Source of the DNA: Clostridia bacterium
GTDB taxonomy: Bacteria > Bacillota > Clostridia > HGM11514
DNA length: 27,299 nt
Direction of reading: 5' to 3'
Assembly (NCBI GenBank): GCA_045586685.1
Contig: JAZNAU010000047.1
Location: forward strand, 1 to 27,299
Below, one piece after another: positions 1 to 27,299 of this stretch. The notes beneath the pieces were generated by a model, which saw only the letters and a list, made by a program, of their open reading frames with translations, was not told where the DNA came from and did not search any database. Position numbers and translations under genes: made by a program. Within the stretch, counting starts at the first letter, position 1, and each line of letters begins with the position of its first letter.

Positions 1-2
1 TC

Positions 3-428
3 ATTCGGGTAGTGGGAAATATTGACGGACTTCCTGAGCGAATTCGGGAAAAAATAGGTCATGCGGAGGAAATCAGCAAAGACAATACGGGTCTTATTTT
101 AAATTTAGCAGTGAATTACGGCGGTCGGGAGGAAATTACCAACGCGGTCCGCGTTCTTTCTGAACAGGTGAAAAAGGGAGCTTTGCAACCCGAGGAAATT
201 ACAGAGGACAGCTTATCCCGCCTTATGTACACCGCTCATGTGCCTGACCCTGATGTGATTATCCGTCCCAGCGGTGAGTTAAGACTGAGTAACTTTATGC
301 TGTGGCAGGCGGCATATTCTGAATTTTGGTATTCCAATATCAACTGGCCTGATTTTTCACCAAAAGACATCGACCGAATGATTGCAGACTATCAGAAAAG
401 AGACCGTCGGTTCGGCGGTCGTAAATAA
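3..428 (+). CDS. uppS: undecaprenyl/isoprenyl diphosphate synthase, 5'-truncated by window edge
   Basis: LNLAVNYGGREEI, PDPDVIIRPSGELRLSNFMLWQ and RRFGG cis-prenyltransferase motifs; frame open to window start; precedes cdsA-dxr. Confidence 0.95.
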   Translation: MRVVGNIDGLPERIREKIGHAEEISKDNTGLILNLAVNYGGREEITNAVRVLSEQVKKGALQPEEITEDSLSRLMYTAHVPDPDVIIRPSGELRLSNFMLWQAAYSEFWYSNINWPDFSPKDIDRMIADYQKRDRRFGGRK

Positions 429-439
429 CGGAGGATGCT

Positions 440-1237
440 ATGAAAATAAGAATATTATCCGCTCTTGTGGCGTTAATCCTTTTATTTACTGTCCTTTTAT
501 GCGGAAATCTATGGGTATTAAAAATTGCGGTGGGAATCATTTCGGTTATGGGACTTTCTGAATTGTACCGCGCTTTTGGGTACGAAAAGCATAAAATTTT
601 GATGGGAGCAGGCTTTTTGGCAGGCTTTCTCATTCCCTTACTGCCTTCTATCATGGGGGTTGTAACGACATTGGTTCTTTATGGGTTTTTGGGAGCGACT
701 ATCATGCTGTCCCGTCCCGGTGCATTATCTTTTTCCGACTTGACCAACTGCCTGTTCTTTCAGGTTTATGTTCCCTGTGCTCTTGCCTGTCTGGTCTGGG
801 TACGGCAGTCGGAATTCGGTGTTTTCTCCATTTGGCTCATTTTGGGCGGTGCATGGCTTACCGACACCTTTGCTTATTTTACCGGCCGTGCCTTTGGGAA
901 ACGCAAGCTCTGTCCTCTTATCAGCCCTCACAAAACGGTGGCGGGTGCTGTGGGCGGTGTGATTGGAACGACCGCCTCTGCATTGATATACGGGTTGGCT
1001 CTTTCTAAGGTTTGTACCGTACAGCTTGTGCCTTTAACAGTTGCAGGGCTTTGTTTAGGACTGATTGCACAGGTAGGAGATTTGACTGCCTCTTGGATGA
1101 AGAGAGAACAAGGCATCAAGGATTTTGGAAATCTTATGCCCGGACACGGCGGAGTGATTGACCGATTTGACAGCATTTTATTTACCGCCCCCCTAACATG
1201 CCTGTTTTTGGCTCATTTTACTATTTTTACGAAATGA
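440..1237 (+). CDS. cdsA: phosphatidate cytidylyltransferase
   Basis: Hydrophobic; DTFAYFTG, ISPHKT, KREQGIKDFGNLMPGHGGVIDRFDS; GGAGG RBS. Confidence 0.95.
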   Translation: MKIRILSALVALILLFTVLLCGNLWVLKIAVGIISVMGLSELYRAFGYEKHKILMGAGFLAGFLIPLLPSIMGVVTTLVLYGFLGATIMLSRPGALSFSDLTNCLFFQVYVPCALACLVWVRQSEFGVFSIWLILGGAWLTDTFAYFTGRAFGKRKLCPLISPHKTVAGAVGGVIGTTASALIYGLALSKVCTVQLVPLTVAGLCLGLIAQVGDLTASWMKREQGIKDFGNLMPGHGGVIDRFDSILFTAPLTCLFLAHFTIFTK

Positions 1238-1247
1238 GGAAACATCA

Positions 1248-2402
1248 TTGGAACAAAAGAAAATTGCAATTTTAGGCTCCACCGGTTCTATCGGGACCCA
1301 AACGGTGGAAGTGGTTAACCAAATAGAAGAATTGTCCGTGTCTGTCCTTGCCGCCAACAAAAATGTAACATTGTTGGAACAGCAAATCCGACAGCTTCAT
1401 CCCGCCCTTTGTGCGGTTTTTGAGGAACAGGCATACCTTGACTTAAAAACACGGGTGGCAGATACCGATACCCGTGTGGTATGCGGAATGGAAGGATTGT
1501 TGGAGGCGGCGGTATTTCCTGATACAGATACGGTGGTCACCTCTATGATGGGAAGCGTGGGACTCTCTCCCACCATTGCCGCAATCCGAGAAGGGAAAAC
1601 CATTGCTCTTGCAAACAAGGAAACATTAGTGACCGCAGGACAGCTTGTCATGAAGGAAGCAGAACAACGCGGTGTATCCATTCTTCCGGTAGACAGCGAA
1701 CATTCTGCTATTTTTCAATGTCTAGAAGGAAATAAACCCTTTTTGGAAAAAATATTACTCACCGCATCCGGCGGACCCTTTTTTGGAAAAACAAGGGAAG
1801 AACTGTCCTCTGTGACAGCAGCAGATGCATTAAAGCATCCCAACTGGAACATGGGCAGTAAAATTACCATTGATTCTGCCACCTTGATGAATAAGGGGTT
1901 AGAGGTACTGGAAGCAAAGTGGCTGTTTGGTGTAGAATTGGAGCAGATAGAAGTGCTGGTGCATCGGCAAAGCATTATTCATTCTATGGTGCAGTTTACA
2001 GACAACTCCATTCTGGCTCAGCTTGGAACGGCAGATATGAAACTGCCTATTCAGTTGGCACTAACTTATCCAAATCGTCTTCCCTCTTCTGCCCAGGCGG
2101 TAGATTTTACCAAGTGGAATCAACTAACTTTTGATAAACCTGATACCCAAACATTTCGTTGTCTGTCCCTTGCCTTTGAGGCAGGAAAAAAGGGCGGTAC
2201 AATGCCCTGTGTAATGAACGGTGCAAACGAAATTGCGGTGGAAGCATTTTTAAAGGGGACGGTGTCCTTCCTTGAAATTCCTCAGCTGGTAGAGGCGGTT
2301 ATGAAACAACATACGATCATACCCTCTCCTTCTTTAGAGGATATTTATGAGGCGGATGCCTGGGCAAGGGAAACTGCCCGGAATTTTATGGTAGAAAGGT
2401 AA
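1248..2402 (+). CDS. dxr: 1-deoxy-D-xylulose-5-phosphate reductoisomerase
   Basis: LGSTGSIGTQT, LANKE, LPVDSEHSAIFQ, HPNWNMGSKITIDSATLMNKGLE; TTG start. Confidence 0.97.
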   Translation: MEQKKIAILGSTGSIGTQTVEVVNQIEELSVSVLAANKNVTLLEQQIRQLHPALCAVFEEQAYLDLKTRVADTDTRVVCGMEGLLEAAVFPDTDTVVTSMMGSVGLSPTIAAIREGKTIALANKETLVTAGQLVMKEAEQRGVSILPVDSEHSAIFQCLEGNKPFLEKILLTASGGPFFGKTREELSSVTAADALKHPNWNMGSKITIDSATLMNKGLEVLEAKWLFGVELEQIEVLVHRQSIIHSMVQFTDNSILAQLGTADMKLPIQLALTYPNRLPSSAQAVDFTKWNQLTFDKPDTQTFRCLSLAFEAGKKGGTMPCVMNGANEIAVEAFLKGTVSFLEIPQLVEAVMKQHTIIPSPSLEDIYEADAWARETARNFMVER

Positions 2403-2408
2403 CTCAAT

Positions 2409-3458
2409 ATGATTTTGACAATTATTGCAGCAATTTTGGTGTTCGGTGTGCTGATTGCCGTTCACGAAGCGGGACATTTGATGGCGGCAAAGGCGGTGGG
2501 CGTGACGGTTCATGAATTTGCCATCGGCATGGGACCAAAGCTGTTTTCCTTTACCAAGGACGGTACCCGATATTCTCTCCGATTGTTACCCATTGGCGGG
2601 TACTGCAGTATGGAGGGGGAAGATGAACAATCTGAAAACTTGGGTGCCCTTTGTAACAAAAGTGTGGGTGCACGGCTCCTTGTTATGGTGTCAGGTGCAC
2701 TGATGAATATTTTGCTGGGATTTATTTTATACATTATTTTGTGTGCCAACACGGGAAATCTGGTAACAACAAATACGATTGCAGAGGTTCTTCCCAACAC
2801 TGCCGCAGAGGAGGCAGGTTTTTTAACTGGAGATGAAATCGTTGCCATTAACGGAAATCGGGTGCACATTCCTGCCGATTTGCAATTTGAAATGATGAAA
2901 GCAAATTACGAGGAAATGGAGGTCACTCTAAAACGGGAGGGCAAAAAACTGACCAGAACAATTACTCCCCGATTAGAAACGGTTGAAGGTGTGGATAATG
3001 AGGGAAACCCTGTTACAGCCCAGCGGTATTTGTTCGGCTATCACATGAAACAGGAGAAAAACACATTCTTTACTGTATTAGAGCGTGCCTTTTTTAACTG
3101 TTTTTTGACGGTACGAATGGTGCTGTACTCCTTTATCAGCCTGTTTCAAGGGCAGGTAGCGTTGTCTGATATGTCGGGTCCTGTGGGAATTGTGAACGAA
3201 ATCGGAAAATCGGCACAGGCAGGAATTTTGAGCTTACTATCCTTAGCGGCTTTGATTGCGGTAAATTTAGGGGTATTTAATTTACTGCCCTTTCCCGCCT
3301 TGGACGGAGGAAGAGTGTTCTTCCTGTTCATTGAGCTGATTCGCAGAAAACCCATTCCTCCCGAAAAAGAGGGATTGGTTCACGCCATCGGTATGGGACT
3401 GCTTTTACTCCTAATGGCAGCAGTCACCTATCAGGATATTGTAAAACTTTTTTCATAA
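2409..3458 (+). CDS. rseP: RseP/RasP M50 site-2 intramembrane metalloprotease with PDZ domain
   Basis: HEAGH, FAIGMGP, GDEIVAING (PDZ), NLLPFPALDGG; conserved position after dxr. Confidence 0.93.
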   Translation: MILTIIAAILVFGVLIAVHEAGHLMAAKAVGVTVHEFAIGMGPKLFSFTKDGTRYSLRLLPIGGYCSMEGEDEQSENLGALCNKSVGARLLVMVSGALMNILLGFILYIILCANTGNLVTTNTIAEVLPNTAAEEAGFLTGDEIVAINGNRVHIPADLQFEMMKANYEEMEVTLKREGKKLTRTITPRLETVEGVDNEGNPVTAQRYLFGYHMKQEKNTFFTVLERAFFNCFLTVRMVLYSFISLFQGQVALSDMSGPVGIVNEIGKSAQAGILSLLSLAALIAVNLGVFNLLPFPALDGGRVFFLFIELIRRKPIPPEKEGLVHAIGMGLLLLLMAAVTYQDIVKLFS

Positions 3459-3473
3459 ACGGAGAGAAAACGT

Positions 3474-4511
3474 ATGACAAAGCAAGTAACAGTAGGAACC
3501 ATAAAATTGGGAGGCGGTGCCCCCGTCACCATTCAATCCATGACCAACACCAAAACAAAGGATATTACCGCAACCATAGCACAAATTCATGCCTTGGAAC
3601 AGGCTGGTTGCGAAATAGTCCGTCTGGCGGTTCCTGATATGGAATCGGCAGAATGTATTGATAAAATCAAGGAACAGACTACCGTTCCCTTGGTGGCAGA
3701 TATTCATTTTGATTATCGGCTTGCCCTCAAATGCATGGAACGGGGGATTGATAAGGTTCGAATCAATCCCGGAAACATTGGTGCCATGGAGCGGGTAAAA
3801 GCAGTAGCGGACATGGCAAAGAAAAAAAAGATTCCCATTCGCATCGGGGTAAACGGCGGATCCTTAGAGCCTGTATTGTTGGAAAAATACGGTCACCCCT
3901 GCCCCGAGGCAATGGTTGAGAGTGCATTGGGGCATATTAAATTGCTGGAGCAATGCGATTTTTCGGATATTGTGGTTTCTTTAAAATCATCTACTGTAGC
4001 CGATACAGTTGCCGCCTATCGGCTGATGAGTCAAAAATGCGAGTATCCCTTGCATTTAGGCGTTACCGAGGCGGGAACCTCTTATGGAGGCATCATCAAA
4101 TCCGCTATGGGAATCGGTGCTCTTTTACTGGACGGAATCGGAGATACCATTCGGGTATCCTTAACTGCCGACCCTGTGGAAGAAGTGCGGTGTGCCAAGG
4201 AGCTGTTAAAAGCAGCGGGATTACGAAAGACGGGGGTTACGGTTGTTTCCTGTCCCACCTGTGCAAGATGCAATGTCAACTTGATTCCTATTGCAGAACA
4301 GGTGACAAAAGCCTTGGAGCACTGTCAGAAAACCATAAAAGTGGCTGTGATGGGCTGTGCGGTGAACGGCCCTGGCGAAGCAAAAGAGGCTGATATCGGA
4401 CTGGCGGGCGGAAAGGGCTGTGTATTACTGTTTAAAAAAGGAGAAATTTTAAGAAAGGTACCGGAAGGAGAGGCAGTGAGTGCCTTACTGGCTGAAATAG
4501 AACAGTTGTAA
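3474..4511 (+). CDS. ispG: HMBPP synthase (4Fe-4S)
   Basis: QSMTNT, VADIHFDY, RINPGNIG, HLGVTEAG, CPTCAR...MGCAVNGPGE. Confidence 0.97.
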   Translation: MTKQVTVGTIKLGGGAPVTIQSMTNTKTKDITATIAQIHALEQAGCEIVRLAVPDMESAECIDKIKEQTTVPLVADIHFDYRLALKCMERGIDKVRINPGNIGAMERVKAVADMAKKKKIPIRIGVNGGSLEPVLLEKYGHPCPEAMVESALGHIKLLEQCDFSDIVVSLKSSTVADTVAAYRLMSQKCEYPLHLGVTEAGTSYGGIIKSAMGIGALLLDGIGDTIRVSLTADPVEEVRCAKELLKAAGLRKTGVTVVSCPTCARCNVNLIPIAEQVTKALEHCQKTIKVAVMGCAVNGPGEAKEADIGLAGGKGCVLLFKKGEILRKVPEGEAVSALLAEIEQL

Positions 4512-4547
4512 TTTTGTACATAGAAAGATACAAAACGGAGAAAACAC

Positions 4548-7500
4548 ATGAAAGAAATACTACATTGGTTTACGGGAATAGAGCTTCCTGCCCCTCTGGC
4601 AGAAGGAATCTTATTGCCGGAAAGTAAAATTGATTTAACAAATAGAATGATGGAGCTGGTTGTGGATTGTTCCCAACCGGTTGATTTTGCTGTCATCAAA
4701 CAATTAGAACAGGAGATTTCCCGCTTGCTGAACCTGAACGGAATGAAACTGACCGTTTCAGCACCAAACCCCACAGAAGAACCTCAGTGGGAGGCATATC
4801 TGAATGAGGCAGATGCTTTCCAACAAGCACCGGAACCTGTTTTGGATTCCCAAGACCAAATGGCAGAATTTGAACGGGAACAGGAAAATCGTCTTTCTGA
4901 ATATATTGCCAAAAGCTCCGCCTCTGTTTCGACAGGGAAAAAAACCGGTGACGTTATTTACGGAAAAGCATTTAAAGCAAAACCCATTCCTCTGATTGAG
5001 CTTGGGCAAGAATTTGGTCCTGTGATAGCAGAAGGAGAACTTTTTAAAATTGAAAAACACGAAACAAAACGGGGATGGCTGATTTACTCTTTTGCCATTA
5101 CCGATTTAACCTCCTCCATTATTTGTAAAATTATTTGCGAAAAAACCTTTGAAAAGTCCTTAGACAGTCATTTGGTAAAAGGGGAACGGATTGTTGTCAA
5201 GGGAAAGCTGGAAGACGATAAATATGAGCATGAAACAGTCATTCATGCAGAACATATTATGATTGGAGAAAAGAAAAGCAAAAAAGACGAGGCTCCCGAA
5301 AAGAGAGTGGAGCTTCATGTGCACACACAGATGAGTGCCATGGATGGACTTGCTCCCGCCAAGGATTTGGTGAACACTGCCATCAAATGGGGTCATAGCG
5401 CCATTGCCATTACCGACCACGGCGTGCTCCAAAGCTTCCCTCTTGCGTTTAAGGCGGCTAAGGACAGTGATATTAAAATTATTTACGGGGTCGAGGCTTA
5501 TATTGTCAATGACATTCCCCAAATTGTCTGGGGAGAAAAAGATGCCCCTTTGAATAGCACCTTTGTTGTGTTTGATTTGGAAACAACCGGTCTTTCTGTT
5601 TACAGCGATGACATTATTGAAATCGGTGCAGTGAAAGTACAAAACGGTCAGATTGTTGCCTCCTTCTCTGAACTTGTAAAACCCCACAAGCCCATCCCTG
5701 CAGAAGCAATCGAAATATCCAAAATTACAGATGATATGGTCGCACATTCTGAACCTATCACCCGTGTTTTGCCTCGTTTTATGGAGTTTGTAGGGGATAG
5801 TGTTTTGGTGGCGCACAATGCTACCTTTGATATGGGAGTGCTTCGGGAAGCGTGCCGTAAACAAAACATCCCGCTTCCCAATACCTCGTTGGACACACTG
5901 GAATTATCCCGTACACTGTTTCCTGAACTGAACCGACATCGATTAAATGTTGTGGCAAAGCATCTGGGCGTGTCTTTGGAAAATCACCACAGAGCAGCCG
6001 ACGATGCAGCGGCGGCGGCAGGGATACTGCTAAAATGCTTTGCTATGATTCAAAAAAAATATTCAGTTTCCGGCATTCAGGAATTAAATTGCGTTCTTGC
6101 CAACGATGCAGAGGTGCGAAAATTCAATGCTTATCACGCCATCATCTTAGTGCAAAATCTGACGGGGCTGAAAAATTTATACAAACTGGTTTCTGAATCT
6201 CACTTACATTATTTTTACAGAACACCCAGAATTCCAAAAAGCTTGTATTTACAGCATAAAGAGGGGTTGCTGATTGGTTCTGCCTGCGAAGCGGGAGAAC
6301 TGTATCAGGCAATTCTGTTTAACAAACCTCAAGAATATATTCAAAATCTCGCCGACTTTTATGATTACTACGAGGTTCAGCCTTTGGGGAACAACCAATT
6401 TATGGTCAGAAATCGTCTTGTAGCCGACGAAGAAGCGTTGAAATGGTTGAACCGCAAAATTTTACAGTTGGGAGAAGACAACAATAAATTGGTTGTGGCA
6501 ACGGGAGATGTTCACTTTTTAAATCCCGAGGATGCCATATTCCGTGAAGTGTTGATGACGGCACAGGGATTTGATGACGCCTGCCATCAAGCACCTTTGT
6601 ATTTTAGAACCACAGAGGAAATGCTGGCAGAATTTTCTTATTTGCCGGAAGAAAAGGCAAAGGAAATTGTCATTACCAACCCCAACAAAATTGCGGATAT
6701 GATAGAAAAAATCCGTCCTACTCCAAAAGAAACCTTTCCGCCTAAAATGGAACGGGCGGCTGAAGATTTGACCGAAATGTGCTACGAAAAAGCAAAGCGG
6801 ATTTATGGTGACCCTCTCCCCGAAATTGTTGCAACAAGAATGGAACGGGAGCTGACACCCATTGTCAATAACGGCTATGCGGTTATGTATATGATTGCCC
6901 AAAAACTGGTTGCCAAGTCCAATTCGGACGGATATCTGGTAGGGTCCAGAGGGTCAGTCGGGTCCTCTTTAGTTGCCTTTATGGCGGGGATTACCGAAGT
7001 AAATTCTCTGGTTCCTCACTATGTTTGCCCCGATTGTAAATATTCAGAATTTATCACGGACGGCTCTTACGGTTCAGGGTGTGATATGCCGGATAAGCCC
7101 TGTCCCAAATGCGGTGCGTCCGTCATGAAAAAAGACGGGCATGATATCCCATTTGAAACCTTTTTAGGCTTTAATGCGGACAAGGAACCTGATATTGACT
7201 TGAACTTTTCAGGGGACTACCAAGCTGTTGCCCATAAATATACAGAAGAATTGTTCGGGGAAGGTTTTGTATTCCGTGCAGGAACCATCGGTACGGTGGC
7301 AGAAAAAACCGCCTTTGGCTATGTGTTAAAATACATTGAAACAACAGGGAAAAATATAAACAATGCCGAAAAAGAACGGCTTGCACTGGGCTGTACGGGG
7401 GTAAAACGAACCACCGGTCAGCATCCCGGTGGAATCATTGTTGTCCCCAAGGATTCGGACATTCACAACTTCTGTCCCGTGCAACACCCTGCAGATGACC

Positions 7501-8609
7501 GCGAATCGGGCATCATCACCACCCATTTTGAATACCATTCCATTGACCAGAATCTGTTAAAGCTGGATATTTTGGGACACGACGACCCTACGGTTATCAG
7601 AATGTTGGAGGATTTGACCGGAATGGATGCTACCACCATTCAGTTAGATGACAAACAGACCATGAGCTTATTTACCGGAACAGATGCTTTGGGTGTTACC
7701 CCTGAAGAGATTGGCTCTTCTGTAGGAACCTACGGTGTTCCGGAATTCGGTACCAAGTTTGTCCGTCAGATGTTGGTGGATACCAAGCCCACCACCTTTG
7801 CAGAGCTGGTTCGGATTTCAGGACTTTCCCACGGAACAGACGTATGGGTGGGAAATGCTCAGGATTTGATTGTCAATGACGGTCTTACCCTGATGGATGT
7901 TATCTGTACCCGTGACGATATTATGGGCTTTCTCATTCGCAAAGGTCTTCCCAATCTGGATTCCTTTAAAATTATGGAAAGCGTCAGAAAAGGAAAAGGT
8001 CTGACGCAAGAACAGGAAAAACTCATGCGGGAAAACGGCGTTGAGGATTGGTATATTGATTCTTGTAAAAAAATTCAGTACATGTTCCCCAAGGCCCATG
8101 CGGCAGCTTATGTTACCATGGGATTCCGTGTAGCGTATTTTAAAGTCAATTATCCTGAGGAATATTACTCCACCTATTTTTCTATCCGTGCAGATAATTT
8201 TGATGCTGAATTTATGTGTAAGGGTCCTGAAGTGGCGAAAGCCAAAAAGCAAGAGCTGGAAGCTTTGCCAAAGCCTACCCAAAAGGAAAAGGAAATGATG
8301 ACTATTTTGGAGCTTTGCATTGAAATGTATGCCCGTGGCCTTTCCTTCCTGCCCATCAGCTTGGAAGAATCTGACAGTGTTCGTTTTAAACCCACGGGAG
8401 AAGGCAAAATCAGACCCTCTCTCAATGCCTTAAACGGCTTGGGTGATAATGCCGCAAAGGCCATTGTTTCTGCCCGTGAGGAAGAGCCCTTTTTCTCCAT
8501 TGAGGACTTACAGGTTCGGGCGAAGCTGAATAAAACTGTAATTGAAACGCTGCGAAATCAAGGTTGTCTTGACGGTATGGAGGAATCCAGCCAGATGAGC
8601 TTCTTTTAA
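4548..8609 (+). CDS. polC: PolC-type DNA polymerase III alpha subunit
   Basis: PHP ELHVHTQMS and AITDHG, inserted DEDDh exonuclease (FDLETTG, HNATFD, HRAADDA), Zn finger CPDC..CPKC, PDIDLNF, C-terminal QMSFF clamp-binding-like motif. Confidence 0.97.
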   Translation: MKEILHWFTGIELPAPLAEGILLPESKIDLTNRMMELVVDCSQPVDFAVIKQLEQEISRLLNLNGMKLTVSAPNPTEEPQWEAYLNEADAFQQAPEPVLDSQDQMAEFEREQENRLSEYIAKSSASVSTGKKTGDVIYGKAFKAKPIPLIELGQEFGPVIAEGELFKIEKHETKRGWLIYSFAITDLTSSIICKIICEKTFEKSLDSHLVKGERIVVKGKLEDDKYEHETVIHAEHIMIGEKKSKKDEAPEKRVELHVHTQMSAMDGLAPAKDLVNTAIKWGHSAIAITDHGVLQSFPLAFKAAKDSDIKIIYGVEAYIVNDIPQIVWGEKDAPLNSTFVVFDLETTGLSVYSDDIIEIGAVKVQNGQIVASFSELVKPHKPIPAEAIEISKITDDMVAHSEPITRVLPRFMEFVGDSVLVAHNATFDMGVLREACRKQNIPLPNTSLDTLELSRTLFPELNRHRLNVVAKHLGVSLENHHRAADDAAAAAGILLKCFAMIQKKYSVSGIQELNCVLANDAEVRKFNAYHAIILVQNLTGLKNLYKLVSESHLHYFYRTPRIPKSLYLQHKEGLLIGSACEAGELYQAILFNKPQEYIQNLADFYDYYEVQPLGNNQFMVRNRLVADEEALKWLNRKILQLGEDNNKLVVATGDVHFLNPEDAIFREVLMTAQGFDDACHQAPLYFRTTEEMLAEFSYLPEEKAKEIVITNPNKIADMIEKIRPTPKETFPPKMERAAEDLTEMCYEKAKRIYGDPLPEIVATRMERELTPIVNNGYAVMYMIAQKLVAKSNSDGYLVGSRGSVGSSLVAFMAGITEVNSLVPHYVCPDCKYSEFITDGSYGSGCDMPDKPCPKCGASVMKKDGHDIPFETFLGFNADKEPDIDLNFSGDYQAVAHKYTEELFGEGFVFRAGTIGTVAEKTAFGYVLKYIETTGKNINNAEKERLALGCTGVKRTTGQHPGGIIVVPKDSDIHNFCPVQHPADDRESGIITTHFEYHSIDQNLLKLDILGHDDPTVIRMLEDLTGMDATTIQLDDKQTMSLFTGTDALGVTPEEIGSSVGTYGVPEFGTKFVRQMLVDTKPTTFAELVRISGLSHGTDVWVGNAQDLIVNDGLTLMDVICTRDDIMGFLIRKGLPNLDSFKIMESVRKGKGLTQEQEKLMRENGVEDWYIDSCKKIQYMFPKAHAAAYVTMGFRVAYFKVNYPEEYYSTYFSIRADNFDAEFMCKGPEVAKAKKQELEALPKPTQKEKEMMTILELCIEMYARGLSFLPISLEESDSVRFKPTGEGKIRPSLNALNGLGDNAAKAIVSAREEEPFFSIEDLQVRAKLNKTVIETLRNQGCLDGMEESSQMSFF

Positions 8610-8620
8610 GGAGAACACCC

Positions 8621-9322
8621 ATGAAAATTTATGAAAAAGAAATTACGGTAACAGGATTTGAATGTGATTTTAAGGGGTGCATGAAATACAGTGCCCTTCT
8701 TCGACAGGCACAGCAAATCAGTCGGGAACACAGTGACCAAATGGGCATTACATTAGAGCTTCATGCCCAAACCCATACCGCCTTTCTGATTAACGATGTA
8801 AAGGCAACCCTGTATCACCAGCTTCATCCTTACGATACCATAACCATGAGAACTCAACCCTTTGCACCCCACAGAGCTTGTTTTTATCGTACAACTGAGC
8901 TTTGGAAGGGCGGCGAATTGCAAGGGGTGATTGACACCAACTGGATTTTAATTGATACTCTTGAAAATAAAATTTTGCGGGACTATGACCCTCGGCTTTC
9001 TGCTTTGTTTGATGCGGAGGAAAAATTGCCTCCCAAGCACAGAATCCAAGCATTGCCCGTTTCCCCGTCAGGTGCTTTTTTGGCATCTTACTCCATGATT
9101 GACCAGAATAAGCATTTGAACAATGCAGAGTATGCCGACCTGGTCTGCAACTGTACTCCTATGGAGAAGCCTGTTTCCTCCTTGCTGATTCGGTATCACA
9201 GAGAATGCAAATATCAGGAAGCACTTTCTTTGTTTGCAGGAGCAGAGGGGAATATATGGTATGTTGTGGGTCAAAAAAATGAAGGAAAAAAATGCTTTGA
9301 AGCAAATTTATGGTTTGCATAA
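8621..9322 (+). CDS. acyl-ACP thioesterase family (double hot-dog fold)
   Basis: N-terminal ECDFKG and C-terminal IDQNKHLNNAEY...YHREC motifs; AAGGAG RBS. Confidence 0.8.
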   Translation: MKIYEKEITVTGFECDFKGCMKYSALLRQAQQISREHSDQMGITLELHAQTHTAFLINDVKATLYHQLHPYDTITMRTQPFAPHRACFYRTTELWKGGELQGVIDTNWILIDTLENKILRDYDPRLSALFDAEEKLPPKHRIQALPVSPSGAFLASYSMIDQNKHLNNAEYADLVCNCTPMEKPVSSLLIRYHRECKYQEALSLFAGAEGNIWYVVGQKNEGKKCFEANLWFA

Positions 9323-9345
9323 AACAAAAATTTCACCTTATACTA
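9317..9345 (+). promoter_or_regulatory. candidate sigmaG-like forespore promoter for the 50-aa ORF
   Basis: GCATA (9317-9321)-17 nt-TATACTA (9339-9345), compared with B. subtilis sigmaG GHATA-N17/18-CATWHTA. Confidence 0.4.
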
Positions 9346-9362
9346 ACAGTGAGGTGAAAAAA

Positions 9363-9515
9363 ATGAAAAAAGTATTACGACCCGACCCCAAAACTCAATC
9401 TGTGATTGATGCTTACGTTTCCCCAAAAATGAAACGTTCTGACCCACAGGGAAGTTATACGGGAAAACCTGTGAACAAGAATGAAGTTCCTGTTCAGGAC
9501 GCAGATGATTTATAA
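9363..9515 (+). CDS. small 50-aa hypothetical protein ending DPQGSYTGKP...PVQDADDL
   Basis: GAGGTG RBS at 9351-9356 then ATG 9363, in frame with the 9234 ORF-track call; C-terminus resembles small uncharacterised clostridial proteins (from memory). Confidence 0.75.
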   Translation: MKKVLRPDPKTQSVIDAYVSPKMKRSDPQGSYTGKPVNKNEVPVQDADDL

Positions 9516-9517
9516 AC

Positions 9518-9848
9518 GAAAAGCCTATGCCCCGAACAGCGAAACTTAAGCTGCAAGTACAAGCGAAAAACCAAGAAAACGCGGGTTTTGTTTTCTGTTT
9601 TGAGCTTAACGGAGCTGCTTAAGTGAGCGGTCGAGAGGGGCTGGAGGCTAGACAGAGAAAAGCCTATGCCCCGAACAGGGAGAGTAAGCCGTGAGTACGC
9701 TTGGAAAATCAAGAAAATTGCTTTTTATTTTCTGTTTTCCGAGCTACGGAACTGCTTAGTCGACCGGTCGAGAGGGGCTGGAGGCTAGACAGAGAAAAGC
9801 CTATGCCCCGAACAGCGAAACAAAAATTGCAAGTACAAGCGAAAAACC
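9518..9848. repeat. tandem array of ~138-bp long-hairpin units (2 full, 1 truncated); REP/MITE-like
   Basis: GAAAAGCCTATGCCCCGAACAG at 9518, 9657, 9794 (spacing 139, 137); 51-bp identical block at 9628-9678 and 9765-9815. Confidence 0.9.
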
Positions 9849-9889
9849 CCCGCCCGAAAGATGACAAATTCGGGCGGGGTATTTTATTG
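9842..9889. terminator. bidirectional intrinsic terminator
   Basis: 11-bp stem CCCCGCCCGAA (9848-9858)/TTCGGGCGGGG (9869-9879) flanked by A5 and a T-rich tail, between convergent genes. Confidence 0.8.
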
Positions 9890-10747
9890 TATTTTTTGAA
9901 AAAAGGTTTTGGAATCTATCTTTGAAGGTCGTAAATATCGTTTTAATCGGTACAATCCTTGGGGATTATCAACAGAAATTTGATTGATTCCTTCATTACT
10001 GGTAAATGCGGCTAAAAAGCCCAGTTCCTTTAACACTTCCACCGACTCGGGACTGACAATCCCAAAAGGATAAGAAAAGGCTCGGGGCACATACCCTGTT
10101 TCCTCCTGAAATCTATCCTGTAATTTTTTTAAATCCTGTGACAACGCAAAGTAATACTGCCACAAGGTTTCTCCTTTTCCTTTACTGCTACCCTGACGGT
10201 CTGTGTTAAAACTGTGCATTCCGTAAGTGTGATTTTGCAATTCCATGGTACCATCCTTTATCATTTCACGGCAATGTTCCCAGGTAACATGGGAATAGTT
10301 TGGATTGACCTCTCCGGACTGGCTGTACTCATCCGTATATTGTCCAATGAGAAACAATACTCCCTTCATGTGATACTGTTTCAGCAAAGGATAAGCATAC
10401 AAAAAATTACTGTAATACCCGTCATCAAAGGTAAGCATTATGGGCTTTTTGGGGAGGGGGGTTCCTTCATATACAAAACGAATTACATCCTCTGCCGTTA
10501 CTGTTTCATATCCGTTTTCTTTTAAGTAAATCAAATCCTGTTCCAATTCCTCCGGACCAATGACATACCTTCCATGACGAGCAGAATCCTTTAAAATATG
10601 GTGATACATGAGAATGGGTAATGAAACTTGCTGTTGTTCGGAAAAGGCAGAGTGGGCAGGACGATACAACAAAATCCCGCCTGTAATAATCAAGGCTCCC
10701 ACCAGAAAAATTGCGATTGCGGATTGTAACTTGACGGTTAAGAACAT
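9884..10747 (-). CDS. polysaccharide deacetylase (NodB/CE4) with N-terminal membrane anchor
   Basis: LPILMYHH, LTFDDGY, QNHTYGMH, FSYPFG. Confidence 0.9.
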   Translation of the reverse strand: MFLTVKLQSAIAIFLVGALIITGGILLYRPAHSAFSEQQQVSLPILMYHHILKDSARHGRYVIGPEELEQDLIYLKENGYETVTAEDVIRFVYEGTPLPKKPIMLTFDDGYYSNFLYAYPLLKQYHMKGVLFLIGQYTDEYSQSGEVNPNYSHVTWEHCREMIKDGTMELQNHTYGMHSFNTDRQGSSKGKGETLWQYYFALSQDLKKLQDRFQEETGYVPRAFSYPFGIVSPESVEVLKELGFLAAFTSNEGINQISVDNPQGLYRLKRYLRPSKIDSKTFFQKIQ

Positions 10748-10758
10748 GAAAATCCCTC

Positions 10759-11766
10759 CTATTTATCGTTAACAATCAAAACCTCTTCCTTGTTTTTTAA
10801 TTCCTTCCCTTCTAAAGAAGGTTCCCAAAAAGGGACGGACCTAAAATAATCCAGAGAGCCTGAATCCTGATAGACCTCTGAACGGGTTTGTTTTAAAAAT
10901 TTGGTAATCTGATAACAGTCAATCCAGATTTCGCTGACTGCCTCCTTTTGAGATTCGTCAAAAATCAGCTGTATCCCCCAATGAAGATGAGGAACATTGA
11001 TATTATTTACATTTTCCTTACTGCTGTAGCCCGTCATACCAAGGTAGCCAATCACCTCTCCTGCTGTGACAACATCCCCCTCCTTTAATTGATAATGGTA
11101 GGGGTGATTCTTTCTCATGTGAGCATAATAATAATACCGTTTTTGGTCAAAACTGCGGATTCCAATTCTCCAGCCGCCGTACTGATTCCAGCCCAACGCC
11201 TCCACAACACCGCTTTCTACTGCTACAATAGGAGTCCCGATACTCCCTAACAGGTCATGTCCCAGATGCTTTCGGTCAAAGCCGTAATTTCTTCCTGCTC
11301 CAAAATCGTCATAATGGGAAAAATGATATCCTGAGGCAATGGGACAAAAAGCTTTAATCCCAAATTTTTCTTCTCCATTTAAGGTGTAGTCTCCCAAAAA
11401 TTCCCCAAGCACTGCAGAATAGGCTTCATAATAATAATCATAATACTTGGTTAATTCCTCCCCCGTCTGGTCTCTCGGGGCGATTCCCTCCAAGGCCTTT
11501 TGAGCAATGTTATCCAAGTCTTCCTGTTCATATTTTTTAAAATTGCCTCCATAAAGCACCGCCGCTCTCGCTAGCAAAGCAATCCAGTCCAATTCTCGAT
11601 TTTTAATTTCCCAGTCTGCCGCACACTGCATTGCCTCTGCCGTTACGGTAAAATCCACCCAGTTAATCGTATCTCCCGCCACCGCACAGTCTGTTTTCTG
11701 ATACCAGACAAATATTCCTACACCTGCCGCAACCACCAAAAGCAATCCTAAAAATGTCTTTTTCAT
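10759..11766 (-). CDS. M23 metallopeptidase with N-terminal signal/anchor
   Basis: HLGHD (HxxxD), YYYYAHM, PHLH (HxH); ATG 11766 preferred over GTG 11775 because of the upstream GAGGTGAAAGGA RBS. Confidence 0.88.
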   Translation of the reverse strand: MKKTFLGLLLVVAAGVGIFVWYQKTDCAVAGDTINWVDFTVTAEAMQCAADWEIKNRELDWIALLARAAVLYGGNFKKYEQEDLDNIAQKALEGIAPRDQTGEELTKYYDYYYEAYSAVLGEFLGDYTLNGEEKFGIKAFCPIASGYHFSHYDDFGAGRNYGFDRKHLGHDLLGSIGTPIVAVESGVVEALGWNQYGGWRIGIRSFDQKRYYYYAHMRKNHPYHYQLKEGDVVTAGEVIGYLGMTGYSSKENVNNINVPHLHWGIQLIFDESQKEAVSEIWIDCYQITKFLKQTRSEVYQDSGSLDYFRSVPFWEPSLEGKELKNKEEVLIVNDK

Positions 11767-11783
11767 TCCTTTCACCTCTTTGC

Positions 11784-11813
11784 AATATATGTAATATGGA
11801 AAATTTTTAAAAC
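11784..11813 (-). promoter_or_regulatory. candidate sigmaE-like promoter for the M23-deacetylase operon
   Basis: Minus strand GTTTTAAA-14 nt-CATATATT, resembling the sigmaE -10 CATAcanT. Confidence 0.35.
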
Positions 11814-11881
11814 TTATTTTTAAATACCCCTTTTTTTTTTGAAAATATAGGATATAATAGAAGGAAGGGGGGATTGTAGCG

Positions 11882-14356
11882 ATGAAAAAAATTATGTTAC
11901 TGGATGCAAACAGCTTATTAAACCGTGCGTTTTACGGAATTCGGATGCTGACCAACAGTCAGGGTCAGCCTACCAATGCCATTTACGGTTTTTTCAATAT
12001 GCTGTTAAAATATATAGGTCAGGAAAATCCTGACGGAATTTGTGCCGCTTTTGATTTGAAAGCCCCCACCTTTCGCCATCAATTCTCAGAGCAATATAAG
12101 GCACAGAGAAAGGGAATGCCGGACGAGCTGGCATTGCAATTAGAACCCACCAAGGAAATTTTAAAAGCAATGGGAATTCCCGTTTTGTCCTTGGAAGGGT
12201 ATGAGGCGGACGATATTATCGGTACGGTTTCTTTAAAGTGCGAGCAAGAAAAGGTTTCCTGTGTCATTATATCGGGAGATAAGGACGATTTACAGTTGGT
12301 GGGGGAATATACAACTGTAAAGCTGATTCGCACTGCCATGGGTAAAACCACAGAAGAAGATATTACCCCCAAAAAAATGAATGAAATTTACGGAATGACC
12401 CCCAAGCAATTTATTGATTTAAAAGCCATCATGGGGGATGCCTCTGATAATATTTCAGGCGTTGCAGGAATTGGTGAAAAAGGTGCTACGACCCTAATTC
12501 ACACATTTGGTTCTCTGGAAGCCATTTATGAACAACTGGATCACCCTTCCATTACTCCAAAAATGAAAGTAAAATTAGAGGAAGGAAAGCAATCCGCTTT
12601 TGACAGCCGTTACCTTGCCACCATTGACCGTTTTGTGCCTTTGGAATTTTCTCTGGAGGATTTTTGTAACCGCCAAACTCAATCAGAAGTATTACGGGAA
12701 TTGCTGACAAATTTAGAATTGGACAGTATTATTAACCGACTTGGATTAGAAGAAACCAAGGAAGAACAGCCAATGACGGAAGTTTCCCGCTTAAAATCGG
12801 GACAATATGCTTACCTGTTACGGAATGAAACCTTGGAATTTTCAGACGGTACTCACCGTTTTTCCTGTCCCGCCCATTTGCAAAAAGAATTTTTTGAACG
12901 AACGGACATTGAAAAATGGGGATATGATATTAAAGCTGATTTGATTGCTTTGAAAAGCAAGGGAATTGCTCCAAACAGTATTACCTTTGATGCGATGCTG
13001 GGGGCATATGTGATTAACCAGGCAGATTTGCCTCTGTCCATAGAAAAAGTCATTTCACGATACGGCTCAGGAAAATCCGAATCCGTAGGTCTTGCAGAAG
13101 CAAAACACGAACTGACCAAGCTTTTAGAAGAGCACGGACAAAAAAGTTTATATGACGAAATGGAGTTGCCTCTTGCCTTTGTTTTGGCTGATATGGAGGA
13201 AAAGGGCGTTTATGTTGACAAAGAGCGTTTGTCCCAATTATCAGAAGAGTATGGGGTTGCTTTGCAACAGTTAGAACAACAGATTTATCAATCTGCCGGT
13301 ATGGAATTTAACATCAATTCCACTAAACAGCTGGCACAAGTTCTGTTTGAACACTTAAAGCTTCCTGTATACAAAAAAAACAAAACCGGCCCTTCTACCA
13401 ATGCAGAAACTTTGGAACGGCTATATGACCGTCATCCGGTGATTCCCTTACTGCTACAGTACCGTCAGATTGCAAAGCTGAAATCCACATATCTTGACGG
13501 AATGATTCCCCTTGTGGCAGAGGACGGGAGACTGCACACCAATTATAATCAGGCGGTAACCCAAACAGGGAGATTAAGTAGTAGCGAACCCAATTTGCAA
13601 AATTTGCCCATTCGTCAGGAACAGGGAAGGGAGCTTAGAAAACTCTTTACCGCACCGGAGGGAAAAGTACTGTTAGATGCGGACTATTCTCAGATTGAAC
13701 TGCGGATTTTGGCACACATGGCAAAGGACGGTGCCATGACCCAAGCCTTTTTAGAGGGAGAGGACATTCACACCCAAACGGCTGCCGCCATTTTCGGATT
13801 GCCCGCAGAAATGGTTACCCCGCAAATCAGAAGCTATGCCAAGGCGGTAAATTTTGGAATTGTATATGGTATCAGTGATTTTAGTCTGTCCCGTAATATT
13901 GGCGTTACCAAAAAGGAAGCGGCAGAATTTATTAACCGTTATAAATCCACCTATCACGGCATCACAGAATTTATGGACGTAACAATAGAATTTGCCAAAG
14001 AGCATGGGTTTGTGGAAACCGCCTTTGGGAGACGGCGATATATTCCTGAAATCATGGCAGGAAATTTTGTCACCCGTTCTTTTGGAGAACGCGCCGCCAT
14101 GAACGCTCCCATTCAGGGAACTGCGGCAGATATTATGAAGCTTGCCATGGTGCGGGTCGCAAAAAAATTAAAAGAAGGACATTTTAAAGCCTTTATTACT
14201 ATGCAGATTCACGACGAACTGGTGCTGGAGGTACCGGAATCGGAAGTGGAACCGGTCAGCCGGATTTTACAAGAGGAAATGGAAGGAGCGGTTTCCTTCT
14301 CCCTGCCTCTTACGGTAGAAATGAAATGGGGAAACAGCTTATTTGAAACAAAGTAG
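11882..14356 (+). CDS. polA: DNA polymerase I
   Basis: 5'-3' exonuclease (LLDANSL, YEADD, SGDKD, GIGEKGA); polymerase motifs DYSQIELR, KAVNFGIVYG, QIHDEL. Confidence 0.97.
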   Translation: MKKIMLLDANSLLNRAFYGIRMLTNSQGQPTNAIYGFFNMLLKYIGQENPDGICAAFDLKAPTFRHQFSEQYKAQRKGMPDELALQLEPTKEILKAMGIPVLSLEGYEADDIIGTVSLKCEQEKVSCVIISGDKDDLQLVGEYTTVKLIRTAMGKTTEEDITPKKMNEIYGMTPKQFIDLKAIMGDASDNISGVAGIGEKGATTLIHTFGSLEAIYEQLDHPSITPKMKVKLEEGKQSAFDSRYLATIDRFVPLEFSLEDFCNRQTQSEVLRELLTNLELDSIINRLGLEETKEEQPMTEVSRLKSGQYAYLLRNETLEFSDGTHRFSCPAHLQKEFFERTDIEKWGYDIKADLIALKSKGIAPNSITFDAMLGAYVINQADLPLSIEKVISRYGSGKSESVGLAEAKHELTKLLEEHGQKSLYDEMELPLAFVLADMEEKGVYVDKERLSQLSEEYGVALQQLEQQIYQSAGMEFNINSTKQLAQVLFEHLKLPVYKKNKTGPSTNAETLERLYDRHPVIPLLLQYRQIAKLKSTYLDGMIPLVAEDGRLHTNYNQAVTQTGRLSSSEPNLQNLPIRQEQGRELRKLFTAPEGKVLLDADYSQIELRILAHMAKDGAMTQAFLEGEDIHTQTAAAIFGLPAEMVTPQIRSYAKAVNFGIVYGISDFSLSRNIGVTKKEAAEFINRYKSTYHGITEFMDVTIEFAKEHGFVETAFGRRRYIPEIMAGNFVTRSFGERAAMNAPIQGTAADIMKLAMVRVAKKLKEGHFKAFITMQIHDELVLEVPESEVEPVSRILQEEMEGAVSFSLPLTVEMKWGNSLFETK

Positions 14357-14365
14357 GTGATACCA

Positions 14366-14941
14366 ATGAAAATTATCGGACTTTGCGGAGGAAGCGGAAG
14401 CGGAAAATCCACTATTGCCGACTGTCTTGCTAAAATGGGGGCAGAGGTGATAGATGCTGACAAAATTGCCCGCTCTCTCACCGAAACAGACACCCCTGTT
14501 TTAGAGAACATCCGCACCGCCTTTGGAGAGGGGGTATTTACCTCCCACGGGAAGTTAAACCGAGGTGCCTTGGCAAGCATTGTGTTTTCCCACCCCGCGG
14601 AGCTGAAAAAATTAAACGAAATCATTCATCCCGAAATTTCAAAACAAATTCAAAAACGGCTAAACAACTGCCAAACAACAGCCATTATAGACGCAGCAGT
14701 ACTTCATCAGGCTGGTCTTGATACACTGTGCGATAAAAGGGTATTTGTGACCGCACCCAAAGAAATCCGTGTGGAGCGAATTATGAAAAGGGACGGCATT
14801 TCAAAAGAGGCGGCAGAAAACAGAATCAATGCCCAGCCTACCGACCAAGAATATGAAACTGTAACGGATGTGACCGTTTTTAATGACGGAACAAAAACAA
14901 TCCGCGAAATAGCAGAAACGATTTTACAAGGAGTGATGTAA
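14366..14941 (+). CDS. coaE: dephospho-CoA kinase
   Basis: GLCGGSGSGKST P-loop, IDADKIA, LNRGALASIVF; ATG 14366 after AGGTGA RBS; follows polA. Confidence 0.93.
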   Translation: MKIIGLCGGSGSGKSTIADCLAKMGAEVIDADKIARSLTETDTPVLENIRTAFGEGVFTSHGKLNRGALASIVFSHPAELKKLNEIIHPEISKQIQKRLNNCQTTAIIDAAVLHQAGLDTLCDKRVFVTAPKEIRVERIMKRDGISKEAAENRINAQPTDQEYETVTDVTVFNDGTKTIREIAETILQGVM

Positions 14942-14942
14942 T

Positions 14943-16331
14943 ATGACAACCAAAGAATTAGAGGATAAAGTATTGTATCAAAGAGACAATGTATATGACA
15001 CCGCATTTCGGGACAAGAAAAAGGAAATCTTTGATTTTTCCGAAGACTACAAGGCATTTTTGGACAGCTCAAAAACAGAACGCTTGAGCGTGCTTACCGC
15101 CGTAAAGCTTGCAGAAAAAGCAGGGTTTTCCCTTTTGGAGAAAACATCTGAATTAAAGGCGGGAGATAAAGTTTACACATTAAATCGCGGAAAAGGAATT
15201 TTGCTGGCGGTAATAGGAGAAGAATCCTTAAACGAGGGAGTCAATCTGGTTGCGGCTCACATTGACGCACCCCGTCTGGACTTAAAGCCTAATCCTTTGT
15301 ATGAGGATATGTCCTTGGCACTGTTTAAAACCCATTATTACGGCGGTATCAAAAAATATCAATGGCCCACCATTCCTCTGGCTTTATACGGTGTTGTTTA
15401 TCTGGCAGACGGAACAAAAATAGATATTTCTATTGGAGACAAGCCCCAAGACCCTGTGTTTTACATTACCGATCTGCTTCCTCATCTGGCAACCGAGCAA
15501 ATGGGAAAAAAGATGGCACAAGGAATTACAGGAGAAAGTCTGAATCTTTTAGTGGGCAGTATTCCTTATGAAGACAAAGAGGCCAAGGAACGGGTCAAGC
15601 TGAATGTATTAAATATTCTGAACGAATCCTACGGCATTTGCGAAAAGGATTTCATCAGCGCAGAATTAGAAGTAGTTCCTGCGTATCCCGCAAGAGATGT
15701 GGGCTTTGACAGAAGTATGATTGCGGCTTACGGTCATGATGACAGGGTGTGCAGTTTCACCGGTCTTCGAGCCATCTGCGACTGTAAAAACCCAAAAAAG
15801 ACTGCGGTTTGTATGCTGGTAGATAAAGAAGAAATCGGAAGTATGGGAAATACCGGAATGCAATCCCGTTTCTTTGAGCATATTTTAGGAGAAATGTGTG
15901 ATAAAACAGGAGCATCTTTACGTCTTTGCATTACCCATAGTACCTGTCTTTCCGCAGACGTGGGAGCGGCAAACGACCCCACTTATCCAACTGTTCAGGA
16001 AAAAAACAATGCGGCAGTATTAAACGGCGGTATTATGCTTGCAAAATACACAGGTTCCCGCGGAAAAAGCGGTTCTTCCGATGCTTCTGCGGAGTTGGTC
16101 AGCAAAATCCGCAGATTGTTTGACAATCATGGGATTGTATGGCAGATTGCAGAGCTGGGAAAGGTGGACGAAGGTGGCGGCGGAACCGTTGCACAGTTCG
16201 TTGCAAACTTAGATATTGACACCATTGACTGCGGTGTTCCCCTCCTTTCCATGCATGCACCCTATGAGATTGCCGCAAAGGCTGATATCTACATGGCATA
16301 TCTTGCATACAAAGCATTTTTGGAAGAGTAA
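14943..16331 (+). CDS. M18 family aminopeptidase
   Basis: AHIDAPRLDLKP, GHDDRVC, DKEEIGS, LSADV, SMHAPYE. Confidence 0.9.
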   Translation: MTTKELEDKVLYQRDNVYDTAFRDKKKEIFDFSEDYKAFLDSSKTERLSVLTAVKLAEKAGFSLLEKTSELKAGDKVYTLNRGKGILLAVIGEESLNEGVNLVAAHIDAPRLDLKPNPLYEDMSLALFKTHYYGGIKKYQWPTIPLALYGVVYLADGTKIDISIGDKPQDPVFYITDLLPHLATEQMGKKMAQGITGESLNLLVGSIPYEDKEAKERVKLNVLNILNESYGICEKDFISAELEVVPAYPARDVGFDRSMIAAYGHDDRVCSFTGLRAICDCKNPKKTAVCMLVDKEEIGSMGNTGMQSRFFEHILGEMCDKTGASLRLCITHSTCLSADVGAANDPTYPTVQEKNNAAVLNGGIMLAKYTGSRGKSGSSDASAELVSKIRRLFDNHGIVWQIAELGKVDEGGGGTVAQFVANLDIDTIDCGVPLLSMHAPYEIAAKADIYMAYLAYKAFLEE

Positions 16332-16350
16332 ACGACTCATAGCAAAGAAA

Positions 16351-16394
16351 GGGGCAACAGCAAAATCATTTTGCTGCTGCCCCCCTTTTTTTTT
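16351..16394. terminator. intrinsic terminator between convergent genes
   Basis: GGGGCA-A-CAGCAAAA-TCA-TTTTGCTG-C-TGCCCC hairpin followed by a long T run. Confidence 0.85.
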
Positions 16395-16421
16395 CTTATT
16401 CTTTTTTTGTTTGGGTTTTCA

Positions 16422-17351
16422 TTACTTTACGTATTTTCCCACCAGTGCATCCATTGCTTCCTCGTCTCTGGGATCAGGAGCGGGAACGTCATGATATAAA
16501 GACCAATACTCGGTATGTTCAATACAATCTCCGGGAGCCACTTTTTTCAACGGGCTGATGGATTCCATTTCCAGCATCAGACTGTTGGTAAATGTTTCAA
16601 AAGACATTCCTCCGTCCGGATATGTTACCCCTTGGTGGAGCTCAAATTGTTTCACAAACAAATCCCCGTTTAAGCAATAAGCCGCAAATCCATGCTCGCT
16701 GTTAATGCCGAATTTAATGGGACCGTCTGCATCAGGATGCTGTTGAAGGGAGATATACTTGTCTCCCCAGTAAACCCGTTTGTCTGTCATATGGGTATAC
16801 GGCCACAAGGCAAGCACACGATTTCCCAAAAGCACCGTATCCTTTTGAGGCTGGGGTACAATTTCCAATCCGCCCCGTGCCAAAACAGTCATTGCCCATG
16901 CGGAAAACTCGATATCCCATGCACCTATATTGACAATTTTGTGCTTTACGGTTACCTTCCCGCTTTGAGGGCACATGGTAATTTCCATCTGCTCCTGAAG
17001 CTGTGTCCACTTCTGGGGGGGAGGGGTCAGCAAAACACCATTTTCAATTTCCTCCCAAGCAACAGGCTCATTATCCGGATAGTAAGAACGGGGTCTTGCC
17101 TCGGGGCTGGTCCATAATCTATGTCCCCCGCGAATATACCACACCGCATCCTTACCGTACACCTGATCGAAATCTTCACCGGATGCAGAGGATTCTACTT
17201 TCGTATCTTCACAAAATAGATTCTGACCGCCAATCCAACCGAACCGAATTACGCGGGGACCAAAATCCAACGTAATAAAAAGTTCTATTTTGTCGTTGTA
17301 AAGACGCAGACAATTTCCCCAACTACCGTAAGTTGTTTGTTCCAAGCTCAT
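16422..17351 (-). CDS. conserved hypothetical protein, galactose-mutarotase-like (DUF4380-like)
   Basis: ITLDFGPRVIRFG, GGHRLWTSPE, YYPDN, LEMESISP; AAGGAG RBS; family recognised from memory. Confidence 0.6.
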   Translation of the reverse strand: MSLEQTTYGSWGNCLRLYNDKIELFITLDFGPRVIRFGWIGGQNLFCEDTKVESSASGEDFDQVYGKDAVWYIRGGHRLWTSPEARPRSYYPDNEPVAWEEIENGVLLTPPPQKWTQLQEQMEITMCPQSGKVTVKHKIVNIGAWDIEFSAWAMTVLARGGLEIVPQPQKDTVLLGNRVLALWPYTHMTDKRVYWGDKYISLQQHPDADGPIKFGINSEHGFAAYCLNGDLFVKQFELHQGVTYPDGGMSFETFTNSLMLEMESISPLKKVAPGDCIEHTEYWSLYHDVPAPDPRDEEAMDALVGKYVK

Positions 17352-17370
17352 TGATCTTTCTCCTTATTTT

Positions 17371-17904
17371 CTATTCTTCTTTTTTTGTATTCATTAAGCC
17401 GTAGCCCCCGTCTTTACGACGGTACACCAAATCGGTTTCCTGGGTTTGGGCATTTTGAAACAGGAAGAAGGTATGCCCCAGCAAATTCATTTGAAGAATT
17501 GCTTCCTCCACGCTCATTGGCTTAATCTGTACCGACTTGGTACGGACTATATGAAATTCATTTTCTTCTTCCTCTTCAGCAACATCCTCCTGCAAGAAAA
17601 TGACACCTGTACGCAGTTGTTTTTCCAGTCTGGTTTTGTTTTTGCGGAGCTGACGTTCCAGCACCTCTTCCACTCTGTCAATACAGGGGAGAATTTCCTC
17701 ACCGCTTGCCTCACCTCTGAAAATCATACCGCCGTGAGAAATGGTAGCCTCTACAATAACCAGTTTTCCTTTATGAGGACGGACTGTGATGTGACAAATC
17801 ACATCTTCTGGAAAAAACCGATTCAGCTTTTCCATCTTTTGTTCTGCTTTGTCCCGGACTGCATCCGAAATCTCCATTCTTCTGCCTGCCATAATTAACT
17901 TCAT
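17371..17904 (-). CDS. hpf: long ribosome hibernation promoting factor
   Basis: RaiA-like N-domain (LERQLRKNKTRL) and long-HPF C-domain (KPMSVEEAILQMNLLGHTFFLF, VYRRKDGGYG). Confidence 0.95.
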   Translation of the reverse strand: MKLIMAGRRMEISDAVRDKAEQKMEKLNRFFPEDVICHITVRPHKGKLVIVEATISHGGMIFRGEASGEEILPCIDRVEEVLERQLRKNKTRLEKQLRTGVIFLQEDVAEEEEENEFHIVRTKSVQIKPMSVEEAILQMNLLGHTFFLFQNAQTQETDLVYRRKDGGYGLMNTKKEE

Positions 17905-17962
17905 TCAGATCACTCCTTGGTACATGAATTTTTGGAAACAAGGAAATTGCTTCCTTATGTTT

Positions 17963-17991
17963 ATTATACCCTACTTTTTCCAAAAATTCAA
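17963..17991 (-). promoter_or_regulatory. sigmaA promoter of hpf
   Basis: Minus strand TTGAAT-17 nt-TATAAT. Confidence 0.7.
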
Positions 17992-18019
17992 TACATTTTT
18001 ACATAAAATTGTACAAATT

Positions 18020-19648
18020 TTATACAAAGTACCATTGGGGGAACCAACAAAGCCAATTTTGAACATACTCTATGGGCACTTCCAAACCGCTAAGGACGGG
18101 ATAAAACATGATAAATAATAGTCCTGCAACACCCGTCACCCCCCAGATGAGAGGTTGTTTTGCTTTAGGGTATTTGTCCCAAGCCGTTATACAAAGATAC
18201 AGAATGGACAAAATCAAAAAGGGTGTACAGTTAAAATAATGATAGATAAACACAATTCTGCTGACCAGCACCCAGGGAAGAAGCTGTGCCAGATAACTTA
18301 AGACTATCAGCCAAACAGTCTTGTCCTTTTTGCGAACACCTAAAACTGCGGAGGCAATCAATGCAAGCAAACCGCCCCACCAAATCAAGGGGTTCCCAAA
18401 CGTGGCAAGGGTGCTGATTCCTCCTGTCATGGTTTGCTGACGGTAAAAAACCATAGGCTTTACCATGACCAGCCATTCATACCAAGGGGAAGAATAGGCG
18501 TGCTCTGCCACAAGCTTACTGTGATAATTGTACATATCAAACTGATTGTTCCACACAGTCTGCCAGCTTTGTCCCTCACATTTCGTCCATGGCACATAAG
18601 ACAGGGCATAAATGAAAACGGGAATCAACACAAAGAAAATGACACAAAAACCACACCGCTTTAGGGCCATTCTTTTAAAATTTTCTTCCTTGAAATTTCT
18701 AAACAAATCAACAAAAAACAACACCGCCAGACCCGCCCCTGCATACAGACAAGTCCATTTAGATGCAACACCCAGCCCAAAAGCAATCCCGCAAAGTCCT
18801 AAAGCACGGAAACGATGGGTTTGAAGATATTCCGTCATGAACAAGGTCATGAGCAGAATGAAGAAGAGGGCATAGGTGTCAATGGTCGCAATTCTGGTCT
18901 GAGCAAAATGCATAAAATCAAGGGCAAATAAGCCACACCCAAGCACCGCCGCCGTTCCGTTTTTTAAAAGACGTTTGCAAAGCAGATAAAACAGAGGCAG
19001 CATGATACAGCCAAACAAGGTTCCTACAAACCGCCAGCCAAAGGGAGTCATACCAAACAAGAAAATTCCCATAGAAATCATCACCTTCCCCAAGGGCGGA
19101 TGCGTGTTTTCATAAGGATTCATTCTGTGAATGAACTCGTAAGCGGTACGGGCATGATAAATTTCATCAAAATAAGAACTGTTTTGATAAGAGGGCTCAT
19201 ATACCGCCAGCTCTTGTTCATCTGTAATCAGCTCCCAGACAGCGTTTTCGGGAATGGGAATCAGGTTGCCGTTTTCATCATATAATGCCAGCTCTCCAAT
19301 TCTTCCAGGCAAATCCAAAACACGAATAAACAAAAATCTTCCCGAAAGATTGGTGTCCACCGAGTGCCAGCTAAAACAATAAGGCTCTTCAAAACGGGTA
19401 ATCTTTTCCTGTTGACCCGTAACCTCCTTTGCCATATAAAATTCGTAATTAGCATGAGAAATACCGGTATAAACCGACATGCGGGACAGCTCATATTCCT
19501 GACCCAAATCAATCCACATCACCGTACCTGAGGGAGTATTCCAAAAGGTCTGGGGAGCATGAGTATCTCCCAAATGAAAAAAAGCGGTAATAGAATAAAT
19601 TAGCGTAATCAATGCCACCAAAATCAATTCTTTTTTGTTCTGTTTCAC
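18020..19648 (-). CDS. PMT/GT39-like lipid-phosphate-sugar-dependent glycosyltransferase with N-terminal extracellular (discoidin-like) domain
   Basis: YFDEIYH and HPPLGK motifs; multi-TM; C-terminal HAYSSPWYEW, GNPLIWWGG, RIVFIYHY; GTG start overlaps the upstream TGA. Confidence 0.85.
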   Translation of the reverse strand: MKQNKKELILVALITLIYSITAFFHLGDTHAPQTFWNTPSGTVMWIDLGQEYELSRMSVYTGISHANYEFYMAKEVTGQQEKITRFEEPYCFSWHSVDTNLSGRFLFIRVLDLPGRIGELALYDENGNLIPIPENAVWELITDEQELAVYEPSYQNSSYFDEIYHARTAYEFIHRMNPYENTHPPLGKVMISMGIFLFGMTPFGWRFVGTLFGCIMLPLFYLLCKRLLKNGTAAVLGCGLFALDFMHFAQTRIATIDTYALFFILLMTLFMTEYLQTHRFRALGLCGIAFGLGVASKWTCLYAGAGLAVLFFVDLFRNFKEENFKRMALKRCGFCVIFFVLIPVFIYALSYVPWTKCEGQSWQTVWNNQFDMYNYHSKLVAEHAYSSPWYEWLVMVKPMVFYRQQTMTGGISTLATFGNPLIWWGGLLALIASAVLGVRKKDKTVWLIVLSYLAQLLPWVLVSRIVFIYHYFNCTPFLILSILYLCITAWDKYPKAKQPLIWGVTGVAGLLFIMFYPVLSGLEVPIEYVQNWLCWFPQWYFV

Positions 19649-20823
19649 GTCGTTTTCTCCTTCTTATAGAATATAAAATAGAAATAACCTCCTGCTAACA
19701 ATGTCAATACAGAAAGAATTGTCACAGTTATAGAGGGAACAGGGGCAAACTGATTCCACGATGAAATCAGTACCGCTACCACATTAAAAAAATTCACTAA
19801 GGATGCCAACAGGTATCCAACCAAAAGACGGGGTTGTTTCAAAGAAGAATCTGCAAAGGATGCTAACATCAGCAAAATAGCGGGATACCAATACCGTTCA
19901 TGCATCATAGGTCCGAATAAAAAGAGGGTCGTCATCATGACAGAGGCAGACAACCACGGTCCTTTTTTCCACAAAAAAAAGGAAAGAAACCCTAAAACAA
20001 GTCCGACCCCTATCATAACGTTTCCCCAAAATCCATAAGTAAAAAAGAGAAAGGGTTCTTCTAATGGCTTCCAGTTCCCCCCAAAAACACCATACAAATT
20101 AAACGCATTTACCGTAGCATAAGGATACCCTTCCGTCATGGTGCCAAAGTATTTGTCCAGAATCAACGTAAAATCTCCCTTACAAAAGGGAAAAGAGGCA
20201 ACAATAAAAATTATTATGCCCCAGCCCAGAATCTTTGTATATCCTAAAACGGGATGCTTTTTATCAAAATAAAACGCTGCCATGACAGGAAAAAAAAGAA
20301 GCGCCTGTGGTTTCATCAATACGGAAATTGCCAGCATAACCGTACTTTTGATTGGATGATTCCTCCAAGCAATGGCAAGAATTAAAAAGAGGCACCACAC
20401 CGAATCAATCTGTGCCCACACGGCAGAATTTATAATCATAAGGGGATTGAAAAGACACACTGCCGCCGTCAGAAAGGCGGCACGTTCTCCTCTCTTTCCG
20501 TAAGCAATTCGGGCAAAAACTCCGGCAATAACCAAATCTGACACAATAGCAGGAAGACGTAAAATAAGTGCCGAAAGAGGAGCGACCCTTTCTGTAAACT
20601 TCAACAACCACCCAAGGGGATACAGAACATATAAATATCCTGGAGGATAATCACAAAAAGAGACCGAACTGTAAAAACGAAGGGGGCCTATCTCGCATAA
20701 CGTTTTCGCCCAGTACAAAAAACAATTCTGATCCGTAGGATGCCCCCACTCTCCAAACAATCCCAATACCAAGCGCAGAAGAAACCCTGCTCCAAACAAA
20801 AGCAGAAACTTTTTTCTGTTCAA
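19645..20823 (-). CDS. GT-C fold membrane glycosyltransferase (ALG6/8-like or DUF2029/GT87-like)
   Basis: CDYPPGY, FNPLMIINSAVWAQIDS, KPQA, MHERY; probable TTG start at 20823 after AGGAG (the 20898 start overlaps the upstream gene). Confidence 0.75.
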   Translation of the reverse strand: MNRKKFLLLFGAGFLLRLVLGLFGEWGHPTDQNCFLYWAKTLCEIGPLRFYSSVSFCDYPPGYLYVLYPLGWLLKFTERVAPLSALILRLPAIVSDLVIAGVFARIAYGKRGERAAFLTAAVCLFNPLMIINSAVWAQIDSVWCLFLILAIAWRNHPIKSTVMLAISVLMKPQALLFFPVMAAFYFDKKHPVLGYTKILGWGIIIFIVASFPFCKGDFTLILDKYFGTMTEGYPYATVNAFNLYGVFGGNWKPLEEPFLFFTYGFWGNVMIGVGLVLGFLSFFLWKKGPWLSASVMMTTLFLFGPMMHERYWYPAILLMLASFADSSLKQPRLLVGYLLASLVNFFNVVAVLISSWNQFAPVPSITVTILSVLTLLAGGYFYFIFYKKEKTT

Positions 20824-20830
20824 ACCATAA

Positions 20831-21346
20831 TCACTCCTTCTCCTTGACACAGGATACATAACTATAATCCCCGTCAGACAAAAAGCGAATCCGACCAAAG
20901 CCGGACTCTGTCAGCAAATGCTTCACCAGACTGACATACATATTTGACTGAGGCTCACTCAAAAAAACAAGGGTTCCCCCCGATTTTACCAACCGACTTG
21001 CCTGCTCCATCATGGGTTTTAAGTCCTCGGTGAGTAAAGAATCGGGATGAAAAACAGCCACGTCATACACTCTGTCTTGAATTTGATTGAGAGTTCCTTC
21101 AAAGGAAATCATGTGCTTTCCACGGGGTACGAGCTTATTTTGTTCCGCAGATTCCTGTTCCGTTACTGCCAACAGGCGGGCGGGTTTGCATTGCAAAAGC
21201 GCCTCCAGCATAGGAACGCTCAGGCGGTAGCAGATAATTTTTGCATTCTCACGTTCTACACAAAGCTCTGCTAACCTTCTTGTTTTTTTCGCTTTTGAAA
21301 TTTTCGATGGGTAAAATTCAGTTAACGCTTTTTGAAAATAATTCAT
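20831..21346 (-). CDS. hypothetical protein with class I SAM-methyltransferase-like C-terminal half
   Basis: YDVAVF...EQASRLVKSGGTLVF...LLTESGF; no clear GxGxG motif I; AAGGA RBS. Confidence 0.55.
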   Translation of the reverse strand: MNYFQKALTEFYPSKISKAKKTRRLAELCVERENAKIICYRLSVPMLEALLQCKPARLLAVTEQESAEQNKLVPRGKHMISFEGTLNQIQDRVYDVAVFHPDSLLTEDLKPMMEQASRLVKSGGTLVFLSEPQSNMYVSLVKHLLTESGFGRIRFLSDGDYSYVSCVKEKE

Positions 21347-21464
21347 CTGCTCAAATCCTTTCTTGTTATTTGAAAAAGGACAAACTTTACATTTTAATGG
21401 TTTTTTTATGATATCATTTCATTTTGGAGATATGCTCAGATATAACTCCGCTTTTCTCCATTTA

Positions 21465-21603
21465 ATGAATTGGCTATCGTCATGAATTGAATTGCCTTTA
21501 ATGCACTTTAGTGCAATTCATGAGCCACAAGGCTCAATTCATGAAATCGCAGATTTCAATTCATGCCAAAGGCAATTCATTGATTTCATCTTTGATGAAA
21601 TCA
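21465..21603. repeat. array of variable mini-hairpins joined by CAATTCATG, with inverted copies on the left
   Basis: CAATTCATG at 21514, 21535, 21557; CAATTCAT at 21573; inverted copies at 21465, 21481, 21488. Confidence 0.9.
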
Positions 21604-21631
21604 TTATATCATACCCCCCTATCCTTTTCAA

Positions 21632-21660
21632 GCATATTTTCAAAAAAGAAGGAAAAAATA
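21632..21660 (+). promoter_or_regulatory. candidate sigmaF/sigmaG forespore promoter of the DUF421 operon
   Basis: GCATA-14 nt-GGAAAAAATA (equivalently 17 nt-AAAAATA). Confidence 0.45.
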
Positions 21661-21680
21661 GCAAATGGGAGGGAAGTAAA

Positions 21681-22316
21681 TTGTTTACATCTTTTTTTCG
21701 AACGGTTATTTTATATTTTGTACTGGTATTGTTTCTAAGGCTGATGGGGAAACGGCAGATTGGCGAATTGCAGTTGACGGAGCTGGTGGTAACACTGCTG
21801 ATTGCCGACCTTGCCTCCATTCCCATGCAGGCAACGGATATTCCGTTTCTCACGGGATTTATTCCCATGTTGACCTTACTCGTTCTGGAAATTGCCATGT
21901 CTTATCTTACCTTAAAATGCCCTCGCTTTCATCAGCTGGTGTCAGGCTCCTCCATGGTGTTAATTGACCATGGTAAAATTGACAGAAAAACGCTATCAAA
22001 ACTTCGGTTTACTCTGGAGGATTTGATTGAAGGGCTTCGTCTGAATCAAATTGAGCGGATAGAGGATGTGGAGTTTGCCGTTTTGGAAACAAACGGTCAG
22101 TTAAGTGTCTTTAAAAAGTCAGAAACCTCTTCCCTTCCATGGCCCGTTATTTTGGACGGTCATCTGGATAAACGTGCTCTGAAACAAATTGGAATAACGG
22201 AAGAATGGGTCATGAATTATCTGAAAAAAAGGGGAGTTTCGTCTGTCAATCAGGTGTTTTTACTGAATGCCGACGACCGCAAAAACTGTTATCTGGTCAA
22301 AAAGGAGGATGTATGA
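21681..22316 (+). CDS. DUF421/YetF-family spore membrane protein
   Basis: LRLMGKRQIGELQ, AVLETNGQLSV; TTG 21681 after GGGAGG RBS. Confidence 0.9.
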   Translation: MFTSFFRTVILYFVLVLFLRLMGKRQIGELQLTELVVTLLIADLASIPMQATDIPFLTGFIPMLTLLVLEIAMSYLTLKCPRFHQLVSGSSMVLIDHGKIDRKTLSKLRFTLEDLIEGLRLNQIERIEDVEFAVLETNGQLSVFKKSETSSLPWPVILDGHLDKRALKQIGITEEWVMNYLKKRGVSSVNQVFLLNADDRKNCYLVKKEDV

Positions 22317-22693
22317 GCCGTTATTGGTACGCATTGATTGGTGTTGTTCTTTTAATTGTAATCATCGGTGGGGGAATGTTTTATGTGAATCAGGTGACAA
22401 ATCAGATGGAATCCTTAGTCAAGGAAACCCAAGCCATGCTGAAACAGGAAAATTATGAGCAGGCAGAACATTTATTACAGGACTGCAAAACTCTTTGGGA
22501 TAAAAAAAGAAATCGTCTGGAAGCCATGGTGGATCACAATTTGGTAGATCAGGTCAACATTCCTCTGTCCGAGGCACAAGCCTATTTGCAGTACGGAAAA
22601 ACCGCTCATTGTGTTGCCTCCTGTCAAAGACTTTTACAAACCCTTCGTGCCCTCCGCGACGGACAACAGATAGGGTTTTATAACTTGTTTTAA
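22313..22693 (+). CDS. DUF4363-like membrane-anchored small protein
   Basis: ATGA overlap with the DUF421 stop; AAGGAGG RBS; N-terminal TM then helical domain. Confidence 0.7.
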   Translation: MSRYWYALIGVVLLIVIIGGGMFYVNQVTNQMESLVKETQAMLKQENYEQAEHLLQDCKTLWDKKRNRLEAMVDHNLVDQVNIPLSEAQAYLQYGKTAHCVASCQRLLQTLRALRDGQQIGFYNLF

Positions 22694-22702
22694 GAAAAAA
22701 GA

Positions 22703-22731
22703 TAGACAAGTGATAAAAAGTATGGTATAAT
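22703..22731 (+). promoter_or_regulatory. strong sigmaA promoter with extended -10
   Basis: TAGACA (22703-22708)-17 nt-TATAAT (22726-22731), with TG at 22723-22724. Confidence 0.75.
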
Positions 22732-22736
22732 TTACT

Positions 22737-22899
22737 TGTCGCATAAATGAATATCTTTTATTGTTCAAAAGAATGCTATTTGTGAAAAATGCATTCTCTG
22801 TTTGCTTTGTTCTTTTGAACGATAATAAAAGTTTATGCGACACACGCAGGGTAATGCATTTTTGGTGCGTTGTCCCTACGGGGAACAACGCACTTTTTT
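22737..22899 (+). ncRNA. unidentified structured leader or sRNA ending in an intrinsic terminator
   Basis: Long stem 22737-22842 starting at the expected TSS; terminator GTGCGTTGT/ACAACGCAC plus T6 (22865-22899). Confidence 0.6.
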
Positions 22900-22919
22900 A
22901 TTTTAAGGAGGATGTACCT

Positions 22920-23174
22920 ATGAGCATGAAAAAAGAACTGATAATCCAATCGTTGATTGCCATGATGGAAGAAAATCTTGACCGTTATTTAGATCTGGAC
23001 GAAACCAAAATGGCAGACACGATTGCCATTCAAGTCTTATCAGAAATTCAAAACGTTTTGCAAACAAAATCCGACTTTTACGACCCTGACAATGATTTTG
23101 AAATTGTAGAAGAAATTGTAAAAATTTTTAAAAAATACAACCTCCATACGGGTGCCTGTCACGATTTCGGTTGA
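22920..23174 (+). CDS. 84-aa acidic hypothetical protein ending CHDFG
   Basis: AAGGAGG RBS then ATG 22920; followed by a terminator. Confidence 0.75.
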   Translation: MSMKKELIIQSLIAMMEENLDRYLDLDETKMADTIAIQVLSEIQNVLQTKSDFYDPDNDFEIVEEIVKIFKKYNLHTGACHDFG

Positions 23175-23183
23175 TGATAACAT

Positions 23184-23232
23184 AAAAAGCTGTAGTAGGG
23201 AAAAAATCCTTTTACTACAGCTCTTGTTTTTT
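23184..23232. terminator. bidirectional intrinsic terminator
   Basis: AGCTGTAGTA/TACTACAGCT stem, A-run before and T-rich run after. Confidence 0.75.
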
Positions 23233-23263
23233 CGGTTGGAAAAAATAGTGCAGAATGGACATG

Positions 23264-23337
23264 TGCCAGAAGGCAATACCAATCGCAAAGCAAATATCAC
23301 TGCATCGCAATACCACTCGCCCACAGGCGAATAAAAC
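23264..23337. repeat. array of four mini-hairpins joined by 7-nt ATA(T/C)CAC-like linkers
   Basis: TGCC/GGCA-ATACCAA-TCGC/GCAA-ATATCAC-TGC/GCA-ATACCAC-TCGCC/GGCGA-ATAAAAC. Confidence 0.7.
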
Positions 23338-23343
23338 TGTTCT

Positions 23344-23691
23344 TTAAAACAGTCCCTTCATATCTAACCCGCTGGTAAATCTGCTCATCTTAGACACTGC
23401 ATCCGTCTCTGCTGCGGTCAATGCTTCATTTACCGCTGCAACAATCAGGTCGTTGAGCATTTCGATATCATCAGGGTCCACAACCTCAGGAGCAATTTGA
23501 ATCTCGGTCAGCCTTTTTTCTCCCGACACAACAGCTTTTACTGCACCGCCGCCTGCCGTTGCTTCGTACGTTTGTTCCTGAAGCTGATTTTGTGTTTCTT
23601 CCATTTCCTTTTGCATTTTTTGAATTTGCTTCATCATGTTGTTCATATTTCCGCCGCCCATGGGCATTCCGGGGAATCTGCCTTTTGCCAT
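23344..23691 (-). CDS. ybaB: YbaB/EbfC nucleoid-associated protein
   Basis: MMKQIQKMQ, AGGGAV, VDPDDIEMLNDLIVAAVN; downstream of dnaX. Confidence 0.95.
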   Translation of the reverse strand: MAKGRFPGMPMGGGNMNNMMKQIQKMQKEMEETQNQLQEQTYEATAGGGAVKAVVSGEKRLTEIQIAPEVVDPDDIEMLNDLIVAAVNEALTAAETDAVSKMSRFTSGLDMKGLF

Positions 23692-23729
23692 TTTCTGATA
23701 CTCCTTTATTAAAATATTGATTTTATCTG

Positions 23730-25343
23730 TTAAGAAATAATATTGATTTTATCTGACAGTTGATGTGCTATTTCCTGTAAGGGGTCTGGTTTTTCCTGAA
23801 TTTGAGGCGGTGCCTCCTCAGGAACCGACTGTCCAAACGGAACAAAAATCACATTGATATCCATTCCGCTTATTTCTTTAACCGCTTGTTTGACCGCAAG
23901 CTTATTTTGAGGGGTGTCAAGCATGGGGAGTAATTCCAGTAAATACAAGGTTTCTCCTTTGACACGAAACTCTCCTGACCGCAACGCACCGCTTAACAGG
24001 GGATTTCCTCCTCGTTCAATTTCCTGCAAAATATCTGCCCAGTAAGGCATCAGGTCAGCCTTTTTTCCCTCTTTGGAAGCAGGTGCGGGTGGGTCAGCCT
24101 CTTCTTTCTCCGTCACCTTTGGCGGTTCTTTCTGTTTTGGTTGTTCTTCCCGCTCTTTGATTTCAGGCACAGGAACCTTTTTTGGTTCAGGCTCAGCTCC
24201 GTTTTTCATCATCGACTCCAACCGTTCCACGCGGGAGAGCAGATTGGTTTCCTCAGCATCCGGATGGCTTAAGGAAATCAGCGCCATTTCCAGAATCAAT
24301 CGGTTGTTTTTTGCCCAACGGGTGGTTTCATAAGCCTTTGACAACACCTGTACTGCATGTAAGCACCGTGCCATGGATACCCCCTCCGCCTGAACGGACA
24401 AAAGGGCAAGCTCGGTGGCGGGCATATCAATCAATTCAGCGGGTGCACCGCTGCTTTTGCAGACAATCAAATCCTTACAATATTCCATCAGACCTTCCAG
24501 AATCCGCACCGGTTCATAGCCCTTTGCCATCATCTGACGAACCTGCTGTAACACCTGTTCCGTTTCGTAGTTTAAAACCGCTCCGCCCAAAGAAAGCATA
24601 CGGCTGTTTTCTGTTCCGCCTGTGACCGTTCTGACCCAATCTGCATCGATTTCCTCTGTTCTGCCGGAGGCACACTGGTCCAGCAAGGACAACGCATCAC
24701 GCATGGAGCCGTCTGCCGATTTCATAATCAAAGAAAGGGCGTCCTCGGAAATGGAAATCCCATCATTTTGTGCCACTGTTTGCAACCGCTCCAGCATGGG
24801 ATTACGGCTGACACGCTTAAAATCAAACCGCTGACAACGGGAAAGAATCGTGGCGGGAATTTTATGACTTTCCGTAGTTGCCAAAATAAAAATTACATGA
24901 GAGGGAGGCTCTTCCAAGGTTTTTAACAGTGCATTGAAGGCACTGATGGACAGCATATGTACCTCGTCAATGATATACACCTTATAGGTCATACCCGAAG
25001 GAAGGTAGGATACCTCGCTGTTAATGGTTCGGATATTTTCTACGCTGTTGTTACTTGCCGCGTCGATTTCTACCACATCCATCAGACTGCCGTCGGCAAT
25101 CCCCTGACAAACACGACACCGATTGCAAGGATTTCCATTTTCAGGCTGCAAGCAATTCACCGCCTTTGAAAGAACGCGGGCGGTGGTGGTTTTTCCCGTT
25201 CCGCGGGGACCGCAGAACAGATACCCCTGAGCAATTTTGCCTGATTTAATTTCGTTTTGCAAAGTGGTGGTAATGTGCTCCTGTCCTACAATTTCAGAAA
25301 AGGTTGAAGGACGCCACTTCCGATACAAAGCCTGATATTCCAT
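23730..25343 (-). CDS. dnaX: DNA polymerase III subunit tau/gamma
   Basis: LYRKWRP, GPRGTGKT, EIDAAS, IDEVHML, LKTLEEPP, SRCQ. Confidence 0.97.
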   Translation of the reverse strand: MEYQALYRKWRPSTFSEIVGQEHITTTLQNEIKSGKIAQGYLFCGPRGTGKTTTARVLSKAVNCLQPENGNPCNRCRVCQGIADGSLMDVVEIDAASNNSVENIRTINSEVSYLPSGMTYKVYIIDEVHMLSISAFNALLKTLEEPPSHVIFILATTESHKIPATILSRCQRFDFKRVSRNPMLERLQTVAQNDGISISEDALSLIMKSADGSMRDALSLLDQCASGRTEEIDADWVRTVTGGTENSRMLSLGGAVLNYETEQVLQQVRQMMAKGYEPVRILEGLMEYCKDLIVCKSSGAPAELIDMPATELALLSVQAEGVSMARCLHAVQVLSKAYETTRWAKNNRLILEMALISLSHPDAEETNLLSRVERLESMMKNGAEPEPKKVPVPEIKEREEQPKQKEPPKVTEKEEADPPAPASKEGKKADLMPYWADILQEIERGGNPLLSGALRSGEFRVKGETLYLLELLPMLDTPQNKLAVKQAVKEISGMDINVIFVPFGQSVPEEAPPQIQEKPDPLQEIAHQLSDKINIIS

Positions 25344-25374
25344 TGGAATCTCCTCTGTTTCTTTTTTAAAAAAA

Positions 25375-25639
25375 GCCGCACGTTCTTTTTTGAATTATGC
25401 TTCCATGCGTTGCCTTATGAATCGACTCAACTCAGGCAACCCTGAGGCACACACACCAGACTGCTTATCGCTGCTTCGTTCCCGACCTGACGAGGTTCAC
25501 AGACCATGTGTTGCACAGGACCCAAATCTCAACACCGATTCCTAAGGACTGACCATACAAGCATAACCCGAGAAAGAACATCACCCTTGCTACAGCGGAT
25601 TGCAAGTTCAGGGCACCGCTACCTCCCCGGCTGTGCGAC
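25375..25639 (-). ncRNA. ffs: large bacterial SRP RNA (scRNA)
   Basis: Alu-like 5' GGGGAGGTAGCGGTGCCCTG; helix-8 TCAGGTCGGGAACGAAGCAGC; terminal GTCGCAC/GTGCGGC pairing; upstream of dnaX. Confidence 0.93.
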
Positions 25640-25687
25640 TTTGGTATTTCAACCGCCTAAGCGGACTGAAATTAAGGTTACTTTATT

Positions 25688-25716
25688 ATTATACTACATT
25701 TCTCCCGATTTATCAA
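25688..25716 (-). promoter_or_regulatory. sigmaA promoter of SRP RNA/dnaX
   Basis: Minus strand TTGATA-17 nt-TATAAT. Confidence 0.75.
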
Positions 25717-25752
25717 TAGGGAGAGTGAAAATTTTTTTATTTTATGGCTAAC

Positions 25753-25782
25753 AAAAAACCGCTGAGGAATCAGCGGTTTTTT
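25753..25782 (-). terminator. gap terminator (symmetrical, bidirectional)
   Basis: AAAAAACCGCTGA-GGAA-TCAGCGGTTTTTT. Confidence 0.88.
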
Positions 25783-25799
25783 GATTGTTTTGTTTCGCT

Positions 25800-26810
25800 T
25801 TATTTTACTTCAGCAAAATACTTGATGGTTCTTACCATCTGGCTGGTGTAAGAGTTTTCATTGTCATACCAGGAAACAACCTGAACCTGACTGGTTCCGT
25901 CACCATTGTCAACAACCATCGTCTGGGTTGCATCGAACAGAGAACCATAGGTCATGCCGATAACGTCGCTGGATACGATTTCATCTTCATTGTAACCAAA
26001 GGATTCGTTTGCAGCAGCCTTCATAGCAGCATTGATTCCTTCAACTGTAGCCTTACCCTCAACAACAGCTACCAAAATAGTGGTAGAACCGGTAGGAGTG
26101 GGAACACGCTGAGCAGATCCGATCAGCTTGCCGTCCAGTTCAGGAATAACGAGACCGATAGCCTTAGCTGCGCCTGTACTGTTAGGTACGATATTGATAG
26201 CGCCTGCTCTCGCTCTTCTGAAGTCACCCTTTCTGTGAGGTCCGTCCAGGATCATCTGGTCACCTGTATAAGCGTGGATAGTTGTCATGAATCCTGTTCT
26301 CAGTTCTCTGTATTCGTTGAGGACTTTAGCCATAGGTGCCAGACAGTTAGTAGTACATGAAGCTCCTGATACGATCTTATCTTCAGCAGTCAGAGTTTCA
26401 TGGTTTACACCGTAAACGATAGTAGGCAGGTCGTTTCCTGCAGGTGCTGAGATAAGAACCTTCTTAACGCCCGCATCGATATGAGCCTGTGACTTAGCCT
26501 TGGATGCGAAGAAACCTGTACATTCCAGAACGATATCTACATCCAGCTCGCCCCATGGCAGCTTGGAAGGATCTGCTTCGCTGAATACAGGGATCTGTAC
26601 TCCGTCTACTGTCAGTGATTTTTCATCATTTTCAACTGTATGGTCTCTAAACGGTCCCTGTACACTGTCGTACTTCAGCAGATAAGCCAGCATATCAGGA
26701 CTTGTCAGGTCGTTTATAGCTACTACTTCATATTTGCTGTCTCCAAACACTTTTCTGAAAGTGAGTCTTCCTATTCTTCCGAATCCGTTGATTGCAATTT
26801 TGATTGCCAT
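25800..26810 (-). CDS. gap: type I glyceraldehyde-3-phosphate dehydrogenase
   Basis: [31 protein letters not shown]; AGGAGG RBS. Confidence 0.98.
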
Positions 26811-26877
26811 TTTAATTCCTCCTAAAATCTTCTTAGTCTATATTGTTATTGTTTACACATTATACATAATATACATT

Positions 26878-27299
26878 TTATACGATTTGTTTTATCAAAG
26901 CCTCTTTGAGATAAAGAGGATCTTCCACCTTATCAGTGATAATATACGCTTCATCCAGTCCTGCGAACGTCACAGATGACAGTTTGCCAAATTTAGTGTG
27001 GTCTGCCAGTATGAAAGAAATACACGAATTCTGTATTGCCGCCGTCTTCATGGCTCCCTCGCTTATATGCGGAGTAGAAAAACCGCCGCGTATATCTATG
27101 CCGTTCGTCCCCATAAAGCACTTGGTAAAATTATATCGTTTCAACGACTCTATGGCAGATGCACCGACAGCAGCTTCCGTCATCGGTCTCAGCATACCGC
27201 TTATCATATATACATCGAATCCTCTTTGCACCAGTTTCTCAGCATGAGCTATGCCGTTAGTAACATAAGTGGCATTCTTGTTTTCCAAATAGTCTATCA
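26878..27299 (-). CDS. DeoR/GlpR (FruR-like) regulator, C-terminal sensor domain, 5'-truncated by window edge
   Basis: VTNG, YNFTKCFMGTNGID, LADHTKFG, IITD; frame open to window end. Confidence 0.88.
   Translation of the reverse strand, partial: IDYLENKNATYVTNGIAHAEKLVQRGFDVYMISGMLRPMTEAAVGASAIESLKRYNFTKCFMGTNGIDIRGGFSTPHISEGAMKTAAIQNSCISFILADHTKFGKLSSVTFAGLDEAYIITDKVEDPLYLKEALIKQIV

Follow-up and report, generated by a model that had tools for sequence, protein, structure and literature searches.

Within the window (the whole stretch of DNA that was analysed, 27,299 nucleotides), a compact array of small hairpins lies in a divergent promoter region, with a DUF421 gene on one side and three co-oriented minus-strand genes on the other. 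These encode a 171-aa ORF (a weak Methyltransf_8 match, below cut-off), a 417-aa ORF with no family, and a PMT_2 glycosyltransferase. The G+C content of the intergenic region is 32%, compared to 44% for the window. An earlier note on this DNA had reported five perfect hairpins joined by ATTCA (ATTCAT before the last); on re-reading the sequence we found every hairpin coordinate and both joints to be correct. The features discussed below are:

18020..21346, minus strand: co-oriented downstream genes, reached by the promoter (context, outside the repeat)
21464..21494, plus strand: degenerate opposite-strand array (left arm), with linkers at 21464-21472, 21481-21489, and 21488-21494
21465..21623, no strand assigned: whole repeat unit, with limits set by homology to copies in other genomes
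21487..21581, minus strand: four-hairpin module, A + (ATGAATTG + hairpin) x 4 + closing strand
21488-21499: 3′ strand (on the minus strand) of the closing helix P1, pairing with 21568-21579 (linker 1 together with h1's loop and 5′ arm)
21502-21515: hairpin h4, stem 5 bp, loop 4 nt; both stem sides are changed in related locus L021, with pairing kept
21514..21522, minus strand: linker 4 (CATGAATTG)
21521-21536: hairpin h3, stem 6 bp, loop 4 nt
21535..21543, minus strand: linker 3 (CATGAATTG)
21542-21558: hairpin h2, stem 7 bp, loop 3 nt; in related loci L120, L003, L021, and L082 the stem is kept and the loop differs
21557..21565, minus strand: linker 2 (CATGAATTG)
21564-21574: hairpin h1, stem 4 bp, loop 3 nt; its minus-strand 5′ arm can alternatively pair in P1
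21573..21581, minus strand: linker 1 (AATGAATTG)
21581-21603: H0 palindrome, 10 bp perfect, loop 3 nt, just 5′ of the first linker
21603..21631, minus strand: sigma-70-type promoter into the array, -35 TTGAAA at 21631-21626, spacer 17 nt
21608-21603, minus strand: TG-extended -10 TATAAT, predicted start near 21596

The constant linker, CAATTCATG as read on the plus strand, occurs exactly at 21514, 21535, and 21557 (plus) and at 21481 (minus), and with one mismatch at 21573 (plus) and 21464 (minus). The window as a whole contains 13 matches with at most one mismatch, against 13.25 expected from shuffles, but six of the 13, including all four exact ones, fall inside 118 bases; likewise, 7 of the 10 occurrences of the linker 7-mer and its complement lie in the array. 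The left arm, where inverted copies of the linker had been noted, does carry them and is moreover a degenerate plus-strand array in its own right, whose hairpin at 21471-21482 contains one G.T pair. The left-arm array and the main module thus form a convergent (tail-to-tail) pair.

One account of such an array would invoke no selection, only chance or slippage during replication of an AT-rich spacer, and both the base composition of the intergenic region and the chance-level number of linker matches across the window are compatible with it. We consider its probability negligible. When the variable interiors of the hairpins were shuffled, all five anchored hairpins arose in 0 of 20000 trials, and the fractions of shuffles reaching the observed stem length were 0.019, 0.0016, 0.0035, 0.019, and 0.00005 for hairpins one to five. 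Slippage would duplicate spacers, yet all the spacers here differ. Relative to dinucleotide shuffles, the folding z was -5.9 for plus-strand RNA, -4.7 for minus-strand RNA, and -6.6 for plus-strand DNA, with equally stable shuffles in 0 of 200 for each of the three folds.

The array belongs to a family of small intergenic repeats that is widespread in gut Clostridia. In one scan of 185,579 species genomes, which required three exact linkers and therefore gives lower bounds from a biased sample, at least 123 loci were matched, and at least 69 of the loci carry ATGAATTG/ATGAAATG arrays separated by differing hairpins. Among the matches listed, the array hosts are almost all gut or rumen Clostridia (Oscillospiraceae, Acutalibacteraceae, Christensenellales, and relatives), and hairpin arrays account for 79 of the 146 linker clusters, spread over 69 loci and the window. 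In the arrays among these matches, 197 of 211 spacers are end-anchored hairpins, whereas 200 shuffles gave 19 on average and never more than 33; two loci that by eye are plain tandem repeats (L007 and L092) are included in the 69-locus, 79/146, and 197/211 counts. The proposal that the element is selected for structure is therefore borne out at other loci, where spacers are palindromic far above shuffled expectation. We also built a covariance model (R1) from 12 modules of other genomes, excluding the window. R1 matched the window over its full length (model positions 1-98 of 98, 21487-21581, minus strand, 79.7 bits, E 1.4e-17) and matched the left arm weakly (21464-21521, plus strand, 24.5 bits, E 0.0008). 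Other copies are evident from the linker scan and from the 87 R1 matches at E ≤ 0.001 in 100 other sources. Together, the spacer shuffles, the family-wide hairpin excess, the related arrays at no fewer than 69 other loci, and the R1 match rule out chance and slippage.

Arrays of the family contain 3 to 6 hairpins, with linkers spaced about 14-25 bp apart without helical phasing (16-22 bp in the window). Each unit combines a constant part of 8-9 nt with a variable self-complementary part of 6-17 nt. The hairpin sequences differ between units and between subfamilies, and the linker alone is constant. A literature search of article texts returned no description of ATGAATTG arrays.

Beyond the individual hairpins, four linker–hairpin units are closed by a helix (P1) formed by the first linker and its adjoining arm. 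The underlying inverted repeat in the window (21488-21499/21568-21579) is perfect over 12 nt (100%); all 12 of 12 base pairs of the helix are present, and the distal complement ends in CAATTCA, as in the R1 family. Minimum-energy folding produced P1 in 13 of 13 modules, and three of its columns covary, with one-sided changes numbering 0. Paired cells in the alignment reached 99.2%, compared to 80.9% in shuffles and 30-37% with partners slid, and the covariation score of 0.441 (against 0.112) was attained by 0 of 500 shuffles; the 13 modules in this test had been picked for showing the complement. Across arrays, complementarity extending at least 3 bp past the first linker was found in 16 of 36, compared to 2 of 98 other linkers and to a mean of 2.3 arrays (maximum 6) when junctions were permuted. 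The suggestion that a 12-bp inverted repeat closes a multibranch module thus proved correct, and the helix covaries.

We then compared the surroundings of the copies. Searching with window 21151-21900 in blastn, we found 90.8% identity over 130 nt in L120, 87.3% over 134 nt in L003, 82.1% over 156 nt in L021, and 83.4% over 145 nt in L082. These matches are confined to window 21465/21481-21608/21623 (query 315/331-458/473), and the flanks are unmatched. L120 has the identical H0 palindrome, while L003, L021, and L082 have a different, equally perfect palindrome in the same place; at the position of the left arm, L021, L082, and L120 have a longer array. Copies have roughly 130-220 bp in common, with a unit of about 160 bp, and most locus pairs across the family share only 50-260 nt. 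None of the six proteins flanking the array in the window was found beside any of the listed related loci, and we accordingly rejected a locus-specific leader conserved with its genes. Because copies stand between unrelated genes and their homology spans only the ∼130-220 bp, we conclude that this is a dispersed repeat, in agreement with the earlier note, which had considered a non-autonomous mobile unit. Even copies with the same stems occur between unrelated genes in different genomes, and several loci share one contig or one MAG. A search for a target-site duplication or defined insertion scar found neither, so mobility is deduced from distribution only; at the unit ends of five copies, inspection by eye showed no terminal duplications. 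As to a phage or plasmid origin, window 21460-21625 had no blastn match in 50,697 phage and 72,556 plasmid records.

At least two antisense linkers lie within 260 nt downstream of 33 of 68 arrays but upstream of only 3 of 68; half of the arrays with enough flank therefore have a convergent second array just downstream. Copies often lie between convergent genes or just after stop codons (convergent host gene pairs, 12, exceed divergent ones, 4), and in no fewer than 12 cases a start codon in the same orientation follows within about 80 nt of the array's end. Where the neighbouring genes are co-directional, the arrays run sense in 13 cases and antisense in 6, or 8 versus 5 for solo arrays (L007 and L092 were left out of these orientation counts).

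The nearest published relative is the Gut-1 motif (RF01706), described in 2010 by Weinberg et al. (PMC2864571) as an orphan known only from human-gut metagenome fragments. There, Gut-1 is listed as an RNA ("Y") on the strand corresponding to ATGAATTG, and its seed alignment has the same plan of linker, variable hairpin, and linker. RF01706 aligned to window 21510-21582 on the minus strand at 21.9 bits (E 0.062 in a 451-nt search, 0.028 in a 201-nt search); the alignment covers the model's 77 positions completely (1-77) and includes each of its three hairpins. The window has at least three tandem variable hairpins and a constant UGAA-containing linker, as Gut-1 does. Sister arrays scored higher (46.7 and 33.5 bits at L108, 29.7 bits at L111), below the cut-off of 50; at this gathering threshold RF01706 matched neither the window nor any of 20 related loci (0/20), and Rfam as a whole at gathering gave nothing relevant in those 20 loci. 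In the window, Rfam at gathering cut-offs reports SRP RNA only.

Judged by sequence, the family is a ATGAATTG variant of the Gut-1 architecture. The two have in common short hairpins in tandem whose sequences vary and covary, a purine-rich constant linker around a UGAA core, loops that are mostly C-UNC-G, several copies per contig, and an origin in gut-derived sequence, and the family's ATGAAATG-type sister arrays are the ones that reach 46.7 bits. They differ in the linker (AUGAAUUG here, (G/A)UGAAAU or GUGAUAU in Gut-1), in the closing pairs (U-A and G-C here, A-U and U.G there), and in the single-stranded gap (5 nt here, 3 nt there). The closing helix, convergent pairing, four-unit modules, stop-codon placement, and genome assignments are absent from the published Gut-1 model as read here. 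The only other literature on Gut-1 that we found in article texts was a structure-prediction benchmark (PMC13674262). To call the array an undescribed system, as the earlier note did, was thus too strong, given that the architecture was published in 2010 and the window is a full-length sub-threshold match.

This relationship raises the possibility that the array is a functional Gut-1-type structured RNA made from the ATGAATTG strand (window minus), which we consider a serious contender but place second. The closed four-hairpin module would then display single-stranded AUGAAU linkers, which might either be bound multivalently by an RNA-binding protein or be cut by an endoribonuclease; in the latter case the hairpins beside each cut would shield both cleavage products. 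The element would modulate how stable its host mRNA is or how well it is translated; in the window this would be the 171-aa/417-aa/PMT_2 leader. The full-length sub-threshold RF01706 matches on the ATGAATTG strand and the listing of Gut-1 as RNA "Y" in PMC2864571 support this, as do the covarying stems and conserved junctions, a combination typical of structured RNAs. The promoter provides further support. In the window it matches the consensus at 11 of 12 positions plus the TG, and by eye L003, L021, L082, and L043 have the same TGnTATAAT with a TTG-type -35 16-17 nt upstream, while L120 retains the TATAAT box alone. The conservation of this promoter before five copies of the window subfamily argues for selection for ATGAATTG-strand transcription. 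The earlier note read the array on the plus strand; that the only good promoter transcribes the minus strand weakens this reading. Because this near-consensus promoter overlaps the right edge of the copy, the array would make up the initial ∼110 nt of the minus-strand 171-aa/417-aa/PMT_2 operon's leader, a consequence that is partly shown. We found no terminator-like site in 21200-21800, before the next gene, and the predicted leader folds with a z of -4.2. In addition, many arrays have co-oriented genes on both sides or lie shortly before a ribosome-binding site, and the sense to antisense ratio of 13 to 6 leans the same way.

Several observations speak against an RNA function. The predicted transcript start falls within H0, which also overlaps the -10 box; the RNA would contain only a truncated palindrome, and H0 cannot fold in it. 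Across the family, 71 arrays showed no excess of promoters (25 -10 boxes versus 18 in the control) or of terminators (12 versus 9), of 19 arrays flanked by co-directional genes 6 run antisense to them, hairpin number varies, and no linked RNA-binding or RNase gene was seen among the flank ORFs scanned.

The position of the array also invites a double-stranded reading, in which the 9-mers would be direct-repeat operator sites for a transcription factor, such as a LytTR-type regulator, that controls the divergent promoters of the 171-aa operon and DUF421. The array does lie between divergent genes and overlap a promoter, three of its linkers are 21 and 22 bp apart, and the linker resembles LytTR-type direct repeats, which are 9 bp long and about 21 bp apart. 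We regard this as very improbable: it leaves the perfect palindromes between the sites unexplained, and the window's annotated ORFs include no LytTR or other regulator gene. The variable linker spacing of the family, about 14-25 bp without phasing, and the placement of the unit between unrelated genes, often where there is no promoter, led us to reject it.

The hairpins themselves also bear on the strand on which selection acts. Of 192 hairpins, 184 are perfectly Watson–Crick, and read on the ATGAATTG strand the internal mismatches comprise 0 G.U and 5 A.C or C.A pairs (a small count); the want of G.U is unusual for an RNA family. Loops on this strand include 68 triloops of the form U-N-C and 34 tetraloops U-N-N-C, mostly closed by C-G, with only 2 G-N-A loops; we know of no stabilising motif among U...C loops. 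Read on the opposite strand, the same loops are G-N-A and G-N-N-A, and cGNAg and cGNNAg are the classic hyperstable loops of DNA mini-hairpins. In energy calculations (L007 and L092 left out), this other strand was the slightly better-folding one for 44 hairpins with RNA parameters and 43 with DNA parameters, compared to 12 for the ATGAATTG strand, although the gap between strands is tiny (0.07-0.17 kcal/mol). For the strand modelled as Gut-1, then, the promoter reads it, while the loop and mismatch asymmetries favour its opposite. The loop make-up, the Watson–Crick-only stems, and the lack of a clear orientation bias suggest that the selected strand is the CAATTCAT strand (window plus), most likely, by analogy, as single-stranded DNA.

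We therefore tentatively favour, over a functional RNA, a reading in which the window holds a copy of a dispersed REP/REPIN-like structured intergenic repeat. Selection would act on folded single strands, with the hairpins acting as handles or spacers so that the constant linker is exposed at the foot of each, and the linker would be the recognition or guide sequence of a putative strand-specific factor encoded elsewhere, possibly acting on single-stranded DNA as Y1 transposases do on REP sequences. The window transcript would fold into the closed four-hairpin module, with a REP-like secondary effect on the mRNA that carries it. This reading is weakened by the conserved TG-extended -10 and TTG-type -35 in the unrelated flanks of five copies, by the arrays that end close to co-oriented start codons, by the rating of Gut-1 as an RNA, by the small mismatch count and strand energy gap, and by the absence of a Y1/HUH gene from the flank ORFs scanned.

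REP sequences have a guide tetranucleotide at the hairpin foot, form intergenic clusters, and affect mRNA (PMC6006769). The present family resembles REP, BIME, and REPIN elements in consisting of short extragenic palindromes in many dispersed copies, single or clustered, with a conserved short sequence at the hairpin foot, a preference for inverted doublets, and locations downstream of genes or within operons, where mRNAs are affected secondarily; many dispersed extragenic copies, both single and as inverted doublets, are observed here. A conserved palindrome with a GT[AG]G-type foot was not found: REP conserves the palindrome and the GT[AG]G foot, whereas here the palindromes vary and only the linker ATGAATTG stays constant. 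The hairpins are also much smaller (11-23 nt) and are strung in tandem in the same orientation.

Other repeat systems fit less closely. CsrB/RsmZ-type RNAs carry their motif mostly in hairpin loops and are single-copy sRNA genes with terminators. The array is like them in showing repeated short single-stranded motifs along a series of hairpins, which fits a multivalent platform, but its motif lies between the hairpins, its copies are dispersed, and there is no terminator excess. CRISPR arrays have a constant, often palindromic repeat of more than 20 nt and non-palindromic spacers, type III antitoxin RNAs consist of identical repeats beside a toxin gene, and in both an endonuclease processes every unit at a constant position. 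The regular alternation of constant and variable segments is shared with both; the constant part of 8-9 nt and the palindromic spacers are unlike CRISPR, and neither cas nor toxin genes were found near the array, among window ORFs or flank ORFs.

Most copies have no adjoining partner gene, consistent with the view of the earlier note that the partner lies elsewhere. A Pfam scan of the 84 nearest flank ORFs gave diverse housekeeping functions and no common neighbour. A Y1/HUH transposase was absent from these 84, though a single-copy gene would rarely lie within 2-kb flanks. In an all-against-all comparison of 1899 frames from 69 listed loci, the only recurrent cluster was the 23S_rRNA_IVP family (PF05635), the other clusters being translations of the repeat, and no Y1/HUH or other candidate enzyme recurred. 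This bears on the association with four-helix-bundle genes that the earlier note had mentioned independently: PF05635 adjoins arrays at 4 loci, a raw count, and there is none in the window.

One could accordingly propose that the arrays are cis-elements of cassettes encoding stand-alone Avd-like 23S_rRNA_IVP proteins, the putative array binders, in a REPtron-like arrangement (a transposase gene flanked by its own REPs) of which gene-less copies such as that in the window would be orphan or non-autonomous. PF05635 is the sole protein family recurring beside arrays (3 of 84 nearest ORFs), and tblastn finds it at 4 of 123 listed loci. At L046 the gene is enclosed by a convergent pair of arrays, with about 30 nt of inverted sequence common to their inner ends; at L052 arrays stand on both sides of it; at L050 it follows a complete module; and at L059 the neighbouring array has the same plan with another linker. 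We nonetheless think this cassette improbable, as the gene occurs at only 4 of ∼48 distinct listed array loci with 2-kb flanks (a raw count for a multi-copy gene family), tblastn finds no PF05635 in the 27-kb window, and the arrangement of arrays around the gene is inconstant. We know of no nuclease or recombinase activity in the PF05635 family.

A bolder extension of the REP-like reading, which we think unlikely although less so than the cassette, is that Gut-1-type arrays are a new self-propagating class of ssDNA-structured repeat. Convergent doubles would be the REPIN-like replicative unit, the hairpins, with their G-N-A/G-N-N-A loops on the CAATTCAT strand, would only expose the linker to a strand-specific enzyme, and IVP proteins would be the partner. 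If this were true, the 23S_rRNA_IVP proteins, a large orphan family, would acquire a first function beyond diversity-generating retroelements. Signals of strand and chemistry also raise the prospect that an Rfam "sRNA" entry may really be a REP-like DNA element. The Gut-1 architecture is now placed in assembled genomes, in the window and at least 69 related loci, with new testable features (the closing helix, convergent pairs, stop-codon placement, and a candidate partner family) that make it amenable to study in cultivable gut anaerobes. Should the repeats alter mRNA stability or carry promoters, as the copy in the window appears to, they would be a widespread and unannotated cause of differing gene expression among abundant gut bacteria.

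The five hairpins described in the earlier note are exact in their coordinates when window 21000–22100 is read, with stems of 5, 6, 7, 4 and 10 bp and loops of 3–4 nt. Exact copies of the linker CAATTCATG lie at 21514, 21535 and 21557 (+) and at 21481 (−), and one-mismatch copies at 21573 (+) and 21464 (−). Across the whole window the linker is at shuffle level (13 matches versus 13.25); 6 of the 13, including all four exact copies, fall within 118 bases. When the variable hairpin interiors were shuffled, the five anchored hairpins reappeared in 0 of 20,000 trials, and the region folds far more stably than dinucleotide shuffles (z −5.9 and −4.7 for the two RNA strands, −6.6 for DNA). The observation is therefore secure, and both slippage and chance are rejected as its source. 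The window holds a convergent pair of arrays, the left member of which has decayed.

The array lies within a 334-bp spacer (32% G+C) with divergent genes on either side:

18020–19648 (−), left: PMT_2-type glycosyltransferase
19645–20898 (−), left: 417-aa ORF, no family
20831–21346 (−), left: 171-aa ORF, Methyltransf_8 match below cut-off only
(−), left: hpf
(+), right, probable TTG start at 21681: DUF421/YetF-type gene
(+), right: DUF4363 gene

The 171-aa and 417-aa ORFs remain below the Pfam and NCBIfam cut-offs. They overlap by 68 nt and, with the PMT_2 gene, look like one operon with a putative function in envelope glycosylation. The opening ATGAATT of the 171-aa ORF equals bases 1–7 of the linker. 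Elsewhere the window carries typical Bacillota core-genome loci (uppS, cdsA, dxr, rseP, ispG, polC, polA, coaE, dnaX, ybaB, SRP RNA, gap). The sole Rfam match of the whole window at the gathering cut-off is the SRP RNA (bacterial large, RF01854; 175.4 bits, 25376–25638 (−)), between dnaX/ybaB and gap.

A consensus scan called only one strong promoter, at 21631–21603 (−), consisting of TTGAAA, 17 nt and a TG-extended TATAAT (11 of 12 matches). Its predicted start falls near 21596, within the 10-bp palindrome, and the transcript would cross the array into the 171-aa gene; no terminator-like site was found in 21200–21800. In the predicted leader fold (21340–21400 (−)), AAAGGA just 5' of the 171-aa start pairs with an upstream UCCUUU, forming a hairpin outside the repeat that could hide the ribosome-binding site. 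A TG-extended −10-like box, TGATATCAT, at 21404–21418 (+), is directed rightward at the array and DUF421 gene. It nearly repeats the minus-strand −10 region in inverted form and went uncalled in the scan because it has no −35. This box and the minus-strand promoter would together give face-to-face transcription over the array.

Scanning genome contigs for three exact ATGAAWTG linkers 6–20 nt apart returned at least 123 loci, against about 8 matches expected by chance from our own arithmetic assuming uniform base composition. The listed 123 loci and the window contain 146 clusters of at least three linkers, and 79 of these, in at least 69 loci plus the window, are hairpin arrays with differing, self-complementary spacers (L007 and L092 are counted here, although by eye they are tandem repeats). 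Most of the other 67 are simple tandem repeats belonging to unrelated phyla, alongside some partial hairpin arrays below our thresholds. The palindromic spacers that the earlier note attributed to selection for structure recur in the listed arrays, where 197 of 211 form end-anchored hairpins of at least 4 bp (mean 19, maximum 33 in shuffles). L007 and L092 aside, hosts of the listed hairpin-array loci are Clostridia (Oscillospiraceae, Acutalibacteraceae, Christensenellales, Ruminococcus, and "Eubacteriales" or "Clostridia bacterium" MAGs) in all but L057, a Synergistes MAG.

The window element belongs to a dispersed repeat and is not a leader conserved with its genes. Its nearest copies among the listed loci (L120, L003, L021 and L082; 82–91% identity) match only from window 21465/21481 to 21608/21623, and no listed locus encodes any of the six window flank proteins searched, flanks being only ~300 nt at L120 and L082 and L003 sitting at the edge of its contig. 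One MAG supplies both L021 and L082, on two contigs. Most pairs of listed array loci share just 50–260 nt. More than one locus comes from each of several contigs or MAGs, and several loci carry two or three copies. Phage and plasmid collections gave no match to the window repeat. Among the 68 listed arrays with at least 200 nt on each side, 33 have at least two opposite-orientation linkers within 260 nt downstream, versus only 3 upstream. We tentatively rank first a REP/REPIN-like structured repeat, in which the hairpins would expose the constant linker to a putative strand-specific factor, the convergent pair would be the likely unit of spread, and the window copy may secondarily provide a structured leader, and perhaps a −10 box, for the minus-strand operon. 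The comparison draws on REP traits given in PMC6006769: a guide tetranucleotide at the foot of the hairpin, clustering between genes and an influence on mRNA. An operator array, like chance, is effectively excluded.

Thirteen modules, the window's included, share a plan of 93–109 nt: A, four units of linker plus hairpin, and a strand with a CAATTCAA end. The 12-bp inverted repeat proposed earlier to close a multibranch structure proves to be the closing helix of this module, the first linker and the 5' arm of the first hairpin pairing with the distal strand. Because the 13 modules were chosen for showing this complement, the unbiased test is a comparison over the 36 arrays in listed loci with an antisense linker within 120 nt downstream: complementarity continues at least 3 bp past the first linker in 16 of 36, versus 2 of 98 at other linkers and a mean of 2.3 arrays (maximum 6) when junctions are permuted among arrays. 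The variable part of the helix has at least nine different sequences, and the helix is present in the minimum-energy fold of all 13 modules. When the 13 modules are aligned, two-sided changes appear at three columns of the closing helix and six of the hairpins, and a one-sided change occurs at one pair only (U-A to U.G, two sequences); 99.2% of cells are paired, versus 80.9% in shuffles and 30–37% with partners slid. R1, a covariance model trained on the 12 modules other than the window's, recovers window 21487–21581 (−) at 79.7 bits (E 1.4e-17); its sole other window match is the degenerate opposite array (21464–21521 (+), 24.5 bits), and 100 other loci yield 87 matches at E ≤ 0.001.

Over the array region Rfam gave no match at gathering cut-offs, and the best match under E-value reporting was the Gut-1 RNA motif (RF01706; 21510–21582 (−), full model, 21.9 bits versus a cut-off of 50). 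The Gut-1 consensus has three variable hairpins with GUGAAAU joints, whereas the variable hairpins of the window have AUGAAUUG joints, a difference that accounts for the low score in the printed alignment. The seed alignment, in parts 193–194 of supplement file 4 of PMC2864571, follows the same plan as the window, with linker variants GUGAUAU and AUGAAAU and several copies per contig. None of 20 hairpin-array loci tested reached the Gut-1 cut-off; ATGAAATG-type arrays approach it (L108, 46.7 and 33.5 bits; L111, 29.7 bits), and thus the window element, the ATGAAATG-type arrays and Gut-1 grade into one another as linker variants. At L059:1821–2150, beside a PF05635 gene, different perfect hairpins in convergent halves are joined by TGTATATCATCA and its complement, so the architecture extends beyond UGAA-type linkers. 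Of the proposed undescribed system, then, the architecture was already known as Gut-1, and what stands is the ATGAATTG family itself: in the literature covered, we found no description of this family, its closing helix, convergent pairs, genomic hosts, stop-codon placement or strand asymmetry.

The accessible part of PMC2864571 treats Gut-1 solely as noncoding RNA from environmental sequence, rated by Weinberg et al. 2010 as "RNA: Y, cis-regulatory: n, riboswitch: n, human gut only". A functional Gut-1-type RNA, whose linkers would bind protein or be endoribonuclease cleavage sites, ranks second and is somewhat less probable than the REP/REPIN-like repeat. That rating and the Rfam orientation favor RNA of the ATGAATTG strand, which the window promoter also reads. 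A TGnTATAAT box with a TTG-type −35 16–17 nt upstream is present by eye at L003, L021, L082 and L043, whose flanks are otherwise unrelated (L120 keeps the TATAAT box alone), and several arrays end directly 5' of a ribosome-binding site. However, promoters and terminators show no family-wide excess in the listed arrays, and H0, the 10-bp palindrome at 21581–21603, is split by the predicted transcript start yet stays perfect while its sequence varies among copies. The hairpins themselves are perfectly Watson-Crick in 184 of 192 cases in the listed arrays, and internal mismatches on the ATGAATTG strand comprise no G.U and five A.C/C.A, which are G.U or G.T on the opposite strand. The ATGAATTG strand has 102 U...C loops (68 triloops, 34 tetraloops), mostly C-G-closed, and only 2 G-N-A loops, so that G-N-A and G-N-N-A loops fall on the opposite strand. 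Among DNA mini-hairpins, cGNAg and cGNNAg are the classic hyperstable loops, and members outside GNRA, for example G-U-C-A, follow the DNA rule more closely than the RNA one. Nearest-neighbor energies favor the opposite strand in 43–44 hairpins versus 12, by just 0.07–0.17 kcal/mol. By eye, A.C/C.A mismatches also outnumber G.U pairs in variable stems of the published Gut-1 seed, and its loops on the unmodeled strand are GNRA or GNA (PMC2864571, supplement file 4, parts 193–194); the Rfam orientation of Gut-1 may deserve a second look.

The arrays are intergenic. For listed arrays with neighbors within 400 nt on both sides, mechanical ORF calls gave 12 convergent, 4 divergent (the window among them) and 19 co-directional gene pairs, the last with 13 arrays sense and 6 antisense (8 versus 5 for solo arrays). 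Twelve of the listed arrays start within ~20 nt of where a co-oriented upstream ORF terminates; 8 of the 12 ORFs have Pfam domains, and several use the first linker's TGA as their stop codon. Flanks of 0.3–2 kb around the listed arrays revealed no common gene theme except the four-helix-bundle family 23S_rRNA_IVP (PF05635), which adjoins arrays at L046, L050, L052 and L059 and, at L046, lies between two convergent arrays. A cassette system centered on this gene is the third reading and an improbable one: as a raw count, 4 of ~48 distinct listed loci with 2-kb flanks carry it, and the 27-kb window has none.

At L050:1990–2020 (minus strand of the locus), a long palindrome preceding the array lies within the 3'-terminal codons of a gene for a TrmA/RumA-type tRNA methyltransferase; the Pfam match ends 5 residues short of the terminus, the stop is a TGA inside the first hairpin, and the repeat may have rewritten the tail of this gene. 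A recurrent two-hairpin motif adjoins arrays at L008, L087, L088, L021 and L032; Rfam searches of two of these loci, L021 and L088, left it unmatched. In order, it comprises a C-rich hexamer paired with a G-rich one, a GGCACGC/GCGTGAC hairpin, and a second G-rich hexamer that could pair alternatively. Within 2 kb of arrays lie an FMN riboswitch (L036:3720–3836, 100.8 bits) and two tandem c-di-GMP-I riboswitches (L043:1286–1490, 61.6 and 60.5 bits), which are probably unrelated neighbors.

Follow-up and report, generated by a model that had tools for sequence, protein, structure and literature searches.

A previously unclassified, conserved leader RNA upstream of a small-protein gene in some uncultured gut Clostridia

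Within the window, the whole stretch of 27,299 nt analysed here from a Clostridia bacterium (contig JAZNAU010000047.1), the plus strand carries a promoter, a rod-shaped hairpin, a linker, an intrinsic terminator, a ribosome binding site (RBS) and an open reading frame (ORF) of 84 amino acids, in that order (Table 1). The segment between the promoter and the RBS specifies a previously unclassified folded leader RNA of roughly 160 bases that is evolutionarily conserved in some uncultured gut Clostridia, and the leader family as a whole spans about 150–165 nt. An earlier note on this DNA, made from its letters alone, had listed a promoter, two nested stems, a complementarity between loop and linker, and a terminator; all of the listed elements are present, with the promoter and the stems as given in Table 1.

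Table 1. Features of the leader and of the downstream gene in the window
Feature	Position	Strand	Description
Sigma-A-type promoter, TG-extended	22703-22731	+	11/12 consensus matches
-35 hexamer, TAGACA	22703-22708	+	followed by 17-nt spacer with TG
-10 hexamer, TATAAT	22726-22731	+	
Predicted transcription start	G22738	+	second base of stem P1
Rod hairpin (P1-P2-P3)	22737-22842	+	106 nt
P1, basal stem	22737-22748 / 22831-22842	+	12 bp, one G-U
P2, inner stem of rod	22758-22774 / 22809-22825	+	17 bp
A-box	22785-22801	+	apical loop and 3' side of P3; partner is the linker
Linker	22846-22863	+	A-box complement, GCAGGG-U-AAUGCA-UUUUU; 3-4 bases past the rod
Intrinsic terminator	22864-22899	+	hairpin 22864-22894, -21.6 kcal/mol; U6 run ending at 22899
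RBS, AAGGAGG	22905-22911	+	begins 5 nt past the U run
84-aa ORF	22920-23174	+	ATG at 22920

The rod is topped by P3, a small apical hairpin. The A-box is made up of an invariant run of five A (A5), four to six variable bases and a CUCUGU-like stretch, and the linker ends at its 3' side in an invariant run of five U (U5) that lies directly against the terminator stem. In the window the two elements form 11 contiguous pairs and then 6 more past a 1-nt bulge, giving a duplex of -19.1 kcal/mol that none of 500 shuffled linkers equalled. As read from the helix lists and folds, the linker is largely a repeat of the 5' strand of P3, and the CUCUG stretch is unpaired in the rod state. The window terminator was not listed by a simple terminator scan, probably because its stem contains a one-base bulge.

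The protein encoded by the ORF is small, acidic and rich in Asp and Glu, and its AlphaFold model consists of three helices (pLDDT 85). A word-indexed protein search gave five near relatives, while an exhaustive search gave 110 representative clusters at E<=0.001, mostly of 77–79 aa. A C-terminal motif, DFEIVEEIV...CHDF(G), is conserved in this family. The ORF is a member of a real, unannotated protein family. Pfam, NCBIfam, PHROGs and PADLOC held no family for the window protein. When 61 family members were searched against Pfam, only five single-member matches at chance level were obtained, and of four proteins searched against PADLOC three had no family and the one from locus L013 had a single chance-level match (E 0.0086). 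For the window protein the PDB contained neither a significant sequence-profile match nor a Foldseek fold match, a protein atlas gave no usable match, and tblastn against phage and plasmid collections found no match. A protein tree built from 13 short sequences, in which the second ORF of locus L010 was labelled 'regulator-type' without a look upstream, is unresolved and is compatible with one or with several origins of the leader.

A one-genome-per-species scan for the ORF yielded 14 loci, all of them in Clostridia MAGs, with labels that include Ornithomonoglobus, Hominilimicola and Lachnospiraceae. Two loci (L002 and L014) begin inside the ORF and carry no information on the upstream region. 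Six copies of the RNA were identified: one in the window, one at L001, a tandem pair at L004 (L004A and L004B), one at L013, and one at L003 that is cut by the end of the contig. The six copies occupy five genomic places and represent four independent lineages, the window and L001 being close relatives. At each of the five places the final copy lies directly upstream of an ORF homologue. A conserved structure upstream of homologues of the ORF, on which the earlier note had made its reading depend, is therefore found in five further copies at four MAG loci. The description of the RNA as an orphan does not hold, since it is invariably accompanied by a single gene family, a linkage that is partly a product of the search because all loci were fetched through the ORF.

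The tandem copies at L004 have near-identical promoters and terminators and quite different interiors. L004A, the more upstream of the two, is equipped with a promoter and a terminator of its own but has no ORF behind it, and it thus behaves like a free-standing RNA gene. The genes surrounding the element differ between places. DUF421 and DUF4363 genes lie upstream, and a convergent ybaB-dnaX pair downstream, in both the window and L001; at L004 the element is preceded by larB/larC-like genes and followed by a malQ-like gene (the names larC and malQ were read from translations), and L013 has a metK-like gene upstream, likewise named from its translation. That the RNA and the ORF are found together amid such differing neighbourhoods suggests that they move as one unit.

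A covariance model trained on the window and L001 only was run over the window and the 14 loci, 111 kb altogether. It matched L013 (E 5.6e-6), L004B (1.1e-4), L004A (3.2e-4) and the truncated L003 copy (0.019), and no credible copy past the six was found in the 111 kb, which is little sequence and was chosen via the ORF. Two weak matches at L011 (E 0.086 and 0.5) correspond to an ordinary bidirectional terminator, and those at L008 (E 4.6 and 8.9) were dismissed. The window itself holds no second copy of the element. The window and L001 differ less in the leader than in the protein: column identity is 93% over the 3'-terminal 121 nt of the leader, and the protein is 85% identical.

A 169-nt stretch covering the element folds at -59.1 kcal/mol, against -31.9 +/- 3.8 kcal/mol for 200 shuffles, none of which folded as well (z -7.2). 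The minus strand folds about equally well (z -8.6), and the strand is therefore not given by energy alone. However, G-U pairs recur among the copies, and one of them, at the foot of the terminator, is invariant. Read from the opposite strand, these pairs would turn into A-C mismatches, and in DNA they would be mismatches too, so that the RNA is assigned to the plus strand and the idea of a DNA operator is disfavoured. A promoter-like site was not found on the minus strand between 22700 and 22900. With Rfam 15 at gathering thresholds, the only match in the whole window was the SRP RNA at 25376-25638. A permissive scan of 22600-23250 reached at best 21 bits, where the thresholds range from 30 to 249, with all E >= 0.18, and searches of L001, L003, L004 and L013 at E <= 0.01 gave no match at the element. 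The proposal of a structured RNA stands, and the RNA has no match among the known Rfam families.

Alignment with MAFFT, without structural guidance, placed the window promoter together with the promoters of L001, L004A, L004B and L013. In each aligned copy the foot of P1 is formed by an invariant G paired to a C, the G being 7 nt past the -10 hexamer, and on this ground the RNA is predicted to start at a base-paired G. On the unfitted MAFFT alignment 93% of the P1 cells are paired, compared with 74% in shuffles and 22–46% in slid controls; both sides have changed in 9 of the 12 pairs, and none of 500 shuffles did as well. In the 3' module MAFFT set the A5 run one column off, and a model-guided alignment was used there instead. 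On this CM-fitted alignment the A-box:linker helix and the terminator are 97% paired (86.5% in shuffles, 39–60% in slid controls), with both sides changed in 11 of 29 pairs and again 0 of 500 shuffles as good. Guidance by a covariance model favours the model's own structure, yet L004A is off by one base in the alignment, so that its percentage paired is, if anything, underestimated.

A comparison of helices anchored at their ends needs no alignment and was made for the five full copies. With its own partner each helix pairs completely, at 12/12 positions for P1, 9/9 for the long-range helix of A-box and linker and 8/8 for the terminator, whereas swapping partners between copies leaves 42%, 69% and 83% paired, respectively. 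Positions 6–9 of the A-box:linker helix hold 4, 4, 2 and 2 pair types among the five copies. Across the copies the linker is complementary to the 3' side of the apical region over 16–18 bp. Taken copy by copy, the linker pairs with its own hairpin at -13.8 to -19.5 kcal/mol, and between 0 and 4 of 500 shuffled linkers were as good. Two compensatory changes separate the window from L001 in P1, and, as read from the folds, L001 has two C-G pairs in P2 where the window has U-A. Compensatory changes preserve pairing in P1, in the A-box:linker helix and in the terminator alike, and the loop-linker pairing, which had been put forward as a possible pseudoknot and which also exceeds all shuffles in the window, is the best-conserved feature of the RNA family.

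The invariant core begins with G-U-(G)-AAAAA in the apical loop and a CUCUGUU-like stretch with its AACAGAG-like partner. Its 3' part consists of UUUUU, 0–1 nt, the GGUG that pairs with CACU to form the foot of the terminator, and a tail of six or seven U. All five full copies have GGUG/CACU as the lower stem of the terminator, and the truncated copy has GUG/CAC. A GC-rich terminator stem with U6-7 directly before the RBS, as first described for the window, is kept in 6/6 copies. All five full copies share the succession of U5-6, 0–1 nt, stem and U6-7, with A5 paired to the upstream U5. Most of the conserved bases are paired in the long-range helix, and the sequence of the rod is free to vary. 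Among 39 terminator-like sites with perfect stems counted in the 111 kb, a count that does not capture the bulged terminators of the window and L001, four have T5 within 8 nt upstream, and all four are copies of the leader RNA. The upstream U5 was seen at none of the remaining 35 sites, while an A5 run upstream of the stem occurs at 11 of the 39. Terminators in these genomes thus do not generally carry an upstream U5.

In every copy that is proximal to the ORF (L003, L004B and L013, besides the window) the SD follows the U tract by 2–6 nt, which leaves no room for a promoter belonging to the ORF itself. The leader is absent from all eight loci of the set L005 to L012, for which upstream DNA is available. 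Each of these has a small divergent ORF of 61–95 aa on the opposite strand, 63–159 nt upstream. Pfam identified HTH_3 or HTH_26 in six of the eight divergent ORFs and an Arc domain in another, while that of L010 had no match. The gene is therefore preceded either by the leader RNA or by a small divergent gene, usually one for a recognisable DNA-binding protein, and this swap is the main reason to read the RNA as a control element of the gene.

The antiterminator proposed in the earlier note, a pairing of 22839-22848 with 22866-22874, is present in the window, and a 9-bp pairing able to compete with the terminator is found in the window and L001. The best upstream partner of each terminator strand was compared with 300 shuffles in five copies. 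For the 5' strand in the window this partner is the linker, and it is no better than shuffles (42/300 as good). The corresponding numbers are 43/300 in L001, 257/300 in L004A (partner, the 5' strand of P1), 125/300 in L004B (the 3' strand of P1) and a marginal 12/300 in L013 (P2). For the 3' strand the best partner was no better in the same test of five copies. Across the five copies there is no conserved alternative pairing that captures a terminator strand, and the partner element varies. With best partners at chance level in four copies and marginal in L013, the idea of a terminator/antiterminator switch is not sustained. A trp-like 2:3 structure, formed by the linker or the 5' strand of P1 with the 5' strand of the terminator, was judged too weak or not conserved on inspection of the helix lists. 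A leader peptide was likewise rejected, the short ATG frames in the leaders being without an SD and not shared between copies, as was an anti-SD role of the CUCU stretch, whose pairing with the SD by eye amounts to 4–6 weak and inconsistent pairs.

The minimum-energy state combines the rod with the terminator, and the nested state with the long-range helix costs 6–18 kcal/mol more; termination thus looks like the default and may be constitutive. The rod stacks about 31–35 bp, and the spacer from the foot of P1 to the linker is 3–7 nt, so that the linker cannot reach the top of an intact rod. An intact rod and an intramolecular A-box:linker helix would therefore be mutually exclusive. P1/P2 and the loop-linker helix are nevertheless both under selection despite this steric clash. 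The clash could be relieved if the RNA alternates between two states, the rod and the long-range helix, with P1 or P2 opened in the second and its newly formed helix stacked on the terminator. It might also be avoided if the rod bends back on itself, or if the A-box:linker helix forms between two molecules. Because the linker repeats the 5' strand of P3 and the CUCUG stretch is single-stranded, strand exchange from a toehold is plausible as the linker leaves the polymerase.

We favour, at a probability of about one half, a cis-acting attenuating leader with two competing folds that constitutes a new RNA family. The leader RNA probably limits transcription of the small downstream gene. Transcription would begin from the strong promoter at the first paired G of the rod, and the terminator would stop most transcripts, with a fraction, regulated or fixed, reading through to the ORF. 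As the ORF has no room for a promoter, it would be transcribed only via this read-through, and the RNA would set its expression. The RNA would toggle between the rod fold and a fold in which the long-range helix is stacked on the terminator. Since no antiterminator is encoded, any rise in read-through would need a trans-acting factor, whether protein, RNA or ligand, and such a factor would act at the conserved A5/U5/GGUG junction.

Several features of the leader would also suit a stand-alone and very stable sRNA of about 155–165 nt, selected for a function of its own in trans or as the protein's partner, with the ORF expressed weakly and passively by leakage. The promoter is strong and looks constitutive, the 5' end is predicted to be paired from its first nucleotide, and the strong terminator is accompanied by no conserved antiterminator; L004A is complete with promoter and terminator and without an ORF. 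The 3' end holds the bases with the highest conservation, namely A5, U5, GGUG/CACU and the U tail, and the upstream U5 is peculiar to this RNA among the 39 terminator-like sites. We nevertheless regard such an sRNA as somewhat unlikely. At all five places a gene of the one family has its SD within 2–6 nt of the last copy, with no room for a promoter, and the small divergent gene at the loci without the RNA, DNA-binding in 7 of 8, points to control of the gene. No extra copy of the RNA turned up in the 111 kb, although this is a small and ORF-chosen sample. A small-molecule riboswitch built on a terminator/antiterminator platform appears improbable. Its leader position, the terminator before the RBS, the pseudoknot-like long-range pairing and the conserved blocks GUAAAAA, CUCUGUU / AACAGAG and UUUUU(C)GGUG would all be in keeping with one, as would the 9-bp terminator-competing pairing of the window and L001. 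However, the antiterminator is neither conserved nor above chance, there is no Rfam match, and the downstream gene gives no hint of a metabolite. Moreover, the conserved bases are mostly paired in the long-range helix while the rod is variable, which leaves little for a ligand pocket.

A role at the level of DNA, with the AATGCATT arms or the long inverted repeat serving as operator sites or as a mobile or repeat element, is very improbable. AATGCATT is palindromic in the window, as the earlier note cautioned, and the fold of the minus strand would be expected of such an element as well. Yet the palindrome is absent from L004A, L004B and L013, and the other copies carry GTGT/ACAC, CGCA/TGTG or GCGT/ACGT in its place, the complementarity of the arms being kept by compensatory changes. 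The recurrent G-U pairs, including the invariant one, speak against a DNA element too, as do the lack of another copy in the window, of tandem repeats, and of a minus-strand promoter-like site inside the element.

Attenuating 5' leaders that end in an intrinsic terminator include riboswitch platforms, the T-box and trp-type attenuators with their 1:2, 2:3 and 3:4 pairings. The present leader resembles these in its constitutive-looking promoter, its structured leader and its intrinsic terminator just before the RBS, and also in that its linker has an alternative upstream partner. It differs from them in having no conserved antiterminator and no Rfam match, and its alternative pairing leaves the terminator strands out. 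In type III toxin-antitoxin systems such as ToxIN and CptIN, a promoter is followed by a structured RNA, a terminator and a protein gene reached by read-through, with the RNA made in excess. CptIN has been described from Eubacterium rectale (PMC4627078). The leader and its gene have the same layout of promoter, RNA, terminator and gene, and one locus (L004) carries the RNA twice. However, Tandem Repeats Finder detected no short tandem repeats in 22600-23300, and the 84-aa protein has no convincing toxin or defence match and matches no ToxN, CptN or TenpN family. A small, helical protein rich in Asp and Glu and without a toxin match is unlikely to be an RNA-binding endoribonuclease. The leader thus lacks the features that define antiterminator attenuators and those that define type III toxin-antitoxin systems. 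Plasmids of the pT181/pIP501 type use attenuation driven by an antisense RNA. As in these plasmids, the leader combines alternative pairings with a terminator that closely precedes the start codon, and specificity sequences differ between paralogous copies. Unlike them, the leader has no minus-strand promoter for a counter-transcript, no pre-emptor and no antiterminator; it is chromosomal, and its gene is not a replication gene.

The conservation of the junction itself admits a further reading, in our opinion unlikely, in which the A5/U5/GGUG-CACU/U6 core is a bacterial 3'-end triple-helix clamp or, in a related variant, the RNA forms an antiparallel homodimer. In the clamp, termination would be followed by stacking of the A-box:linker helix on the hairpin of the terminator, and the U tail would occupy the major groove of A5:U5 to form five U.A-U triples; with the 5' end also paired, both ends of the RNA would be sealed. 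The predicted geometry has the U5 strand running into the 5' strand of the terminator and the A-box strand abutting its 3' strand, from which the U tail would leave parallel to the A strand. Five such triples would explain why exactly the core bases are invariant. In the homodimer, the loop-linker helix would form between two molecules, and this would remove the steric clash with the rod. Major-groove U.A-U triples occur in the ENE/MALAT1 clamps at RNA 3' ends and in loop 1 of H-type pseudoknots (telomerase RNA, SAM-II and preQ1-II). As in those structures, two U runs flank a G+C-rich hairpin in the leader, and A5 is paired to one of these runs right next to the stem. The 3' U tail would be parallel to the A strand, in the way that loop 1 passes over stem 2 in an H-type pseudoknot. 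In contrast to those structures, an intrinsic terminator together with its U tail would supply the clamp, and the 5' rather than the 3' U run would take the Watson-Crick role. In the part of its text that was available, a review of RNA triple helices (PMC13541005) contains the words 'terminator' and 'sRNA' 0 times each, and within the text open to a full-text search of the literature no description of the leader RNA or of a terminator-tail triplex was found. On either the clamp or the homodimer the terminator would double as a structural module, and a triplex would give bacteria an equivalent of the 3'-end triple helices of eukaryotes and viruses.

The RNA described here would add a leader-RNA family with covariation support from uncultured gut Clostridia. 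It is unusual in having two conserved, mutually exclusive foldings without an encoded antiterminator, in its conserved junction of A5, U5 and terminator, and in the clean evolutionary swap of the leader RNA for a small divergent gene. This swap is a natural experiment on what an RNA can achieve where a DNA-binding repressor would otherwise act. It also singles out the unannotated family of 77–84-aa proteins, with its 110 representative clusters, as the product of a tightly controlled gene that merits characterisation.

In one homologue locus (L004), the entire leader unit upstream of the small acidic-protein ORF is duplicated in tandem. The two copies have near-identical promoters and terminators, while their interiors have wholly diverged, yet are internally compensated in each copy. 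Beyond the common A5/U5 tracts, the apical A-box of each copy complements only the linker of that same copy.

Features at the small-ORF loci and elsewhere in the window
Feature	Locus	Position	Strand	Remark
Tandem duplication (promoter, RNA and terminator)	L004	3590-3985
50-codon ORF	window	9364-9516		precedes 137-nt repeat array
Strong hairpin terminator	window	near 9849-9885		follows 137-nt repeat array
Gut-1 RNA (RF01706), sub-threshold	window	23271-23339	minus	Rfam, 35.5 bits
Gut-1 RNA (RF01706), sub-threshold	L001	709-777	minus	Rfam, 44.4 bits
ybaB	window	23344-23691		in cluster with SRP RNA and dnaX
dnaX	window	23730-25343		SRP RNA directly upstream
Bacterial large SRP RNA	window	25376-25638	minus	175 bits
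S10-Clostridia ribosomal protein leader (RF03136)	L013	2064-2146	minus	47.6 bits, above gathering score

The window carries the SRP RNA, dnaX and ybaB in that order, and the ffs-dnaX-ybaB arrangement is typical of Firmicutes. Just 3' of ybaB, in the stretch that separates it from the small ORF's end, lie the minus-strand matches to Gut-1 RNA found in the window and in homologue locus L001, both of which score below the family's gathering score of 50. The ribosomal protein leader in L013, another locus with the leader RNA, is an ordinary, already known element.

Elsewhere in the window, a 137-nt unit is tandemly repeated in about 2.4 copies (9518-9848), with pairwise identities of 86-93%, and the array occupies the gap between the 50-codon ORF and the strong hairpin terminator. 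Nested, GC-rich complementary stretches are present within the unit, and searching the array against Rfam at E <= 1 returned only noise.

Among the loci in which upstream DNA is present and the leader RNA is absent (L005-L012), every homologue is accompanied by a short, divergently oriented ORF (61-95 aa) that lies on the opposite strand 63-159 nt upstream. In Pfam searches six of these eight ORFs matched XRE-type HTH domains and one matched Arc; the divergent ORF of L010 gave no match. That MAG harbors two paralogous small ORFs (898-1143 and 2389-2634) approximately 1.2 kb apart. In L012 the homologue (3956-4180) lacks an in-frame ATG, GTG or TTG ahead of the matched region, the first such codon coming only at residue ~55. 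It is possibly a pseudogene, or its translation may begin at a non-standard codon; a divergent HTH_26 gene is still found upstream of it. The pairing of a small DNA-binding protein with a small acidic protein across L005-L012 looks like a conserved two-gene module.
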